This document shows positions 1 to 64,000 of a stretch of 64,000 bases of DNA, one piece after another. Source of the stretch: a virus; the IMG/VR virus record IMGVR_UViG_3300012351_000008, positions 15,962 through 79,961 of that record; one strand, 5' to 3'. A model generated the notes under the pieces. It was not told where the DNA came from, searched no databases, and was given only the letters and a program-made list of their open reading frames with translations. Numbering within the stretch: the first letter of the stretch is position 1; each line of letters opens with the position of its first letter. The translations under genes were made by a program, and so were the position numbers.

Positions 1-1
1 G

Positions 2-325
2 AATTGTACCTGCAATGATCGGTATTATCGCAAAAGCTACTGCAAGCATATGCAAATAATAGACCTCTACTATCAGCGTATCGCTGATATCTTCGCTCAC
101 GATGAGCCAGTTGTCACCGAGCCAACCCCAGATGAGATTGCTGCCCAGCATGATCTCTCATACATTGAGGCGATCACTGCTGCGTACGAAATGATCGGGG
201 CTGAGAAACATGTCCATTGTGGAGGCTGTAGGCAGATTTGCGGCGAGGGCAAGGGCGACCGATGTAAGCCCGGCTTCTGCTTCTGGAATAGCTTCTGGAC
301 AGAGGCGCAGCGCAATGCTGCATGA
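2..325 (+). CDS. SWIM-type zinc-finger protein, 5'-truncated by the window edge
   Basis: The frame is open upstream of the listed ATG and reads NCTCNDRYYRKSYCKHM, a CxC-x8-CxH SWIM pattern; Cys-rich C-terminus. Confidence 0.65.
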   Translation, partial: NCTCNDRYYRKSYCKHMQIIDLYYQRIADIFAHDEPVVTEPTPDEIAAQHDLSYIEAITAAYEMIGAEKHVHCGGCRQICGEGKGDRCKPGFCFWNSFWTEAQRNAA

Positions 326-746
326 CGTAATGACGAACGGAGATGGTGATGATTGGTATTGCCATCTCAGCAATTCGATAGAGAATGGAGAGCTAACGGT
401 GGAAATCACTTTAGAACAGTACGAGCAAGCCATAGCCGAGCATAAGCAAAAGGTTATAGAGCACAAGGATCATATCGTCGCACTGATACGTGAAGAGGAC
501 GATTTGATTGCGCTGTCAGAGCAGTACAGAGATTGGCCTCTAGAAGAGTTACGCAGTGAGTACGCGAAGTATGGTGGTGAGAGAGACACTGACAACAAAA
601 ACATGATGGCCCATTTCATCGTCATCACACGACAAGCGGACCTGTCTAGCAAAATTGATGCCAGCGAGCATGCTATTCAAGAGTTGTGGGAAGAAGTGGT
701 TGAGTTTGAGCGCGAAGTCAAGCGGTTCAAGTCTGAAATTTCGTAG
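315..746 (+). CDS. hypothetical coiled-coil protein
   Basis: Acidic helical ORF overlapping the upstream stop; start uncertain (315 or 330). Confidence 0.55.
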   Translation: MLHDVMTNGDGDDWYCHLSNSIENGELTVEITLEQYEQAIAEHKQKVIEHKDHIVALIREEDDLIALSEQYRDWPLEELRSEYAKYGGERDTDNKNMMAHFIVITRQADLSSKIDASEHAIQELWEEVVEFEREVKRFKSEIS

Positions 747-802
747 CGAGAAGAATAGTAGCAGGACAGACACAACGCTGCTCTGCGAGGAGAAGAAAGT
801 CA

Positions 803-1582
803 ATGTTCAATCCACGAGAACACCTTATGCAGCTAAAAAGTCGTGAAGGCAGCAAGGATTATCTACCAGTTGCTTGGAGACTTGTTTGGTTCAGGGAGGC
901 ATTTCCCCAGGGCTTAATTGAAACGGAATTGGTTCACCTCGATCTCGACAAGGACACCGAGGATGAGGTCTTTGCTTGGAATAGCGAAAAGCGTCGTAGC
1001 GAGAAGGTGGTAAAGACTGCCAAGGGTATCGCGGTTTTTAAGGCAACGGTGAAAGATGGCATAGGTGGTGTAGCTACTGGCACTAAGTCAGAGAAAGCAG
1101 CCTCATTCGCTGATTTTATAGAGAAAGCGGAGACGGGTGCGATTGGGCGTGCCCTGGCCGCTCTTGGCTATGGTACGCAGTTTGCGCCTGAGATGGACGA
1201 GGCCCATCGTATTGTTGACGCGCCGGTAGAACGTCTTGCCGATGAGCCAGCGCCACCACGCCCACTACCAGCTTCAAGACCTATCCAGAATGCCCCTGTA
1301 AATACGTCTAAATCACAACAGAATGGCGCTGGTGAGCCCGTAACGGAACAACAAGAGAAGAAGCCGCTCTCTGTTAAAGAATACTTTAGCGTGGTCTACA
1401 GGCACGCGCTAGCCCTGAAGCAATTCAGTTTTGGTGAAACTGCTGGTGACAAAGAGAAGATGCAGGCGTTTCTCGATTTCGCTGGCCCGGTTGTTGGCAC
1501 AACTCTTACCAGTGTTGGACATCTTACGAAGTCACGGCTGGATGACATTGAAGCGTATCTGAACGCCAAAGACGCGGCATAG
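803..1582 (+). CDS. single-strand annealing recombinase (Rad52/Sak-like)
   Basis: KDYLPVAWRLVWFR...AVFKATV...EKAETGAIGRALAALGYG resembles phage SSAP motifs; early-gene context. Confidence 0.65.
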   Translation: MFNPREHLMQLKSREGSKDYLPVAWRLVWFREAFPQGLIETELVHLDLDKDTEDEVFAWNSEKRRSEKVVKTAKGIAVFKATVKDGIGGVATGTKSEKAASFADFIEKAETGAIGRALAALGYGTQFAPEMDEAHRIVDAPVERLADEPAPPRPLPASRPIQNAPVNTSKSQQNGAGEPVTEQQEKKPLSVKEYFSVVYRHALALKQFSFGETAGDKEKMQAFLDFAGPVVGTTLTSVGHLTKSRLDDIEAYLNAKDAA

Positions 1583-1629
1583 TGTAGTGAGTTGGGCCGG
1601 TTCGCGCTGGCCCCTCGAAAGGAATCATC

Positions 1630-2424
1630 ATGACAACAAGGACAAATAGACAACAGTTCGTCAAGACAGAAGTACTCAACGTGTTAAGACAAGGATCAAC
1701 GAAAGAGACGTTCTATTACCTCCCATCGGGCCAACTAGAGCGCAAGCTTTACCAGGAAGTCAACGAAGTGCTTGAGCGAATCGGCGGCAAATGGAACGGG
1801 AAAGCAAAAGCGCATGTGTTTGAGATTGACCCGGCCCAACTACTTGAACTTGTCTCTACCACTGGCGAGATGCCACCAAAGAACCCGACTGCATTCTTTC
1901 CTACACCTGAGCCTGTGATCGCTGAACTGTTGCGTGGTGGTATTCCGGCCCATGCATGGCACATTCTTGAGCCATCAGCAGGGAAGGGAAACATTGCTGA
2001 AGCGATACGCACCTACTGTCTTGACCACAATGTCGATGCTGTGTTCGGTTGCTGTGAGATTGTTCCGCGCTTCCGTGATGTGTTGCAGGAGAAGGGTTTT
2101 AGGGTTCTGGACGAGCCTGATTTCCTTCAGTATCAACCCGACTTCCTCTATGACTTCATAATTATGAATCCCCCTTTTGCCGTAGAGGGTGATGCGCTAG
2201 CATATGTGACCCACATAGAGCACGCATGGTCACTGTTAGCCCCTGGTGGTGAGCTACGTGCGGTTGCACCGGCTGGCTTCGCGTTCAGAGACGATAAGCG
2301 GGTTGTCCATTTACGTAGCCTTGTAGAGAAGTACGGAACGTGGGAAAAGTTGGAAGGCAAGTCATTTACTGAGAGTGGTACAGGAGTAGCAACCGTGATA
2401 CTCTCCATGCAAAAAGCATCGTAG
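1630..2424 (+). CDS. orphan N6-adenine DNA methyltransferase
   Basis: SAM-binding motif ILEPSAGKG and catalytic IIMNPPF; GAAAGGA RBS. Confidence 0.88.
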   Translation: MTTRTNRQQFVKTEVLNVLRQGSTKETFYYLPSGQLERKLYQEVNEVLERIGGKWNGKAKAHVFEIDPAQLLELVSTTGEMPPKNPTAFFPTPEPVIAELLRGGIPAHAWHILEPSAGKGNIAEAIRTYCLDHNVDAVFGCCEIVPRFRDVLQEKGFRVLDEPDFLQYQPDFLYDFIIMNPPFAVEGDALAYVTHIEHAWSLLAPGGELRAVAPAGFAFRDDKRVVHLRSLVEKYGTWEKLEGKSFTESGTGVATVILSMQKAS

Positions 2425-2483
2425 CGCATAGTAGTGAGCAGGGCCGGTTCGTGTTCGGGCTGGCTCTGCAGGAAAGGATAACC

Positions 2484-2726
2484 ATGAAGATAGCCGGATA
2501 TATTATCCATACCGAGGTTTTAGAGTGGGGAGCTTTTGAGCCAAAGACGGTGCGATCAATCGTGCATCGCCAGTGTGCTTGGAATGGCGATATGCTCTAT
2601 CCTGAAGATGAAATGGACCTGCAGAAGATTCCGATAGAGCAAGCGCCACAATATGCTTGTTCGGCTTGTGGGAAATTGCTTTCTGAGCCTGCATGGTTTA
2701 CTTTCCAAGCGGAGAGGATACGTTAA
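2484..2726 (+). CDS. hypothetical protein with CxxC
   Basis: GAAAGGA RBS before ATG 2484; HRQC and CSAC motifs. Confidence 0.55.
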   Translation: MKIAGYIIHTEVLEWGAFEPKTVRSIVHRQCAWNGDMLYPEDEMDLQKIPIEQAPQYACSACGKLLSEPAWFTFQAERIR

Positions 2727-2870
2727 TGTGTGATTGCCCTGATTGCACGATAACAATGGCAATTGTGCTATGGTACATCTCAACTGAAGTGTGGCTAGGT
2801 CGTCGGCGTCGGTATCATCACAAGCCTGCAGAAAGCGGTGTGATCAGGATATGGGCCAGGAGGTAGCACA

Positions 2871-3368
2871 GTGGTATATATGCTGAAAGAGTGGGAACCG
2901 CAAGAAGGGAAGATGCCTTGCCTGTCCATTGCGCAGCCTTTCGCTATGGCGATTATTCAGCGCAAGAAGAAAATCGAACTGCGCACATGGGGCACACACT
3001 ACAAAGGGCTCATTGCTCTCCAAGCTGGAAAGACATGGTACGGAGGCGTGAAGATACCGGGACACCCTACCGAAGCACAAATGCGCCCGATCAAAGAGTT
3101 TGCGCGGAAGTATCAGCTCCCGGCCTGCGTTGGCGATTATCCCACTGGCGCGATTGTTGGCGTGGCTCGTTTAGTGAAGTGCGCCACGTTTACCAGGGAG
3201 GGCTATGAACGGTTGCGTGATCAGCACTGTTCGGATTGTGACTGGACACCGGGGGAGTATGGCTGGCAGTTCGAGGATGTGCAAGCGTTGCCAGAACCGA
3301 TCTATGGCGTTCGTGGGTATCTCGGATTGTTCGCAGTTGATGAGATCGTGCTAGGATGCGATTTGTAG
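2871..3368 (+). CDS. ASCH domain protein
   Basis: CLSIAQPFAMAIIQRKKKIELRTW...GAIVGVARL...GYLGLF matches the ASCH pattern; GGAGG RBS. Confidence 0.85.
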   Translation: MVYMLKEWEPQEGKMPCLSIAQPFAMAIIQRKKKIELRTWGTHYKGLIALQAGKTWYGGVKIPGHPTEAQMRPIKEFARKYQLPACVGDYPTGAIVGVARLVKCATFTREGYERLRDQHCSDCDWTPGEYGWQFEDVQALPEPIYGVRGYLGLFAVDEIVLGCDL

Positions 3369-3465
3369 CGTTTAAAATGTAGTTAGTGAATTATACGTCG
3401 AGCGTTACACAGGGCGTCTGTTGCCGATTGTGGCGCGATGAAAATTGAGAGAAAGAGGTTGATTG

Positions 3466-3897
3466 ATGAGAAACAAAGATCGAAAAGATAAGTATGAGCA
3501 CATCGATGAGGCAACAATGTTAGGCTTCCTAGCCAATGCTCTGTTTGATCGTGGCAATGATCGTGGCGCAACATTCCCACGATCAGATGCCGAAGATATG
3601 AGCCGTGGGTTGCGGTTCATCCCTGGTGAAGTCACTGTAGCGCGACGGAAAGGCGATAATGTTGCCTTTGTTGACCAACACTGCCATCATTCCTGCTGCT
3701 GGTATTGGCAATTCCCAGACGGCTCGCGTACGTACTACTGGGAGCGCGGCGACTACGAGCAGATTGCCGAAGCGAACGGCAAAGTGAAAGATGATGAGGG
3801 CAAGTATCCCGATGCTGTTGGGCCCTGTCCTGATTGCGGGAATATCCATACCAGGGGAGGCCATGTGAAGGCTGAGTCTGTAGGAAAGGATGCCTGA
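3466..3897 (+). CDS. hypothetical Cys/His-rich protein
   Basis: GAGG RBS; HCHHSCC and CPDC motifs. Confidence 0.6.
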   Translation: MRNKDRKDKYEHIDEATMLGFLANALFDRGNDRGATFPRSDAEDMSRGLRFIPGEVTVARRKGDNVAFVDQHCHHSCCWYWQFPDGSRTYYWERGDYEQIAEANGKVKDDEGKYPDAVGPCPDCGNIHTRGGHVKAESVGKDA

Positions 3898-3945
3898 TTA
3901 CCGCTTTTTCACACCGCCACAAGAATCACCTGGCAGCGGTATCCT

Positions 3946-3986
3946 GAAAGCCCTGGTTGAGATCGACAACCAGGGCTTTTCTTTTT
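3946..3986. terminator. intrinsic terminator between convergent genes
   Basis: AAAGCCCTGGTTG...CAACCAGGGCTTTT hairpin with T-tract. Confidence 0.8.
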
Positions 3987-3988
3987 GT

Positions 3989-4300
3989 TCAGTGGGCGTA
4001 CAGTGCTTGCCAATTCCCTCGATGTCCTGAACAACTTCCCGGCCTGCCACCACTCTTGCTATACAACCCATCATGACACTCAATCACGTAGCCTATGCCA
4101 CGGGGGAAGTTCGGGATGCATCGGAAGTAGCGGCCATTGCAAAACGCTGGATTGGGCGCGTAGATGAGCCGACCACGGGCCGCTACAAACGAGTAGTTCC
4201 AGGGATTATTATTGACGCCAGCCGCGTAAGTTGGCGTGCTACATGAGAATGTGGCGACGAGGGCGATAGTGAGAGTGATGGATGCGATGAGACGTTTCAT
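3989..4300 (-). CDS. small secreted Cys-rich protein (DUF3761-like C-terminus)
   Basis: N-terminal signal peptide; C-terminal CHDGLYSKSGGRPGSCSGHRG. Confidence 0.7.
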   Translation of the reverse strand: MKRLIASITLTIALVATFSCSTPTYAAGVNNNPWNYSFVAARGRLIYAPNPAFCNGRYFRCIPNFPRGIGYVIECHDGLYSKSGGRPGSCSGHRGNWQALYAH

Positions 4301-4468
4301 ATATTCCCCTTCAATTGTTGTGTTTTGCCTATCATATCATTGCTGAGAAGCGCCTCCAATGGGATGCCTAAAGGTCCATTATTTCGAGCAAACTACTCTG
4401 TACGGTTGTTGGATTGGCCTGTCAAATGGTTGTATTTACAAAGCGAAAAGCCTATGCTATACTCATGT

Positions 4469-4496
4469 ATGACGACTAACAGTCCTTAGATGACAT
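4469..4496. other. putative tyrosine-recombinase core site (11-6-11, dif/lox-like)
   Basis: ATGACGACTAA-CAGTCC-TTAGATGACAT; arms are an 8/11 inverted repeat; lies between a TGCTATACT -10 and the recombinase start. Confidence 0.55.
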
Positions 4497-4519
4497 GGTA
4501 AAATCAGGGAAGAAGAAGC

Positions 4520-5479
4520 ATGCAAGACATCGTAATTTATCAAACAAAAGAGGTTATGACGCTAGATCAATGTATTCTAGCCTGGATTGCCGCCAAGAAA
4601 GGGAGATCAAACAGTAGCAAGACAGAAAAAGCCTATCGAGAAACACTTGGACAGTTTCGTTTGCTGTTGCAGGGGTATAAACGTGATCTCGATAGTGATC
4701 CTGGTATTATTGCGCCGCTGGCCCAGGGGTGGGCAGAGCAGACCACCAGTACACGACGTACTGAGGTGACACCTGCAACGTATAACCAGCGTCTAGCAAT
4801 TCTCTCAAGCTTCTATGAGTATGCGATCAAAAATGAAGTGCTGCAGCGTAACCCGATTGAACGTGTAGAGCGGCGTAATCCAAACAAACAATATCAAGCC
4901 AAACAAATTGATACCAAGAAAGTTAAAACCGGCCTGGCTGCCATTGATCGCTCTACAGATGAAGGTAAGCGGGATTATGCAATCCTGAGTATTATGCTGG
5001 CAACTGGAAAGCGTGTGTCAGAAATTGCCAATATTCTTTATGGGGATATCCAAAAGCAGGGTGATACTGTGCTTCTCTCCTGGCCTCGATGTAAGGGAAA
5101 CAAAAAACTTGATCCTGACGTGCTGAAAGAAAAGACAACGAGGGTTCTATACGAATATCTCCATATGTCTTATGGCTCAAAACTTGGACATTTGGCAAAT
5201 GATGCGCCGATCTGGCTTTCCTTCTCAGATCGCAATAAAGGAAAGCAGATAGGAGCACGAACAATCCAGCGAATCTGCGAGACATATCTTGGTACGTCAA
5301 AAGCGCACGCGACTAGACACACCTGGGCCGTTGCTATGATGAACCAGAATGCTACCCTTGCTCAAATTGGGCGCGGGCTCGGACACTCCAATTTGAAAAC
5401 AACCTCAGACTACCTTGAAGAGTTGAGCGCCTATGAGAATCCGTATGCAAGCGCGTTAGAAGATATGTTTGGGATATAG
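4520..5479 (+). CDS. tyrosine recombinase (XerC/integrase family)
   Basis: Catalytic residues TGKRVSE, HATRH, LGH, TTSDY; SAM-like N-terminal domain. Confidence 0.92.
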   Translation: MQDIVIYQTKEVMTLDQCILAWIAAKKGRSNSSKTEKAYRETLGQFRLLLQGYKRDLDSDPGIIAPLAQGWAEQTTSTRRTEVTPATYNQRLAILSSFYEYAIKNEVLQRNPIERVERRNPNKQYQAKQIDTKKVKTGLAAIDRSTDEGKRDYAILSIMLATGKRVSEIANILYGDIQKQGDTVLLSWPRCKGNKKLDPDVLKEKTTRVLYEYLHMSYGSKLGHLANDAPIWLSFSDRNKGKQIGARTIQRICETYLGTSKAHATRHTWAVAMMNQNATLAQIGRGLGHSNLKTTSDYLEELSAYENPYASALEDMFGI

Positions 5480-5491
5480 GGAGATGAAGAG

Positions 5492-5776
5492 ATGACAAAG
5501 TGCCTTGAACAATTACCCCTCTTTGGGCGATTGGAACTTTCTGATGATGGGAAGCAACTCCTTCTTGATGGCATACTGCTTGCTCCAGATCAGGTGATTA
5601 CGTATCACTGCAAGAATGGAAGCGAGCAAGTACCAGCACGGGTCACCTATGATAGCCGGTACGGCTGGTATCTTCGCTTTGAAGAGTTTCTAGGTCATAC
5701 ATATCTTAATAGACCACTCACTCACAAGAGTATTCAGTATATAGTTGCGAGTAGTCAAGGAGAAAATAGCTTATGA
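5492..5776 (+). CDS. hypothetical protein
   Basis: GGAG RBS; operon packing. Confidence 0.6.
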   Translation: MTKCLEQLPLFGRLELSDDGKQLLLDGILLAPDQVITYHCKNGSEQVPARVTYDSRYGWYLRFEEFLGHTYLNRPLTHKSIQYIVASSQGENSL

Positions 5777-6036
5777 GCCAACCGACTACAAACCCACGCC
5801 TACTAGAACAACGCAATGGCATATCCTTTGTTCAATGTTTGCAGATGTGCCTCCAACAACGCGATCTGGTCACCGAGTGGCAACGGCTCTCAGGCAAGAA
5901 GCTCGTAGCCAGCAGCCCTCTAGACCGCATGATTGACGAGGCCACCGGCTACGACATGGCGATCATGCAAGAGTTTGCTGATTTTGTCTATGAATTTGTA
6001 TGGCAGTCATTTGGATTGGAGGAAGTAAAGCCATGA
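5773..6036 (+). CDS. hypothetical protein
   Basis: ATGA overlap with the upstream gene. Confidence 0.65.
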   Translation: MSQPTTNPRLLEQRNGISFVQCLQMCLQQRDLVTEWQRLSGKKLVASSPLDRMIDEATGYDMAIMQEFADFVYEFVWQSFGLEEVKP

Positions 6037-6497
6037 GTGAGTACGAAACACTCGATCTGGACGAAGAGGAAGAAGAAGAAACCGATGAAGGGTGGCAAGA
6101 ATACTGGCTTGTGGTTGGAGGCGTGAGCAAGAAATCTGAACAGGCTATTGAATCAGTCGATGGCAAAGTCTTACGTATGACAGCATCCACTCGTGGCTAC
6201 ACACGACAACTTCAGGAGACAAGAATCAATACTTATTACCCTGGGGTTCCTCCTATCTATGCCGTGTGCCTGCTCTACCTTCCAGACGATGATGATCAGG
6301 GATTCAGTTTCTTTACCGATGATGGAGAGAAGGCCCGTCATTTTTTCATTGCCTCTGCTGATGAGCACCATGATCTGTATATCTATTGCGACGATGGTTC
6401 TATTCCACGATTTGAATCAGATACAACGCAGCTCCGCTTAGTTACCGAGGAAGAATGGTTTGCTATTGCAGACGCGAAGGGGGAAAGTAAGTCATGA
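6033..6497 (+). CDS. hypothetical acidic protein
   Basis: ATGA overlap; GGAGG RBS. Confidence 0.65.
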   Translation: MSEYETLDLDEEEEEETDEGWQEYWLVVGGVSKKSEQAIESVDGKVLRMTASTRGYTRQLQETRINTYYPGVPPIYAVCLLYLPDDDDQGFSFFTDDGEKARHFFIASADEHHDLYIYCDDGSIPRFESDTTQLRLVTEEEWFAIADAKGESKS

Positions 6498-6778
6498 GTG
6501 AGAGGTTTCAAGCTCTATCAGATGGCTATAGCTGGAAAGTCATTGACACCGAAATCACACATTTTATCCGTGGGCGCGGACATGTCGTCCATCACGTCCA
6601 GTGGTGCCAGGATGAGCAAGAAGCGTGCAGCATCGCTGATAACCTTAATAAGACACGAGGGCACGCAGCTAACGAACCGAAATGTTGTGTTTGCGGCTCG
6701 CAACCTGCCGGGCCTGCCGGTGAAGAGAATCCGCGTTGTGGCCCCTGCTGGTCCAAATTGGCAGACATGCATGGATAG
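6494..6778 (+). CDS. hypothetical protein with C-terminal zinc-finger-like Cys pairs
   Basis: ATGA overlap; CCVC...CGPC. Confidence 0.6.
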   Translation: MSERFQALSDGYSWKVIDTEITHFIRGRGHVVHHVQWCQDEQEACSIADNLNKTRGHAANEPKCCVCGSQPAGPAGEENPRCGPCWSKLADMHG

Positions 6779-6992
6779 AGAAACGATGAGGCAAGAACTA
6801 CAAACCCGTCTCTGGCAACACGACAACCTCTGGCGCATTCAGTCCCTTCGCCAACTACAGGACCGTCACGGCACGCTGCAAGATGCCTGGGAGAGCCGCC
6901 GTGACGAGGATGGGCACGTTCTGTTCTTCGAGACGGAGGAGCAGGCCAGGGAGCATATGGACAGTGAAGCAAAGAAAGTTGAGGAAGAATAA
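6771..6992 (+). CDS. hypothetical protein
   Basis: ATG at 6771 overlaps the previous stop; fills the operon. Confidence 0.55.
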   Translation: MDRETMRQELQTRLWQHDNLWRIQSLRQLQDRHGTLQDAWESRRDEDGHVLFFETEEQAREHMDSEAKKVEEE

Positions 6993-7267
6993 TGGAAGAC
7001 GAAATAGCATCACGTGACCTACCAGATGGACGCCGGGCCTATATCATCCACTTAACCTATGGTCGGGCCCGTATCTGCATTGCTAACAAATATTGTCCCA
7101 TGAGCATCGACAACTCGTATTGATATGCTACTCCTGAGCTTGCAGTTAGCAAGTTAAACGAGTGGGACGTTGAAAAAGAAGCAGAACCCGATGGCTGGTT
7201 CCGTAGCCCCAATACTGGCAGGCGAAGACCAGATGGTGACGCGAGCAAAGAATATATCTCATGGTGA
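6992..7267 (+). CDS. 91-codon protein with in-frame TGA at codon 44 (candidate selenoprotein; alternatively a pseudogene)
   Basis: TAATG coupling to the upstream gene; reads MEDEIASRDLPDGRR...IDNSY-TGA-YATPELAVSKLNEWD...EPDGWFRSPNTGRRRPDG...ISW; hairpin at 7137-7155. Confidence 0.65.
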
Positions 7268-7278
7268 TCGCTAGTACA

Positions 7279-7319
7279 ATAAAGGTGCCCGTATGTCTCC
7301 CCAGACCCGGCACCTTTAT
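7279..7319 (+). terminator. terminator-like hairpin
   Basis: ATAAAGGTGCC...GGCACCTTTAT inverted repeat just after the 7267 stop. Confidence 0.7.
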
Positions 7320-7967
7320 CGCTGCTATTGCCAACTGAGAGGACAATTTAGCTCTATTGCTCAGATAATACAGCCTATCGAGCAACGATGTATACACTAT
7401 AGATGAATCATCGACACTTGTCTATAGAGGTTCATTGAACGCAAAAGCACCAGGCCAACAATCCGCTTTCTGGTTGTGCTATGAAATTTAATTAACATGC
7501 ACAGAATCGTTGCCCTGGTGCCTTCGCTTGAGTGGGATACCTTACTGCCTGGCAAATTCTCAAAATGTGTACCCTCTTTGGATACCGCAGCCATTATACC
7601 AGTTACCCACACTCTTGTATAGCCACATTGCATAGCATCATGCTATCACCACGAATCACGCACATTCACGGTCCTGCACTGCTTTCTCGTCGTGGCAGGG
7701 CTTTTTGTGTTGCTTTAGTACTACGTATGACTAACCCATGCAACGACGTGAATTCTCTCTACAGGCTGATTCACTTGATTTTATCTCATCAGTAATGTTA
7801 TAACTTGTATGGTTGTTCTAAATACATTTGTACGGTTGTATTATCAAGACCGTTTGAGGTTCCTCGATAGCGATAGAGGAATAACTATTGTTAGGTGATT
7901 GATACGGTTTGGAACATGTGCGCCTGAAGAGTAAGTGGTAGACACATTTTCACGAAAGGGAAACATC

Positions 7968-8150
7968 ATGACGCAACGTAACCAGTACACACAATTGTCT
8001 TTCTGGCAAGAACCAGAACAGCAGTCCTTGTGGACAGATGAAGAATTGGACAACTTACCTGTAGAGTGGCCCATGAAACCGTTGGCAGAAGTGCGGCAGA
8101 TCGTACAATTGGAGTTGCCGTTTGAGTATGAGGATGAAACTGTAGGGTAA
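7968..8150 (+). CDS. small acidic protein with QLxF-like motifs
   Basis: GAAAGGG RBS; QLSFW, QQSLW, QLELPF. Confidence 0.6.
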   Translation: MTQRNQYTQLSFWQEPEQQSLWTDEELDNLPVEWPMKPLAEVRQIVQLELPFEYEDETVG

Positions 8151-8190
8151 AAAAAGAGCCTACCCTTCTTGTTGGGTAGGCATTTATTTT
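8149..8190. terminator. bidirectional terminator
   Basis: A-tract, GCCTACCC/GGGTAGGC stem and T-rich tail between convergent genes. Confidence 0.7.
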
Positions 8191-8206
8191 GCTTTAACTG
8201 GGTGGC

Positions 8207-8710
8207 TTAGGCTGATATATCATCTCTTTCAGTCCACTCGTCAAAAGTTGGCGTTCCAATCAGCGTACACCCTCGGAAATACCCAAAGAGATGACCGATA
8301 CTGAACTCAATAGGCATATCTCTTCCTTGCAGCATCACCACGTCTGTAGCTGTACTCACAAAAGCGTTAATAATGTGTTGCTCAGTAAAGGACTGCTCTC
8401 CGTAGTCTGATTCTTCATACGCTGCAACCATGCCATAAAAGTAACCGCTAACGAAGTCCTCGCTCGCTACCAGTACGCCGGGAACCTCTTCAGTGATGAT
8501 GTGAGGCCTGGCTATTCCATCATCACCAACAACCAGGCCAGTGTTAATCGTCATGGCATGTGGGTTGCCAAGTACCATTTGTGGCTCAGATCGCTTCTCA
8601 GGTGGGAAGGCCTCGCCAGCCGCGATGTTGCGACGTTGCAGAGGTGTATATTCGAGGATACAATACTTGTTGTCGGTGTCTAACCTTCGTGGAAGTGGAG
8701 AGTGATTCAT
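8207..8710 (-). CDS. hypothetical protein
   Basis: AAGGAG RBS; 167-aa ORF downstream of the XRE gene. Confidence 0.65.
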   Translation of the reverse strand: MNHSPLPRRLDTDNKYCILEYTPLQRRNIAAGEAFPPEKRSEPQMVLGNPHAMTINTGLVVGDDGIARPHIITEEVPGVLVASEDFVSGYFYGMVAAYEESDYGEQSFTEQHIINAFVSTATDVVMLQGRDMPIEFSIGHLFGYFRGCTLIGTPTFDEWTERDDISA

Positions 8711-8799
8711 GGTAAGATACTCCTTGGAAATAGATGTAGTCCCTCGGTTCCAAGCTTAGGACTACCTACTGGCGGCGACTCGTAAAGGGTCGCCATTTT

Positions 8800-9021
8800 T
8801 TAGTCTTTAACGTACAAATTTTCGACGTTTTCCAAAGTGAGCTTTTCGCCAAGCTTTTCACTAAGCGTATTTAACACTTTGTAAGCGAACAGAGTAGACA
8901 CTGCGTTCTTTTCCTTCCCACTCTCCAACCGATTTACGGTTGATATGGACACTCCGGCGTTGCTAGCCAGATCAAACACAGACCATCCTGCTCTTTTTCG
9001 TAATTCTTTCAAATTAGACAT
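8800..9021 (-). CDS. XRE-family HTH transcriptional regulator
   Basis: LKELRKRAGWSVFDLASNAGVSISTVNRLESG; AAGGAG RBS before ATG 9021. Confidence 0.88.
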   Translation of the reverse strand: MSNLKELRKRAGWSVFDLASNAGVSISTVNRLESGKEKNAVSTLFAYKVLNTLSEKLGEKLTLENVENLYVKD

Positions 9022-9064
9022 GCGAATATCTCCTTTTTTAATTTGAAATATCTGTGGCATGCCT

Positions 9065-9200
9065 ATGGTATCTACCGAGTACGACACTGTCAATAAATGC
9101 TCCCTTATGTTCCTATGTCAGATATATCTGTGATACACCATTGACAAAACGAAGTATAACAGGTATAATTGTGATTGTCAAGATGTATCTCTGATATGTC
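9065..9200. promoter_or_regulatory. divergent sigma70 promoters with palindromic operator candidates
   Basis: + strand TTGACA(9141)-17-TATAAT(9164); - strand TTGACA(9093)-17-TACCAT; CAGATATATCTG at 9119-9130 and AGATGTATCT at 9181-9190. Confidence 0.8.
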
Positions 9201-9306
9201 TGAAGATCAGCCGAAATAAAGCCTTAGTTTCCACAACTAAGGCCCTAGCTCAAGTGATGAAGCCCTCGGTCTGCAAAACCAAAGCTTCATCTAGGAGAAT
9301 TCTATC

Positions 9307-9696
9307 ATGCAAAAGATTGTTAATCAAGCAGCAACCGGGCAACCTGCAGTAACCAGAATCGTCAGCATCGAACCCTTCATCCCTCGCAGTTACCACGTCC
9401 TACTGGTAGAGATGGACACCACAGAGAAGCATGTAATTGTTTCCTCGCCCGATGTACTCAACCTGAAAGTTTGCTACGTTCACTGTATGACCAAAGAAGT
9501 CAAGCACGCCACTGTATTTCACCTGACAGGGCCTATCACAATTCATCTCCTCTCAGCCAAAAAGTTTCCCGGCTATTACTACGTGTGCAAGTGGTCAGAG
9601 CGCCATCACCGTTATGCCTGTAGCTCTCTAGAGGGTAAACAATGCGGTTTCTGCTCTCACATTGATGAATTGGCACAACTTCATCCTGTAGCTTAG
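9307..9696 (+). CDS. hypothetical protein with SWIM-like C-terminus
   Basis: AGGAG RBS; YACSS...CGFCSHI. Confidence 0.6.
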   Translation: MQKIVNQAATGQPAVTRIVSIEPFIPRSYHVLLVEMDTTEKHVIVSSPDVLNLKVCYVHCMTKEVKHATVFHLTGPITIHLLSAKKFPGYYYVCKWSERHHRYACSSLEGKQCGFCSHIDELAQLHPVA

Positions 9697-9763
9697 TTTT
9701 CCATGGCTGGTACAAACGATGTACCAGCCCTCTTTGTATTTTTGAGATAGACGAGGTGTTGTT

Positions 9764-10789
9764 ATGGAAAGTGCAATTATCCCCACGCAGGAACAACTCA
9801 TCAAGTTCTTTGAGCGTTGCCCCAATATCATCCTCTATGGGTTCCCCCACGGGGCGGTACAAGACCGATGGGCATTGCTCGCCCTGGTAAGTTACTGTCA
9901 TGTTGGGATGCATCCCAATTGGACCCTAGACGAGCTAGAAGGCCCATATAAGTTGTCACTAAGAGAGATAGCCACGATCACTGGGATTGACCATACAGCA
10001 CTGCGTAAGAGGGCAGGCAAGGACAAGCGAGATGGTGCACTAGATCGCTTGCAGCAGTTAGGATATGTCACAATCCTTGACGCCCGACCCATTGATTTCA
10101 TCAATGGGCAACCCACAGGAAAGCCGCAAACGTACCTCTACATTCATCTTAGAAAGCTCTGGGAGGACAATCTTACCTTCAGTGAGACACACCGTATGCC
10201 GATGGGGAGGCCCGTGAATCCTCGTGATATTGAAATCGTTGTGAGTGCCGGTGTTGACGTGGTCAACACACAAAGTACCCCTTCCACTGTTGACCAGGGC
10301 AACACCTATGTTGACGACAACAACACACCCGTTGACCACGTCAACAAGAACGTTGACAGGGGCAACAACCGTGTTGACGACGCACGCTCAAACTCTGCAC
10401 AAGACTATATAAGACCTATAAGACAAATAAAAGAAAAAGAAAGACCGTCTCCAGTTTTTGAAATTGAAGATCAGGAACCGGAACCACCACAGAGGGAAGA
10501 GTTATCCTTTTCCTTCAAAGCTGACATCACAAGAACATCTAACGCATTCGGTGAGGCTCATCTAAGCAAAGACACTAGAGAGGCAATCACGCAGATATAC
10601 AACGAGGAGAAGGGTCATATTGATATGGCTATGTTTCGGATAAAGTACGATACAGCAAAAGAAGAGACAAATAGAGCAACATTAGAGCAAGTACAACAAT
10701 TAGGTTTTTCAGATAAAAGTTCTTATTTGCTACATTGTCTTCATAAGAAATGCAAACTATTTCATACGTCTATCAACGTATCAGCATGA
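9764..10789 (+). CDS. phage replication initiator (lambda O-like organisation)
   Basis: HTH-like LSLREIATITGI; internal iteron array; followed by a DnaC-like gene. Confidence 0.7.
   Translation: MESAIIPTQEQLIKFFERCPNIILYGFPHGAVQDRWALLALVSYCHVGMHPNWTLDELEGPYKLSLREIATITGIDHTALRKRAGKDKRDGALDRLQQLGYVTILDARPIDFINGQPTGKPQTYLYIHLRKLWEDNLTFSETHRMPMGRPVNPRDIEIVVSAGVDVVNTQSTPSTVDQGNTYVDDNNTPVDHVNKNVDRGNNRVDDARSNSAQDYIRPIRQIKEKERPSPVFEIEDQEPEPPQREELSFSFKADITRTSNAFGEAHLSKDTREAITQIYNEEKGHIDMAMFRIKYDTAKEETNRATLEQVQQLGFSDKSSYLLHCLHKKCKLFHTSINVSA
10253..10445. repeat. iteron array and A-rich tract (probable replication origin)
   Basis: GTTGAC at 10253, 10289, 10310, 10331, 10352, 10373 (last five spaced 21 bp); the first five continue as N3-NNCAAC; then TAAGAC repeats and an A-rich run. 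Confidence 0.75.
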
Positions 10790-10802
10790 AAGGTAAGGAA
10801 AG

Positions 10803-11651
10803 ATGAGACGGAGACAGAAACTCATTGTAGGCAGGAAACAACCGCCTAAGAACACGCACGCCGTCAGAAACGAACAGCGTATTCAAGAGTTGCGAACCAT
10901 GTCCTATCAGGAATACCTACAAACGCCAGAGTGGGCAGCCAAACGCCAGCAAATCTTAATACGAGATGAGCACCGATGCCGAGTGTGCAATGGCGGTGAG
11001 CAATTAAATGTGCACCATCGCACTTACGAGAGACGTGGAGACGAAGATTTAAACGACCTGACCACGTTATGCCAGCCCTGCCATGAGTACTTTCATAACC
11101 GAAAAGAGCAGGTATCACTTGAACAATTCATAGACCCATTCAGACGTAACAGTTTTAGAACGTTCAATCCGCGCGTCCCCGGTGTGCAAGAAGCATTTCA
11201 GGAATGCGCTGAGTACGCCCGTGACCCGGACGGCTGGTTACTCCTGGTAGGGCCATCCGGTTGTGGTAAAACACACTTAGCAACGGCTATAGCCAAGCAG
11301 TGCAAAGAAAGAGGAGCGAGTGTATTAAGTTATTCTGTCCCTGATCTCTTAGATTTCTTGCGCTCAACATCTACCTACTATGAAACATTCAAGCAGATAA
11401 AAGAGGTTGAAGTACTGGTATTAGACGACCTGGGAATGCAACAAGGTTCACCGTGGGTAACAGAAAAGCTTTTCCAACTTTTTAATCATCGTTACATTTC
11501 AGGTTTGCCAACGATTATTATAGCTAGCATTAAAGGATTGCAAGAACTTGACGAGCGTATTCGCTCCCGCCTCTCCGACAATAGCTTAGTAACGCCGATC
11601 ATTTTCGAAGATACGCGTGATTATCGGCCCAATCACCCACAGCGAGACTAA
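10803..11651 (+). CDS. HNH domain fused to DnaC/IstB-like AAA+ helicase loader
   Basis: N-terminal CRVC...VHH...LCQPCH; Walker A GPSGCGKT, Walker B LVLDDLG, RIRSRL. Confidence 0.85.
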   Translation: MRRRQKLIVGRKQPPKNTHAVRNEQRIQELRTMSYQEYLQTPEWAAKRQQILIRDEHRCRVCNGGEQLNVHHRTYERRGDEDLNDLTTLCQPCHEYFHNRKEQVSLEQFIDPFRRNSFRTFNPRVPGVQEAFQECAEYARDPDGWLLLVGPSGCGKTHLATAIAKQCKERGASVLSYSVPDLLDFLRSTSTYYETFKQIKEVEVLVLDDLGMQQGSPWVTEKLFQLFNHRYISGLPTIIIASIKGLQELDERIRSRLSDNSLVTPIIFEDTRDYRPNHPQRD

Positions 11652-11664
11652 AAGGGTGCTCCAT

Positions 11665-11964
11665 ATGCCAGGACCGACAGAAACGCCAGAGCCAGCACAA
11701 GCCATTCACCGCGAACATGCGTCGTTGCCAGTGGATATGCAAATGTGGATGGTTGACACAGCAAGTGAGTTTGGGGAGGATGAGACTGTGTGTGTGAATG
11801 AGTTGGTATGGTGTTTCCAGCATACCGGATGTACCGAGGAGGAGTTCTATAGTAAACTGATTCACGCGTATGGCATAACTGAGAGAAGTAAACGTATGGA
11901 TATGTTATTCGCAGAGTTCAAGCAATCATTGTTACTGGTGGTTGACGCCGTGATGGTGTCCTGA
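11665..11964 (+). CDS. hypothetical protein
   Basis: ORF in operon position. Confidence 0.55.
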   Translation: MPGPTETPEPAQAIHREHASLPVDMQMWMVDTASEFGEDETVCVNELVWCFQHTGCTEEEFYSKLIHAYGITERSKRMDMLFAEFKQSLLLVVDAVMVS

Positions 11965-11975
11965 GAGGTGAAAGC

Positions 11976-12245
11976 ATGAATTGGGGTCACATTATCGACC
12001 TAATGACGGGCAATATTGAAGCGCTAGCGTTTAACCGGCAACAAGAGGCGAACACATGGGAGCCGATGATCTTAGCTGAAATGGACCCACCATCCAGCCC
12101 TGATGGAAAGATGCGTATCAAATTTGTGCCAAATCGGTGCAGTCCAGCCTTTCCCGGTGATATGACCTACTACTGGACGAGGGAAGAACTGCTGAAGCGT
12201 ACACGAAAAGTAGCAGAGACAACGATAGCAGAGGTGAAAGAGTGA
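11976..12245 (+). CDS. hypothetical protein
   Basis: GAGGTG RBS. Confidence 0.6.
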   Translation: MNWGHIIDLMTGNIEALAFNRQQEANTWEPMILAEMDPPSSPDGKMRIKFVPNRCSPAFPGDMTYYWTREELLKRTRKVAETTIAEVKE

Positions 12246-12484
12246 GTCAGGAAGTCAATTCAATTGAAGAACTTATAGCAGCAGGGACCAGTGAATTACA
12301 AATGCTGGCTGATGCGGGTAACACAGTCGCGCAACGTTGGCTATGGGCTATACGGAACCAGCCCATAACGCCGATGAAACTCAAAGCGTTTGGTGAGATG
12401 CGTGTTGCGCTGATGGGTGATGAAAGTGCAGAGGCGAGGCAAGTATACGAGGCATTATGGCCGAAAGAGGAGAGTGAACAGTGA
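12242..12484 (+). CDS. hypothetical protein
   Basis: GTGA overlap; GAGGTG RBS. Confidence 0.6.
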   Translation: MSQEVNSIEELIAAGTSELQMLADAGNTVAQRWLWAIRNQPITPMKLKAFGEMRVALMGDESAEARQVYEALWPKEESEQ

Positions 12485-12789
12485 GCGAACAAGAAAAGAA
12501 GCCAACTACTCACATAGAAGTTACTGAAGAACAAAAAATAAAATTGCGTGGTTATCTCAAGTTGATGGATGAGGCCGAACGAACTGGTAGGGACTTCAAT
12601 CTCTTTGATTATCTTTTTCATGACGATATGTGTTCTGTTGGCCCGTTTCCGATTTTATCGCAAGAGGGTGATAGAGGGACGTATCGTTGTGAAGCCTGTG
12701 GTGCGACTTTCATTCGTCGTGTGAGTGTCGCTGAGAAAGATTGGAAACACTATCTGCCAGGGCACGAACCGGAGAAAGAAGGATGGTGA
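12481..12789 (+). CDS. hypothetical protein with zinc-ribbon-like motif
   Basis: GTGA overlap; YRCEACG. Confidence 0.6.
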   Translation: MSEQEKKPTTHIEVTEEQKIKLRGYLKLMDEAERTGRDFNLFDYLFHDDMCSVGPFPILSQEGDRGTYRCEACGATFIRRVSVAEKDWKHYLPGHEPEKEGW

Positions 12790-13163
12790 GCGAGCAAGAA
12801 CGCTTTATGCTTGATGTGTTACGCCTCTTCTCGCTGGACGAGACAGATTGCTATAGTATGCTGTTCTGGCGCTGTAAGGAGGCTGGTGGTGTCGAGTTCT
12901 TTGTAATTGTCAACGACGTGTTCTGGTGGGCTACAGCCGATCTAGAACCAATTATGCCAAAGGACTTGCCAGTGATACGTCAAGCCATAGAGGATGTGCG
13001 TAGAGTAGCAGGCAGTAACGCTGGTATGTGCGAAGCATTTGAATTGTGGGCTGCAAGGAAACGCAAGATGCGACCACAGCAGCCAGCATATCCACAGGAT
13101 GAGCGATTGAGGGCGCTGTTCGATGAGTGCGGACCTGAGAGAGCGCCAACTGAAGAGGGGTGA
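12783..13163 (+). CDS. hypothetical phage protein
   Basis: Overlaps the previous stop; NDVFWWATADLE...RKMRPQ motif. Confidence 0.65.
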   Translation: MVSEQERFMLDVLRLFSLDETDCYSMLFWRCKEAGGVEFFVIVNDVFWWATADLEPIMPKDLPVIRQAIEDVRRVAGSNAGMCEAFELWAARKRKMRPQQPAYPQDERLRALFDECGPERAPTEEG

Positions 13164-13305
13164 ATCGAAAAATCGGCGTCCCTGCTGCCATCAGGCAACC
13201 AGGAAGCGCCGAATGTTTGTGTGTCCAGCGCGATGCTTGTAGGCAGACAAGCGCTGCTTTGTAAACATTACATGTACAGTGTAGCGCTGTAATGAAATCC
13301 AAGGC

Positions 13306-13536
13306 TCACGCTGGAGGGCCACTCGCATTCGTTGGTGGCAATTGCCGGGCCTGTGGTGGTGCTGACCCTGGTTGCCATTTAAAAGCGCCTCCAATAAACC
13401 AAAAAGCGATAACTGGCGAGACGATAGCCAGGGCATCGCTCACGTTGACATGGGCAATGATGATGAGTACGGTTGCCATTGCGAGAACGGCGAGTGTGAT
13501 AATAAGTGCGGGTAGTTCTTGGATGAATGAGTCCAT
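13306..13536 (-). CDS. putative holin
   Basis: Two hydrophobic segments; directly downstream of the endolysin. Confidence 0.6.
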   Translation of the reverse strand: MDSFIQELPALIITLAVLAMATVLIIIAHVNVSDALAIVSPVIAFWFIGGAFKWQPGSAPPQARQLPPTNASGPPA

Positions 13537-13548
13537 GATGTCTCCTCT

Positions 13549-14559
13549 CTACGACGGCTCCAGGTCTTTGATAACGGTTTGTATAGCCGTACCAGCCGAT
13601 TGTAGCGCTGGTAGAAGACCCTGTAACGTGGTAATGGCGGCCTGGGTATTGATGGTCACAATGGGGGTTGTAGGGGTCGTTGTGGACGATTGCTTGTCAA
13701 TGTGAGCCGGATAGCAGGGACCGCTAATCCCTGGTACGCTATCCATTTCTTTCTGCGGATCATAGGCGATAATTCCACGCTCAAAATGCTGCTGCGTCAC
13801 TGCCTTGTACCCTGGCATCTTTTGCTCACCACTGGTAGGCAATCCGAATTGAGAGAGGCCGTTCAGCCCGGTAGCGGTGCAGGTGCGATAGTAGGTCAGG
13901 ATGCCGAAGGCGATATCGAAGCCAGTGGACTTGCAGTGCCATCTGGTGTCTTTTGTGGTCCCGGTATCAATGAAGTATTGGCTGGCTTGGCTAATGTCTA
14001 ACACGGTGTCACCTCCTGCTGATTGTGAGCCTCCGAGGTAGGCTATCAATTCGTCCCACGGATAGGGACCTGGACATCTGGCACGATTGACTTGATCGAA
14101 GTCGGCATGAGACACAATACCCGATTGTAGGTCACCACGCCGTTTTGCTATGCCGTAGTAGTCGCAAATTGCCTGGATGACCTGGAATGAAGCCTGCTTT
14201 TGTGGTTCAGTGAGCTGATCGCTATTGTTCGTTGAGGCCTTGCAGTGCTCGATTGAAATAGTGTAGTAGTTTGGGTTGATGTTGGCGGGCCAGGGCATTG
14301 TAGGTTGATCAATCAATCCATTGGACCAGGCCGCTACATCCATGCTAATTCCCTGAACCACTTCACCGTCTGTACCGATGATGATGTGAGCACTTGCATC
14401 AGCCGTATCTCGAAAGAAGTTGGCGATGGCCTCCGCACTGGTGCCTCCTGCCGTACCGTGTAGGCACACGTGGGTTGGTTTATAGCCCTGCCGGTCCATA
14501 CTCTTATTGCCATAATCAATCTCGGTAGCTGTGTCAATCCAACCATTAACTATTTTCAA
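13549..14559 (-). CDS. endolysin, N-acetylmuramoyl-L-alanine amidase (Amidase_2) with C-terminal cell-wall-binding region
   Basis: VCLHGT...SAHIII...ISIEH...VSH...CPG; FGLPTSGE...QHFERG repeat-like module. Confidence 0.88.
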   Translation of the reverse strand: MKIVNGWIDTATEIDYGNKSMDRQGYKPTHVCLHGTAGGTSAEAIANFFRDTADASAHIIIGTDGEVVQGISMDVAAWSNGLIDQPTMPWPANINPNYYTISIEHCKASTNNSDQLTEPQKQASFQVIQAICDYYGIAKRRGDLQSGIVSHADFDQVNRARCPGPYPWDELIAYLGGSQSAGGDTVLDISQASQYFIDTGTTKDTRWHCKSTGFDIAFGILTYYRTCTATGLNGLSQFGLPTSGEQKMPGYKAVTQQHFERGIIAYDPQKEMDSVPGISGPCYPAHIDKQSSTTTPTTPIVTINTQAAITTLQGLLPALQSAGTAIQTVIKDLEPS

Positions 14560-14579
14560 TGCGGCACCTCTATATAAAC

Positions 14580-14725
14580 AAAAAAACCACCTTGCGTTTT
14601 CGCTGGTGGCTCACGGGCTCGTCTGTTTGGACAGCCCGGTAGCATTCCAAAATACCGGGCCGTGGTCCGCTTGATAGCATCGTCGTAGCAAACAATAAAG
14701 TAGCGGACCCATGGGCAGTGTAGCA
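14580..14725 (-). promoter_or_regulatory. late leader: extended -10, two hairpins, tandem-GAGCC motif overlapping a terminator
   Basis: TGCTACACT (14717-14725); ACGAGCCCGTGAGCCACC (14605-14622); GCCACC/GGTGGT stem plus T-tract. Confidence 0.7.
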
Positions 14726-15008
14726 GATTGAGGGGAGCAAGGCAACCGAGCATGGGGGATGGTTGCCTTGCTGTAGCCGGTAGATGTGTAGTTGGGCGTT
14801 GTTGCCTCGAACATTATAGCAAATTACCGGCGCGTACACAACCGAAAACGGCGCGTCAGGATGAGCAACAGACGACCTTGCTGAGTTGTGACGACTGATT
14901 AGCTTACCGTTCAGAGATGGCTTGTCAGAATGATTGTAGCGAGAAAGTGGAGAGTGAGGGATGAGAGGGCAATTTTGAGAGAGTGCGAACTATTAGTGTG
15001 AAAACCTC

Positions 15009-15037
15009 TTGACAACAGTGTGTACACATTGTATGAT
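15009..15037 (+). promoter_or_regulatory. sigma70 promoter with a palindromic operator in the spacer
   Basis: TTGACA-17-TATGAT; spacer contains TGTGTACACA. Confidence 0.75.
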
Positions 15038-15078
15038 GTAGACATCAGATGAATGTGAAACAAAGTGAGGCAAGAAAT

Positions 15079-15477
15079 ATGGCAAACAGAAAACAGCGCA
15101 TTAATGTAATGTTAGAAGAGTCTACAGTCGAAGAACTGGAAAAACAGTATCCAGAGAAACAGCGCAGCGATTTCATTGAACAACAGGTTAGGAGGGGTCT
15201 GGGTATGCCAGAAGCAGAAGGGCAAAAAGGATTTGCTGTATACGAACGTAGCATTGATGATGGTTTCGGTTCTCAGATTGTCTATGTCAAAGATGGCCGG
15301 ATAGTGCATCAGTATCTTAGTGCCAGGCAAGGCCACTATACTGGTGATGGCAATCCTGAGTGGATAGGGCAAAAAGTCAACGTCTTGTATGGCAATGGCT
15401 TCAAAAAGCTGAGAAGTGCGGCAAGAATTCAAGAAATTGAGATGGAGTGGTTGCAAGAAGAGGTGCTTGAACCATGA
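15079..15477 (+). CDS. protein with N-terminal ribbon-helix-helix-like domain
   Basis: KQRINVMLEESTVEELEK...RSDFIEQQVRRGL. Confidence 0.6.
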   Translation: MANRKQRINVMLEESTVEELEKQYPEKQRSDFIEQQVRRGLGMPEAEGQKGFAVYERSIDDGFGSQIVYVKDGRIVHQYLSARQGHYTGDGNPEWIGQKVNVLYGNGFKKLRSAARIQEIEMEWLQEEVLEP

Positions 15478-15689
15478 GTAACGACGAATTGTTTCGTGAT
15501 GCTGAGTTCATAGCCTCAGAAGCTGAGTTGCACCAACGCAAGAACGAGCCGCTTAATACAGAATTGCGCTGCTACATTCAGCCGCACACGATGGAACGTC
15601 TGCGTGAGATGGTTGAGGAGCGAAAAACGAGTACTGATGTTGTTGTGAATATGGCGCTACGGGCGCTGTTGTACGATCAAGGATTTTGA
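15474..15689 (+). CDS. small RHH/CopG-like protein
   Basis: ATGA overlap; LRCYIQPHTMERLREMVEERKTSTDVVVNMALRALL. Confidence 0.55.
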   Translation: MSNDELFRDAEFIASEAELHQRKNEPLNTELRCYIQPHTMERLREMVEERKTSTDVVVNMALRALLYDQGF

Positions 15690-15722
15690 ACGCAGCCAAG
15701 CTGCAAAGAAAGGACAGAAACG

Positions 15723-16016
15723 ATGTCAGGTCAATGGAATAGTGAAGCACAGCGATACGAAGTATTCTCAACATTAGAGGGTGGCATGGTCCCCACTGGC
15801 AAGCCTATGGACTATCAGATGCAGCCAGGGGTTGATTATTGTGGTTATTGTAAACACGGTTTTGATGATCAGGGCAATTGTGTTTGCGATGGGCTTGGTG
15901 GAGGTCATACGCCTACTTGTAGTTACTGTCACTCCGCCTATGATGGCAAAGGCAACTGTAATTGTGATGGCTTCGGCAATGATCCTGAGACGGGCGAGCC
16001 ATTACCATACGCTTGA
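15723..16016 (+). CDS. Cys-rich protein with a duplicated CxxC...GNCxCDG motif
   Basis: CGYCKHGFDDQGNCVCDG and CSYCHSAYDGKGNCNCDG; AAGGA RBS. Confidence 0.6.
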   Translation: MSGQWNSEAQRYEVFSTLEGGMVPTGKPMDYQMQPGVDYCGYCKHGFDDQGNCVCDGLGGGHTPTCSYCHSAYDGKGNCNCDGFGNDPETGEPLPYA

Positions 16017-16073
16017 GCAACCACAATGCCCACGCTAGTCTACAAGCCGCTTCAGTAGTGAGAAGCGGCTCTT

Positions 16074-16694
16074 CTATTTCCCCTGCTCACTCTTCAGATA
16101 TCTCCTCGCCAGAACCTCTACCGTCACCACAAACGTGATCTTAATCACAATCAAGATTCCACCTGCCAACTCACCAAAGACAGTGATCGTGATTCTACTG
16201 CTGTACTCCTGCTGCAGTAGTTCATTGGCGACCTGAGAGATAGCCAGAAAATACGGTCGCTCTTGCATATGGATAATCTGCGTCTGGACGATATCAATCG
16301 TTTGAGGATGCGCAAGAATAGCCCTGACCGCAGCGTCGATGCTCACGTAGTTGGTGGTAGAAGAGATTAGTAGTGTTTGTGCGGTGCCAGATAGGTTGCT
16401 GTTCTGTAGATTGGCCTGATCACTCTCCCATGTCGGCAACATGTTCTGTAGTTCGCTGATTGCCTGAGCATTGTTGTCTGCTGGCCCGTATTGCAGGATA
16501 AGTGCGTCTTTGGCGATACGCTGCGAGATGGACTGCTGTAGCGTAGCGTAGTGGAGGATAGCATCGTTGTTGGAGATGGTGAGTGGAATAGCTTGAAATA
16601 TCATGATGGCACCAACAGCCACGAATGCGAGCGTTTCGATGATGCGGACGAACGCCAGGAAACCTTGAGGTGTACTGAGTAATTTGATCATCAC
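16074..16694 (-). CDS. two-TM membrane protein with PilJ/NarX-like extracytoplasmic helical domain
   Basis: TM helices at both ends; LQQSISQRIAKDAL resembles the QRMLSQRIAK box. Confidence 0.55.
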   Translation of the reverse strand: MMIKLLSTPQGFLAFVRIIETLAFVAVGAIMIFQAIPLTISNNDAILHYATLQQSISQRIAKDALILQYGPADNNAQAISELQNMLPTWESDQANLQNSNLSGTAQTLLISSTTNYVSIDAAVRAILAHPQTIDIVQTQIIHMQERPYFLAISQVANELLQQEYSSRITITVFGELAGGILIVIKITFVVTVEVLARRYLKSEQGK

Positions 16695-16735
16695 ATATTG
16701 TTACCTTCCTTGGTTATTTAATGCAATACGGTTAT

Positions 16736-17110
16736 CTAGTGCAACACGTGGGCCGCGTAGGCTCCGATAATACTCAAAAGAATCGCTATGAAAATACTGA
16801 CGATGCCAGCCAGGACACGTATTTGCATCTGGTTTTGATTTTCCTTCAGTGCCGAGTCACGTTTTTGTGCCTCAACTTCTGAATCGGCTAGTTTTGTGTT
16901 GAGATCGGTCAGTTGTGATTTGGCGCTACTGACCTCGCGCTCGATCCGCTCAACCGTTTCACGAATGCTTCGAAGCTGCAGCTCGTTCTCTTTGGCGGGC
17001 ACATATTGTTGTAACTGGTTCTGTAACTGCTGCACCATTTTTTCGAGTGCCTCAATCCGAAAAGTTAGTGTCGATTGGTCCTGCTGCATCCCTTGTTCCT
17101 CATGTAACAT
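16736..17110 (-). CDS. coiled-coil protein with C-terminal TM (holin/XhlA-like)
   Basis: Heptad-rich body, hydrophobic C-terminus, position between tail and lysis genes. Confidence 0.55.
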   Translation of the reverse strand: MLHEEQGMQQDQSTLTFRIEALEKMVQQLQNQLQQYVPAKENELQLRSIRETVERIEREVSSAKSQLTDLNTKLADSEVEAQKRDSALKENQNQMQIRVLAGIVSIFIAILLSIIGAYAAHVLH

Positions 17111-17165
17111 GCATTATATGATTAAAGTAAACAATCATATAATGCATGTATTGTACATATTATAG

Positions 17166-20100
17166 CTAGAACCACACTCGTGCATAATTAGTAAGATTAG
17201 GGCCTGTTGTGGCGTCCACGCTGTATAAATAAATTATTCCGTTTTGTCCCTGGTATCCAGTGGTTGTAACTTTCACAATTGGCACCTGAGAATTAAAGAT
17301 AGACATTATCTCTGGTAACATGAGTCCCACTGTCGTTCCCGGCGCAAGTCCAGCATACAACGTCGTCCCCACCAACTCAATCGTGCTATTGCTACCGTAC
17401 CTCGTGAGCAGGCCATTTCCAAACGCTGTTGCCTGATCGGTGGTCATACCACTTGCTGTACTATTGAGCGCAGTTTGGATTTGCGCAACGATGCCACTAT
17501 TGCCTTCAAGCGCGGCCTGTGCTGCCTGACTGCCGCTATTCTCGAGGTTGACATTGACGCTAGAAGTGCCGACGTATGTGAAAGAGAGAATAGTGCCAGC
17601 AGGAAGTTTAGGAAGCGTGCTATCGTACGAGATGCTCGATGAGAGCGGCTGCCAATAGAACTGCCGGTTGTTGTCTACACCCTGATACCCGACCGTCGCC
17701 CCCTGTCCATTTACGAGGATGGTCGGCGCGCTATAGACAGGATACCCAAGCGTCCATGATGTAGTGCTTCCATCAGCCACCTTGATCTCAGTTGGTGGGC
17801 TAACGAGTCCAGTTACGCCAGTGATGACCTGTTCATTGCGGAAAATATCAGCCGAAGAGAGGACCGTCACTTGTGGTAGGTAAAGGAGATACCCGCTGCT
17901 ATTCGCCGGGTCCGCAACGCTTTGCACTGGGAATGCCCCTGGACGTGCTAAACGCGGTCCAAAGTGCAGTTGCCGCCACTTGTCCACGTACCAGTAATAG
18001 TCTCCGCTCATCTGGACAAGATTGTCCATTTCAGATGAGTAGTACGCAGCAAACGGTGTAGTGATCGGATGAAGCTGTGAAACTGTCGCCCCGGTGCCGA
18101 TAGATGGGCCTCTCACGCAGGCCACGAGAGTAAAGAGTTGAGGCATCATGGATGGGTCACTTGTCGTCATGGTGACTTTTGTGTATAAAACTTGCCCGGT
18201 TAAATTGGAGCCTAAAGGCTGTATCCATAACTGGTAGTAGCGTGATGTACCGCCGTCATTGCGCAATCCGCACTCGCCGGAACCGAGCGCCGACGTGTCC
18301 AGGTATGACTGTTTGCAGGTGCCGTCCCAATAGACGCTGATCAGCCCTCCTTGCATTGTCACTCTGATTCTGTGGAATGTGCCCCTGGTAAACGTGATAG
18401 TGGAAGCGCTTCCAATTAATGACCGTGTGCCACTGGCTACTTTGTAGAGTCGTAGTTGATTGGTAAAACCGCCACTAGAGCTAGCATCGTAGACACCTAG
18501 CTCATAGTAGTTCGTTGTGCTTACTTCGCGCCATACTAGTCCACCTGCGTCAGATTCGTCCATATCACAGAGCAGATCCACATCGCTCGTAGAGATAGAG
18601 TTGTTAACGTAGAGCCCACCAGAACCACCTGAGAGCGTTATACGGCTATTGGTTGTGTCATAGGTAACAGTTGCAGCACTTCCACCGCTCTTGCTGATGT
18701 TGGTATAGCTGGCGCTGGTGTTGCTATTGAATAAGTCCTGCGTGCTGGCTGGCTGATTCGCCCAGTATGTCAGCGCCTCACCGGCTCCGTTGTTCCCTAC
18801 CGTATGGTAAGTGGAGAGGTCTTGTGTGGTCTGTACAGTCAGGCTGGTGTTTGTGGGAATGTTGGCATTCCACGCCACATTGTTGCTGGAAACATAACCA
18901 ACTGGCGAGAGTGAGAGAGCAGGACTGATGCGCGTACCGGAGACAGTGCCATAATTCCCACAGACACGAGCATACAGACCCATAATAATCGGCGTTGAGA
19001 TGGGCGGCTTTGAACTAGAAAGGATTATCTGGAAAACAAGATTGACACTTGAAACAGTAGTTCCTCTTGATAATTGGGGGATTTCAGCGCCGTTTGTACA
19101 TTGTAGCCAGGATGATCCATTATCAATAGAGGCAAGTACAATCGCAGCAGTTTCTGGATGGCCTGTACCATCCAAATCCGACCAGCACACTTGATTGTAT
19201 CCGCATGTTCCCAATGATGCTAACGAGGTAGATGGGGAAGTCCAGATGCCAGATGTTGACGCGAGTATTGAAAAGTTCTCAATACTCGCTGTAAACGAGT
19301 TTGTCGTATTCGTAGCGCAGCGAAAACCCACTTGTCCGGCAGATAGGTAGGTATTATCTAAAACGTCTATATCAGGTGTGCTTGAATGATTAAAGTAAAC
19401 GGTATGTCTGTTTCCTTTCACCACAAGCTTTATGTGATAGTACGTATTCGCGGCTATCGTTTTCGTTACTTGGGCTATGTTGGTAAACGATCCAACGGTA
19501 CTATTATTCCAGCTATTATCTGAAAAGCCGACGACTAGCGTGTTCGCCTGAGAGATTGCTACGTAGTAGGCCATATGATAGTTGGCATTTCCCCAACCAG
19601 TTTGCCGGTAAATAATGCCTGTATCACAATAGAAGCTTGATGTACTCAGTTTTATATCGGCCTCGATAGTTCCATCCAGAATATATCCTGCAAAATCAAA
19701 ACGAGACTGACACCACGTTCCTAGAGGGTTAGTACCAGAGTTTGCACCAGGAGTCATTGAATAGACTCCTCCTGAAGCTGCTTGTGTTCCAGAGTTGGCA
19801 AATCCGGCAAAAAATGACTGGAGCGAAAGCGAGGGAGTACCGCTCCATGATGAGGCAATAGCATTGGCAGTTCCAGTAAGCGTTAAATCTCCATTTGAAT
19901 TTGGTCCGATGAGTAGCTGAGTACCCGTATTCCACTCTGTGCTTGTACCGTATGTCGTAACAATATCACTCACTGTCTGAGCTGCGGCACTATTAATCGT
20001 GATCTGCACTTGTTCGAGAGATGGGATAGCAGAAGGATCAGAGCCACAAGCAAATTGTTCGCGAAGATAGAAAGATAACCCACTCACATTGCCACCAGCG

Positions 20101-23003
20101 GGCAAACCAGGAAGGGCTTGAGAGTTTTGGCATGTGAGCCATGTTGTGTTGTCGTAGGAGGCAAATAATACCATGCCTGGACTTATCCCACCACCGCTTG
20201 ATGTGGTTGCTGCTGTTGTACCCGGTGGATAAGTTACTTGAGGCGCGCCTGATGTCGGGAGACTGGCAGTCCATGTAATATTACTATTCTGTACAAGCCC
20301 TACCCCTGATAGAGAGTGTGCCGGTGAAATCCTATAACTTCCTAATGGATCGTAGACCTGTACTACAGATGTGGTAATAGAGTTAGAAACGTAGCCTCCA
20401 AATACTGATTGCAGTAGAGGTGGATTGAGTTGTGGAGCCGTGGCGCTTACGCCAAAAAATGGACTACCACTCTGACTCCCCAGATAACAGTTTTTCCCAT
20501 ACACGGTGTAGGTTCCAGAACTCGAACCTGCCAGGAATATATCAACAGCTGTGATGGTTTTTCCATTTAGTCCAGTAAGCGTGATATTACGTGTGTACCA
20601 TGTATCTTTGGCATGTCCGCTCAAATCTTGCAGACAATCTACGCTGACACCATTTTGATCATAAATGGCAACTGAATTGTTCAAGCAAAGCGTTCCGATG
20701 TGATCGGACAGAAATGACTTATCGCTAAATTCGATATCCATTCCGGCTAAGAATTCAGGACTCGTTGAAGAAATCCAGAAGTCATAATTAAAGGTATCGT
20801 TCGTCCCAACGGTCATACTTCCAGACCAGATCCTTATGTAAGCAAGGTTTGCAAAATATTCTCCACTTGTTGCGGTGCCTGTAAAGGGAGAAGAAGCACC
20901 GGATGTGCCCTCTTGTGAAATTTGATTTTGCGCAGTTGCAACCGGGGAAAGGAGAGCTTCAAGTTTCAAAGCACTCTGAGTTGTTGGCGTGAGCATGTTG
21001 TTGCTAGCAGTCATATTCGTCAATGTGCCACTACTAAAGTCACTGGTAACACTCTCAGTCAGCATGAATTGTGTACCGGCACGCACCAACTCTAAATCCC
21101 CTGTATTCGATGTGATTGGTGGGGTCGCCGTATTGGGTGCATAGACAAACGGTGTAGTGGTTGTAGTCGCTACGGTGCCGCTTAACGTACCCTGTCCAAA
21201 TGTGGCCGGTGTATAATCGGACTCTAACGCGAAGGCCCCTGTAATGCCCTCCTGGCTAAGTGTCTGTTGCGCAAAGTCGCACACCATATCGCCAGCAGTC
21301 CAGTTGAGGTAGTTCGTCTCGTTGGCCCGTTTATCAACATCATAGTGATGGTCCATTATCGTTAGTTGATGCTCAAGTTGTGCTGCACCACCAGCAGCCG
21401 GTTTGCTCACTTTGTCAGAATTGACGTAGCCGGTGTAGAGCAACCCTTGATTTGAGTCTGAGAACATGACAGGCATACCGCGCTGATAGGACAGCGTACC
21501 AGCAGTATCCTCGACGGTAAGTGTCAGGATCGATCTTTGGTCGAGCGCATCGGCAAGTGTGAATGACTGATCGCGCACGGGAGCCCCACTGCCACTCTGG
21601 AAACTAGATGCCCCAACGAGATTTGAAAGACCTGCAGGCGTACTAATCATCGTAGGCGCAATGGTGGTGCCATCGTTATATACGCCTTGGCTTGCACTGT
21701 TAGAAACATAGATAGTGAAAACGTTGCTTGCCCAGGCCGTCGTGGTATTAAGTACAAACGCATCCATATACAAAGTGTCACCTGCGACAAATTGCCAGAG
21801 CGAAGCCAAAACTGATGGAAGTGTATAGGTTGTTTTCGTAGTTGAGAATGTTTGACTGGTAATTGAAGAGATGGCAATTGGATAATATGTACCATCCATT
21901 GTACGCCGGGACCAACGAGCATAGACCGCGCCGCCGCTCATACTTGTTCCTGATTTGGACAGCGTGAAAATACCCGACCAGGAACCGGCAACGATAGTAT
22001 TACCTGCCAATGAGATAGACCAGCCCTTGCCGGTTGGCGCTGGAAGGGCAGACGTTGATCCTGGTGTTCCTCCCTGGCTTGTCAATTCCACATAAGCATT
22101 CGTGCCCGAGCTCGGAGCAGTGACGGTGAAACTTGTTTCTGTCCCACCTGAAACCTGAGACATCTGATCAGATTGAGTTAGTCCACCTATGGCGGAAGCC
22201 ACATTCGATGCGTAAAATACAGCACTTGTTTGCAAGGATGCGGACGCCGGGATAGCGCGCGTGCTTGTGAATATAAGAGAGGCTGATGCGGGAATGGTTC
22301 GTATACTTGTCGGCGCTAGAAGTGATGCATTAGCAGGAATGGTTCTTATTGGTGTGCTCACGAGAGCAATAGCGGCAGGAATGGTTCTGGTAGAGGTGGT
22401 AGTACTGATATAACCAGGGGTTGTTATTGAAACGCTTGTATAACCAAGCGTGGAACTACTTGACATGTGGACGCGTACATTGCCAGTTGTGCTATTTGTG
22501 GTGATATTGAGAGTTACATCTGTATAGGTTTTATCTCCGGTGGCAAAGGTATTACTTGCAGAAGCCCCGCTAGCCGTAACCGTAAACTGTGTATAGGCTG
22601 TGCTTATAATTGTTTGACTGGTGGCGATGCCCTCCGCAATGAGTGTGTAGGTGCCCCCGCTTGAACGCTGATAGGCTCGACAGTGGATATCACAGGTAAA
22701 GGTGCCTGTGGTAGTTGTCTCAAGTTCAACAGTCCAGGTCCAAGTGCCACTTTGAAAGTGGTTTCCCTCGATAAGGGTCGTATCCTCTAGCCACCCATGA
22801 TTAGAGGGTGAGGGTTGCGAACCTGCGCCCGTTTGTGCTGATGCGTCTCCTTGCGACCATAACTCTACCCACCCGGTTGTACCAGAAGTGAGGTTAGTAT
22901 TCAGATTGACTGCCGTTGCGCCCGTTGATGGATTTTCTAATAGTTTATTTGCTGTACTCAAACTGGAAGCAACGTTGTTTGGGTAGAGTGTAAGAGCCGT
23001 CAT
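17166..23003 (-). CDS. large tail tip/host-recognition protein
   Basis: 1945 aa, Ser/Thr/Gly-rich beta structure, lectin-like segments, TRTIPAxASL repeats; downstream of the tape measure gene. Confidence 0.75.
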   Translation of the reverse strand: MTALTLYPNNVASSLSTANKLLENPSTGATAVNLNTNLTSGTTGWVELWSQGDASAQTGAGSQPSPSNHGWLEDTTLIEGNHFQSGTWTWTVELETTTTGTFTCDIHCRAYQRSSGGTYTLIAEGIATSQTIISTAYTQFTVTASGASASNTFATGDKTYTDVTLNITTNSTTGNVRVHMSSSSTLGYTSVSITTPGYISTTTSTRTIPAAIALVSTPIRTIPANASLLAPTSIRTIPASASLIFTSTRAIPASASLQTSAVFYASNVASAIGGLTQSDQMSQVSGGTETSFTVTAPSSGTNAYVELTSQGGTPGSTSALPAPTGKGWSISLAGNTIVAGSWSGIFTLSKSGTSMSGGAVYARWSRRTMDGTYYPIAISSITSQTFSTTKTTYTLPSVLASLWQFVAGDTLYMDAFVLNTTTAWASNVFTIYVSNSASQGVYNDGTTIAPTMISTPAGLSNLVGASSFQSGSGAPVRDQSFTLADALDQRSILTLTVEDTAGTLSYQRGMPVMFSDSNQGLLYTGYVNSDKVSKPAAGGAAQLEHQLTIMDHHYDVDKRANETNYLNWTAGDMVCDFAQQTLSQEGITGAFALESDYTPATFGQGTLSGTVATTTTTPFVYAPNTATPPITSNTGDLELVRAGTQFMLTESVTSDFSSGTLTNMTASNNMLTPTTQSALKLEALLSPVATAQNQISQEGTSGASSPFTGTATSGEYFANLAYIRIWSGSMTVGTNDTFNYDFWISSTSPEFLAGMDIEFSDKSFLSDHIGTLCLNNSVAIYDQNGVSVDCLQDLSGHAKDTWYTRNITLTGLNGKTITAVDIFLAGSSSGTYTVYGKNCYLGSQSGSPFFGVSATAPQLNPPLLQSVFGGYVSNSITTSVVQVYDPLGSYRISPAHSLSGVGLVQNSNITWTASLPTSGAPQVTYPPGTTAATTSSGGGISPGMVLFASYDNTTWLTCQNSQALPGLPAGGNVSGLSFYLREQFACGSDPSAIPSLEQVQITINSAAAQTVSDIVTTYGTSTEWNTGTQLLIGPNSNGDLTLTGTANAIASSWSGTPSLSLQSFFAGFANSGTQAASGGVYSMTPGANSGTNPLGTWCQSRFDFAGYILDGTIEADIKLSTSSFYCDTGIIYRQTGWGNANYHMAYYVAISQANTLVVGFSDNSWNNSTVGSFTNIAQVTKTIAANTYYHIKLVVKGNRHTVYFNHSSTPDIDVLDNTYLSAGQVGFRCATNTTNSFTASIENFSILASTSGIWTSPSTSLASLGTCGYNQVCWSDLDGTGHPETAAIVLASIDNGSSWLQCTNGAEIPQLSRGTTVSSVNLVFQIILSSSKPPISTPIIMGLYARVCGNYGTVSGTRISPALSLSPVGYVSSNNVAWNANIPTNTSLTVQTTQDLSTYHTVGNNGAGEALTYWANQPASTQDLFNSNTSASYTNISKSGGSAATVTYDTTNSRITLSGGSGGLYVNNSISTSDVDLLCDMDESDAGGLVWREVSTTNYYELGVYDASSSGGFTNQLRLYKVASGTRSLIGSASTITFTRGTFHRIRVTMQGGLISVYWDGTCKQSYLDTSALGSGECGLRNDGGTSRYYQLWIQPLGSNLTGQVLYTKVTMTTSDPSMMPQLFTLVACVRGPSIGTGATVSQLHPITTPFAAYYSSEMDNLVQMSGDYYWYVDKWRQLHFGPRLARPGAFPVQSVADPANSSGYLLYLPQVTVLSSADIFRNEQVITGVTGLVSPPTEIKVADGSTTSWTLGYPVYSAPTILVNGQGATVGYQGVDNNRQFYWQPLSSSISYDSTLPKLPAGTILSFTYVGTSSVNVNLENSGSQAAQAALEGNSGIVAQIQTALNSTASGMTTDQATAFGNGLLTRYGSNSTIELVGTTLYAGLAPGTTVGLMLPEIMSIFNSQVPIVKVTTTGYQGQNGIIYLYSVDATTGPNLTNYARVWF

Positions 23004-23014
23004 ACTTTTCCTGC

Positions 23015-23386
23015 CTAAACTGCCTGTAAATCATTCGTGCGGAATGTTTCGCCACTGTCAGATACAAATAAGTACACAGCCTCGTCACCATGTTTCCATC
23101 CGATACAGTGCGTTGTTTTCCCCTGCTGCATACTCTCATCATTTGGATTGATAATCACCGTTCGACGCCGAAAGAACACAGGTTCAGCACCTTCTGGAAT
23201 GGGTATGCGGTATTCCCTGTCATCGAATGGTTCCCACGTCATCAGGACAATCTCGGAAACAGATTTCTCATCGCGCTCTGCAAAACCACGACCATCGCGC
23301 CTGGTATCGTCAAACTCATCGGTGACAGAACCATCCCGGTAGATAATGCGCCATTGATATGCATCTTTTGTTTTGTTTTGTATCAT
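23015..23386 (-). CDS. hypothetical protein (tail region)
   Basis: AGGA RBS; 123-aa ORF. Confidence 0.65.
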   Translation of the reverse strand: MIQNKTKDAYQWRIIYRDGSVTDEFDDTRRDGRGFAERDEKSVSEIVLMTWEPFDDREYRIPIPEGAEPVFFRRRTVIINPNDESMQQGKTTHCIGWKHGDEAVYLFVSDSGETFRTNDLQAV

Positions 23387-23416
23387 GTCCTACTCAAATC
23401 AAACAATAATTGCAAA

Positions 23417-23485
23417 TAAAAAAGCCGATGGCTCTTGTGGCTCATCGGCTCGTTGAAATGTGTAAAACTAATCTCTATTATGGCA
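23417..23485 (-). promoter_or_regulatory. late leader: extended -10 plus tandem-GAGCC motif overlapping a terminator
   Basis: TGCCATAAT (23477-23485); ACGAGCCGATGAGCCACA (23436-23453); AGCCGATG/CATCGGCT stem plus T-tract. Confidence 0.75.
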
Positions 23486-23506
23486 TACAGAATCAATCCT
23501 TGGGTT

Positions 23507-24028
23507 TTACGCTTCATCGTAGCGTAAAATAATTGAAGGTAGTGATATAGCAGAACCGGCACCACCGACATAATTCACATCCACACCCAAAACCGTCACA
23601 GCCATGTCTCCGTTTGGCCCTGATGCTGATGTAGCGTGGCTAGTGTTGTCATAGACAGCGGGACTCGTCGTCATGAGTGTGTAACCTGCTGGCGTGGCCC
23701 CATTGGAACCGCTAGAGGCTGGTCTGTTACCGCTCGCTGCCTGTACGTAGCTCGCCACGGCAACATCCTTCCAGAAGAGTTGCAAGCCTGTTGACGTGGC
23801 TCCTGACATGTAGATGTTTCTGTTGGTAATGTTCGTTGTCCCTGTGGCGGTGACAGATAACGTGAGATTCTTAATCCATGAGAAGTTAGTGCCTGTCGCC
23901 GTTGGGATGGAGATAGGTGTTGTTGAGGTTGCACTATCAGCTAAGTTGAATGTACATCCTGTTTCCACGTTAGCCCAGGAGACTGATGAACCAGTACCTA
24001 TCTGGGCTTGGCAGGTGGCGGCTCCCAT
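23507..24028 (-). CDS. virion (tail) structural protein
   Basis: Thr/Ser/Gly-rich 173 aa directly after the tape measure gene. Confidence 0.6.
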   Translation of the reverse strand: MGAATCQAQIGTGSSVSWANVETGCTFNLADSATSTTPISIPTATGTNFSWIKNLTLSVTATGTTNITNRNIYMSGATSTGLQLFWKDVAVASYVQAASGNRPASSGSNGATPAGYTLMTTSPAVYDNTSHATSASGPNGDMAVTVLGVDVNYVGGAGSAISLPSIILRYDEA

Positions 24029-24079
24029 ATTGTCGACCTTTCTTTGCTAATCTAGCATAATTAAACTCATGAAAATACT

Positions 24080-27000
24080 CTAAAAACCCCTCATGCCGGT
24101 ACTGAGCCTTACATTCTGACTTAGTGGTACTCCAATCGCTGAAATAATGGCTTGACTATCAAGCATGACGGTAATGTTGGCTGTTTGCGGACCGCTACCA
24201 CCTCCCAATGAACTATCACCACCACCTACGCCCGCTCCAGTTGACATAGGGTACACATTCGAACCGCTTGGAAGCATTACTAGCTCAGGTCCAGCCTCAC
24301 CGACAAGGGCTAAACCAGATGCGCCTCCAGGCTGAAAGTTCTGTACGCCGCTTGCAAAGCCAGGCAGGCCAAACGTACTGATTGAGATACTCGGCATAGG
24401 AGGCCAGTGGAATTCAGGTAAAGCAGGCCAGTGAAACTCAGGAAGTGACGGCCACTTAAATTCTGGAAGCGCAGGCCATTTGATTTCAGGGAGTGACGGC
24501 CACTGAATGGATGGCAACGAAGGCCATGTAAACGTTGGCAACGAGGGCCAGGTGATTGTAGGTAAAGAAGGCCAGGTGATAGTAGGCAACGAGGGCCATT
24601 GAATCGTTGGCAGAGAAGGCCAGGTGATAGTAGGCAACGAGGGCCAATGAATCTCAGGGAGCGAGGGCCATTTAATCTCTGGCAACGAGGGCCACTTTAT
24701 CTCTGGCAAGGAGGGCCACTTTATCTCTGGCAGTGACGGCCATTTGATTGCCGGTAACGTGGGCCACTTTATCTCTGGCAGTGACGGCCACTTGATTTCA
24801 GGAAGTGACGGCCACTTTATCTCTGGCAAACCGGGCCACTTGATTTCCGGTAGGCTAGGCCATTTTATTTCAGGAAGTGACGGCCATTTGATCTCAGGCA
24901 TCGCAGGCCAGTGAAACTCTCCACCGGCACCAATACTCTGTGCGCCACCGGAACTATCTAATTTGGCGTTGTGTACCAGTACATTATTCGCGTAGTAGGT
25001 GTGTGAGCCATCAACCGTGATGTTATATACCTGGACAATATCACGCATCTGGATAGCGATAAGCGTGCATGTGCCATCAACTGTGTGGACATGATCGCCA
25101 ACCTGAAGGGGAGTTGTGATAAGATTGGGATTCTCCTCTTTTGTACTTTCAGGGGAAAGTGATTTCCACCCCTGCGTGGTTGCGAGAGGATGTGAGTCTG
25201 TTGTCGTAAGTGTATTGCCATCAGAAAACGTTAGCTCATAAACCTGCTTCTGAGGCAACACAATACGAGCTAGTATAGTTGTAGGTACTTGTGCCGTGCC
25301 ATCATACGCAAGAACCTGCTCACCTTCTTGCAGCGTTTCAATTGGTTTCTCTGTACCATTAGCCATAAGTACGCGTGTGCCAGCAACAAAACAACCACCG
25401 GCAAAGGAACCACCTGCACCACTGGCACCGCCTCCACCAGTCAGATTATTCCATAACTGTCCTATACCTCCAAAGGTTTGACCTGCACCACCAAACATCT
25501 GACCGATATCTTGCCCAATTGCTGAACCTTGAAAGGCTTGCCCTATACCACCAAAATCAATACCTTTACCGGGGCCAAATAATGCACTACCACTGCCTCC
25601 ACCACTACCACTACCTCCACCGACGAAATTGCTAAAGGCGCTGCCTATACTGTTTCCAACTTTACCCCAATCACCCTGCTGAATTGCTGATCCTATATCT
25701 TGCGCGTATGTTGGCGGGTTGGTATTATAATTTGTCATTGCCTGTTCATCGGCCCGCGTAGCCTGATCATTGTTATACTTTACTGCCTCTTGCTGTGGCG
25801 ATACATAATGTGAAGCATTATAGGACGACTGTCGCTGTTGCAAGAACTTTTGAGCCGCGCCAGCATCATCCTGTGATTGAAGATAATTGGGATCGAGTGC
25901 GTCAGCCATTATTGTTGCGGTTTGCGCTTGTGATTGTAGGGTTTGCGCTGCAACTGTTTGAGGAAGTTGCGCCATTTGCTGTTGATAGTTTATTTGCGCT
26001 TGTGCTTGCGGTCCTGGTCCTTGGAATGGTTCAGGGAGTCCAAGCATTTGAGCACCCTGGTTAATCCATCCTTCAGTACCACTTTGAATCATCGACATTC
26101 CAAGTCCCTGCATACCAGGAACAGTCATTGAAACCAATCCACCCACTACTTGAAGGTTGTTTGCAATATCACTTGTCAACCCACCTAAAAACCCCCCAAC
26201 TCCGCCAGCGCCACCCTGGTTCATCTGATAATTTATCGCGTCTAAGGTCGGCATTATCTGCTTGCCGAAACTTTCAGAAAACGTTTCTCCTGCTTGCTGT
26301 GCTGACTGCCCGAGCGCATCGACGCTACCCGTGAATGTGCCCATGCTATGCGCCGCTGGCCCCTCAGCGATTGCCGCAGCATCATAGATACCCTGCCCTA
26401 CTTGCTGGACAGCCATACCAACCATTTGTACCGCCATGAGTGGCATGATAAACTGGCTTACGCTGTTGACAACACCGCCAACATCACCGAGTGCCCCCAT
26501 GAGTGTTTCACCTAAACTCATGGATTCCATTGCCTTGCCCGCACCTGCTACCGCTCCGCTTGTTTCTCCTGCGGCCTTCCCTGCACTTGCTATTATTCCG
26601 CCTGTTTCTCCTACAGACTTACCCGCATCTTCCGCTGCGCTACCCATCGCATTGAACTGATCAGTAAATGCCTGCGTCTCCCCGCGTGATTCACTAAAAA
26701 CCTGCCCTGTTGACTCTGCATTCGTGTTGAGTTTATTCAGCGATTCACCGGCAACATTGGCATTTTGAGCCATGTCATGAAGCGCCGCAGTATTCTCCCC
26801 ACCGATGCTACTGTTAAAATCACTCCATGTTTGCCCTGTCTCGCCCAAGTAACTATTAATCATGGAAAAGGGGTAAGGGTTAGATAACGCATCCTGAAAG
26901 ACGCCCATGTTTTCGGCAAAGGTATCCAGGCCAAATTGCTTGGGGTCGAACGCCTGGCTAACTTCGTGGAGAGAGTCTGCAAACTGTGGCAACATCGGGG

Positions 27001-27472
27001 CCGCTTGCGAGAGTGAATCCCCAAGTTGCGCGAAGTTATCACTGACCGGCTGTATTTGTGTTGCTAGAGATTGCGCATTTTCAGTAAGAGCAGCCATAGG
27101 AGACGATGCAGCCTCTATCTGCTTGACAGTTGCGCCTAGTGGCTCTTGCAATGCCTCATAAGCGCTTCCAGTGTCAAGCAAAGCCTGTTGATGCTCTCCA
27201 AGTACACCTGATACTTCGGAAACCATCGTTCCGCCTTCTTGAAGCGAACCGAATGTATTTTTAGCTGCTTCACCGAGCGGAACAATCGCCTTTGTCGCCT
27301 CCTCTGCCTGACCACCCAATGCAGTCAGTGCATTCCCAACGCCACCTACACCTTCTCCCGCCCCACCCGCTACACCTTGCAGCGCTGCGAGAGCGGCTGC
27401 GGCCTCTTCCGCTCCAGACGTGTCTGCCTCAATCCGTACTTTGGCTATTATATCGTCACTAATCTTTATCAC
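24080..27472 (-). CDS. tape measure protein with internal Hint domain
   Basis: Ala/Gly-rich helical body after the chaperone pair; C-terminal LPGFASG...VGEAGPELV; Hint CFVAGT...VYNITV...LVHN. Confidence 0.85.
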   Translation of the reverse strand: MIKISDDIIAKVRIEADTSGAEEAAAALAALQGVAGGAGEGVGGVGNALTALGGQAEEATKAIVPLGEAAKNTFGSLQEGGTMVSEVSGVLGEHQQALLDTGSAYEALQEPLGATVKQIEAASSPMAALTENAQSLATQIQPVSDNFAQLGDSLSQAAPMLPQFADSLHEVSQAFDPKQFGLDTFAENMGVFQDALSNPYPFSMINSYLGETGQTWSDFNSSIGGENTAALHDMAQNANVAGESLNKLNTNAESTGQVFSESRGETQAFTDQFNAMGSAAEDAGKSVGETGGIIASAGKAAGETSGAVAGAGKAMESMSLGETLMGALGDVGGVVNSVSQFIMPLMAVQMVGMAVQQVGQGIYDAAAIAEGPAAHSMGTFTGSVDALGQSAQQAGETFSESFGKQIMPTLDAINYQMNQGGAGGVGGFLGGLTSDIANNLQVVGGLVSMTVPGMQGLGMSMIQSGTEGWINQGAQMLGLPEPFQGPGPQAQAQINYQQQMAQLPQTVAAQTLQSQAQTATIMADALDPNYLQSQDDAGAAQKFLQQRQSSYNASHYVSPQQEAVKYNNDQATRADEQAMTNYNTNPPTYAQDIGSAIQQGDWGKVGNSIGSAFSNFVGGGSGSGGGSGSALFGPGKGIDFGGIGQAFQGSAIGQDIGQMFGGAGQTFGGIGQLWNNLTGGGGASGAGGSFAGGCFVAGTRVLMANGTEKPIETLQEGEQVLAYDGTAQVPTTILARIVLPQKQVYELTFSDGNTLTTTDSHPLATTQGWKSLSPESTKEENPNLITTPLQVGDHVHTVDGTCTLIAIQMRDIVQVYNITVDGSHTYYANNVLVHNAKLDSSGGAQSIGAGGEFHWPAMPEIKWPSLPEIKWPSLPEIKWPGLPEIKWPSLPEIKWPSLPEIKWPTLPAIKWPSLPEIKWPSLPEIKWPSLPEIKWPSLPEIHWPSLPTITWPSLPTIQWPSLPTITWPSLPTITWPSLPTFTWPSLPSIQWPSLPEIKWPALPEFKWPSLPEFHWPALPEFHWPPMPSISISTFGLPGFASGVQNFQPGGASGLALVGEAGPELVMLPSGSNVYPMSTGAGVGGGDSSLGGGSGPQTANITVMLDSQAIISAIGVPLSQNVRLSTGMRGF
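24392..24910 (-). repeat. 22 tandem 24-bp repeats encoding WPSLPEIK-like octapeptides
   Basis: Trp codons every 24 nt from 24910 to 24404. Confidence 0.92.
24968..25393 (-). other. Hint (intein-like) domain, 142 aa, no endonuclease
   Basis: Starts CFVAGTRVLMANG, has TTDSHPL block B, ends YYANNVLVHN followed by Ala. Confidence 0.88.
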
Positions 27473-27495
27473 CCCCTTTCTCTGCTTGTTTTGTG

Positions 27496-27852
27496 TTAGC
27501 CCATGATTATTTGTGTGCCCCTGGCTGGCAATCGTTGTGGTTGCTGTTGTTGTGCCTGTGGCGTTCCTGTAAAGCCCTTGAACTGTTCTACAAACTTTGG
27601 ATCTGTCGTGTCAACAACAGGCTCTTCATCATTGTCAATAGGGCTTGCTTGTGCCTTCTTATCGCCATTAAACGCCAGCACAATGGCTTGCCTGAGCATG
27701 GCTATCTGCCTCTCTTCCTCCATCTGTTCATAAACAATCCAGTTGGTTAGTTCCACGCTACTCTGATCTGCCAGAAGATCTGCTACATGCTGATAATGCA
27801 GATCTTTTGTAAGCCGATGGACATAGAAGAGATCAGAGCACTCTAGTTTTTT
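27496..27852 (-). CDS. tail assembly chaperone frameshift extension (gpT-like)
   Basis: The -1 frame at A AAA AAC (27846-27852) is open (LECSDLFYVHRL...ELTNWIVYE) into ORF 27496-27756. Confidence 0.8.
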   Translation of the reverse strand, partial: KKLECSDLFYVHRLTKDLHYQHVADLLADQSSVELTNWIVYEQMEEERQIAMLRQAIVLAFNGDKKAQASPIDNDEEPVVDTTDPKFVEQFKGFTGTPQAQQQQPQRLPARGTQIIMG

Positions 27853-28280
27853 TTGATTTGCTCCACTGTGCTTGAAAGCATTCCTGAAAGCCGCAAAATA
27901 GCCAGTGCGAGCCGTTCAATAGCTCCACCGTCCACCTGGCGCATCAGCAAATCACGATGGGATTCAGTGAAGATCTTGCGCTGTGTTGTCGGATTGTAAC
28001 AACCCGCCATGATAATCTGAGCAAACACATTGCGATAATCTGTTTTCTTTGATTTTTCATCATAAGCAAACATCTGGATTTTGATACGTGTCTCTGCATT
28101 CATTGCCCGGCAAAGCACTTTTACGCCCCACTCAGGGACCTCAATCACTTCCTCCGCAGGCTTTTTAGCAAGGATGTGTTTTAAGAACGCCTGATCATCA
28201 TCAAAGGCTTTCCACGTATCATCATGCCCATTGGCCGATACCACTTCTTGTGTCGTGTCAATCTCGGCTGTTTCTGTCAT
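27843..28280 (-). CDS. tail assembly chaperone (gpG-like)
   Basis: EVIEVPEWGVKV; ends IKKN on a slippery A8C run. Confidence 0.8.
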   Translation of the reverse strand: MTETAEIDTTQEVVSANGHDDTWKAFDDDQAFLKHILAKKPAEEVIEVPEWGVKVLCRAMNAETRIKIQMFAYDEKSKKTDYRNVFAQIIMAGCYNPTTQRKIFTESHRDLLMRQVDGGAIERLALAILRLSGMLSSTVEQIKKN

Positions 28281-28301
28281 AAATTGTTGTTTGCTTTCTT
28301 G

Positions 28302-29000
28302 CTATTCCTGTATAACCGTAGTTGTAGAGAATGTGTTCGATGTCACCATGTAGACCGGCCCGGTTGCCGAGAAATTGACTGATTGCTTATCCACATCATT
28401 GGACACGATGGTATCCATGATGCTCGTTGGGAAAGCGTAGAATTGCCAACGCTTGCCGTTCGCCTCATCCCACCAGAGTTGACATGAGATAATTCCACCA
28501 GAGATGTTCGTTGCGCCAACCCCTGTCACCATCTCATTCAAAATCCTGGCGTCATATCTGAAACAATCCACCGAAAACGTCATGTTTTTAATGGTTGCCA
28601 GATTGATGGCCCAATTGCCCGATGCCTGAAACGGCGTCACGTCCTTGGTTTGGCCCTTCATCTGCATCTTCCAGGCATGCGAACCATCCAGGGCGGTCAT
28701 GGTAAAGTAACTACCTGCATTGATGCGTGTGAAGTTATTGGTGCCTGGCACTCTGGCCGTGTTAAACACAATCTCGCCAACAGGCCAATACATGATGTAA
28801 TCAGTGACAGTGGCCCATCCAGAACTCCCGTTCGGCGAATTCTGCACCGTGAAGGTTTGAGTCGGGTCCCACGTCTGGTGGGTCGCTGTAAAATAGTGGA
28901 TGTGATCGCCGGAATCGGTACAAGACTCCGGCGAGCCCAATGCTGTAGGTGGACTGGTCGAAGTCCAAACATCCCCATTTATCCCGGCAATTGCACTCAT
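28302..29000 (-). CDS. tail tube-like protein, paralog 2 (with insertion)
   Basis: Shares TKDVTPFxASGNWxxNLATxK and a C-terminal FxxTG with ORF 29022-29405. Confidence 0.7.
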   Translation of the reverse strand: MSAIAGINGDVWTSTSPPTALGSPESCTDSGDHIHYFTATHQTWDPTQTFTVQNSPNGSSGWATVTDYIMYWPVGEIVFNTARVPGTNNFTRINAGSYFTMTALDGSHAWKMQMKGQTKDVTPFQASGNWAINLATIKNMTFSVDCFRYDARILNEMVTGVGATNISGGIISCQLWWDEANGKRWQFYAFPTSIMDTIVSNDVDKQSVNFSATGPVYMVTSNTFSTTTVIQE

Positions 29001-29021
29001 TATATAATCCTATACACTATT

Positions 29022-29405
29022 TTACGAATACGTGATTGCGCCTGTGCCTGTGAAGCTGAAATCTACCGTTTCTGCGTTCTGGACATCGACGTTTGGGTCA
29101 ATGCCCGTAAGTATTGCCGACCCAGTAAATGCGTGCGGGGTACTTTGAATAGTGAACGTCATCGAAACCGTTGAATTGAGTAGCGCAAACAAATTTGTTT
29201 GCGCCGTATCGCTCGAATCGATAAAGGCGGTGATCTTTCCAGACCAGGATTTGAGTGTGGCGAGGTTCACCGTCCAGTTGCCCGAAGCCCCAAAAGGCGT
29301 GACATCTTTTGTTGCACCTTTTAGTGATAATGTCCACTTAGATGCATCGGTGAATGCAGTTGCGGCTTCTGACACAGAAGCCCCGATACCTGCGAGTGCA
29401 GCCAA
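29022..29405 (-). CDS. major tail tube protein
   Basis: TTG start after AAGGAG; WTLSL...DVTPF...LKSWSG...VDFSFTGTGAI. Confidence 0.78.
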   Translation of the reverse strand: MAALAGIGASVSEAATAFTDASKWTLSLKGATKDVTPFGASGNWTVNLATLKSWSGKITAFIDSSDTAQTNLFALLNSTVSMTFTIQSTPHAFTGSAILTGIDPNVDVQNAETVDFSFTGTGAITYS

Positions 29406-29445
29406 TTTTTTACTCCTTCTTAAAGGTAAAGGAGGATATGGCACA

Positions 29446-29519
29446 TAAAAACAAGCCATACCTCGAAATGTCAATTTTCGATCGGTATGGCCTCTAGGAC
29501 TCCGGGTGTGTATTCAGTT
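29446..29519 (-). terminator. terminator with variant GAGTCC/GAGGCC repeat and AACTGAATA box
   Basis: GCCATACC/GGTATGGC stem plus T-tract, downstream of the zinc-ribbon gene. Confidence 0.6.
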
Positions 29520-29533
29520 ATAAAATCTATATA

Positions 29534-29746
29534 TTATCTCCGGTCAGCGATATCTGACCACAAAATGTGATGTTCCATATGACAGCCGCGACACCAGCAC
29601 CATTGTCCACCTGATACACTCGCTAACTGTGTAAGACTTGCCGTGTCAATACGTGTGAGCAGCTTCTTTGTCTGCTTGCAAAAGATCGGTGTGCGTTCTA
29701 GTTGAGTGCTGGCTCCATTATACTGTATACTTGTGTTTGTTGCCAT
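29534..29746 (-). CDS. Com-like zinc-ribbon protein (putative RNA-binding regulator)
   Basis: IFCKQTKKLL...WCRGCHMEH resembles the Com pattern CxxCxKLL...CxxC, with the second Cys replaced. Confidence 0.5.
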   Translation of the reverse strand: MATNTSIQYNGASTQLERTPIFCKQTKKLLTRIDTASLTQLASVSGGQWCWCRGCHMEHHILWSDIADRR

Positions 29747-30160
29747 CTAATCTCCCAGATCGTCTACGGCTTTTTCGAGATATTTCCCAACATTTCCCTT
29801 AAGGAATTCCACAAGTTTCTCGCTCATAAATTTACCTGGAACATGGGATATTCTTTTTGCAGGAATAATGCGCCCATGTCGTCTAAAGTATGATCTTGTG
29901 CGATGCCCACGATCCACAAACGGAAAGTAAAAAACGGCATTCCTAAACGTAATACTCAGCCCTCCCACATCTCCTGCATTCCCCCCTTTCAACCTACCCG
30001 ACCTCACAGGCGTTACGGCATCCAAGGCATCTTTTCCAGCCCTGCCTAACGCTTGTGTTTGGTTCTCAAGATTATTGGTTAATTTCTCACCCATCGTTGA
30101 GAAACGCGAGATGGCTCCATCTAGCCCTTCCCACTCAATAGTGACTGTGTAGCCCATCAT
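29747..30160 (-). CDS. HK97 gp10-like tail completion protein
   Basis: IEWEGLD...TPVRSGRLK...YFPFVDRGHR. Confidence 0.75.
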   Translation of the reverse strand: MMGYTVTIEWEGLDGAISRFSTMGEKLTNNLENQTQALGRAGKDALDAVTPVRSGRLKGGNAGDVGGLSITFRNAVFYFPFVDRGHRTRSYFRRHGRIIPAKRISHVPGKFMSEKLVEFLKGNVGKYLEKAVDDLGD

Positions 30161-30486
30161 GACACCTCCGAGACGATAGCAGAGAATGACAATTCAATAT
30201 TATCGCGTAGTGTGACTTTTTCGGTTGGGCAGGGACCATCAGGTTCTACCAGATCAAAGCGATAGAGCGTAATTTTCACCTGAATGATATCTTGGGGTTC
30301 AACGATCAATTCAAGCTTGCACGCATTGTCTACCGTCTCATCGTCAGCAATAATTATCAGAGCGTGCGCAACAGGTAATCCATTCTTTTTAGGCGCTGGA
30401 CACTCAATTCTCACACGTCGCCCAACCAATTCCTCAGCAGTAAAATTGCGTCCTTTGGCACCGCCAGCCTGAATTGTAACCATCAA
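30157..30486 (-). CDS. hypothetical protein
   Basis: Overlapping start/stop packing. Confidence 0.55.
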   Translation of the reverse strand: MMVTIQAGGAKGRNFTAEELVGRRVRIECPAPKKNGLPVAHALIIIADDETVDNACKLELIVEPQDIIQVKITLYRFDLVEPDGPCPTEKVTLRDNIELSFSAIVSEVS

Positions 30487-30692
30487 CCTTGCCCTCCTGC
30501 AACTTGCACCGTCTCATCAATTAGCGACTTCAGTTGCTCATCAGGCAGAGAGAGCGCGTAGAGCACCCCGCAAATGAGAAGACCTTTTATACGCAGCATC
30601 ACTATCTCATCTTCACCAGGCTCTATCTGAAAATCTGGATAGCCCGAACCTGTAAGCTTCTCATGTAGTTCTTGTTCTTGCTCCGGTGCCAT
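30483..30692 (-). CDS. hypothetical protein
   Basis: AAGGAGG RBS before ATG 30692. Confidence 0.55.
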   Translation of the reverse strand: MAPEQEQELHEKLTGSGYPDFQIEPGEDEIVMLRIKGLLICGVLYALSLPDEQLKSLIDETVQVAGGQG

Positions 30693-30702
30693 GCGTGCCT
30701 CC

Positions 30703-31146
30703 TTAGTTGGCATTGTTCCATATGTGCCAACTCCCTTCGATGTGTCGGGTAATATCATCAGGCTCAGGTATTTTTTTTGCCGACAGGAACATTACCCCGT
30801 TTGTCGCATTGGTAAAGTTGCCACCAAGTAGGTTCAGTGTCTTCGCTTCAATCACGCTGTTAATCACGTCAAGGATTGTCATGGTTTCCTGATACGATTG
30901 TTGGCTATAGATATGGATAATAAAATCAATCTGCTTACTTGGCTTCTGGAATTGATACCAGTTTGTTTCGACATGATCGCCAAACGCCACATAGGGAAAC
31001 GCTTGATTGATTTGTGACGCTGGATTGAGCAGGGCTGTATCCAAAGGTCCACCACAGATGGTAGGAAAGGTAGCGTCAGACGTGAGAGCGGTTTGAATTG
31101 CATTTTGTGTAACCAGGAGTGATGAATGACCTGTGATGGTCGTCAT
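30703..31146 (-). CDS. tail terminator protein (DUF3168/gp17-like)
   Basis: QNAIQTAL...FPYVAFGD...IHIYS...EPDDITRH. Confidence 0.75.
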   Translation of the reverse strand: MTTITGHSSLLVTQNAIQTALTSDATFPTICGGPLDTALLNPASQINQAFPYVAFGDHVETNWYQFQKPSKQIDFIIHIYSQQSYQETMTILDVINSVIEAKTLNLLGGNFTNATNGVMFLSAKKIPEPDDITRHIEGSWHIWNNAN

Positions 31147-31469
31147 GTTCCCCTCCTTGTGCGAACAGCTGCAAACTTCCAATCACCAGTCGTGATATCA
31201 CAAGATGGATCACTGATGATCTGCCATCTTCGGTACAGGCCAGTCGTAGCGTCAGTACTGACCTGATCAATAATGTAATCCTCAAACAAGATGAGTTGTG
31301 GATTGTTGAGTGGCAGCATGGTTGTATAGCAGTTTACATACAAAAGTTGATCAATCCCTTGCTGTGCAGCCACAAGTGGAGTGACTTTAGACATCTGTAC
31401 GATAATGTTGCTTGCTATTGGATCTGTAACATTCGTACGTAAAATATTACAAATGACATCCTCGGCCAA
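31143..31469 (-). CDS. putative head closure protein
   Basis: Size and position upstream of the tail terminator. Confidence 0.5.
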   Translation of the reverse strand: MAEDVICNILRTNVTDPIASNIIVQMSKVTPLVAAQQGIDQLLYVNCYTTMLPLNNPQLILFEDYIIDQVSTDATTGLYRRWQIISDPSCDITTGDWKFAAVRTRRGT

Positions 31470-31491
31470 ACCATTTCTCCGCTTTCGCCAT

Positions 31492-31564
31492 AAAAAAACG
31501 CCACAACCGTTGCAGGTGTGGCGTGATAGCTCGTAGACTTCCCTCTATTGCTCATAGTATAGCA
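31492..31564 (-). promoter_or_regulatory. late leader: extended -10 plus tandem motif overlapping a terminator
   Basis: TGCTATACT (31556-31564); ACGAGCTATCACGCCACA (31517-31534); ACGCCACA/TGTGGCGT stem plus T-tract. Confidence 0.75.
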
Positions 31565-31580
31565 TGAATCGGCTCTGTTA

Positions 31581-31907
31581 TCACCTCGCAATAATATTGA
31601 ATGAGATGCCATCGGATGGATAAGGACCGGTAACAAAAGTTGCCACGACGTACAAGAGGTACGCCCCAGCCGTTGCCACATCCTGCGAAACGAACTGGTA
31701 CTGCACGACTCCCTGTAGGGCATTCATGATGGTAAATGTGCCTCCACCGGTAATGTCTGAGCCCCCGGTAGCCGGATGGAGCAACAATGCAAGATTTGCA
31801 CCAACCAATCCGGTCATATCCACCGGTTGCTTATTGTCTTTCGTACAAATGATGGTCAATTGCGGTGTTGTCTGCCCTACTCCCCACTGAACTGGTGCTT
31901 GTCTCAT
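31581..31907 (-). CDS. BppU N-terminal-like beta-sandwich virion protein
   Basis: GQTTPQL...PVDMTG...GVVQYQF...DVATAGAY. Confidence 0.6.
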   Translation of the reverse strand: MRQAPVQWGVGQTTPQLTIICTKDNKQPVDMTGLVGANLALLLHPATGGSDITGGGTFTIMNALQGVVQYQFVSQDVATAGAYLLYVVATFVTGPYPSDGISFNIIAR

Positions 31908-31925
31908 TTTTTACTCTTTCTTTTC

Positions 31926-34628
31926 CTATCTAAACTTAGCAGTCAATACACCGTCACGATAGGTCGTTGCCGCAATGACGTTGTTACGGAAGGTTGCGAA
32001 GATGACACCGTCACGGAAAGTTGCCGTGACAACTCCACTGTGGAACAACGCAGATATAACGCCATCACGAAAGGTTGCTTGAAGGATAACTTGTGCAATG
32101 AATTGTGGTGGCAGTTCCGCAGTCTGGAATGTCTCAATAATTGTGAGCAAATCAGTCCACCTGATTTGCTCTGCCGCCAGTAATTGATCAAGCGCGGTCT
32201 GCAGTTCTAGCGAAATGAAGGTGCTGATAATCCGCATACCATCCGAGACGATGAGCACATCACTGGTAGATATGCCGCTAGATGACACTGAGAGGTCGCT
32301 GAGTATGGTTGTGTCGATAGGGAGGTATCTATCAGTAAGCAGGTCTGTATCACTCGCTACGAGCGGCTCAGTCGTACTCATTAACAGTGCATAGGATGCG
32401 GTATCAATGGCGATCAATCCATCAACCGGCCACCTTTGCATATTGCTAAAATCGCTGGAGGTCAAGGTATCAGTTGGGAGCGTTTTGTCAATTGCCAGGA
32501 TGGAATCAACTGTCGCAAGGCTCTCGGTTTGTATTGTGCCTGACACCATTACGTATGTATCCGTTACAGTTAGATTATCCACAAACGTCATCTGATTGTT
32601 GGTGACGCTCGTTATAACTTGTGTCCAGACGGCACTATCACTTACACTGAGCGCATCAGTTGTATTGTATCCATCTATCTCCAGAGGCGTAGAGGTTGCT
32701 GTAAACCCATCAAAAAGGATACTTCCATCCGTGGAAAGTGAGGTATCGGCAATGGTCAGTGCATCAACCGGCCTGGCCGTGTCCATCGCAATAACACTAT
32801 CCACAATGCTGCTTGGCTCTGTGAATAACCCACTTTCAACACCCAAAACAACGTCTGCAACACTGTTGGCATCAGTGAATAACCCAACAGTTGTTGAGAG
32901 GATGTTCTCAGTGACAGAGAGCACATCGAGAGGAGTGGTACGCTCTATGTAGAGCGTGGTGTCACTCACTGTAAGAAGATCAATTCCCCATGCTTGCAGG
33001 TTCCCAAGATCAGTAATGGTCAGTGTATCAGCAACACCTGCGCCATCTGTTATGAGCACAGTATCAGTAACAGCAAGTCCATCAGTCGGAATGGCTACCT
33101 GAATAACGCTAAGGGCGTCGGTAACAACAAGGTCATCTTCAAACGTCATCAGATTCGTGTTGACGCCTAGACTGACCTGTGTCCAGACCGCGCTATCACT
33201 GATGAGATTCACTTCATTTTGTACGATTGGGAAATCAATCGTACCAGCAAAAGCACGCATCACCCAGTTTTGTGTCGGTGGGAGATTGCTCAGGATAAGC
33301 GTGTAGAATGGGCTATCGGCATTTGTGAGCGCTTCAGCCCGTATCGTTGTATCGGTTATCAGCGCCGCATCTACAACACTGTTACTATCAATCAGCACCG
33401 TGCTATCAGTAAACAGTGCCGTCTCTGTACCAGTAAGCGCATCAAGCGAGAGGGCCATTGAGATGGCAAACAATGTATCAACACCTGAGAGTGCGTCTAT
33501 GGATAGGGCAACCGTTGTGTTGAATACTGTGTCTGTAAGAGTGAGTGTGTCAATAAATAGGGCTACATTTATTGTGAGGGGCGTGCTATCAGAGGCTACA
33601 AGCGCGTCCACCAGCGATGCACTATCACTAGCCAGTGTGGTATCTATAGCGGTTAACGCATCAACAGGAATGACATTATCAGCAACAAGTACCGTATCGG
33701 CAATGGTCAGTGCATCAACCGGCCATGCTTGTATCTCTCCTCTATCAGTAATTGTATTGGCATCAATTGACAGTGCCGTATCAGTTTGCAGAAGTGTATC
33801 GCCAACAGCAAGAGTCTCTATACTCAGGTAAGTCGTTGTCTGGACCAGCGTATCAGTAGCACTTAAACCATTATCCTGCGGCCAGTTCAGTACGTTCTCA
33901 AAATCCTGTACATATATTCCTGCAGCGTAGTGTGTAGCAACCTGAGTACTGTTGAGTGCTTTGCGATACACAACAGCTTCATTGATGTTCCCTGTAAAAG
34001 TGTCATTGACTGTGAATGGATAGGTTGCTGGTGTTGGGTTGCTGGTGATCGCTTGCGATGTTGAAAGCACACCATCAACATAAAATAAAATTGAAGCACC
34101 GTCAAAGACACCAACAAGGTGATGCCATTTATTAACGGCAAGTGAGTTATCATACCCAAAGGCATAGGTGGAAGAGTTACTTAATTGTGCAATTAAGAAG
34201 AGTGCCGAATTCGTTGGGGCAGTCGTCAAATACATCCAGCACTCGACACTCCAGACGGGCCAGCCAGTAGGATCGAGAGTAATCGGAGAAGTTACTTCTC
34301 CCCCAGAGGAAAACCCTATAGAAGTTTCGCTGCTACTAGCAATGGCTCCAGGTTGATTATAGGAAATCCCTGAAGAGCTATAAGAAGCATTTTGGCTATT
34401 GAGGCTAGAATCAATAGCAACTAAACCAGAAGATTCATTCAGACGGTAATAGGCAGCAGGCACGTCTGAGAGAATCGTTGCCGCATAATTTGCCAGTGCA
34501 TCCTGAAAAATCATCCGGTTGTTTACAGGATAATCGAGTGTAGCCGCAAAAGAGCGAATATCCCAATGCCCTGCTAAAAGGTCTGTATCAATTGTACCAG
34601 CGAAGGCGCGTTCAATCCATGTTGGCAT
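31926..34628 (-). CDS. fibre-like virion protein with LamG/concanavalin-like domain and long Asp/Thr repeat stalk
   Basis: AYYRLNE...WSVECW...WHHLVGVFDG...YVDG...EAVVYRKAL; many DALTxxD repeats. Confidence 0.72.
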   Translation of the reverse strand: MPTWIERAFAGTIDTDLLAGHWDIRSFAATLDYPVNNRMIFQDALANYAATILSDVPAAYYRLNESSGLVAIDSSLNSQNASYSSSGISYNQPGAIASSSETSIGFSSGGEVTSPITLDPTGWPVWSVECWMYLTTAPTNSALFLIAQLSNSSTYAFGYDNSLAVNKWHHLVGVFDGASILFYVDGVLSTSQAITSNPTPATYPFTVNDTFTGNINEAVVYRKALNSTQVATHYAAGIYVQDFENVLNWPQDNGLSATDTLVQTTTYLSIETLAVGDTLLQTDTALSIDANTITDRGEIQAWPVDALTIADTVLVADNVIPVDALTAIDTTLASDSASLVDALVASDSTPLTINVALFIDTLTLTDTVFNTTVALSIDALSGVDTLFAISMALSLDALTGTETALFTDSTVLIDSNSVVDAALITDTTIRAEALTNADSPFYTLILSNLPPTQNWVMRAFAGTIDFPIVQNEVNLISDSAVWTQVSLGVNTNLMTFEDDLVVTDALSVIQVAIPTDGLAVTDTVLITDGAGVADTLTITDLGNLQAWGIDLLTVSDTTLYIERTTPLDVLSVTENILSTTVGLFTDANSVADVVLGVESGLFTEPSSIVDSVIAMDTARPVDALTIADTSLSTDGSILFDGFTATSTPLEIDGYNTTDALSVSDSAVWTQVITSVTNNQMTFVDNLTVTDTYVMVSGTIQTESLATVDSILAIDKTLPTDTLTSSDFSNMQRWPVDGLIAIDTASYALLMSTTEPLVASDTDLLTDRYLPIDTTILSDLSVSSSGISTSDVLIVSDGMRIISTFISLELQTALDQLLAAEQIRWTDLLTIIETFQTAELPPQFIAQVILQATFRDGVISALFHSGVVTATFRDGVIFATFRNNVIAATTYRDGVLTAKFR

Positions 34629-34677
34629 ACTACGCTCCTTCTACCCGATACACTCTAGTCAAAAACTATTACCTCTT

Positions 34678-35175
34678 CTAAGTCCCGATTAAAGATGCGG
34701 AAAAAGTAAACGAGGGACTTGTTCCTGTTATCACCCAGCGCAGCCTGATAACAGTTCCTATACTTTGTGCTATAGCACATCCTGGACCTATAGAAGTGCT
34801 GACCATTGCTACTGCGGTTTGTGGTGGACTCTGCCAAAGTGGATAGTAAATACCATCCACTCCTTTCCTGTCCACATAAAATACTGCCGTTGGTGTTACT
34901 GTTCCAGAAATGACTGTAATATTGATGTCAACAGAAACTTCTCCATAGGCAGTAACAGCTAAATCAGCACTATTCCCATTTGTTGTTTGAGCAGCACTGA
35001 CCTGGTTCAATAAACTTGCCGACGCCTCCTGGAAAACTGCCGCTGCTGATTGATTACTTGAGCCATCAGTGTTGGTAATTACTGAGCCTTGCAGGGCTAC
35101 AAAACCAACACCCGGAACATATGTTTGTGCGATAGGGACATTGCCAGAGTCCCTAATTGATGATCCAAATGCCAC
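34678..35175 (-). CDS. virion structural protein
   Basis: GAGGAGG RBS; beta-rich composition. Confidence 0.6.
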   Translation of the reverse strand: MAFGSSIRDSGNVPIAQTYVPGVGFVALQGSVITNTDGSSNQSAAAVFQEASASLLNQVSAAQTTNGNSADLAVTAYGEVSVDINITVISGTVTPTAVFYVDRKGVDGIYYPLWQSPPQTAVAMVSTSIGPGCAIAQSIGTVIRLRWVITGTSPSFTFSASLIGT

Positions 35176-35210
35176 TTATACGCCTCCTCACTAGTTAGTG
35201 TTAACACTAA

Positions 35211-36539
35211 CTATTCTTCTGTGAATTCCATATACACATCGATAGAGCCTCCGGTTACCAATGCGCTTGCAACAACAGCAAAGTACTGCGTTGTGCCTCT
35301 TAGGATAGGAGCCTGCGCCGGGCGAATACCAAAATCCCAGGTAACAGGATTTCCCGCAACTGTCGTTAAATTGCAGCAGAGCTTTCCTGTTCGCACCGTA
35401 CCTACGACTGTTCCTGTGGTTGGAGCAACGGTATAGATGGAAGCCACAGCCGTACCAGCCGCATTTGTACTGTCGTGTGGTGTGATAACAGGCGCAGTCC
35501 CCGTTGTTCCTGCTGACGGTGCGGAGGACCATTTCACCAGAGAAATATCTATCGTCACTGCCGTTGTGCCAATACCACTCACATCGCACTTTGTTAGGCG
35601 GATAGTTTTCGTAGAGCTTCCTTGCAAAACAAACAAGGCACCAGCCGTAGTGGCCTGCACAATAGGTACTGAAGAAGCACTATACGTTGGTTTCGCACCA
35701 TCGTTAGAAGGAGTAACCTGAGCACTTCCCCCAATCGTGACTGTTTGCTGTCTCCATGGGTATGTGGCATCTGAAACCTGAAAACTGTTTTTAGCGGTGT
35801 CTGCTAAAGTGACGGTATTCACCTGAAGGACACCGCTACTACCAGGACCAGTGGAACCAGCAATAGCGGTGAATTTTATTGGGAGTATGTTGACATCCGG
35901 GCCTGGAGCACCTGTAGTTGTTTGAGCGACCACATTATCGTTTCCGTCAATAGCCCAAATAATGTTATCACCCTTATAGTACATATAGTACTTATGCGTG
36001 TTGGAGTCTGTAGGCTGTTTATTATTGCCACTAGATGAAAGGTCTTGAACAACCACGCGAGTACCTGATTGATACGTAATCGCAAACAGCTTGCCAGCCG
36101 TGGTCACTTCGAAGCCTGCCGCATTGGTTAATGGGGCTGCTGCTGTTGGTGATCCAGGGGATGTTCCAAGGCCCCAAAAGAAATATTGATTGGCGACGAC
36201 CGGATACGTAATATTAATACCTGTGTAGAACATTAACCAACCAGGGTTGACCGGGGCAAACGTTGCAACACTTTCCAGGTAAGAATAACCATTAGCTGTT
36301 GTACCAGTGCCAAGCGTCGTATTCGTTAATGCATTAGAGGCTGCGACTCCACCGCCTGAAGCTGTTGGTGATTTCCAGCGGTTTGTTACATCTAAGGTAG
36401 AGGTATCGAACCCATCCTGGAATAACTGCGTTGGTTCCAGAGCAGCCCGGATATATCCCGGCGCAAAAATAGAAACCGGGTACGTATTTGTTGAATCGAT
36501 AATATTGACCGATGGTGGTGTCTGTGATGGAACTGGCAT
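35211..36539 (-). CDS. virion structural protein, paralog of 42571-43905
   Basis: Shares a roughly 235-aa block (ALEPTQLFQDGFDT...TYPWRQ). Confidence 0.7.
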   Translation of the reverse strand: MPVPSQTPPSVNIIDSTNTYPVSIFAPGYIRAALEPTQLFQDGFDTSTLDVTNRWKSPTASGGGVAASNALTNTTLGTGTTANGYSYLESVATFAPVNPGWLMFYTGINITYPVVANQYFFWGLGTSPGSPTAAAPLTNAAGFEVTTAGKLFAITYQSGTRVVVQDLSSSGNNKQPTDSNTHKYYMYYKGDNIIWAIDGNDNVVAQTTTGAPGPDVNILPIKFTAIAGSTGPGSSGVLQVNTVTLADTAKNSFQVSDATYPWRQQTVTIGGSAQVTPSNDGAKPTYSASSVPIVQATTAGALFVLQGSSTKTIRLTKCDVSGIGTTAVTIDISLVKWSSAPSAGTTGTAPVITPHDSTNAAGTAVASIYTVAPTTGTVVGTVRTGKLCCNLTTVAGNPVTWDFGIRPAQAPILRGTTQYFAVVASALVTGGSIDVYMEFTEE

Positions 36540-36552
36540 ATTTCCTCCCTAT

Positions 36553-38202
36553 CTATGCATGATACCACTTAGATACACTACTATCCCATTTAAAGAACAT
36601 ACATCTATTAGCAGCAATCACTGCTGATACACCATCAGCCACGTTACTTGTGCCAACAACTGCAAACGTAACAGTAAAAGCGCTTTCGTTCGTAACAACG
36701 CATTCCTGACCTACTATCGTTCCAGCTTGCATAATTACTCCAGTAACATTGCCGGTCGGTGCAACGCGTGCCTCTCCTATATTCGCAGTTGTTATGGTGC
36801 CAGCAGTGGCAATGGCTGCCGCACTCGCGCTTTGTCCAGTAGCCAGAACACCACTTGATGTGATATTTCCTGTACTGGCATCAAGATTATATTTAAGAGT
36901 CGACCCATTATCAGAGTAGCCGCTAAACGCGAAGCCGTTCTTGAGTTGGAACACGGAATCATAGGTATCAAGGGAAAAAAGGACAGACCCGGAATTATTG
37001 ATAACTTGTAGACCATAGAAGCTCCCATTGCCAATTTGGAAAAATCCACCCTTGCCCGGTGTTCCGTCAGAAGTGACCCCATTCATTTTGAGGTATCCGC
37101 TCGAACCTCCTACTGGATAACCGCTATTGCTAAAAATGCCTGTCCCGGCAGTTTGATAGGCATTTATCTCGTAGACATTCCCTGTAGTATTTCTTTCGTC
37201 AAGTACACCTGTATTGCAGCTAAACGATTTCCCTGAGATATTGCAGATATTAGCTGTAGCAGCAGTTGTTACCCCTGCCGATTGGAATGTTTGACTCGTG
37301 TACGGAGTTTGCCCTGCGGCCTGCCCAAATTGAATACCACGTCCTTGTCGAGTTGCGTCTCCAGTACTTCCAACTTCAAGATTTACTGCCTGGCAATCAT
37401 TTGCCAGGAGTACAAGGGCACACGTATCGGACCCTTCAATCTGGCAGCTTGTGAGAATAAGTTCAGATGATTCATTGAGCAAAGTTACCGCGCTGACACC
37501 AGTTGGCGTTGCCCAGAAGTGACAGTGGCTCATTCTCAGTGCAATACAGTTCGGGGCAATATGCACAACATGCGAACCGCTTGCGAAACCAGAGACAGCA
37601 TCCCACTGCATGTCGGTTGGACCACCTATTTCGATAGCCATTCCGTTACAGTCATGAGACATAACATCATACCAATGTGGCATAAAAGCGTTATTTGGTG
37701 CAGTTGGGTTCGCACTTGCATACCAATCTAACAAGATATTTCCACTGTATCCACTGCGTATCTCAACATGCTCAAAGATATGCCCATACCCGTAACAGCG
37801 TATAGGATAACTTGGTCCCGCTGTCTGGTTGGCTTTATTGCCATCCAGCGTCAGATCACGAAATCCCCAATAATTTGTACCCGTTGAAGAACCAGCCCCG
37901 TTTACCCCTGCAAGATTGATGTTTGCTGTGTTTGCACTGAAAAGGTCGGCATTTGCTCCGTTTTTTAATTTAATGGTAGTGACACCTTCTCCTGCACCTA
38001 CATATTGCACATTGGCTTTTATTGCCTGGTTCGTACTAATGTAAGTACCCGGAGGAAAGAAGAGTATACCCCCTGCTACCGCAACAGCCGTATTCGCCGC
38101 AGCAATGGCTGTGGTATCATCTGTTGAACCGTCACCAAGAGCACCGTAGTCCTTCACATTGGTGAAAAAACTATTCTTTTGTTGAAATAACCATACAGGC
38201 AT
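36553..38202 (-). CDS. pectin-lyase-fold beta-helix protein (tailspike/depolymerase-like)
   Basis: NVKDYGALGDGSTDDTTAI...LFFPPGTY...DLTLDGNKANQ. Confidence 0.8.
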   Translation of the reverse strand: MPVWLFQQKNSFFTNVKDYGALGDGSTDDTTAIAAANTAVAVAGGILFFPPGTYISTNQAIKANVQYVGAGEGVTTIKLKNGANADLFSANTANINLAGVNGAGSSTGTNYWGFRDLTLDGNKANQTAGPSYPIRCYGYGHIFEHVEIRSGYSGNILLDWYASANPTAPNNAFMPHWYDVMSHDCNGMAIEIGGPTDMQWDAVSGFASGSHVVHIAPNCIALRMSHCHFWATPTGVSAVTLLNESSELILTSCQIEGSDTCALVLLANDCQAVNLEVGSTGDATRQGRGIQFGQAAGQTPYTSQTFQSAGVTTAATANICNISGKSFSCNTGVLDERNTTGNVYEINAYQTAGTGIFSNSGYPVGGSSGYLKMNGVTSDGTPGKGGFFQIGNGSFYGLQVINNSGSVLFSLDTYDSVFQLKNGFAFSGYSDNGSTLKYNLDASTGNITSSGVLATGQSASAAAIATAGTITTANIGEARVAPTGNVTGVIMQAGTIVGQECVVTNESAFTVTFAVVGTSNVADGVSAVIAANRCMFFKWDSSVSKWYHA

Positions 38203-38205
38203 AAT

Positions 38206-38394
38206 TTACGCTATCTGCACCGTCCCTATATATCCAGTCATACCCTGAGCTGTTGCCAGATCAGCCGGTGCCGGATTGACCCAATGCCACACGTATGCGG
38301 TATCAGTCCCGCGCACAAGCTCAGTGCCGTCCAGATCATTCATGGCAACACGGACGGCATGGTTCATAGCAGTGATCAGAATATATTCAGTCAT
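38206..38394 (-). CDS. small protein, tandem paralog A
   Basis: 62 aa; 28/62 identical to 38489-38677 by manual ungapped alignment. Confidence 0.7.
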   Translation of the reverse strand: MTEYILITAMNHAVRVAMNDLDGTELVRGTDTAYVWHWVNPAPADLATAQGMTGYIGTVQIA

Positions 38395-38415
38395 GAAATG
38401 CTTCTTTCCTCACAT

Positions 38416-38464
38416 AAAACAAAAAACACCACAACTAGCGAACTAGTGTGGCGCAATGGCTCGT
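38416..38464 (-). promoter_or_regulatory. tandem motif overlapping a terminator
   Basis: ACGAGCCATTGCGCCACA (38447-38464); stem capped by CTAG-TTCG-CTAG; T-tract. Confidence 0.75.
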
Positions 38465-38488
38465 AAAATAAACTATGCTGGCAACCGG

Positions 38489-38677
38489 TTAACTCACTTG
38501 CACTTTTCCGATGTAACCAGTCATACCCTCAACATCGGTTAAATCAGTCGAGGATGGATTGAACCAGTCCCAACAAATAAAGGTGGACTGGGCCGCAATA
38601 AGCTCAGGACTACTAAGCGCATTCATTGCTGAGATGACGGTGCTGTCGTTCAAGGTCACGATGATATATTCAGCCAT
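38489..38677 (-). CDS. small protein, tandem paralog B
   Basis: AGGAG RBS; MAEYII...GMTGYIGKVQVS. Confidence 0.7.
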   Translation of the reverse strand: MAEYIIVTLNDSTVISAMNALSSPELIAAQSTFICWDWFNPSSTDLTDVEGMTGYIGKVQVS

Positions 38678-38858
38678 AAAGAAATATCTCCTGTAGTGTG
38701 TTAATTGCCGGGAAAAGACGAAGAGATAATAGGCATGTAAAAGCACGTAAAGTTGCTTGTAGAGCCGTTTTGTGGTATACTTGAGGTACATATTGTTGAG
38801 GCCCACAGGTACTCGAAATACCTATGAGCCGGTGATACATCTGGATTGGAGATGCATC

Positions 38859-40196
38859 GTGACTACTATACTCGATTCTACCAGTGAACAACAACCCCGG
38901 AGCGACTTTTACACATACATGTTGCGCAGACCCGCTGGCCCTGATACCCCTCCTGAGATAATCTTTCCCGATGGCACTGTTCCCTTTTATATTGGAAAGG
39001 GGCATGGAAGACGTATTAAAGGTCATGAAATGTGTGCTCAAAAGAGAGAAGACTGCCGACACATTTCTTGTAGAGTTATTCGTAAAGTTTGGCGTGAAGA
39101 TGGTGAAATAGTTTCTGATAAGATGGAAGAACATCTTACAGAAGTAGAAGCATTTAAGCAAGAAAAAAGCTGGATTGCATATGGACGTAAAATTGGATGG
39201 CCCTTGAGAAACCTGACTGATGGTGGAGAAGGTACCTCTGGATATAAGACTGCCCCTGCTCAGATTGAAAGACACCGACAACAGATGAAAGAACTGTTTT
39301 CTGCGTCTGAGAGGGTTGAAAATCAACGCCAAATAATGTTGCAATATTGGGAGGAACATCCAGAGATACGTGAACAATACCGCATCAAATGCGCTGATCC
39401 TGTTGCGCGTGCTAAACTCGGAGAACCCAACATTGGCAACGCATACAACGCTAAATCTTATGAAGGTTTTATGAATCCTCTGGGAGAGGTCTTCATAGGC
39501 ATTTTTAATCTTGCTCAATTTGCCAGAGAACATAACCTTGACAGGGTTCATTTGGGTGAAGTAGATCAGGGAACCCGCATTTCTCACAAAGGCTGGACAC
39601 GCTACCCACCGTTGGAACGAGAGGAGAAACCACCGACTTATGCAAAATCGGGATTCAAGTCCCCTGATGGAACTATCTATGAGGCTGAAGTCGTTCCAAA
39701 CCTTACTAGCTTTTGTGCGCAGCATGGACTGGAAAGAAGGTGTATGGGACAACTTGGGAAGGGCGAACTTCATTCCTACAAAGGCTGGACACGTCACCCA
39801 GAGATCAAGCCAGAAAGAGATTATCATAACACCTATACAGGCCCATCTTTGATAAGCCCTGAAGGTGTTATCTATACCCCTGAAATGATTGATAATCTGA
39901 CTCAATTTTCTCTCACTCATAGTTTGCAAACGAGCAATATGTCATTAGTTGCTCAAGGTAAACAAGTTGCACACAAAGGCTGGACACGCTACCCACCGCT
40001 TGAAAAGCCATCTAAGTATATTCCTGTCAAATCTCCTAATGGAACGATCTATACCATTGATAATATGTCCGAATTTTGCCGCCAACACGGACTTCATAGT
40101 AGTGCTATGTCAGCAGTAAATCTTGGCAAACTACCATCTTATAAGGGATGGACTAGGTGTGATCCTGATGTTACTCAGCCGCCCCTGTTTGAATAG
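38859..40196 (+). CDS. free-standing GIY-YIG-like homing endonuclease with four C-terminal DNA-binding repeats
   Basis: FYTYML...FYIGKG...R...E...LRNLTDGGEG; four repeats ending KGWTR; on the opposite strand to its neighbours. Confidence 0.8.
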   Translation: MTTILDSTSEQQPRSDFYTYMLRRPAGPDTPPEIIFPDGTVPFYIGKGHGRRIKGHEMCAQKREDCRHISCRVIRKVWREDGEIVSDKMEEHLTEVEAFKQEKSWIAYGRKIGWPLRNLTDGGEGTSGYKTAPAQIERHRQQMKELFSASERVENQRQIMLQYWEEHPEIREQYRIKCADPVARAKLGEPNIGNAYNAKSYEGFMNPLGEVFIGIFNLAQFAREHNLDRVHLGEVDQGTRISHKGWTRYPPLEREEKPPTYAKSGFKSPDGTIYEAEVVPNLTSFCAQHGLERRCMGQLGKGELHSYKGWTRHPEIKPERDYHNTYTGPSLISPEGVIYTPEMIDNLTQFSLTHSLQTSNMSLVAQGKQVAHKGWTRYPPLEKPSKYIPVKSPNGTIYTIDNMSEFCRQHGLHSSAMSAVNLGKLPSYKGWTRCDPDVTQPPLFE

Positions 40197-40226
40197 CAGA
40201 ATTTATCAGTCATAATTATTCTATAT

Positions 40227-41390
40227 CTACAATTTAATTGTGACTGAAACTGAAATATTGTTACTATTGTTGCAAATCATGGATGTGTTCACCTCATGTG
40301 CCACAAAATTACCTACAAAGTTACCTGTTGTCGTATTTGTGGCACCAGACGCCACATTCGTAATCCACGCATCGGTGTAGCTCAATACATTTGTTACTCA
40401 CTCCTAAGAGTGGGGCTAATCGTTTCTGTTCCGTTAGCCTCTCTGGTTTCTTTGTTAGGTCATTTCCCAGAGTTCAGACTGTATCTTGGCTTTCGCCCCT
40501 GCATTCAGTCGTTCGCGGGTTTGGTGCTACTCTTCATTTGAGCAATCTTCCTGAACCAAACTTCCGTCGGGATTATCTGCCTCCAGACTTTCCCCGATAT
40601 AGCAAGTGTTTCATGCTAGCTCATGTTATGCGACCAGCAAGCGGCAGCTATGTTTACCGTTTGTTGCGGAACCTCCATTTGTTGCATTGGCAAATGTAAA
40701 TGAAATTACAAGTGAACGGTTGCCTGCACCTGTAGTGGCAGTATAAACGAACGCGCCTGCTGAAAGGTTGCCACTATACGACTCAACCGGCGTAGTTGCA
40801 TTCACCTTCAAGTTACCGTTAGTTGGGTTTTCACCAACATTCGGCAGTGGTACAACGTTCGTGCCAATGGCATATGCAGCATTGCTTGTGTATGAAACAG
40901 TAGTTAATGCTGTTGCAGCTTGTGATGCTGATGCATTCATGCTGACAACTTGAGTCTGAGCTGTCCCGTATCCTACTGTTAGCTGTGTTACCGTACTTGA
41001 AATTGGGGCCGGGTAGTCCAAAGAGATAGCTGCTGGAATAGCTGCTACTGCCAGAGAAATCACACTTGTCTGCCCGTTCGTAAGTGCAGTTGTGAGTGTT
41101 GTGCTCCCTGAATTGTTGTTGATGTACAGGTTGTTCCACTGGCTAGAGTTGGAAGCGGCAGCAATGGCAGAGGCAAGGATATTGATTGCGCCCTTGTCAG
41201 TTATTACGTTTTTGGTTATTTCGCGCTTCCTGATCTCGCCTGTTTTCGGGTCCCACTGCTTCCACTCCCAAATACCGGTAGGTGCTCCGTGTGTCTCTAC
41301 CATGTCACACAGTTCAGTGAAACCGCGAGGCCGTACTGATGTGCAACGCCAGTACTCAGGGATATTGATAAGCTCTTGAGTTGGCATCAA
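40227..41390 (-). CDS. virion structural protein split by a group I intron (exons 41390-40656 and 40382-40227; 296 aa spliced)
   Basis: Joining ...AAC GGT to AGC TAC ACC... restores the frame (ATNG-SYTDAWITN...VSVTIKL). Confidence 0.8.
40383..40655 (-). mobile_element. group I intron, 273 nt, ORF-less
   Basis: 5' exon ends in U and intron ends in G; guide UAGCUGCCG pairs with exon 1 CGGU (P1) and exon 2 AGCUA (P10); core TATATCGGGGAA, AATCCCGA, AACGACT, AAGATACAGTC. Confidence 0.88.
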
Positions 41391-41426
41391 ATGAATACTC
41401 CTTCCACGATGTGGATGAGTGACGAA

Positions 41427-42317
41427 TTAAAACATTGCATACGTATCAAGCATTTTATAGGCACGCTTTGCCCATAAGCTCTCACCGGAAAAGTCTCCTC
41501 GTAGCGCTGCTACAACCCGCCGATCTCCACTACTAATATCTGCGGCTCCAAGCGGGTTGAGCCTCTTCGCTAGAATATCGCTCGTCAAGAGGACACACGC
41601 CTCACGCACGTCACCCGGCATGGATGCAGCAGGATAGCCAGCCGTGTATGTGATGGTCAAGAACAGATTGGTGGTTCTTGATATCGCTGGTAATAGGCTG
41701 TATGTACTTCCCCCGCCACCACTACCGGCAACAAGCCACGGCACACACACGACCTGCTGGCTGGCATCAACGAGCGCTTGCGTGGAGTCATAGCTCACTG
41801 GCGTGGCATTGTTTTGCTTGATGGTAATACCTGTTTCCGTTGAGACTGGGAAGTGTCGAGGGCGGAACACCAGCATACTTTGGTTATCGATACTTGCGCG
41901 ATACGATGGCATACGAAGCGTCTCTGTGTACGTTGCCTGGAAAATTGCCTGCTGCAAGTAGTTCTCTAGTGCTGCCGATGCGGCCACGATCTGATCTGCG
42001 AGACTGCCCATAACACCATCACTACATAACACCGTATATTGCGCGTGGGCATAGACAAGCCCCGGAGCCTGAATAGTGATGCTAGACGAGCCCGGTGTGA
42101 CAGGGGTAGCAACGATAACCACCTCACTACTTGAGCCATCAAAGATAGTAATGTGATCATTACTATTCAGTGCTACCGTGGTAACTGGCGTAACAGATAG
42201 TGAGGTTGCCCCAATACTTGCAGCAGCCAACAGACGTACAACATTGCCAATGAGTGAGCCGAGTTCTAAGCCTGTCGGGTTGCGCTGAACATCAAGAACC
42301 GTCGCATACAGATTCAT
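41427..42317 (-). CDS. head-tail connector (gp6-like) with inserted domain
   Basis: YATVLDV...IVAASAALENYL...ITYTAGY...PGDVREAC. Confidence 0.72.
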   Translation of the reverse strand: MNLYATVLDVQRNPTGLELGSLIGNVVRLLAAASIGATSLSVTPVTTVALNSNDHITIFDGSSSEVVIVATPVTPGSSSITIQAPGLVYAHAQYTVLCSDGVMGSLADQIVAASAALENYLQQAIFQATYTETLRMPSYRASIDNQSMLVFRPRHFPVSTETGITIKQNNATPVSYDSTQALVDASQQVVCVPWLVAGSGGGGSTYSLLPAISRTTNLFLTITYTAGYPAASMPGDVREACVLLTSDILAKRLNPLGAADISSGDRRVVAALRGDFSGESLWAKRAYKMLDTYAMF

Positions 42318-42327
42318 CGGTGCTTGT

Positions 42328-42561
42328 TTATTCCTCTCGTAAGGCACGCCTTTGTGCTCGTTGTGCCTGCCTGGCGAGCCGATCAACTTGCGGCTCGCTG
42401 GAATCGCCACGAACAGGTTCGAGATTCTCCAATGCTTCTAGACGCTCCTCTAGATCGTCTATTCTCTCCTCAAGTGAGTTAAGCGTGGGCGGTTCGAGTA
42501 CTAACGGATCAACGGAAATAGACTCTGACTTCACCTGATCTTCTTTCTTTGTCATAAACAT
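42328..42561 (-). CDS. small coiled-coil protein
   Basis: AAGGA RBS; LEERIDDLEERLEALE. Confidence 0.55.
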   Translation of the reverse strand: MFMTKKEDQVKSESISVDPLVLEPPTLNSLEERIDDLEERLEALENLEPVRGDSSEPQVDRLARQAQRAQRRALREE

Positions 42562-42570
42562 TTTCCTTTA

Positions 42571-43905
42571 TCATGTGAGCATGCTAGCGCCAACAGAATA
42601 TGTACAGCTATTTGCGTTGTTTGCAACAACCTTGACGCGCCATGTATGCGACAACACATCGGACGCAACCGAGTTAGCAGCGGCGGTCAGCCCGGGATAC
42701 ACCACATAGACATTCGTGCTATTGGTGATCACTGCTGCCCCAGTCAATTGAGCAACATACTTGCCTGACGCCACATCTTTCGCGTCAATTTCTAGCGTTA
42801 CTGAACCTGTGCCAACAACAGTCATATCCAACACGACACGCACACCGCGCCCACTGGTATTGATCTGGTCAACGGTGGTTTGTGTCGTGGTAAAGGCTGC
42901 CGAGGGGATAAGCACAAGATCATTGCCACCACTCACTTTCACCTGAAGGTTTCCACCTGCATCAACCGTTGCCTGCCGCCACGGATACGTCCCGTCTGAA
43001 ATCTGAATGTTGTTTCCACCAGTATCAGCCAAGTTAACGGTATTGACTGTCAACACGCCACTACTCACGGGAGCCACAGCCCCGGCTATGGCGGTAAACT
43101 TGATCGGAAGGATGTTCACATCAGGACCGGGCGCACCGGTCAAGGTTGAGCCTACAACATTGTCAATTCCATCAATACACCAGTAGATGTTATCGCCTTT
43201 GTAGTAGATGAAATACTTGTGAACACTGCTATCCTGGGGTTGCTTACCACTTCCGGTAGCGGCAGAGAGGTCTTGTACTGCCACCCTTGTCCCTGACTGA
43301 TAGGTGACACACATCATCTTGCCGGTAACACCGACCTCGAATCCACAGGCATTCGTGAGAGGAGCCGCCGCCGTAGGGCTGCCTGGACTGGTGCCCATTC
43401 CCCAGAAGAAGTACTGATTGGCGACGATAGGCCAAACGATGTTAACACCCGTATAGAACAGCAGCCAGCCAGGGTTAGCTGGCGGGAATGATACCGCACT
43501 TTCCAGATACGAGTAGCCTGAAATGGTTGTTCCCGTACCCAATTGCGTGTTTGTTAAAGTATTACTGGCAGCTACTCCACCTCCCGCAGCTACAGGGGCA
43601 AGCCATTTATTGGTGATGTCCAAAGTTGCCGTATCAAAGCCATCCTGGAAGAGTTGCGATGGCTCCAATGCCACGCGCAACTCACCAGCCGCCATGATAC
43701 TTGCACTTGCACTTCCGGTAGCCGTTCCAGTAATGGTGGTTTGTGTAATCATGGGTGCCGACTTCTGCCCACTAGCACCCGCCGTATTGTCGGCAACAGG
43801 CGTACCCAATTGAACCGGGAGTACGCCCGCACCGGGTGCCCACCCGGTAGCGCCTGCACGAGCACCCGCACTATCAGTCGGTGTTGGACCGGATGAAAGT
43901 GTCAT
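42571..43905 (-). CDS. virion structural/decoration protein
   Basis: Directly after the capsid gene; paralog of 35211-36539. Confidence 0.7.
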   Translation of the reverse strand: MTLSSGPTPTDSAGARAGATGWAPGAGVLPVQLGTPVADNTAGASGQKSAPMITQTTITGTATGSASASIMAAGELRVALEPSQLFQDGFDTATLDITNKWLAPVAAGGGVAASNTLTNTQLGTGTTISGYSYLESAVSFPPANPGWLLFYTGVNIVWPIVANQYFFWGMGTSPGSPTAAAPLTNACGFEVGVTGKMMCVTYQSGTRVAVQDLSAATGSGKQPQDSSVHKYFIYYKGDNIYWCIDGIDNVVGSTLTGAPGPDVNILPIKFTAIAGAVAPVSSGVLTVNTVNLADTGGNNIQISDGTYPWRQATVDAGGNLQVKVSGGNDLVLIPSAAFTTTQTTVDQINTSGRGVRVVLDMTVVGTGSVTLEIDAKDVASGKYVAQLTGAAVITNSTNVYVVYPGLTAAANSVASDVLSHTWRVKVVANNANSCTYSVGASMLT

Positions 43906-43949
43906 AACGTACTCCTATCTCACTGTATCTGAATGATACACGTAATACA

Positions 43950-45707
43950 CTAGTTAAGACTTATTCCAGTGATTAAACTCCATCCACCTAAAAACTGGTT
44001 GATGAGCGTAATGTTGATGTAAGCAGCGTATCCCCACTGCGTCCAGTGAGACTGGTCAGGCGGGTATTCTACAGCGAACATCTCACGATTGACACCAACG
44101 CGGAATGGAGGCTTGTCAATGGCGGATACAGGGAAGGGGATGGTAAAGGAGCCGATCATGATTGTGCCTTGCATCAGGTAGGGCAGCATAATCACATCAA
44201 TCACTTTGCCTGTGGTCTGATTGATGTATTTGGTCACGCGCTGGCCTGCTGTCAACTGGGACATGCCATCACCGATCTGCTGAGTGACGCGGAAGTTCGT
44301 ACCTGCTGCCACAAGATTAGAGAGCTTTTTGTGATCCTTGATGCTAACAAACATGTACTCGGGATCAGCGTGGGCACTGAGGTACATATTTTCCAGGACA
44401 GTATCAATATCAGCAAGGGCAAGTGCGCCATTGGTCGCCGATGGCATCGCAATAATTGGCGTTTCACCAGCGATACCGAGTGAGCCGGGAGTGCCATAGG
44501 TGTTGTAGATGAGGGCCTGCGCGCCATCAATAGTCAATGGCATGTTCAACGTGTTGGCATCAGTGGACTTGACCACAATAGCCGTGTTGGTAGCCGTGAC
44601 CACTGTAGAATAAGCCGTACCAGAAGTAAGGGCCGCAGCCAGTCCAAGGGTAACGGTGAAGTAGCCTTGTCGGATAGTGTTGGCAGGCTGGTTCAGTGTG
44701 TTCGCGGAGCCACCAATGAACTGGGTTGCACTACCCTGGAGCCACATGGCAGAGTTAGCTGGCTGTGTTGCACCAATGCCTGCGTACACCTGATACTTCG
44801 TAGCCGATGGTACACAGTTGATATTCATCGTGATGGTACTGGTCGAGCCTGTGGTCACAATGGACGTGGCAACTGCTGTTGCACCACCAAAGGCCAGTGT
44901 TTCACCGTTTGCATTGAGCGCTGTCACAAGAATCCAGTACGTACCAGCGGTTAACAATCCGCCAGTGGTGGCAGTAGTAAGACCGCCTACTGGAGGTGGG
45001 GACCATAACCGCTGTCCTGAGTTAATGAGCCAGAACTCTTCCTCTTGCATCAGGGCCGGGATAAGTTTAGCCGCAACGGTTGCGCGCACATCCCCCTGCC
45101 ACATTTTGCCGTAGATCTCACTCTCGAACGATACCACGTCACGGTATGCAAGCAACTTGGCGACGTTGGACAGGCTAGCGAACTGATAGGAAAGCGCCGA
45201 TGGTGTGCCAAACTGCTGTACAGCGGCACCTGCGACGGTTGGACCTGTACCACCGAAGTAGTCCAATACTGTACGCCAGTTGATGGTATCAATGCCGGGC
45301 ATTGGGTCACGTGGCGTCATGTTGAGTAGCGGGGTCATCTGTGGAATGACAAACTTGGCGGCAGGCTCTAAGTAGTAGCCCGTGAAGTTGGCATTGTTGC
45401 CAGCAAAGGTACCATCACGAGTGATTTCACCACCTTGCAATGCATCAATGGTTTCCTTGTTGAAGTTCGTAATGCCCTGGTAGGTATTTGTTCTGACTCG
45501 TTCAATGATGTCAGGCGAGAAGTTCGCACCCTCCTGATACGTTTGTGCTCCACTCATGCGTTGCGCGGCGAAGCGTTCGGCTTGAGCCGCGAGCACGTCA
45601 CGATCAGCGACCATGCCTTCCTCAATCACACCTACCGGGTCTTTGGTGTTGCCTGATGCGATTCGCGCCCCTTCCGGTAACGAATCCTTTGGTACAGTGA
45701 TAGCCAT
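43950..45707 (-). CDS. major capsid protein with internal FN3/Ig-like insertion
   Basis: Follows the protease; LEPAAKFVIPQMTPLLN...LMQEEEFWLI...PEYMFVS; insert TYWILVTALNANGET...YQVYAG. Confidence 0.75.
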   Translation of the reverse strand: MAITVPKDSLPEGARIASGNTKDPVGVIEEGMVADRDVLAAQAERFAAQRMSGAQTYQEGANFSPDIIERVRTNTYQGITNFNKETIDALQGGEITRDGTFAGNNANFTGYYLEPAAKFVIPQMTPLLNMTPRDPMPGIDTINWRTVLDYFGGTGPTVAGAAVQQFGTPSALSYQFASLSNVAKLLAYRDVVSFESEIYGKMWQGDVRATVAAKLIPALMQEEEFWLINSGQRLWSPPPVGGLTTATTGGLLTAGTYWILVTALNANGETLAFGGATAVATSIVTTGSTSTITMNINCVPSATKYQVYAGIGATQPANSAMWLQGSATQFIGGSANTLNQPANTIRQGYFTVTLGLAAALTSGTAYSTVVTATNTAIVVKSTDANTLNMPLTIDGAQALIYNTYGTPGSLGIAGETPIIAMPSATNGALALADIDTVLENMYLSAHADPEYMFVSIKDHKKLSNLVAAGTNFRVTQQIGDGMSQLTAGQRVTKYINQTTGKVIDVIMLPYLMQGTIMIGSFTIPFPVSAIDKPPFRVGVNREMFAVEYPPDQSHWTQWGYAAYINITLINQFLGGWSLITGISLN

Positions 45708-45720
45708 TATTTATCCTTAT

Positions 45721-47379
45721 TTATTGTGTGCGGCCCCGCGTCGGCTGTGCGGCCAGTGCAGCAGCGGCCACTTGTTTTTCAATCGTGTCGAGTGCGCCCA
45801 TGCGTTGCAACCGGTTCAGCACGTCAAGCGTTGTTTCCTGCTGTGGTTGCGATAGTTGTGATGGGCGTGGGTCGGTAGCAAGCGTTTTATCCACTGGACG
45901 AGCGCCGTTGAGAATCGGGCCTCCGCTTGCAGGCTGCCTGGCTATCACTTCCACCTGACCTTTTACTTCCGCCAACGCGGAACGTACTTCGTCGAGGCTG
46001 GATTGAGTTGGGACAGTCTCAAGCCGGGTCACAATCGTCTCAAGGCTCGTTTGAATGGGGGAGAAATCTATCTCAGGAGTATGTGAACGGGCAAAGGTGC
46101 CAGCTATGGCATGCATCCTGGTGATTGGCGTGTGTAATTCTTGAGTGATGCGCGTAAGCAGGACTTCAGCAATACGATCAGCCATCTTGCCTGCATCCTG
46201 ATCAGGGTCTAGTGTCTTATCAGCACCGGGCAGGTCCACGTCATTATCGTTGTCGGGGTCCATAGCGTTGCGCATTGCAATACAATCAGGGCATCCACAC
46301 GTTTTCATAAGTTGCATCGCGCTTTGTAGGGCACTATCGCGAGCACCATGTAAGGCTGATTGTGTGTCAGAAGAGAGACGTGCACCCGCACGCTCTACCT
46401 CTGGCTCTTTTGGTGTTGCGATGACAGCAGGCTCAACTGGTGGTGGTGTCTCGGGCTCAGTCACGTCGATAAGATCAGTCAGACCATCGGCGCGACAAAT
46501 GGAAAGGCCGTGTCCATCAGGATTGCTTGCATTATCCACAACTGAGAGTTCAGCCAGCTCATAGGAGGTCAGGTAAGGATAGGTTTGCCCGTTCCTCTCG
46601 ATACTCTCCCACGTGTAGGGCTTGCCAGCGCCAACACTCAGTCCTGATAGTACGCCCTCCTGAATCTTTGTCCAGGTGTCAGGAGCACCTTTAGAGACAC
46701 GCAACCTGACAATGACTTGTTTTTGCTCATCATCAAACTGGACACCAACGCCTTTACCTACAGCCTTCCTGTCGTGCATCTCGCGTACATTGGCAGTGCG
46801 CTCAATCCACTTCTGAAAAGCTTTCTTTGAGGCTTCGTAGGAAAATATCGTGTTAAAACTGTCTACGGCCTCGGAGGTTGCAATGCCCTCCACTTCCCAC
46901 TTCTGATCGTCAATGCGCGTGATCGGGACATAGAGCATGGGGCACTCTGGCATAACGGCGCGTGTGGTATCATCTTTGCTGGTATCAGGAGTATCAGTCA
47001 TTGATTCATGATTGTCGGTGGATTCTACTGTCCGGCTACCATCATCTTTTTTGCCTGTTTCCCAACTATCCGGCAACTTCCATCCGTTCGCTTTTGCTTT
47101 ACCTCGGATACATGCTCGAACAGCATCAGGATTATCTGCGTGTCCTGCTAAACTTGCAGCGTTATCAACGTCTTTCTGATTTCTCACCGGAAATGAGCGA
47201 TGTGGACCACAAAACGCTGATGCTGGAATAGCATCTCTTTCCTTCTGTGGAATGTATCGCTCAATACCTTCTTCATTCTCAGGCCATACGGCTACACGCT
47301 CAACCTCTGGCGTTGCGGTAACGGGCTCAATAGGTGGTGCTACTGTCTGCTGTTCTGTATCGGTGTCAATTTGTGCCAT
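45721..47379 (-). CDS. prohead protease/scaffold (HK97 family)
   Basis: VEGIATSEAVD...VREMH...GVLSGLSVG...ELSVVDNASNP; GAGGT RBS at ATG 47379. Confidence 0.85.
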   Translation of the reverse strand: MAQIDTDTEQQTVAPPIEPVTATPEVERVAVWPENEEGIERYIPQKERDAIPASAFCGPHRSFPVRNQKDVDNAASLAGHADNPDAVRACIRGKAKANGWKLPDSWETGKKDDGSRTVESTDNHESMTDTPDTSKDDTTRAVMPECPMLYVPITRIDDQKWEVEGIATSEAVDSFNTIFSYEASKKAFQKWIERTANVREMHDRKAVGKGVGVQFDDEQKQVIVRLRVSKGAPDTWTKIQEGVLSGLSVGAGKPYTWESIERNGQTYPYLTSYELAELSVVDNASNPDGHGLSICRADGLTDLIDVTEPETPPPVEPAVIATPKEPEVERAGARLSSDTQSALHGARDSALQSAMQLMKTCGCPDCIAMRNAMDPDNDNDVDLPGADKTLDPDQDAGKMADRIAEVLLTRITQELHTPITRMHAIAGTFARSHTPEIDFSPIQTSLETIVTRLETVPTQSSLDEVRSALAEVKGQVEVIARQPASGGPILNGARPVDKTLATDPRPSQLSQPQQETTLDVLNRLQRMGALDTIEKQVAAAALAAQPTRGRTQ

Positions 47380-47430
47380 ACATACCTCAGTTAGCGGTGT
47401 GGCACAACTGCCGCCGCCGCGAAAATGTGC

Positions 47431-47526
47431 AATAAAAAACACCATCGATTGTGGCTCGATGGCGCGTGATTTGTGTTTGTTTAGTTCTTAGCCCTGATGA
47501 GGGTTATCATTGCTTGCAGTATAGCA
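47431..47526 (-). promoter_or_regulatory. late leader: extended -10 plus tandem motif overlapping a terminator
   Basis: TGCTATACT (47518-47526); ACGCGCCATCGAGCCACA (47450-47467); CCATCGA/TCGATGG stem plus T-tract. Confidence 0.75.
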
Positions 47527-47596
47527 TGGGCTAGCAAGATATGCTAGCGATGTATGAACAAGAGACTTGTAGCAACTTCCAATCAATCATAGTGGC

Positions 47597-47830
47597 TCAT
47601 GGCCTTCCTCTCATCACTCCCTTCATACGCTGAAACACCATCATGAACTGTTTATACACCACGTGGTCCTTGTGATCTTCCCGAATGAGCCAGTACACCA
47701 ACAACGCCATGCCCATCGGTGAAGTGGTCAGGCCATGACAGAGCGTGCCGATGGTCGTCTCAATTAATACTGGTGTGCAATCCATCGAATGTGCAATATC
47801 CTGGTAGATGATCTGTGTCTCTTCTCTCAT
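47597..47830 (-). CDS. hypothetical protein
   Basis: ATGA overlap with the portal stop. Confidence 0.5.
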   Translation of the reverse strand: MREETQIIYQDIAHSMDCTPVLIETTIGTLCHGLTTSPMGMALLVYWLIREDHKDHVVYKQFMMVFQRMKGVMRGRP

Positions 47831-49800
47831 GAAGCAACTTCGTCAAGATTTCGCGCACGATTGAACACTTCACGTACCTGATCAGGCGTTGTACACTCGA
47901 CCAGTTCGTCACTAATCCGTCGATGAGTGTCTGGAGGTATCAATGTTGTGGTAAAGCCGCGTAGTGTACGACCCGCCTTCACATCATCTATTGCCCTGGT
48001 CCGCCATTTACGGTAATCGGGCGAGGCGTCATGTGTCGCAGAGCGGGAATCAATCGAGCTTCCTCCATTTGCATGATCATCTGTATCCTCATCTCTTTTA
48101 ACAGTTGCTCTTTCTTCTTGGGATCGCTCAATACTCGCTCCATCGTCTTGACTTGACGCTTCCGCTTGCTCTTGTTGTGAGAGTAGTTGAAGGAATTCGC
48201 TAACTGTGTAACGCTTTTCTGTCGTTTGCTTCGTTTTGCTTGCGTTTTGTGGCTTCTTCCCTGTTCCTGTCTGCTGCGCTTTACCTTGTTGTGTGCCAGT
48301 GCCATTGGTGCCCTGTTCCTCCTCATCTGTGCTGTCATCTGGTGATGGCTGTGTTGCTAACTGCAATCCTGCGAGTTGTGCCTGCTTATGCGCGGCTCGT
48401 ATTGTCGGGTCTGCGAGGTCCTCAAGGAATACTGGGCCTGTCTTCGTGAGAATGTATGGGCCCGTCTGTGGGATATCAGGAAAATGCATCTCGTGTGCAA
48501 CATCACTTGGTGAAATGACGCCCCTATCAATGAATCCACCATATGCAGCAGATAACGTTTGTAAATCTTCTACCTCTTCGTAGCCTGCAAAGCCAAATAT
48601 GAAGCGATCATCATGGAACTCATCACGTAAGATGTTCGTGCATATCATACCGTACATGACGGTAAGAGGGAAAAGTGTACGACGAAACAGCATATTCTGC
48701 TGGCCTTCGTCGGCTGATTTGTGGATGGTCTCGGTGAATGAGATGTCACCCATACCCAAGCCGTAGTCGGCAGCGAAGTAGTTAAGCAAGAACTTATCGA
48801 AGTCACACGTGAGTTGATATTGCTCTAACGGAGTATACTTCATCCCCGGCTGTGTGAACTTCATACGCATCTGCTGTTGTTGCGACCCGGCGATAAGCGC
48901 GTTCCACATTTGTTCGAATGCGTCGATCTGATCTGGTGTCCAGTTGGAAGCCTCGGGCACCTCCATGATTGCGAATGGCTGGTTGCCTTCCGTGAAATAG
49001 CTCAGGTCTTTCTTAGCCTTACGTAACGCCTGATTGACACGAATCATCACCCGCTCAACACGCGAGCGGCCATATGGTGTATTGGCCTGCGGTGACTCTC
49101 GGAAATAGATCATGTCTTTGGGAGAGTAGATTTCACCCGGTATCCCCCACGGGAACTGTTGATAGGCTACAATCGCGCCCCAATCATCGAGGAGTGGCTT
49201 GAGTGTATCTCCCTGGATGATAGGGAGCTTGAGGAGACGCCCGGCGCGATCACGTTGCTTGTAGATGTAGAGGGCATCAATTTGTGTTTGCTCTACCACC
49301 GCGATGCGCAGCCAGCTATGGAAGTCATTGATGCCGTCTGGACGCTCAAAGAACTTACTATAGGCTGTGACCTCTTTTTGATAGTCCTTGAGGTTTGCGC
49401 CACCTTCCTCCAGATCTGGACGTAATTGTATCTTGATAGTGAGTTTGGGGATGAGGTCAAGCCATACTTTTTCGCAGAGGGCAATGCCATCACAGAGCAT
49501 CGCCAGATTGCGAATTTGCTGGAAGGCCGGGACATCCTGGTTACCAAGCGTGCGGTCGACAGTGAACGTATTGTACCCTAATGGATACTGAAATAGCCTG
49601 GGCAATCCTTTTGGGTCTGCACCCGCCTGGGTATCCATAGGTGTACCCGGCGAGAACATGTTTGCGTCATTCGATACTTTGCCGGGGCGTCCCATCTGCG
49701 CAATGATAGCTTGTATTTGCGCAGGGGAGATCACATTGCCACCCGTTGGAATATTGGCACGTTCTATCATTGCTTGTTTGCGTCGGTTGCGTCGGCTCAT
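47827..49800 (-). CDS. portal protein
   Basis: Between terminase and protease; IYKQRDRAGRL...YGRSRVE...YFTEGNQP. Confidence 0.85.
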   Translation of the reverse strand: MSRRNRRKQAMIERANIPTGGNVISPAQIQAIIAQMGRPGKVSNDANMFSPGTPMDTQAGADPKGLPRLFQYPLGYNTFTVDRTLGNQDVPAFQQIRNLAMLCDGIALCEKVWLDLIPKLTIKIQLRPDLEEGGANLKDYQKEVTAYSKFFERPDGINDFHSWLRIAVVEQTQIDALYIYKQRDRAGRLLKLPIIQGDTLKPLLDDWGAIVAYQQFPWGIPGEIYSPKDMIYFRESPQANTPYGRSRVERVMIRVNQALRKAKKDLSYFTEGNQPFAIMEVPEASNWTPDQIDAFEQMWNALIAGSQQQQMRMKFTQPGMKYTPLEQYQLTCDFDKFLLNYFAADYGLGMGDISFTETIHKSADEGQQNMLFRRTLFPLTVMYGMICTNILRDEFHDDRFIFGFAGYEEVEDLQTLSAAYGGFIDRGVISPSDVAHEMHFPDIPQTGPYILTKTGPVFLEDLADPTIRAAHKQAQLAGLQLATQPSPDDSTDEEEQGTNGTGTQQGKAQQTGTGKKPQNASKTKQTTEKRYTVSEFLQLLSQQEQAEASSQDDGASIERSQEERATVKRDEDTDDHANGGSSIDSRSATHDASPDYRKWRTRAIDDVKAGRTLRGFTTTLIPPDTHRRISDELVECTTPDQVREVFNRARNLDEVAS

Positions 49801-50039
49801 ACCATTGTCCCCCTCATGACCTTCTCCCATATTTGCGCATCATGCAAATCATGCAACTCCCACATTGAGCAGATCGGAGTATACGCACGTTGATCAGATG
49901 GCACATTCGGCGTACAGCGGCAAAGCATCCCATCACGATAGGCGAAGTCCAAACCATACCACGGCGTGAAGATCGTTGCTGTGTTCGTGTAGTTGCGCAC
50001 ACAACCTGCCAGAATACGAACCTGATCATCGTCGCTCAT
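49797..50039 (-). CDS. hypothetical protein
   Basis: ATGA overlaps at both ends. Confidence 0.5.
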   Translation of the reverse strand: MSDDDQVRILAGCVRNYTNTATIFTPWYGLDFAYRDGMLCRCTPNVPSDQRAYTPICSMWELHDLHDAQIWEKVMRGTMV

Positions 50040-51418
50040 GCTGCTGCCCCCTTGATCTTTGCTAGTCGCTGCTTCATGGCGTCCAGGTGTTCCCCCGCAG
50101 TCATTTCATCCGGCAACATTAATTCAGTGAGCGCCCACACCAATGCATCAAGCCTATCTGGTGACTTCTGCCCTGTCAGCGGTTCCCACTGGCATTGTTG
50201 ATCCTCTAAGAGAGAAAACATACCAACATGATGTACATTGCCCTGTTCATAGAGGGAGGCAATAGGTTCAGCACGCGTATACTTTCCCCGGCTAGCCCAT
50301 ACTGCTTTGTAGGATATTTTGCTCTCATTGCCACCTCTGCTATCAGCAGCTCTTATATTTGCCTCCACCAATGCACCCCCATTATTCTTTTCACCTATGA
50401 TTCGATCTGCCTTGTATTTCTTATAAGCCGTGATCGCCTCAGTAGCCCAGGTAAGTGGCGATGCTTGCAGCGACTTATCATCTAACACATAGCCATGCCC
50501 ATTACTGGCAAGTCCTGCAACCACAATACCTGTCTCTGCGTTCTCGTCTGCTGCTTCTTCACTTTTATTTGATGATGGGTCCGCTACAGCAGGATCAACC
50601 GCCACCACAATACGTATGAGATGGGGATATTCAGTCACGCGATGTGCCTCAATCATTTCCTCACGTTTCCACAGTGCCCCTTGTGAGTCATCCAGTATTT
50701 CAGCAAATAATTCTTGTCTGCCTGTTCTCGTATTCGCGTAACGACGTTTGAACTGTTCAAGGGCTGCAGGTGCAAGGTTGGCTTCATTGTCAAATGTAGT
50801 GCCCCGTGTCACGTGAACATCAGGACGTTTGATAAGCTCTCTTAGGAATTTACTAGGCTTGGGAGTAGTCGAAATGATTGCGCGTGGCTTCTGTCCTAAT
50901 CGCAATCCGAACATTGCGTTGTCCCAAGTTTGCGATAAGTACTTCCACGCACATAATTCCTCGCACCAAAGTCGATGATGCTGGGGACCTCTTAAACGCT
51001 CGGGTTCTTCAGCGCTAAAAAGTTTATAACGCGTTCCATTTGTGAGCACCAATTCACCGAGCGAACGATTCCACGTTGCAACCTTATCAGGAGGCAAGAT
51101 ACGTAGCAATCCTGACTCACCCTCGATACACGTATCCCGCGCATCCTGATACGTCGGAGCAATGATGCCCATACGGCTATCTTTGTGTTTTAAGCCATAT
51201 GCCTTGAAATCTTCTGCGTCAGTTCTCGTTTTTCCTGCGCCACGTCCGGCCAGATAAATCCATACATTCCAGTCACCAGAGGGTGTCATTTGTTCAGGGC
51301 GTGCCCAATACTGCCAATCATAGGCAAGTGCATATATTTCTGCGTCACTAAGACTTGCAACGAATGCTTCTTGCTTCTGTTTGGGTAGGGAAGCGATCTG
51401 CTGAACAAATGTCGTCAT
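50036..51418 (-). CDS. terL: terminase large subunit
   Basis: WARPEQ...AGRGAGKTR...LRGPQHH...CEEL; nuclease VAVDPA...SPDRLDALVWA. Confidence 0.95.
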   Translation of the reverse strand: MTTFVQQIASLPKQKQEAFVASLSDAEIYALAYDWQYWARPEQMTPSGDWNVWIYLAGRGAGKTRTDAEDFKAYGLKHKDSRMGIIAPTYQDARDTCIEGESGLLRILPPDKVATWNRSLGELVLTNGTRYKLFSAEEPERLRGPQHHRLWCEELCAWKYLSQTWDNAMFGLRLGQKPRAIISTTPKPSKFLRELIKRPDVHVTRGTTFDNEANLAPAALEQFKRRYANTRTGRQELFAEILDDSQGALWKREEMIEAHRVTEYPHLIRIVVAVDPAVADPSSNKSEEAADENAETGIVVAGLASNGHGYVLDDKSLQASPLTWATEAITAYKKYKADRIIGEKNNGGALVEANIRAADSRGGNESKISYKAVWASRGKYTRAEPIASLYEQGNVHHVGMFSLLEDQQCQWEPLTGQKSPDRLDALVWALTELMLPDEMTAGEHLDAMKQRLAKIKGAAA

Positions 51419-51424
51419 GGAGTA

Positions 51425-51880
51425 TTAGTCCTCTTCTCCCTGTCTAAGCATTTGTAATTTTTGAAGTAGCAATTCTTTTGCGCCATTAATATCTATTGAA
51501 CCAGAATGCTCTATTTGTTGCTTATCCCGATATTCACTCATAAGCGATTTTGCATGGAAGATCAACAATGTATCCGAATATTTCCGTACTGTTCCCGCAA
51601 ACTTTGCCAACTGATAGACATCCTCATCCCAACCTTCAACGCCACGCCTATAAATTTCTGCTCTGATTGTGTCTTTCGCTTCCTCTTTTGCGAGATTAAA
51701 GGCAAAAGAGAAATCTTCATCTTTTTCTAGCCATTGATAGACCGCCTGACGACTCACACCAGCAGCACGCGCCGATAACATCACATTGGCATTCAAAGCA
51801 AACGATTCAAGGAAAATGGCTTTCTTATTACGTGGACGTTTTTCTGCCGTCAAGTTCTCGTCAATTCTCGGTCTACTCAT
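51425..51880 (-). CDS. terS: terminase small subunit
   Basis: HTH NVMLSARAAGVSRQAVYQW; RKYSDTLLIF; directly upstream of terL. Confidence 0.85.
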   Translation of the reverse strand: MSRPRIDENLTAEKRPRNKKAIFLESFALNANVMLSARAAGVSRQAVYQWLEKDEDFSFAFNLAKEEAKDTIRAEIYRRGVEGWDEDVYQLAKFAGTVRKYSDTLLIFHAKSLMSEYRDKQQIEHSGSIDINGAKELLLQKLQMLRQGEED

Positions 51881-51883
51881 TCC

Positions 51884-52099
51884 CTATTCACCATCCTCAC
51901 GTACTGACATCAGCGCCAACGCACCCGGTATCATCGTGTTGTGTATCAAGCAATATTGAATGCTGCCCAGTATCACATCGAAGCAAATACATGTTCTAGT
52001 AATGCGTGGAGGCAACAGACGACGCCAGATGCCACGTCTCAGATTACCCTGGTAGATTGGCGCATCGCACGCGAAACACTTACCGATTAACTCTGGCAT
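51884..52099 (-). CDS. hypothetical Cys-containing protein
   Basis: GAGGAG RBS. Confidence 0.5.
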   Translation of the reverse strand: MPELIGKCFACDAPIYQGNLRRGIWRRLLPPRITRTCICFDVILGSIQYCLIHNTMIPGALALMSVREDGE

Positions 52100-52111
52100 G
52101 GATACTCCTCT

Positions 52112-52345
52112 CTAATAGATACCATTTACTTTCACTGGTATCTCATCAATCATTTGTACATGGAATGAGCGGATATTCTCGTTATCGCGCATAGCACATT
52201 TCATTGCGTAAAGGTCGCCATAATACTCACCCTCTTTAGGAGAGAAGCCACGTACATAGACAGACCTATCAACGTGAATAAGCCCTTCAGCGAAATACTG
52301 TCTCTCATCATCGTTATCAATATAGAGGAGGAGGAACCGATACAT
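52112..52345 (-). CDS. hypothetical protein
   Basis: AAAGGT RBS; first gene after the 52.4 kb leader. Confidence 0.55.
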   Translation of the reverse strand: MYRFLLLYIDNDDERQYFAEGLIHVDRSVYVRGFSPKEGEYYGDLYAMKCAMRDNENIRSFHVQMIDEIPVKVNGIY

Positions 52346-52370
52346 AACTACCTTTCACTAGATTGCACGC

Positions 52371-52435
52371 AAAAAGCCGTTGGCAGGTGTGGCGCAACGG
52401 CTCGTGGGATATTCTTGTTTGATGGAAGTATAGCA
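52371..52435 (-). promoter_or_regulatory. late leader: extended -10 plus tandem motif overlapping a terminator
   Basis: TGCTATACT (52427-52435); ACGAGCCGTTGCGCCACA (52388-52405); AGCCGTTG/CAACGGCT stem plus T-tract. Confidence 0.75.
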
Positions 52436-52452
52436 CGCGTTTACAAGCGGTG

Positions 52453-52740
52453 CTAGCCTACTATCTTCTTCTGTTGCTCTTGCCAGTCTTCAACGTCACT
52501 CTCAACATCAAGTACAGCCTTCTTGAGTTGTGTAAGATATGCCTGTGTAGCCTTTGTGTCATCCTTGCACAGTTCACGCCAACCTTGTAGTAGATTGCCT
52601 AAACTGCACACACTTTTACGCACACGATGCCTGCGACACAAGAGGAGAATTATAGCTTGATGGTAATCATCAAAGCCCACCTCTGCTATCCCATGAGGGT
52701 ATGTAGCGTCTTGCATACAATGGATCAATGTTGTCTTCAT
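52453..52740 (-). CDS. hypothetical protein
   Basis: ATGA overlap. Confidence 0.5.
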   Translation of the reverse strand: MKTTLIHCMQDATYPHGIAEVGFDDYHQAIILLLCRRHRVRKSVCSLGNLLQGWRELCKDDTKATQAYLTQLKKAVLDVESDVEDWQEQQKKIVG

Positions 52741-53096
52741 GAATGCTGATGCTCACTTTCGCGCATCTCTTCTCGTGACGCAAACTCTTTGATCATCAAT
52801 CGTGCATCTCCAATCGTTTTGCATGCCCCCAGGCTCACGTAGATGTTGTGCAGGAGATGCTGCACAGTATCCTTCTCCTGCATGCGATAACAGCGACACG
52901 GCGCTATCACAGAGCGAATCATCCGATGCTCGTCGTACTGTACTGCTGTATCCGTCTGTCGGTAGGAGTGAGCCGTCTTAAGGCCACCACACACGAGATG
53001 ATAGATATAGATGACTTCACCGTCATCAACCAGCAGGCTATCAGCATCTGCGAGAATGTGCGTTGATCCGTGGCGAGCGAATTCTTTTATTGTCAT
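52737..53096 (-). CDS. hypothetical protein
   Basis: ATGA overlap at 53093-53096. Confidence 0.5.
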   Translation of the reverse strand: MTIKEFARHGSTHILADADSLLVDDGEVIYIYHLVCGGLKTAHSYRQTDTAVQYDEHRMIRSVIAPCRCYRMQEKDTVQHLLHNIYVSLGACKTIGDARLMIKEFASREEMRESEHQHS

Positions 53097-53635
53097 TCCT
53101 TGCCTACCTCCTGCTTGCGTACTTTGCGGCGAATGGTAACTGAAGGTGTGAGGAGTGTGGTAAGCATCTCTGTCTGTTTGCAAAGTTCTTGGTAGTGATT
53201 TTCAAGCATCTCACTTTGCCGCAGTAGTTCTTCATCTTGCGAGGAGAGATGTCTCATAATTTGCTCGATGTCACGGTAAGAGTTTTCAACATCTTTAAAT
53301 TGTTGATCAGCTTGTATCTCAGCCTTACGACTCAATACTTGTTGCCCGAATGCCAAAACAGGCAATGCCCATAACTGTATAAGATTCGATAGAAATAACA
53401 AGAAAGAAAACGGGTATCTATCACCATTAAACACCCATATACCAGCGGTAGCAAGAACCATCCATATAAGCATCCAGGCTATTAGTGCATAGAACATCCA
53501 TATATTGCCAAACTTATTGGTGATGAATACCGCTAACTTGTCATCGAAGCCAGCAGCAACTTGTTCTGTTCGATGGATATGATTGGCATTACATACAATA
53601 TGCGGGTGTAGCTCATGTTTGTGCAGGCTCCTCAA
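53093..53635 (-). CDS. DUF1003-family membrane protein
   Basis: DKLAVFITNKFGNIWMFY...DRYPFSFLLFLSN...PVL. Confidence 0.78.
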   Translation of the reverse strand: MRSLHKHELHPHIVCNANHIHRTEQVAAGFDDKLAVFITNKFGNIWMFYALIAWMLIWMVLATAGIWVFNGDRYPFSFLLFLSNLIQLWALPVLAFGQQVLSRKAEIQADQQFKDVENSYRDIEQIMRHLSSQDEELLRQSEMLENHYQELCKQTEMLTTLLTPSVTIRRKVRKQEVGKE

Positions 53636-53943
53636 TCAGCCCCCTCCCATCTGCCATCAGTACGGGACTCTCTCAAGATCATCTCAGCCTGTTGCAGCAC
53701 ATCATCATAGCGCAACCATGCCGACGTGTCATACATCTGGTGGAAGTATTGGCACGCTTTGAATGGATGAATCTTCACATGCACCATAGATCCACAATGA
53801 GGACAACACACCCGCTCACTATGCCCGGTACAATACGGTGATGTACTCATGGTCCCATACGTCAACAAGACAATCCCCGGCGGCAGCTCCGGCTTTCCAC
53901 AAAACGTGCAAAGTGGGAAACGTGACTCATCTGGTATCGGCAT
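53632..53943 (-). CDS. Cys-rich hypothetical protein
   Basis: CTFC and CPHC motifs; AAGGTG RBS. Confidence 0.5.
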   Translation of the reverse strand: MPIPDESRFPLCTFCGKPELPPGIVLLTYGTMSTSPYCTGHSERVCCPHCGSMVHVKIHPFKACQYFHQMYDTSAWLRYDDVLQQAEMILRESRTDGRWEGAD

Positions 53944-53956
53944 CTCTGCACCTTCC

Positions 53957-55078
53957 TCACTTGCCCACCAGCGCCGCGTACTCCGCCAACACAGCCTGAT
54001 TGCTGGCCTTCTGCAAGTCAGATGTGAAAACGAGCACAGCCATCGCACCTTGAGCAAGAGCAGTCTGTACATCAGCATCGAGTGTCGCGCCGCTTGTAGC
54101 AGTGTCATTGCGCTGTTCAGACAAGAGCGGCCAGCCATGCGGCAACGAAGCAAGGCTACTCGGCAAAGACTTCCCACCAATGAGCCCATTATCTTGCACC
54201 CAAACATTCCTATTGTTCAGCTTTACAATGTAATCAATCACTTTTTGCTCATTGTAACCCGACGTTCCACCAATGAATGAGGCATCGGGCATCAGAGCGA
54301 GCGGCGTCTTTGTAAAGTTCTGGACGTACATATTGATCATAGACGTAATAGCCCCGTACCACAGAGCGTCAGTATAGCCAATTCCCTGCCAGTTCTTGAG
54401 GAGGTTGGGATCTTTCCCCGTATCGGGTTTCGTCTCTCCACCATCGCCTATGCCCATTTCAATGCAGGTGACGTGTGGGTTGCCATCATACTTAGCGGCT
54501 AGCGCATGAATGAAATCAGCCAGATTAGAGAGGAACTTGGGATTCCAGTACTCCGGCTTGATCGAGCCATCGCTGTCTGTTACATGCTTGACGCCCTGGT
54601 CAAATACCCATTGCGGCGTGCCTTGTCCTGAGTTTTGCGCTGGTTGCCACTTCTTCCACCCGGATGCAGAGACGCGAATAATCACCGACTTACCAGCCGC
54701 TACCCAGGGCTTCATGTCGTTATCGATCACAGACCAGTTGTATTGCCCTGCTTGTGGCTCCAACTGTGCCCAATAGTAGGTAAGGACAGTCCCGGCCACA
54801 TTGGCATTATCTGAGAAGAGTGCGGTGTTGCTCATGTTATTGAAGGCAAAGATGCCCCTGAAACCAGAAGCAGCAGGCGTGGTAACAGGTGGAGTTGTAA
54901 TCGGAGGGATGGTAACAGGTGGTGGAGTGGTTATACCTGCGTCGGCTTTTAGTTGCTCAAGTACAGGCGGGATAACGTTGTTGTAGAAATTGAGAATATC
55001 GGCTGCTGTCGTTGTATAGGATACTCGCCAGAGTGGGTTGCCACCGGCATCTTTCTCTGTTGTCTGTGATAGGTCCAT
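53957..55078 (-). CDS. glycoside hydrolase-like TIM-barrel protein (GH42/GH35-like)
   Basis: WAQLEPQAGQYNWSVID...TPQWV...PEYWNPKF...ALAAKYDGNP; Pro/Thr linker. Confidence 0.7.
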   Translation of the reverse strand: MDLSQTTEKDAGGNPLWRVSYTTTAADILNFYNNVIPPVLEQLKADAGITTPPPVTIPPITTPPVTTPAASGFRGIFAFNNMSNTALFSDNANVAGTVLTYYWAQLEPQAGQYNWSVIDNDMKPWVAAGKSVIIRVSASGWKKWQPAQNSGQGTPQWVFDQGVKHVTDSDGSIKPEYWNPKFLSNLADFIHALAAKYDGNPHVTCIEMGIGDGGETKPDTGKDPNLLKNWQGIGYTDALWYGAITSMINMYVQNFTKTPLALMPDASFIGGTSGYNEQKVIDYIVKLNNRNVWVQDNGLIGGKSLPSSLASLPHGWPLLSEQRNDTATSGATLDADVQTALAQGAMAVLVFTSDLQKASNQAVLAEYAALVGK

Positions 55079-55082
55079 AAGA

Positions 55083-55397
55083 TCATTCTCCCCGTAGCCA
55101 TTGAATATGGAAACTTCCAAATTGTTCTAAATGTTCCTGCATCTCTGCCAATGTATCAAAGCAGTTGGGTTGAAGTTCGTTTGAGTCAAGATGTACACGC
55201 CCAGATTCATACAACGCACCCTGGCAATAGCAGGTCCGCAATCCATTCTTCTGTCGCCGACGATTGTTGAATGAAAGGTAAAACAATCCGCATGATGGTA
55301 CTTCTTCAGCAGGCGCATCAACGATCATCCTATCAATAAAAGTTGCTCTATTAATTGGCAGGAGCGTAATATTGCCTTCCGTATTTCTTTGGCCCAT
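55083..55397 (-). CDS. hypothetical protein
   Basis: GAGGGG RBS. Confidence 0.55.
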   Translation of the reverse strand: MGQRNTEGNITLLPINRATFIDRMIVDAPAEEVPSCGLFYLSFNNRRRQKNGLRTCYCQGALYESGRVHLDSNELQPNCFDTLAEMQEHLEQFGSFHIQWLRGE

Positions 55398-56138
55398 GTT
55401 TCCCCTCAAGGCGCTAAGACCGGAACAATATGTAAATACATCACCACGAGGCCAGCAACACTCAAAAGAAATAAAACAATCACCGCTACCCCAAACAAAA
55501 AGTCATCATCACTCATCATCGAACCGCCAATACACTCACTAACATCAATAGCACAGCAGTCATCACAATCACACACCACCAGAGCACGTCACCAATACCC
55601 GGCATTCTGACAAACACCACCAGGAAAAGATCGAGCGCCGCCAATAGTTGCGTAGCCCAGGCTAACGACTTCCATGCAGGCCGACCCCACCGTGGCTCTG
55701 TGCATTGCCTGTTCCCCTGTTGCCGTCCCTGTGGGCCAGGATAATGCCATGCTGCCATGTCACATCTCCTCATCGGCCTCTTGCGCTGATTGCTCTGTAT
55801 GAGGCACGATCAGCCCATTTGAAAGAGCCAGCAGTACCAAACCGCTCACAACCAAACACAAAATGCCAAACATCCATACCCAAAGCATCATCGCGCTCAC
55901 CTCCGCGCTCTCAGTAGCATCACAATCAGTACAAACATCGCTAACGACACAACCAGTTCAAACAGCCAGCAGCCATAGCCGATCGTCGGGACCGCAGACA
56001 TACACTGGAGAAACAGATCTATCACAAACATGTAGAGGATGGTCCACTCTAGCGTGTCGTTGCGCTGCGTGTGCCAGGTTGGTGTGGTTGCTGCGTAACG
56101 GTATCGCGCCATCGTTGCTCCTACGATCTACAAGACAA

Positions 56139-56183
56139 TAAAAAAACGGCATCGAACCTCCAATAAAAAAGGTTCGATGCCGG
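56139..56183 (-). terminator. intrinsic terminator
   Basis: CGGCATCGAACC/GGTTCGATGCCG stem plus T-tract. Confidence 0.8.
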
Positions 56184-56223
56184 AACTTTCATTAGTACTG
56201 TCGCATCATTCGATATTCAGTTT

Positions 56224-56442
56224 TTAGTCGTCGTCTTTAGTCAAAAAGTCTAAAGTTGCTTTGATACGCTTAACGATCAGATTGCCTTTAAAATCAATGC
56301 CCTGAGCATCAAAACAGATACGGGCCCAGCCATTGTTCTGTGATTTGACGACTCCAAGAGCCCTGTCTAATTTCTCGGCAACTGGCGCAAGATACGGTAA
56401 CTTGATCGCAAGCATCTCTTGAGTTTCTTTACCGAGTGCCAT
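56224..56442 (-). CDS. small helix-plus-beta-hairpin protein (possibly YezD/DUF2292-like)
   Basis: EKLDRALGVV...GWARICF...KGNLIVKRI; followed by AACTGAATA and a terminator. Confidence 0.45.
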   Translation of the reverse strand: MALGKETQEMLAIKLPYLAPVAEKLDRALGVVKSQNNGWARICFDAQGIDFKGNLIVKRIKATLDFLTKDDD

Positions 56443-56693
56443 CGCTTGCCCGCCTTAGCTATTCTTAGCATAAGCATAACATGGAAGCAGGCAAGTATCA
56501 ATGTGCCATCTTGTGCTATTCACCGCCTGTGATCATTTTTTCACTCCCTCCTTCCTCTCTTTCTGTTTCTCTACCAATCGAGCTCTTATCCTGGCTCTAT
56601 GATGAGCACTACAGATGTTCCCCTTCAATTCATCATACATCGTGGGCTCCCTGCCTTCGCACATATAGCATGGCCGAGTTGATTGATTGGCGC

Positions 56694-56879
56694 TCATAAC
56701 TTTCTCTCACTCTCCTCAGTTGGAAACACCATCTCCAAAAACCTCACAGCTTCCTCACCCGCTAACGGTCCAATCACCATGCCCGTCGGCTCCTCCACCT
56801 TCCCAGCCAACTTCTCCTGTCGCCATTGCGCGACCAGGCGGTCCATTTCCTCTTGCGTCATCGCCTCTTCATCCATCAT
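56694..56879 (-). CDS. small acidic hypothetical protein
   Basis: GAGGG RBS. Confidence 0.5.
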   Translation of the reverse strand: MMDEEAMTQEEMDRLVAQWRQEKLAGKVEEPTGMVIGPLAGEEAVRFLEMVFPTEESERKL

Positions 56880-56917
56880 TTCCCTCTCACTTTCTTATCG
56901 CTCTCGCATCGAACACA

Positions 56918-58279
56918 CTACGAAATTCTCACTTTTCGGTTCGCCAGATACGACCGTACACTTCCGGCCTTAATCAATTTTCCTTCCTGATCTTCTGCCA
57001 ATAACTTCCCCTGTTTGCGTAACTCTCGGACGTATCTTTCGGAACAATTGAGTACCTCTGCTACTTCCGCGATGATGAGCGGTTTACGTCGCGTTAAGAT
57101 GTTAAGGGTGGAAGTATGTTGTTCCGTGGAACCTCCACCATTTGCGCTATTCTCTTCGCGAACTACTTCCACTTCCGGGTCAGTTATTGGTTCCTCAGTA
57201 TCGACAGGTTCCGTATTATAGAGATTTTGGTATTGCTCCTCAGATACTTCCTCAAAAAGTTCCGCGTCTTCGTCATCGGTAGGAAGTAAATTGCTTCCAC
57301 CATCAATCTTACTTTGAGTGCCCAGAGGAGATATAATTTCCTCCTGTTTTACTTCCACTTTTTGAGCATGATTGAGCGTGGCTATCTCCTGTGCTTTCAA
57401 CCTCCAAAACCGGGCACTGGCGGGGCGTTTCATTCCCAAGTAATCAGCGATTTGCTCGTCTGTAGCATCAGGATATCGTTGCAAAAAGGCTACTGTTAGA
57501 ACCAATTTATCTGACTCATCAGTGGAAGGCTGCACATCCACTTTTGCTTCCACAGATTGAGGCACTTCTGGTAGAGATGCAGGTTGCACTTCTTCCTCCT
57601 GCACAATCTTCTTGATCCCTGTTACGGTTTCCTTGCCAGCCTGAACAGTGCCCAACACGGCACCCTTTACGCGACCCTGAATACTTCCACCTTGTACCTC
57701 TTTGAGTTCCTTTTCTACTTCCTTCCGATCACGCAATTCTGTCAACCGCGAGCGCATCTCCTCAACAGTTTCAACCTTCTGATTCATGACCGTATGGAGC
57801 ATCGCAGTGTAGGCTAATGAAAACAATGGAACAGCCGAGATAATACAGGGGGTAATGTAGCCAGTGGTCGTAATACCGAACGCGATACTGATGTTCCATA
57901 TGTCTGCCTGGCGGATAGGATCGTTATTCATCCCGTAAAGATAATTGGCATACCAGGAGAGGAGAGAGAGAGCAACAATGAACACCCAGGTCACACCCGA
58001 CCTGGCACCCTTACCTGCTACCTGCACCCAGGACAGCCACGCAATCATCACGTCAATACCTACAGCTACACCGTAGGTTGTAACGAGTGTATACCAGCTT
58101 CCATCCTTCGGCTCATAAGATTGGTAGAGCCAGGCCACGTGTGGGATAGAAACCGCCAGAAATGATAAGAACGCACCCCAGAACAAACCAAGCGTGATAA
58201 TGCGCTGCACCTTCGAGACAGCCTTCTCCTCGTGCGCGATAGGCTGCTGTGGTTGCCCTTGTTGTACCATCGTTGCCAT
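56918..58279 (-). CDS. multi-TM membrane protein with coiled coil and C-terminal HTH (Spd/DUF2637-like architecture)
   Basis: Four hydrophobic segments; C-terminal IAEVAEVLNCSERYVRELRKQGKL. Confidence 0.7.
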   Translation of the reverse strand: MATMVQQGQPQQPIAHEEKAVSKVQRIITLGLFWGAFLSFLAVSIPHVAWLYQSYEPKDGSWYTLVTTYGVAVGIDVMIAWLSWVQVAGKGARSGVTWVFIVALSLLSWYANYLYGMNNDPIRQADIWNISIAFGITTTGYITPCIISAVPLFSLAYTAMLHTVMNQKVETVEEMRSRLTELRDRKEVEKELKEVQGGSIQGRVKGAVLGTVQAGKETVTGIKKIVQEEEVQPASLPEVPQSVEAKVDVQPSTDESDKLVLTVAFLQRYPDATDEQIADYLGMKRPASARFWRLKAQEIATLNHAQKVEVKQEEIISPLGTQSKIDGGSNLLPTDDEDAELFEEVSEEQYQNLYNTEPVDTEEPITDPEVEVVREENSANGGGSTEQHTSTLNILTRRKPLIIAEVAEVLNCSERYVRELRKQGKLLAEDQEGKLIKAGSVRSYLANRKVRIS

Positions 58280-58298
58280 AACTACAATCCTTTCACTA

Positions 58299-58625
58299 CT
58301 ACAAATCAAACTCAATCACCGTCTCGTCCGACTTACGAGACTTTCCGTTGCTATCTATAGCGCCGAAGTAATCAATAACATCAAGGTCGCCAGAATATAC
58401 GATAGTAGCAAACAATCTTACCAGGCCAGAGTTGTCGGGAAGAATAACATGAGAGTAACTAACGCTGTGGATAGTGACAACGGTTCCCAAGCGATTAATA
58501 TATTCGTTCAATCTACGGTGTCCTCTGTTCACAGAACCTTCTGTATAACCGCCGTTATCCTCATGCCACCCGCGATCGCCAAAAAATGTGAGCACTTTAT
58601 GGTGCTCGTACTTCCTTGCTGACAT
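58299..58625 (-). CDS. hypothetical protein
   Basis: AGGAGG RBS. Confidence 0.55.
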   Translation of the reverse strand: MSARKYEHHKVLTFFGDRGWHEDNGGYTEGSVNRGHRRLNEYINRLGTVVTIHSVSYSHVILPDNSGLVRLFATIVYSGDLDVIDYFGAIDSNGKSRKSDETVIEFDL

Positions 58626-58654
58626 CCTTGTTATCCTCCTATTTGCTCTTTAAA

Positions 58655-58759
58655 TGGCTCTGTGTGGGCTAGTGTGTGTGTCGGAGTAAATCCGTGTGCA
58701 TGGCTCTACAAGCGGCACACAGAGCCACGCACGCACACACACAGGACACACACACTAGC
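58655..58759. repeat. two interleaved perfect inverted repeats in a CA/TG-rich tract
   Basis: TGGCTCTGTGTG (58655) / CACACAGAGCCA (58716); GCTAGTGTGTGTGTC (58668) / GACACACACACTAGC (58745). Confidence 0.8.
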
Positions 58760-59120
58760 TAGCCCTCTTTAAACTTCTAATATTCACGCATTGAATACAT
58801 GTGCGCCAAACACGTCCATTCTTCTCTCGAATCCGTGTATTGTCAGAATTGAAAACATGGCCTCTAATACAACACAACTTTCTAGCATGTTGATTTTTAG
58901 TTAGTTGTCGATGTGTTGTTTTATCTAGTGCTACTAAGTGATCGGGATTGATACAGTCCCTTGTTTCGCAATCGTGATGTACTTCATATCCATCGGGTAT
59001 AACGCCATGAGCTTTTTCGTAGGCTTCACGATGGACATACACTTTACTACCCTTAGACATGTAGTATCCATATCCATGAGGATCTGTTTTTCCGCAGAAG
59101 AGAATGCAATTATCCCTCAT
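58755..59120 (-). CDS. HNH endonuclease (homing type)
   Basis: GYG...VHREAYE...VHHDCETRDCINPDHL...CIRGH...CIQC. Confidence 0.85.
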   Translation of the reverse strand: MRDNCILFCGKTDPHGYGYYMSKGSKVYVHREAYEKAHGVIPDGYEVHHDCETRDCINPDHLVALDKTTHRQLTKNQHARKLCCIRGHVFNSDNTRIREKNGRVWRTCIQCVNIRSLKRAS

Positions 59121-60645
59121 CTTCAGCCTCCATCTTCTCGATAGCCATCTGAATTTTCGGCTGAAGATTACGTGCCTGATTTGGATTTATCTCAAGTGCG
59201 GCAGCAAGTTTACTGATAGAAGTGTGACCTTCTAAGTAAGCATTGATACCACGCTGTAGTAATTCAGCTTCTTTATTCACACGAGGCGGACGCTTTGGCT
59301 GCAACTCTTCCATATCAGCCAACCTACGAGTAACGGCTGGCTCAAGCATCTGAGTCTGATTTACACGGGTAAGATTACCCAGGCCAGGAGTATAGCTGTA
59401 ATTCTTAGTGAATCTCTCACGAATACGGGTGCGGAAACCGATAATGTTGGGCGGCCAGTGCAGGCGGAATATGAACACCTCACCCTGCAACATGCTAAGA
59501 ACTTCATTTCTATCCAGACCACGTTTCTCATACCCAGCAAGATCAATGGGCTCGTTCTGCTTCAGTAAGAACATCCACTGTGCCTGCATTACCTGCTTGT
59601 TGATACGGCTGTATTTCTGAGTTGCAAACGTAGAACCTATGGCTCGTTTAAGGCCCTGAGCAACCACTGTATTGAAGAATGTCTGATGAAGCAGGGTTTG
59701 ATGTTCTTTGGTCACGTAACTATCAGCCAGATTTTGTGGCAACCACTTATGGGCTTCATCAAGGACAATCTCTGTTGGAATGCGGTATTCAACATCGCGC
59801 TCTTGCTGCCAATCATTGATACCAGCAACAATCTCAACCATAATTACGGCTGCGTCATCATCTGCATATGACTTCAGGTTTACAACTACCTGTAATCTCT
59901 CTTCTACGATACGACGGCCAAAATCATAGGCTTCATCTAGTTCAAGGGCTTCGTAGCAATGTTTGGCATGGCTCTCATTGCGCCAGTTCTCATGGCCTGC
60001 GTGAACCATACGCTGTAGGTGCTTTGGGTCAAGCAGGCCATCATACTCATCTTCAGTGTCAAAAACGCATATCGGCATACCTGTTGGACCCATGTTCTCA
60101 ACAAGCACTGCTATCAGGTTGCTCTTGCCAGAACGCGTGATACCGCACACAAACTTTGTTGCTGGCACCAGGCTATGGATAGTGGGATTGAAGTTGGGTG
60201 CTAGATTTGCCCCTTCCTTTTCGAAGATTTGCGGTGGAGGACCGTCACCATCCACGGCTCCATCATCATAGCTGATGACGCTGGTAGAGGAAGCAGGAAC
60301 CAATGCTCGGCTTGTGCCCGCTATAACTTCTTCACCCTGTACCGTTTCAGGCTCATACCCAACCATCAATTGGGCAAAGCCTTTGCGTGTTAGGTGCATG
60401 TTCTCTATCTTGCGCTTCGCCAGCTTCACCCCCAGGATGAACAGGCCGAGGATCACCCCGGCCCCAATCATCGCAAAGAAGATCCCCTGCATGCCCAGAT
60501 GGAGACTTTGCGCAGGAACAACAATCAGTGCAAGAAGCAGGAAGTACACCACGATATAAATTGCCGTGTAATCCTTCTTCGGCTGCTCGTATACCACGAA
60601 CTCTTGCGCCTCTTCATCCCAATACATATCTTGTTGTTGTGCCAT
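59110..60645 (-). CDS. membrane-anchored HerA/FtsK-superfamily ATPase
   Basis: Two N-terminal TMs; Walker A GITRSGKS; Walker B IVLDEAH; FATQK; C-terminal HTH-like segment. Confidence 0.8.
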   Translation of the reverse strand: MAQQQDMYWDEEAQEFVVYEQPKKDYTAIYIVVYFLLLALIVVPAQSLHLGMQGIFFAMIGAGVILGLFILGVKLAKRKIENMHLTRKGFAQLMVGYEPETVQGEEVIAGTSRALVPASSTSVISYDDGAVDGDGPPPQIFEKEGANLAPNFNPTIHSLVPATKFVCGITRSGKSNLIAVLVENMGPTGMPICVFDTEDEYDGLLDPKHLQRMVHAGHENWRNESHAKHCYEALELDEAYDFGRRIVEERLQVVVNLKSYADDDAAVIMVEIVAGINDWQQERDVEYRIPTEIVLDEAHKWLPQNLADSYVTKEHQTLLHQTFFNTVVAQGLKRAIGSTFATQKYSRINKQVMQAQWMFLLKQNEPIDLAGYEKRGLDRNEVLSMLQGEVFIFRLHWPPNIIGFRTRIRERFTKNYSYTPGLGNLTRVNQTQMLEPAVTRRLADMEELQPKRPPRVNKEAELLQRGINAYLEGHTSISKLAAALEINPNQARNLQPKIQMAIEKMEAEDEG

Positions 60646-60659
60646 GACAGATATCCTTT

Positions 60660-61349
60660 CTAATCGCCGCTATCGCGATGCATCAGGTTGTGAGCTGCTG
60701 CAAACCCGGCGGTGATGTACTCGATAGAGCGAACAAAAGCGATAGTGGAAAGGGCATACAAAGCCACGGCGTAAATGAAAATCACGAATACCTGCGTTCC
60801 AGGGTCCAGGTGCATCGTGTAAGATTGAATGAAGGTATAATCCCCGATCGTGTCCACCACAAAGCCGAGCGCACCCCAGATCAACACAAGGTTCACATGC
60901 TGTATCATCTCAACTGCGGTGTTGCGCATAGCCTGTGCTTTATCGGCTCCGCCACTGCTACCACCAGCCGCCACACGCATATTGTGCTTTTTCCAGGTGG
61001 TGTCCAGTCGCCAGGTCAGCATCGTCAGTGCAAACTGAAAGCTAAAGGCGATCAGCGCGCAAATACAGAAGATGACCGGCTGTCTTTGTGCATCTATCGG
61101 AGTGCCAATCGGGTTGAAGATAAACCAGAACGCCGTGAAGGTCGTCACCATCTGCCAGATGTTGGCGGCAAACCCTGAGAATGTGCCAATACCACCAATG
61201 ACGTACATCGCACCGGGGGCCGTGTGGACCGTCTCATCGGGCGCTTGCCGCACAAACACACGCTCGCGTTGCTTCGGGCCAGCCCCATTGCTACCGGTTG
61301 ACCCACCACCAGAGGAGGTGGACTTCTTTTTGAGGTAGTTATATGCCAT
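60660..61349 (-). CDS. multi-TM membrane protein
   Basis: Four hydrophobic segments. Confidence 0.7.
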   Translation of the reverse strand: MAYNYLKKKSTSSGGGSTGSNGAGPKQRERVFVRQAPDETVHTAPGAMYVIGGIGTFSGFAANIWQMVTTFTAFWFIFNPIGTPIDAQRQPVIFCICALIAFSFQFALTMLTWRLDTTWKKHNMRVAAGGSSGGADKAQAMRNTAVEMIQHVNLVLIWGALGFVVDTIGDYTFIQSYTMHLDPGTQVFVIFIYAVALYALSTIAFVRSIEYITAGFAAAHNLMHRDSGD

Positions 61350-61351
61350 CC

Positions 61352-61558
61352 TTACGCCTTCTTTCTGAACGTTTGTACGATCGCGTATATCATGCCGACA
61401 ATCGTGAGCACACCCTGGACAACATAGCCAATGAGCATGGCTGTGCCTGCGTGAAGGGCTCCATCATGGAAGTACAGGCTGTCCAGCAACCCGTTCACGA
61501 CGATACAGAACACGTTGATGCTAGTAGCAATGAATAATCCCTTAGTCACCCGGTCCAT
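61352..61558 (-). CDS. small two-TM protein
   Basis: Hydrophobicity; operon packing. Confidence 0.55.
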   Translation of the reverse strand: MDRVTKGLFIATSINVFCIVVNGLLDSLYFHDGALHAGTAMLIGYVVQGVLTIVGMIYAIVQTFRKKA

Positions 61559-61559
61559 A

Positions 61560-61760
61560 CTAGCGTCCCTTCTTCACAACTACACGCGCTACAACAATTC
61601 GACTCGCAAGAACCACCGCCATCATCAGCACATTCACGGCAATCACCACGTTCCAGTTGTTCGTGTTGCTGCCACTCGCCAGGCTCATCACGGTGGCAAA
61701 TCCATTGATGAGCATCTGGAATATCAGCACCTGGATCGCTAGATCGTCCAACTTCCTCAT
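61560..61760 (-). CDS. small two-TM protein
   Basis: Hydrophobicity; ATGA overlap. Confidence 0.55.
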   Translation of the reverse strand: MRKLDDLAIQVLIFQMLINGFATVMSLASGSNTNNWNVVIAVNVLMMAVVLASRIVVARVVVKKGR

Positions 61761-61933
61761 GCTTGCCCCTGCTGCTTCTCATCCAACAAAGGTATCTTGC
61801 CCGTCCTCAAGTTAATCGGCACGACCAGGGTCAACAGAGCAACCTCGTGCAGTTCCTCCTTGTTCAGTGGGTTCGTTGGGCTGCCAAATCTGGACCACAA
61901 CTCTTTGAATCTCCGCTTCTGCTCCTCAGTCAT
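61757..61933 (-). CDS. hypothetical protein
   Basis: GAAAGGA RBS before ATG 61933. Confidence 0.5.
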   Translation of the reverse strand: MTEEQKRRFKELWSRFGSPTNPLNKEELHEVALLTLVVPINLRTGKIPLLDEKQQGQA

Positions 61934-62074
61934 TCTCGAACATCCTTTCATCTTGCACCACAGGCGGCCTCCTGCTAGAATGCAAGATGCCGTTTTAGTG
62001 GCTCGCAACTGCTACTCGGTCACTGCTCACTCAGTTGGTTTGGTCACTGGACTGAGTGAGCATACAAAAACACA

Positions 62075-62293
62075 CTACGCTTCCTGCAACTGTTCCTCGT
62101 CAAACCATGCCGGGTCCAACCGTGTCTCCTCAAGCGATGCACCATCCCATGATTTGCGCTCAGTTTTACGGCCTCGATCAAACACACACCAATAATCGCT
62201 GGCATCAGCGCGCTCAACCACGGCTGACTCTCGCTCAATCCCAGCATCCACTTCCGTCACCAGCACTCGCTGACCCACCCGAAACTTTAACAT
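62075..62293 (-). CDS. small SH3/KOW-like beta-barrel protein
   Basis: KFRVGQRVLV...AVV...YWCVFD. Confidence 0.5.
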   Translation of the reverse strand: MLKFRVGQRVLVTEVDAGIERESAVVERADASDYWCVFDRGRKTERKSWDGASLEETRLDPAWFDEEQLQEA

Positions 62294-62336
62294 TCTCTCT
62301 CTCGCTCCTCTCTCACCGCTCTCGCCGAACGATGCA

Positions 62337-62546
62337 CTACTCTTGCTTAGTATCTACACCGATACGCTTTAGCACGTCGGCTTCAGATAGTTTTTCGATG
62401 GTTCTTTCGCTCCCCATGTATCTAGATAGCTGCTTGCCTGCTTCTCGGCGTTTGGCGTAGCCATATCGTGTTTGATATAGTTTTGTCCAATTTAGCCGCC
62501 ATCCATGTTTCTTGAGCAAAGCTTTTAAGCTCTGTTCATCCACCAT
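62337..62546 (-). CDS. small basic hypothetical protein
   Basis: GAGGTG RBS; first gene after the promoter. Confidence 0.6.
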   Translation of the reverse strand: MVDEQSLKALLKKHGWRLNWTKLYQTRYGYAKRREAGKQLSRYMGSERTIEKLSEADVLKRIGVDTKQE

Positions 62547-62586
62547 GCATCACCTCTTTTGAACTAGCCTCATACGGCATAGATTA

Positions 62587-62776
62587 ATTGTAACCCTATA
62601 AGGTCACAAAGTCAAGAGATTTTGCAGGTAAATTTGGTTAATTAATAAAATTAACACCTATATTGTATCATATCACCATTTTAGGAAGGGTTTCATTGCG
62701 GGTTTGTTTGTAATCGTGTATGCTGTAAGAAAAGTAAATTTAGTAAATTTTACAAATATCCGAAAGGTAATTTACT
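62587..62776. promoter_or_regulatory. divergent control region
   Basis: - strand TTGACT(62615)-17-TACAAT; GTAAATTT at 62628, 62734 and 62743. Confidence 0.6.
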
Positions 62777-63937
62777 ATGCCGCAGCGCAAAGCACCACCT
62801 TCTGGCTACTGTACGGCTACTGAGGCAATGAAAATTTTAGGAAATAAAATGCTCTATCGGTATATTGAGCGTGGGCTTATCCATCCTCTAGGGCCTGAGA
62901 TCCGCAAACACAAGTATTACTCGATCAGTGAACTAGAGCAGGTTAGAGCCCAGGAAACAGCTTTCTATAATCCACCTAAGACAATTGAGCAAGCACTACA
63001 AAATCACACCATTTCTTTTAGCCGGGCTACACCAGACGATATGGAAGGTGTCTATGCTGTAGCCTCCAAGCTTTTTCACCACACGACAAGTGCTGATGCT
63101 CGCAAGCCTCTGGTAGATCGCTGTCCAGATGGAAACTACATCTTGAAGGACAATGGCATCATTGTTGCTTACATTCACTTACAGCCATTGAAGCATGATC
63201 GGCTCATGGAATTTATGCATGGAAGGCTTAGGGGTTGGGAGCTTTCCGTTGACGATTTACAATGTTTCCCTATAGGCACATCTATAGAATTGTTAATAAA
63301 AAGCGTCGGAGCCTATGCCGAGAAACCAGCGATGCAACGGTTCTACATGCAACGCCTTCTCGTTGGTACTGCTCATGCTATCGCACAACTCGGAAGTAAA
63401 GGAGTATATATTACCAAGTTGTACGCCACCAGCGAGACGCCAACTGGCATTGAAATGGCGATAAGAGCAAAGATGACTTCCATGGGTCCAATGAAGGGGT
63501 CCAAGGGAATGAAGCGTTACGCTTTTGTGCTAGATGTGGCTACATCTGATCTACAGTTAGTACATCCCTATCAAGTAGCGTATGCCATGTGGCAATCAGA
63601 ACGCACTGCACCAGTCCGGGCAGCAGTTACATCTCTAAAGAAACCTCCACCAACGGCAACCATAAAATCAAATCGGGACTCTCTACCAGCCGATATGACA
63701 AACTTCACGCATTTCTACCGACGACACATGATCGCTGACGCAACGGCTGGCCGAGCACGTATTAATGGAAAGATTACGGCAACAGCAGGGAAATGGAGGG
63801 ACGAAACTGGGCATCCAATCCAATGGGCACTTGACCAGGCGCAACAGAGCGACTTTTGCAAGTACTTCAAACTGTACTCTCCAGATGCGAAGCTTGTAGA
63901 GTGTGGTAATCCTGATTGTGTCTGTCATTTTGTATGA
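62777..63937 (+). CDS. putative regulator: N-terminal MerR/excisionase-like HTH, GNAT-like middle domain, C-terminal Cys motif
   Basis: YCTATEAMKILG...LYRYIERGLI; FSRATPDDMEGV...YATSETPTGI; ECGNPDCVCH. Confidence 0.6.
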   Translation: MPQRKAPPSGYCTATEAMKILGNKMLYRYIERGLIHPLGPEIRKHKYYSISELEQVRAQETAFYNPPKTIEQALQNHTISFSRATPDDMEGVYAVASKLFHHTTSADARKPLVDRCPDGNYILKDNGIIVAYIHLQPLKHDRLMEFMHGRLRGWELSVDDLQCFPIGTSIELLIKSVGAYAEKPAMQRFYMQRLLVGTAHAIAQLGSKGVYITKLYATSETPTGIEMAIRAKMTSMGPMKGSKGMKRYAFVLDVATSDLQLVHPYQVAYAMWQSERTAPVRAAVTSLKKPPPTATIKSNRDSLPADMTNFTHFYRRHMIADATAGRARINGKITATAGKWRDETGHPIQWALDQAQQSDFCKYFKLYSPDAKLVECGNPDCVCHFV

Positions 63938-63940
63938 ATC

Positions 63941-63973
63941 AAAGGAGCCTTGAGTGCCTGCTCAAGGCTCCTA
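63941..63973. terminator. terminator-like hairpin
   Basis: AGGAGCCTTGAG/CTCAAGGCTCCT stem. Confidence 0.7.
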
Positions 63974-64000
63974 CTCACTCAAATGTTCTTCCACCAGATA

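Follow-up and report, generated by a model that had tools for sequence, protein, structure and literature searches.

An open reading frame (ORF) of a soil phage, interrupted at codon 44 by an in-frame UGA, is most probably an intact small gene whose UGA is decoded as selenocysteine (Sec) by the SelB protein of the host. We assign this reading a probability of about 0.8, with no bench, RNA or peptide evidence to draw on. It is based on the conjunction of a UGA at a Cys column, a hairpin with a G-U loop, covariation that is absent from Cys forms, and the occurrence of TGA forms in organisms that use Sec; together, these features make up the classical signature of a bacterial selenoprotein. A preliminary description of the region had raised the possibility of a phage-encoded selenoprotein, and those computational checks that gave an answer favour it, with selenium incorporation itself only inferred.

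In the proposed mechanism, host SelB loaded with Sec-tRNA(Sec) would bind the 7137-7155 hairpin by way of its loop nucleotides G (+25) and U (+26) and would bring Sec to a ribosome that has paused at the UGA, which lies 20 nt upstream of the loop; a further 47 codons would then be translated before the genuine stop, the TGA at 7265. Both the binding and the incorporation are inferences. The phage would supply only the UGA and the SECIS element, with tRNA-Sec, SelA, SelB and SelD coming from a host whose identity is unknown.

Insertion of Sec by SelB and a SECIS element is textbook knowledge for cellular genes. Full-text literature searching found no selenoprotein reported for a virus of bacteria, the term “viral selenoprotein” referring to viruses of eukaryotes. 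If the reading is correct, phages use a recoding system of the host that is not considered in gene calling, and the annotation of this family, probably along with others, goes systematically wrong, yielding pseudogenes or pairs of fragments. Selenoprotein families would also gain a member without a recognisable redox fold, and phages would depend on their hosts in a new way, with phage gene expression tied to the selenium metabolism of the host. A more ambitious version proposes a widespread selenoprotein family of temperate soil phages with a new fold, full-length synthesis conditional on host Sec or selenium, a role as a sensor of host state or identity, and a Sec residue aimed at a host target. 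This version is speculative, and we consider it rather unlikely.

The interrupted gene and its locus

The window analysed here is a stretch of 64,000 nt, corresponding to bases 15962-79961 of a 79,961-bp IMG/VR virus contig that is linear, approximately 80% complete and 48% G+C. The interrupted ORF is the final gene of an integrase-proximal operon on one strand (Table 1). With an integrase heading this gene string and a small HTH protein encoded on the other strand, the source looks like a temperate soil phage, and it is uncultured. A megablast search of positions 5000-9000 against phage and E. coli collections returned no match. Positions 6900-7400 are identical, letter for letter, across contigs from four soil-metagenome runs belonging to several studies, and the internal TGA is therefore not a one-off assembly error.

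Table 1. Features of the locus, in window coordinates.
Feature	Position	Strand	Basis or remark
Promoter-like site	4435-4463		Ahead of the integrase gene
Tyrosine integrase	4520-5479	+	PF00589, E = 1.4e-18; heads the same-strand gene string that ends in ORF 6992-7267
Ribosome-binding site and start	GAGGA 6981-6985, ATG 6992-6994	+	Sequence reading
Read-through gene	6992-7267	+	91-residue protein with one internal UGA; W-[C/U]-Y...EPxGWxRHPxTGRRR family; profile matches span both halves
Proposed selenocysteine codon UGA, codon 44	7121-7123	+	In the column where Cys predominates in the family; predicted strand beta-4 ends here
Whole predicted two-tier hairpin	7128-7165	+	RNAfold; lower helix 7128-7133/7160-7165, without comparative support for the lower helix
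Proposed SECIS upper stem-loop	7137-7155	+	7-bp stem 7137-7143/7149-7155 with one G-U pair; loop AGUUA 7144-7148
True stop of ORF 6992-7267	7265-7267	+	TGA again
Strong hairpin, possible operon end	7272-7327	+	-22.5 kcal/mol, z = -4.78
Small HTH protein	8800-9093	opposite

The start codon shares a base with the TAA (6990-6992) of the upstream gene and is preceded, six bases away, by the GAGGA motif. Codon 44 lies in the context S-Y-TGA-Y and is followed by 47 open codons before the terminal TGA, with no in-frame ATG, GTG or TTG downstream of the internal TGA. The preliminary description had drawn the ORF in this way (a TAATG overlap, TGA at codon 44, 47 open codons and no restart codon), and the sequence agrees with it throughout. 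It had also placed an operon hairpin after the gene; a strong hairpin is indeed present there, but it lacks a U-run, and a terminator scanner makes no call at 7272-7327.

A split gene, in which translation terminates at the UGA and re-initiates to give two polypeptides that assemble non-covalently, would look to a gene caller like two short ORFs, and translational coupling through ATGA and TAATG overlaps is common in this operon. However, re-initiation would have to occur without an in-frame start codon after the UGA in the window, where the next codon is moreover always Tyr (TAY) in the relatives described below. The structural model places residue 44 within a predicted continuous strand-loop-helix, and the conserved G-U loop would be left unexplained. 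A split gene is, in our view, extremely unlikely.

The use of TGA elsewhere in the contig bears on whether the genetic code itself is altered. TGA is the stop codon of 48 of 107 long non-overlapping ORFs in the contig, where it is the commonest terminator, and it also ends the ORF itself in 44 of the 71 TGA-bearing family members (TGA members), including the window's gene. Each TGA member has a single internal TGA, in the same column every time. Since genes with an internal TGA also stop at TGA, the recoding is specific to one position. Stop-codon recoding does occur in some phages, and the label Peribacteria on one of the MAGs with a TGA form could be taken to favour a code in which TGA means Trp or Gly in the phages or their hosts. 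The dual use of TGA and the constant column of the internal one nevertheless rule out such a code for practical purposes. No tRNA genes were found in the contig, and thus neither a suppressor tRNA nor a tRNA-Sec.

Relatives with TGA or Cys at codon 44

TGA forms are invisible in protein databases, and a related-locus search recovered no relative. Relatives were identified with a hand-made degenerate DNA pattern consisting of TGA-TAY, 45-66 nt and a back-translated EPxGWxR....GRRR block. This pattern matched 64 viral contigs, with every gap a multiple of three, and 63 of the 64 encode a homologous N-terminal half (...PLTFGRARIxIG...YDDxW) upstream, where the pattern placed no constraint on the frame. 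Among MAGs, 11 contigs matched, representing 10 distinct sequences, and a Cys version of the pattern (TGG-TGY-TAY...) matched 61 contigs. Removal of duplicates left 71 distinct TGA members, the window's gene included, and grouping these at 60% identity gave 58 clusters. No TGA form was encountered among cultured phages.

Evidence that the region beyond the TGA is translated came from the ten codons after GRRR, which the pattern does not fix. Across the 71 members, entropy at the three codon positions is 0.80, 0.66 and 1.51, and the residues P-x-G-D-x-x-K-E-Y-V are kept in 66-69 of the 71, indicating that the half downstream of the TGA is translated in frame. In a tree built with the recoded column masked, the window's gene falls inside a TGA-rich clade, beside family members L045, L039 and L036. 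TGA members cluster on this tree, their label requiring 24 changes as compared with about 63 for shuffled labels, but Cys forms are interspersed among them. The resolution of the tree is poor on account of the short length of the protein.

These data weigh heavily against a simple nonsense mutation, whether a gene inactivated recently or an error of sequencing or assembly, confined to a single phage. TGA is one substitution away from the Cys codons TGT and TGC and from the Trp codon TGG, and it is a normal stop in the contig, which speaks for a nonsense mutation. Nevertheless, TGA recurs at the same column, with both halves intact, in 63 contigs of viruses and in 10 distinct sequences from MAGs; codon periodicity persists downstream; the window's gene is nested in a TGA clade; a hairpin of the kind found here follows just 0.2% of the TGAs in the contig (see below); and the sequence is identical in four runs. 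A nonsense mutation is thus very unlikely. The preliminary description had named a TGA unique to this genome, or a read error, as grounds for rejecting the selenoprotein reading; neither applies, given the relatives and the four identical soil runs.

In an exhaustive profile search of protein sequences, 1,084 cluster representatives passed E <= 0.001, and the matches covered both sides of the TGA. The family is characterised by a four-stranded sheet, the motif W-C-Y, a helix with A..A...W, and a loop with EPxGWxRHPx[ST]GRRRPxGDxxKEY. The window protein matches the profile over its full length and has the invariant residues W58, P66, G68, W69, R71, R77-R79, G82 and E87. The phage family with WCY...EPxGWxR...GRRR that the preliminary description had named does therefore exist, and Cys is its majority residue opposite the TGA, as had been predicted. 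Among the 150 best members, the TGA column holds Cys in 88, Asp in 31, Glu in 7, Trp in 4, Gln in 4 and His in 3. The nearest full-length relative, P0002 (49% identity), has Trp at this position. Trp or variable residues at the column had been listed beforehand as a result that would count against Sec, and on this point the outcome is mixed, without outweighing the evidence for Sec: the nearest homolog has Trp, and Asp, Glu, Gln and His are tolerated, but Cys is the majority residue and the window's gene belongs to a TGA-rich clade.

Column 44 accepts Asp, Glu, Trp, Gln and His besides Cys, and is thus not a classical invariant redox Cys, which is a weak point. No conserved second or partner Cys exists among the 150 best members; the only other notable Cys column, at residue 29, holds Cys in 42 of these 150 and does not track column 44. 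The family meets none of the criteria of a CxxC or UxxC motif, a conserved resolving Cys or a thioredoxin-like fold. An AlphaFold2 model (pLDDT 95.9, pTM 0.86) consists of a four-stranded sheet plus a helix, and in it residue 44 is predicted to end strand beta-4, directly before the helix. No significant structural relative emerged from Foldseek against the PDB (best E = 0.38) or from a wide VIA-align comparison (best Z = 4.9), and a sequence profile search of the PDB found no relative either. AcrF1 and Ugi, both small phage inhibitors, were considered as fold relatives and gave only noise-level matches, so no fold was assigned.

None of the sources that we consulted gives the family a name: a homolog searched in the ESM Atlas led only to “hypothetical protein” clusters, and a cluster look-up was equally nameless. 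Pfam and PHROG scans of the read-through protein alone gave no match, and Pfam gave nothing meaningful for 80 members. Of those 80, 13 match phrog_24748, whose function is unknown, although the window protein (P0001) alone does not. A serine recombinase lies near the family gene in 15 other loci, and apart from recombinases, approximately 2 kb upstream, the neighbour analysis revealed no conserved partner gene. A redox role of the thioredoxin type is disfavoured by the proximity of integrases and recombinases, by a single Cys or Sec that can be replaced by Asp or Glu, and by the Arg-rich loop. What the protein does is unknown; because the gene adjoins an integrase in temperate phages, we would guess at a small accessory protein, either early or associated with lysogeny, whose residue 44 is reactive or binds a ligand.

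The hairpin downstream of the UGA

The hairpin of the window's gene has the sequence AGCUUGC-AGUUA-GCAAGUU, with a loop that begins 20 nt past the UGA and has G and U at its second and third positions; counted from the U of the UGA, G7145 and U7146 are +25 and +26. The preliminary description had reported this stem-loop, its distance from the UGA and the G at loop position 2, all of which hold. RNAfold assigns -16.1 kcal/mol (z = -2.85) to positions 7121-7170. Free energy alone is weakly discriminating, with a 50-nt fold of equal stability found after 2.8% of the contig's TGA trinucleotides. A stricter SECIS-like test calls for a contiguous stem of at least 6 bp, a loop of 4-5 nt, G-U at loop positions 2-3 and a loop 16-37 nt after the UGA, the distance being the criterion of bSECISearch. 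Only 7 of 3,203 TGAs in the contig (0.2%) pass this test, the one at 7121 among them.

Comparison across the family supports the structure. Across TGA members, the alignment of the 45 nt beginning at the UGA needs no gaps, and conservation reaches at least 90% at both G (+25) and U (+26). The majority of loops read GGUC and sit on a stem of 6-8 bp, with AGUU, CGUGC, CGUGA and, in the window, AGUUA as minor types. For the stem formed by positions 17-23 and 28-34, TGA and Cys members behave quite differently. In the 71 TGA members, 79.5% of positions are paired as compared with 63.2% in shuffled alignments (none of 500 shuffles reached the observed value), and covariation is 0.455 as compared with 0.182, with at most 0.167 in slid registers. 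All seven stem pairs show double changes. At pair 21-30, which joins the third positions of two codons, mostly for Ala, GC occurs 17 times, CG 15, AU 12 and UA 8. In 57 Cys members, by contrast, the same stem is at the level of chance (45.1% paired versus 45.3% shuffled; covariation 0.125 versus 0.139).

The same division appears at the level of single sequences. A strict SECIS-like hairpin is present in 45 of 71 TGA members, nearly all exactly 20 nt past the UGA, and in none of 55 Cys members, and a stem of at least 5 bp around a GU loop is present in 65 of 71 and 1 of 55, respectively. Codon +8 encodes Val in 66 of 71 TGA members (GTC in 51), whereas Cys members are variable there (K, L, A, I), and the shared Ala codon at +7 is GCG in 74% of TGA members versus 39% of Cys members. 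The hairpin is tied to the TGA and not to the protein. Independent TGA homologs that keep the hairpin had been put forward as the support to look for; they exist, in 63 viral contigs and 10 MAG sequences, with a covarying stem that Cys relatives lack.

The window's own hairpin is a minority type, richer in A and U, with the 5-nt loop AGUUA and pairing from 23-29 outward. The other members with 5-nt loops have CGUGC or CGUGA at this register (L021, L034, L036, L039, L055 and L057) or CGUGA one base further 3' (L013 and L023). In this subclass of nine sequences, the shifted stem is 79.4% paired as compared with 65.7% after shuffling, covariation is 0.425 as compared with 0.198, and five pairs show double changes; three compensatory pairs differ between the window and L034 alone. 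While these figures are consistent with a conserved structure, the subclass was chosen by eye, so they lean towards structure.

Similarity-based searches were uninformative. Rfam gave no SECIS match for the window hairpin, or for a consensus member of the GGUC type, and failure on the latter indicates that the library is blind to such a short hairpin. A covariance model built from 43 GGUC hairpins (R1) recovers neither the window hairpin nor the SECIS elements of host SelD genes; it is dominated by the Ala-codon sequence of the stem, which makes it useless as a test of similarity.

Host selenocysteine machinery and known recoding systems

If the UGA is decoded as Sec, the organisms that carry TGA forms would be expected to have the machinery. 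In 8 of the 11 MAGs with TGA forms, full-length SelA (E <= 1e-74), SelD and a tRNA-Sec scoring 66-80 bits were found; SelB was not searched for. The SelD gene has an in-frame TGA of its own in 7 of these 8. The loops that follow the SelD UGAs are GGU, GGUCG, CGUGC and, by eye in one MAG (G010), CGUGA, on GC-rich stems; these hairpins lie 30-40 nt past the UGA, and their loop types are the same as those of the phage family. In the phylum of G010, 191 of 251 sampled genomes (76%) have SelA, a tally that includes the unpublished genomes G281, G092, G199 and G227 and hardly depends on them. Given this background, 8 of 11 is compatible with Sec decoding and represents no enrichment. A cross-tabulation of SelA against TGA and Cys forms within one phylum was unusable, with the family present in only 1 of the 251 sampled genomes. 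One MAG carrying a TGA form is labelled Peribacteria, a lineage of the candidate phyla radiation.

Sec genes are absent from the remaining 3 of the 11 MAGs. The TGA member of one of these Sec-negative MAGs (L127) is identical to that of a Sec-positive MAG of the same study (L130), and this sequence identity suggests that at least one Sec-negative MAG is mis-binned. A search for tRNA-Sec in 44 phage records, the window's included, found none, the near-threshold matches being tRNA-Ser, tRNA-Tyr and tRNA-Leu.

The chief competing mechanism is programmed read-through that is independent of Sec, in which a near-cognate tRNA, for example tRNA-Trp, or a suppressor tRNA decodes the UGA inefficiently, the hairpin is merely stimulatory, and the products are a 43-residue protein and a minor full-length one, as for the Q-beta coat protein and A1. 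Downstream RNA structures stimulate read-through in viruses, the column tolerates several residues, and Trp is found there in 4 of 150 members, including the nearest full-length homolog. A generic stimulatory stem, however, needs no conserved loop, whereas conservation here reaches at least 90% at G25 and U26, with GGUC as the dominant sequence; the loop has the fdhF-type SelB determinant, and the same types occur in the SECIS elements of the hosts' SelD genes. In addition, the chief alternative residue is Cys rather than Trp, a UGA with U as the next base terminates strongly in E. coli, and neither the contig nor the 44 phage records supply a suppressor tRNA or tRNA-Sec. We therefore regard Sec-independent read-through as unlikely, without dismissing it. 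At Q-beta coat/A1, Trp is inserted at a UGA at a low level, without a SECIS element, and a C-terminal extension is added. The likeness is that a phage gene runs past an in-frame UGA; in the family described here, unlike Q-beta, the UGA is in mid-domain, at a Cys column, and a SelB-type hairpin is present.

Decoding of the phage UGA as Sec invites comparison with E. coli fdhF, in whose SECIS element the apical-loop nucleotides G23 and U24 are conserved, G23 together with a bulged U17 forms the SelB contact, and the 17-nt upper stem-loop starts 11 nt past the UGA (PMC8659212). As in selenoproteins of the fdhF type, the phage family has a stem-loop within the ORF after the UGA, with an apical G-U (+25/+26 as against G23/U24), and, as in bacterial selenoproteins, its Cys homologs lack the hairpin and its stem is kept by compensatory synonymous changes. 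Unlike in fdhF, the G-U is 2 nt further from the UGA, no bulged U comparable to U17 was seen in the family stem, and the window's loop is AGUUA and not GGUC. Bacterial selenoproteins also differ in that the present gene is phage-borne, its family is unnamed and without a known redox role, and there are no SelB-binding data.

Among viruses of eukaryotes, the known selenoproteins are glutathione-peroxidase homologs of poxviruses, and in fowlpox the SECIS element is reported to lie inside the coding region (PMC1802603). Poxvirus selenoproteins resemble the phage family in that a viral UGA gene depends on the selenocysteine machinery of the host, and they differ in being captured host enzymes of known function with a eukaryotic SECIS/SBP2 system. 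The phage family, by comparison, has a bacterial SelB-type element, a bacterial host and a protein family specific to phages.

Cultured relatives of the family are all annotated as “hypothetical protein”. Other matches in Caulobacter phages of the Bertelyvirus group (C1, C2 and others) lie under single annotated genes, their codon at column 44 unread, and Caulobacter vibrioides, taken as a control genome, is without SelA. The natural Sec, Cys and Asp variants, together with cultured Cys-form phages of Caulobacter and Sinorhizobium, make the question directly testable. PHROG 24748, Sinorhizobium phage Phosso and Caulobacter phage CcrBL9 belong to the same protein family, but the translated cultured copies have Cys at the column and no TGA (RYCF in Phosso, RWCY in CcrBL9). 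Both of these phages carry the motif W/Y-C-Y/F ... GW.[RK]HPKTGR.

The hairpin in a subgroup of TGA members

Ten of the TGA members, the relatives of gene 6992-7267 with an in-frame TGA at the same column, form a tight subgroup (L007, L010, L015, L016, L032, L043, L048, L061, L062 and L063) in which Ser-Ala-Val-Ala-Gly replaces Ala-Ala-Val-Ala-Ala. The hairpin in this subgroup reads UCAGC-GGUC-GCUGG, so that the stem is maintained despite the altered amino acids. A DUF6166 protein is encoded near the genes of this subgroup.

Selenocysteine machinery and host assignment

The gene for SelD, a protein of the host selenocysteine machinery, has one in-frame TGA in each of seven MAGs (loci L144, L145, L146, L148, L149, L150 and L151), mostly from Chloroflexota and Planctomycetota, with one from Gemmatimonadetes. 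Given this single TGA per gene, the SelD proteins of these MAGs are predicted to be selenoproteins themselves. By reading, an N-G-U-N loop was found 30-40 nt after the SelD UGA in four genomes (G001, G009, G010 and G011). SelA, another protein of the machinery, was found in 76% of sampled genomes from the phylum of G010 (n = 251, including four unpublished genomes: G281, G092, G199 and G227). Across bacteria overall, the share is about one in five, far below the rate in this sample.

Two loci, L127 and L130, are identical in phage-gene sequence and come from two MAGs of one study. One MAG is placed as a proteobacterium whereas the other is placed as a Gemmatimonadetes; at least one of the two contigs is probably mis-binned.

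Other features of the window

The ORF immediately upstream of gene 6771-6992 (see table) encodes two Cys pairs (CCVCG ... CGPC) and is zinc-ribbon-like, with no match in Pfam. Beyond the terminal TGA of ORF 6000-6497, the frame stays open for a further 164 codons (6495-6992); the first 90 do not look protein-like and overlap the better, zinc-ribbon-like ORF, while the last 74 are gene 6771-6992. The open frame beyond that TGA probably reflects chance rather than a second recoding site.

Features near gene 6992-7267
Feature	Position	Remarks
94-residue ORF	6494-6778	start within ATGA overlap with preceding gene
Very stable hairpin	7272-7327	opens stretch 7268-7934; -22.5 kcal/mol, z = -4.78; no U-run

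Elsewhere, within 10225-10270, a 7-bp hairpin capped by a CGUGG loop lies downstream of two TGAs, at 10225 and 10231, and passes the strict SECIS-like test (stem of at least 6 bp; 4-5-nt loop with G-U at positions 2-3, 16-37 nt after the UGA). Neither TGA is in frame with ORF 9764-10789, so this hairpin was dismissed as a chance match.

The ~670 bp 3' of gene 6992-7267 (7268-7934) contain no convincing ORF; given the integrase gene 2 kb upstream, they may function as an attachment region or in regulation.

Follow-up and report, generated by a model that had tools for sequence, protein, structure and literature searches.

A rare family of small phage zinc-ribbon proteins encoded next to a terminator-bearing tail tube leader, with a possible Com-like regulatory role

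Gene organization of the neck-tail locus

The window analysed here is a stretch of 64,000 nucleotides that forms part of a viral record of 79,961 bp (IMG/VR record IMGVR_UViG_3300012351_000008), and the features considered below are all encoded on its minus strand (Table 1). As had been predicted from the sequence alone, a 70-aa ORF is found between a gene encoding an HK97-gp10-like neck protein and the tail tube gene, its ATG directly adjoining the TAG stop codon of the neck gene. The tube gene is followed on its 3' side by a second tube-like gene, by the gene of a tail assembly chaperone (TAC) and by an intein-bearing tape measure gene, and the four are presumed to be the target of the regulation discussed in this study. 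The tape measure protein displays a Hint/intein-like insert together with a long run of WPSLPEIK-type 8-residue repeats that occur with a 24-nt period in at least 17 copies.

Table 1. Position of the genes and leader elements in the window
Feature	Position	Strand	Description
Neck1/HK97-gp10-like gene, 137 aa	29747..30160	-	Match to phrog_5 (tail completion/Neck1)
Short-form zinc-ribbon gene, 70 aa	29534..29746	-	Knuckle 1 CxxT, knuckle 2 WCxxCHxEH
AACTGAATA	29511..29519	-	Contains the AATA box, kept 6-8 nt 5' of CGGAG in relatives
Tandem GAG(N)CC motif, GAGTCC-TA-GAGGCCA	29488..29502	-	Unit 1 single-stranded, unit 2 forming the terminator 5' arm
Intrinsic terminator (attenuator)	29447..29493	-	16-bp interrupted stem and U-run; hairpin of -20 kcal/mol
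Second GCCATAT box	29435..29442	-	Directly after the U-run, kept in relatives
Anti-SD/SD hairpin	29413..29434	-	CUCCUU with AAGGAG; pairs the tube gene ribosome-binding site
Tail tube gene	29022..29405	-	TTG start at 29405; Phage_tail_2 and phrog_1407 matches
Tape measure gene	24080..27472	-	Hint/intein-like insert
8-residue repeat run	ca. 24393..24910	-	Within the tape measure gene
Long-form paralog, 95 aa	52453..52740	-	Zinc-ribbon-like N-terminus and long C-terminal helix; directly 5' of the first late promoter-leader-terminator
General late leader 1	52371..52405	-	ACGAGCC-N3-GCGCCACA overlapping a terminator; extended -10 TGCTATACT upstream

The 70-aa ORF defines a rare family of small zinc-ribbon proteins

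Sequence comparisons indicate that the 70-aa ORF is a genuine gene under purifying selection. Seven homologs of ca. 70 aa, with 59-71% identity, were recovered by a word-based search, and codon differences relative to orthologs were more often synonymous than non-synonymous (e.g. 16 to 9 and 20 to 17). The family is rare, with only 18 clusters detected at E<=1e-3 when 1.84 billion (1.84e9) representatives were exhaustively searched with a profile. The 70-aa product has no match in cultured phages by tblastn, matches no Pfam family (hmmscan, E<=0.1) and no PHROGs family, structural ones included, and a profile search with the family against PDB sequences returned nothing significant; ESM Atlas scores for the protein were below 0.8 and uninformative.

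In an alignment of 24 sequences, C23, W51 and C52 are invariant while R32, C55, H56 and H59 are nearly so. The original prediction had noted that one expected Cys of the window protein is a Thr, and this is borne out as a conserved trait of the family, the second-Cys position of the first knuckle being occupied by Thr or Ser in nearly all 24 sequences and by His in two members. The 70-aa protein is the short form of a new, rare and small family of phage zinc-ribbon proteins having a site of three Cys and one His. A compact subfamily without the inserted helix described below (alignment A9, e.g. L181:1823-2017) was also recognized, and four of its six members have a sub-threshold match (best E 4.7e-4) to DUF5319, a Pfam family of unknown function.

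An AlphaFold2 model of the 70-aa protein, built on an alignment of 11 sequences, has a mean pLDDT of 80 that rises to 87-94 over the core (residues 18-68). It comprises two beta-hairpins (strands 18-22/29-34 and 47-52/57-62) each carrying one knuckle, at C23 and at C52-C55 respectively, as well as an inserted helix and a C-terminal helix; the conserved residues of the predicted zinc site are C23, C52, C55 and H56/H59. Fold searches of the PDB gave weak matches only, mostly to zinc ribbons and to no specific family, the best including bL33-type ribosomal proteins (rmsd of 2.6 A over 43 residues, Z of 3) and the ribbons of the RNA polymerase subunits Rpb9/A12/C11. In BFVD, the matches were small phage "cysteine-rich" proteins with a TM score of ca. 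0.5. The predicted model thus supports the zinc-ribbon-like fold that had been anticipated for this protein.

Anatomy of the tail tube leader

Both elements expected 3' of the ORF, namely AACTGAATA and the variant repeat GAGTCC-TA-GAGGCCA, are present, and so is the terminator that the original prediction had regarded as belonging to the ORF itself. The latter is not private to the short gene but is part of a leader that is conserved 5' of the tube gene and is counted here as that of the tube gene. Some relatives possess an extra ORF between the zinc-ribbon gene and this terminator-bearing leader. It occurs 5' of the tube gene at every short-gene locus for which enough downstream sequence is available, that is at 5 viral and ca. 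18 metagenome loci, in a constant order: an AATA box, CGGAGCC, a gap of 2-5 nt, a terminator whose 5' arm reads (GAG)CCATA, a U-run, a second GCCATA and a hairpin in which an anti-SD sequence pairs with the SD of the tube gene. The window's own version of the tandem motif is degenerate (GAGTCC/GAGGCC).

The outer pairs of the terminator stem covary among loci, with GAGCC/GGCTC, GAGACC/GGTCTC and GAGGGCC/GGCCCTC combinations. The SD of the tube gene is paired in 17 of the 19 leaders, by differing sequences, and the start codons are weak, often TTG or GTG. Such an association of an SD-sequestering hairpin with TTG or GTG starts, found in the window and in L001-L005 and L142-L168, is unusual for a major structural gene. 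The AATA box within AACTGAATA may have a -10-like role; a sigma-70 -35/-10 pair was detected over the end of the ORF and is not conserved in relatives, and no dedicated promoter of this type could be assigned to the tube leader. No Rfam family matched the window at the gathering threshold.

The stretch at which the short gene meets the tube leader looks like a hot spot for insertions. Two loci have an additional ORF of ca. 100 aa with a CPxCH motif at this place (L004:9020-9322 and L005:10161-10457), and a 273-aa ORF that is endonuclease-like by eye is inserted there in genome G015 (L181:2024-2845).

General late leaders and a long-form paralog

Six copies of ACGAGCC-N3-GNGCCACA were found in the genome, all on the late strand. 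Each of these general leaders overlaps a terminator and most have an extended -10, such as TGCTATACT, upstream. When the tube leader is included, one unit of the motif lies in the 5' arm of the terminator in all seven leaders of the window (7/7): this is the first unit in three general leaders; the tube leader and the remaining three general leaders have the second unit there. The motif comes in two flavours, GCCACA and GCCATA. An exact-pattern scan of viral contigs with the 18-nt motif yielded mostly chance single matches, a terminator being associated with 9 of 118 matches, all nine from relatives.

The first general leader is directly preceded by a gene encoding a 95-aa protein with conserved C8, C35, H38 and C45, whose model combines a beta-rich N-terminus with a long C-terminal helix and has no meaningful match in the PDB by fold search. 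Its relationship to the 70-aa family was established through relatives. In genome G012, the family profile detected a 97-aa protein (P0030) encoded just 5' of the small terminase gene; the N-terminal half of P0030 aligns with the short family (hhalign 93.5%) while the whole protein matches the 95-aa ORF of the window (BLASTP 1e-12). Likewise, the short-family alignment matches a four-member long-form alignment (A7) with hhalign 90% and E 1.4e-6. A direct comparison of the 95-aa protein of the window with the short family gave no hhalign signal, and the link between them is transitive via P0030 and L204. An extended -10, a GAGCC tandem and a terminator come within 20-150 nt 3' of the long-form gene in four lineages (G000, the G003 group, L204 and G012). 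Among the genes that G000 and G003 have in common 5' of the first leader, no regulator was recognized by Pfam or PHROGs. Encoded directly before the first of the six leaders, the long form is by position the best candidate, and the more likely reader, for the general leaders.

Comparison with Mu Com

The Com protein of phage Mu carries a CCCC zinc finger at its N-terminus, with Cys at all four ligand positions, and its binding site adjoins a translation-inhibiting hairpin that hides the mom start; SELEX with a Com zinc finger yielded GAG(N)2CC-(N)2-3-GAG(N)2CC, a motif in two parts, and the smallest unit bound was CC(N)2-3GAG (PMC6483171). Several features of the tube locus recall this system. 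The 70-aa protein is similarly a small zinc-knuckle protein (ca. 60-70 aa) encoded directly 5' of its would-be target and on the same transcript, K-L-L-x-[RK] follows its first knuckle, and the region downstream has tandem GAG..CC units beside a hairpin hiding a translation start. The motif of the tube leader, GAG(N0-2)CC-N2-5-GAG(N0-2)CC, is strikingly close in form to the Com SELEX motif, although little information is contained in short GC-rich motifs of the CC-N3-GAG kind.

The assignment to the Com family, which had been made by eye, is not supported at the sequence level. No match to PF10122 (Zn_ribbon_Com) was obtained in the window's own genome even at E<=10 and, when compared to an alignment of five Com proteins (A3) composed of Mu Com, taken from the Mu record, and of its counterparts from Mu-like phages, the whole family (A2) gave hhalign 8% over 15 columns. 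The compact subfamily reached 37% (E 3.5e-4) over 35 columns that include both knuckles. A remote relationship to Com is possible, and the 70-aa protein is, as far as these comparisons indicate, not a demonstrable Com homolog. It further differs from Com in its site of three Cys and one His, in which Thr occupies the second ligand position, and in the helix inserted between the knuckles in most members. Moreover, the downstream gene encodes a tail tube protein, whereas com lies 5' of a DNA modification gene of the mom type and overlaps it, and the motif here overlaps an intrinsic terminator, so that the main effect proposed below is antitermination, an activity that Com is not known to have.

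Distribution of the two forms and of the leaders in related genomes

Gene forms and leaders were scored in five near-complete genomes that are related mosaics. Both forms are present in G000, along with six general leaders and one tube leader. G003 (103 kb) has the long form only and six leaders, and the complete genome G012 has the long form only and four leaders, none of which is at the tube gene. Conversely, G015 (complete, with terminal repeats) has only the short form and a single leader located at the tube gene, while G014 (85% complete) has neither form and no leader. The co-occurrence that had been proposed as a check is thus observed, the long form accompanying the general leaders, the short form the tube leader, and the lack of both the lack of leaders. 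As a test this is weak, given the relatedness of the genomes and the physical adjacency of the short gene and its leader, whose joint presence or absence could result from a single insertion or deletion.

The terminase (67%), portal, capsid, lysis-region and fibre genes of G003 are common to the window genome while its tail module is different, and no short-form gene was found in it. G012, whose tube protein is 90% identical to that of the window, lacks the short gene and has no leader at its tube gene. Where tube loci are devoid of the short gene, as judged over 3 kb of upstream sequence, the leader is mostly absent as well (L166, L169-172, L176-180 and L187). The exception is L165, a fragment of the incomplete genome G011, in which a canonical tube leader comes right after the gp10-like gene with no short gene there. 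This locus has a double leader (L165:2817-3000) in which a good -10 (GCTATAAT) is followed by a general-type GAGCC unit with a terminator and then by a tube-type unit with a terminator. In phages L166, L169-L172 and L176-L180, a different conserved spacer of ca. 100 nt, having no GAGCC and no terminator, separates the gp10-like gene from the tube gene (tube start at 3001) and may represent an alternative leader structure. As for the hosts, the closest TerL relatives have 41-43% identity and come from phages of many hosts, a scan of genome contigs gave a single weak and partial match to a Glaciecola MAG, on which no host assignment was based, and the HIP1 count speaks against any clear cyanobacterial signature.

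A possible antitermination role and its alternatives

Taken together with the published RNA motif of Com, the co-occurrence of gene and leader strengthens a regulatory, Com-like mode of action, which is plausible. We tentatively favour, with a confidence that falls slightly short of even, the reading in which the 70-aa protein is a Com-like RNA-binding regulator that would gate only the tube leader, by antitermination and possibly by translational activation as well. On this reading, which is drawn from gene position and comparative data, the protein would bind zinc and RNA. Made from the transcript of the neck operon, it would act as a sequence-specific RNA binder, as Mu Com does, and would bind the tandem GAG(N0-2)CC units of the nascent leader just 3' of its own gene. 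Because one unit of the motif always corresponds to the 5' arm of the terminator, binding would compete with formation of the hairpin and RNA polymerase would read into the tube, chaperone and tape measure genes; the adjacent hairpin that hides the SD of the tube gene may also be opened by the protein.

Bacterial proteins that read short repeated units in a leader and thereby decide between termination and read-through are exemplified by TRAP (GAG/UAG repeats), BglG/LicT and HutP. However, TRAP promotes termination and needs 9-11 repeats, and LicT stabilises an antiterminator hairpin, whereas here a zinc-ribbon protein is proposed to occlude the 5' arm of the terminator directly; none of these proteins is related to it in sequence.

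Alternatively, the short gene might encode a small zinc-stabilised protein of neck or tail assembly, or a virion accessory protein, in which case the tube leader would be read by the long form, by a host protein or by nothing at all, as a constitutive partial attenuator. The fixed position of the gene in the neck-tail module and its translational coupling to the gp10-like gene are in line with such a role, as are L165, in which the leader is kept without the gene, and G003 and G012, in which the motif works without the short form. Its product is nevertheless not a required part of the virion, because phages with a tube protein of 83-90% identity lack the gene (L166 and L169-172). The long-form homologs are encoded 5' of the small terminase gene and outside of the structural module, no PHROG structural family is matched, and we regard a structural role as unlikely.

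The patchy distribution of the short gene among close relatives, between conserved gp10-like and tube genes, together with the other ORFs inserted at the same junction (in L004, L005 and G015), might instead suggest a mobile, moron-like addition with an unrelated function, host-directed or anti-defence for instance, that is tied to the leader by location only. A moron in the sense of Hendrix is an extra gene that has a promoter and a terminator to itself and is inserted between conserved genes; a terminator does follow the short gene, yet it persists without the gene in L165. The gene has no conserved promoter of its own, its start abutting the upstream stop codon, and a moron would leave unexplained why both paralogous forms, in two different genomic contexts, are directly followed by leaders of one and the same kind; such an origin therefore appears distinctly unlikely to us.

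Whether the GAG..CC element is read in DNA or in RNA bears on a further alternative. Phages do possess small zinc-finger late activators, such as Ogr of P2, and direct GAGCC repeats in duplex DNA would suit a dimeric DNA-binding late transcription factor resembling Ogr/Delta in size and in zinc use, and the long C-terminal helix of the long form could mediate dimerisation. The distance between the -10 and the motif, however, varies from 6 to 51 nt in the window phage and its relatives and, because of this variation, the element would be read in RNA rather than as part of a promoter geometry. Without exception, moreover, the motif is found on the sense strand and overlaps the 5' arm of a terminator, no space for a promoter is left between the terminator and the ribosome-binding site of the tube gene, and no Pfam Ogr_Delta match was found. 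These sequence features point to recognition at the RNA level and make a DNA-binding factor improbable.

Finally, the original prediction that a single 70-aa protein reads all seven tandem GAGCC sites in trans, which drew on the motif type that the six general leaders have in common with the tube leader, on a likeness to Com seen by eye and on the similar Com RNA motif, is very improbable, because G003 has six bona fide leaders (and the complete G012 four) without the short gene and with the 95-aa paralog type instead, G015 with the short form only has the tube leader only, and the short gene itself lies 3' of four leaders that would need opening. The location of the short gene inside the late operon, 3' of another leader, likewise indicates that it is not the primary late switch.

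A possible distributed late-gene regulon

A broader and more speculative reading of the data, which we consider possible though doubtful, is that the short and long forms together constitute a new class of phage Com-like RNA-binding antiterminators that control a distributed late-gene regulon. The terminase/portal, capsid, spike, neck, tube and fibre modules would each be locked by a promoter-proximal terminator with a GAG..CC repeat in its 5' arm, and the protein would open every lock locally. The position of the long form recalls that of Q in phage lambda: no other gene intervenes between it and a strong late promoter, behind which come at once a terminator and then the terminase and head genes. 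Unlike in the PR'-qut-tR' system, neither form has a match to the Q family, to Pfam or to a PHROG, the recognition element is in the transcript and overlaps each terminator, and, in place of a single loading site with processive read-through, each genome has 4-7 sites. The spacing from the promoter is also variable (6 to 51 nt), as opposed to the fixed geometry of the DNA element bound by Q. If true, such a regulon would be mechanistically distinct from N/nut, Q/qut and put RNAs while being evolutionarily linked to the translational control exerted by Com.

Should antitermination prove wrong, the locus still provides a new, uncharacterised family of small proteins and a tail tube gene with a well-defined, structured leader. 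If it is right, the specificity with which zinc ribbons recognise RNA could be studied in a natural system, thanks to the two paralogs and the two flavours of the motif (GCCACA and GCCATA), and synthetic biology would gain a compact and orthogonal antitermination part. Soil phages would then time their late genes by means of a zinc-ribbon protein of ca. 70-95 aa and a motif of ca. 15 nt that overlaps a terminator, which would carry the Com paradigm beyond translation to the termination of transcription and represent a new solution to the control of phage late genes.
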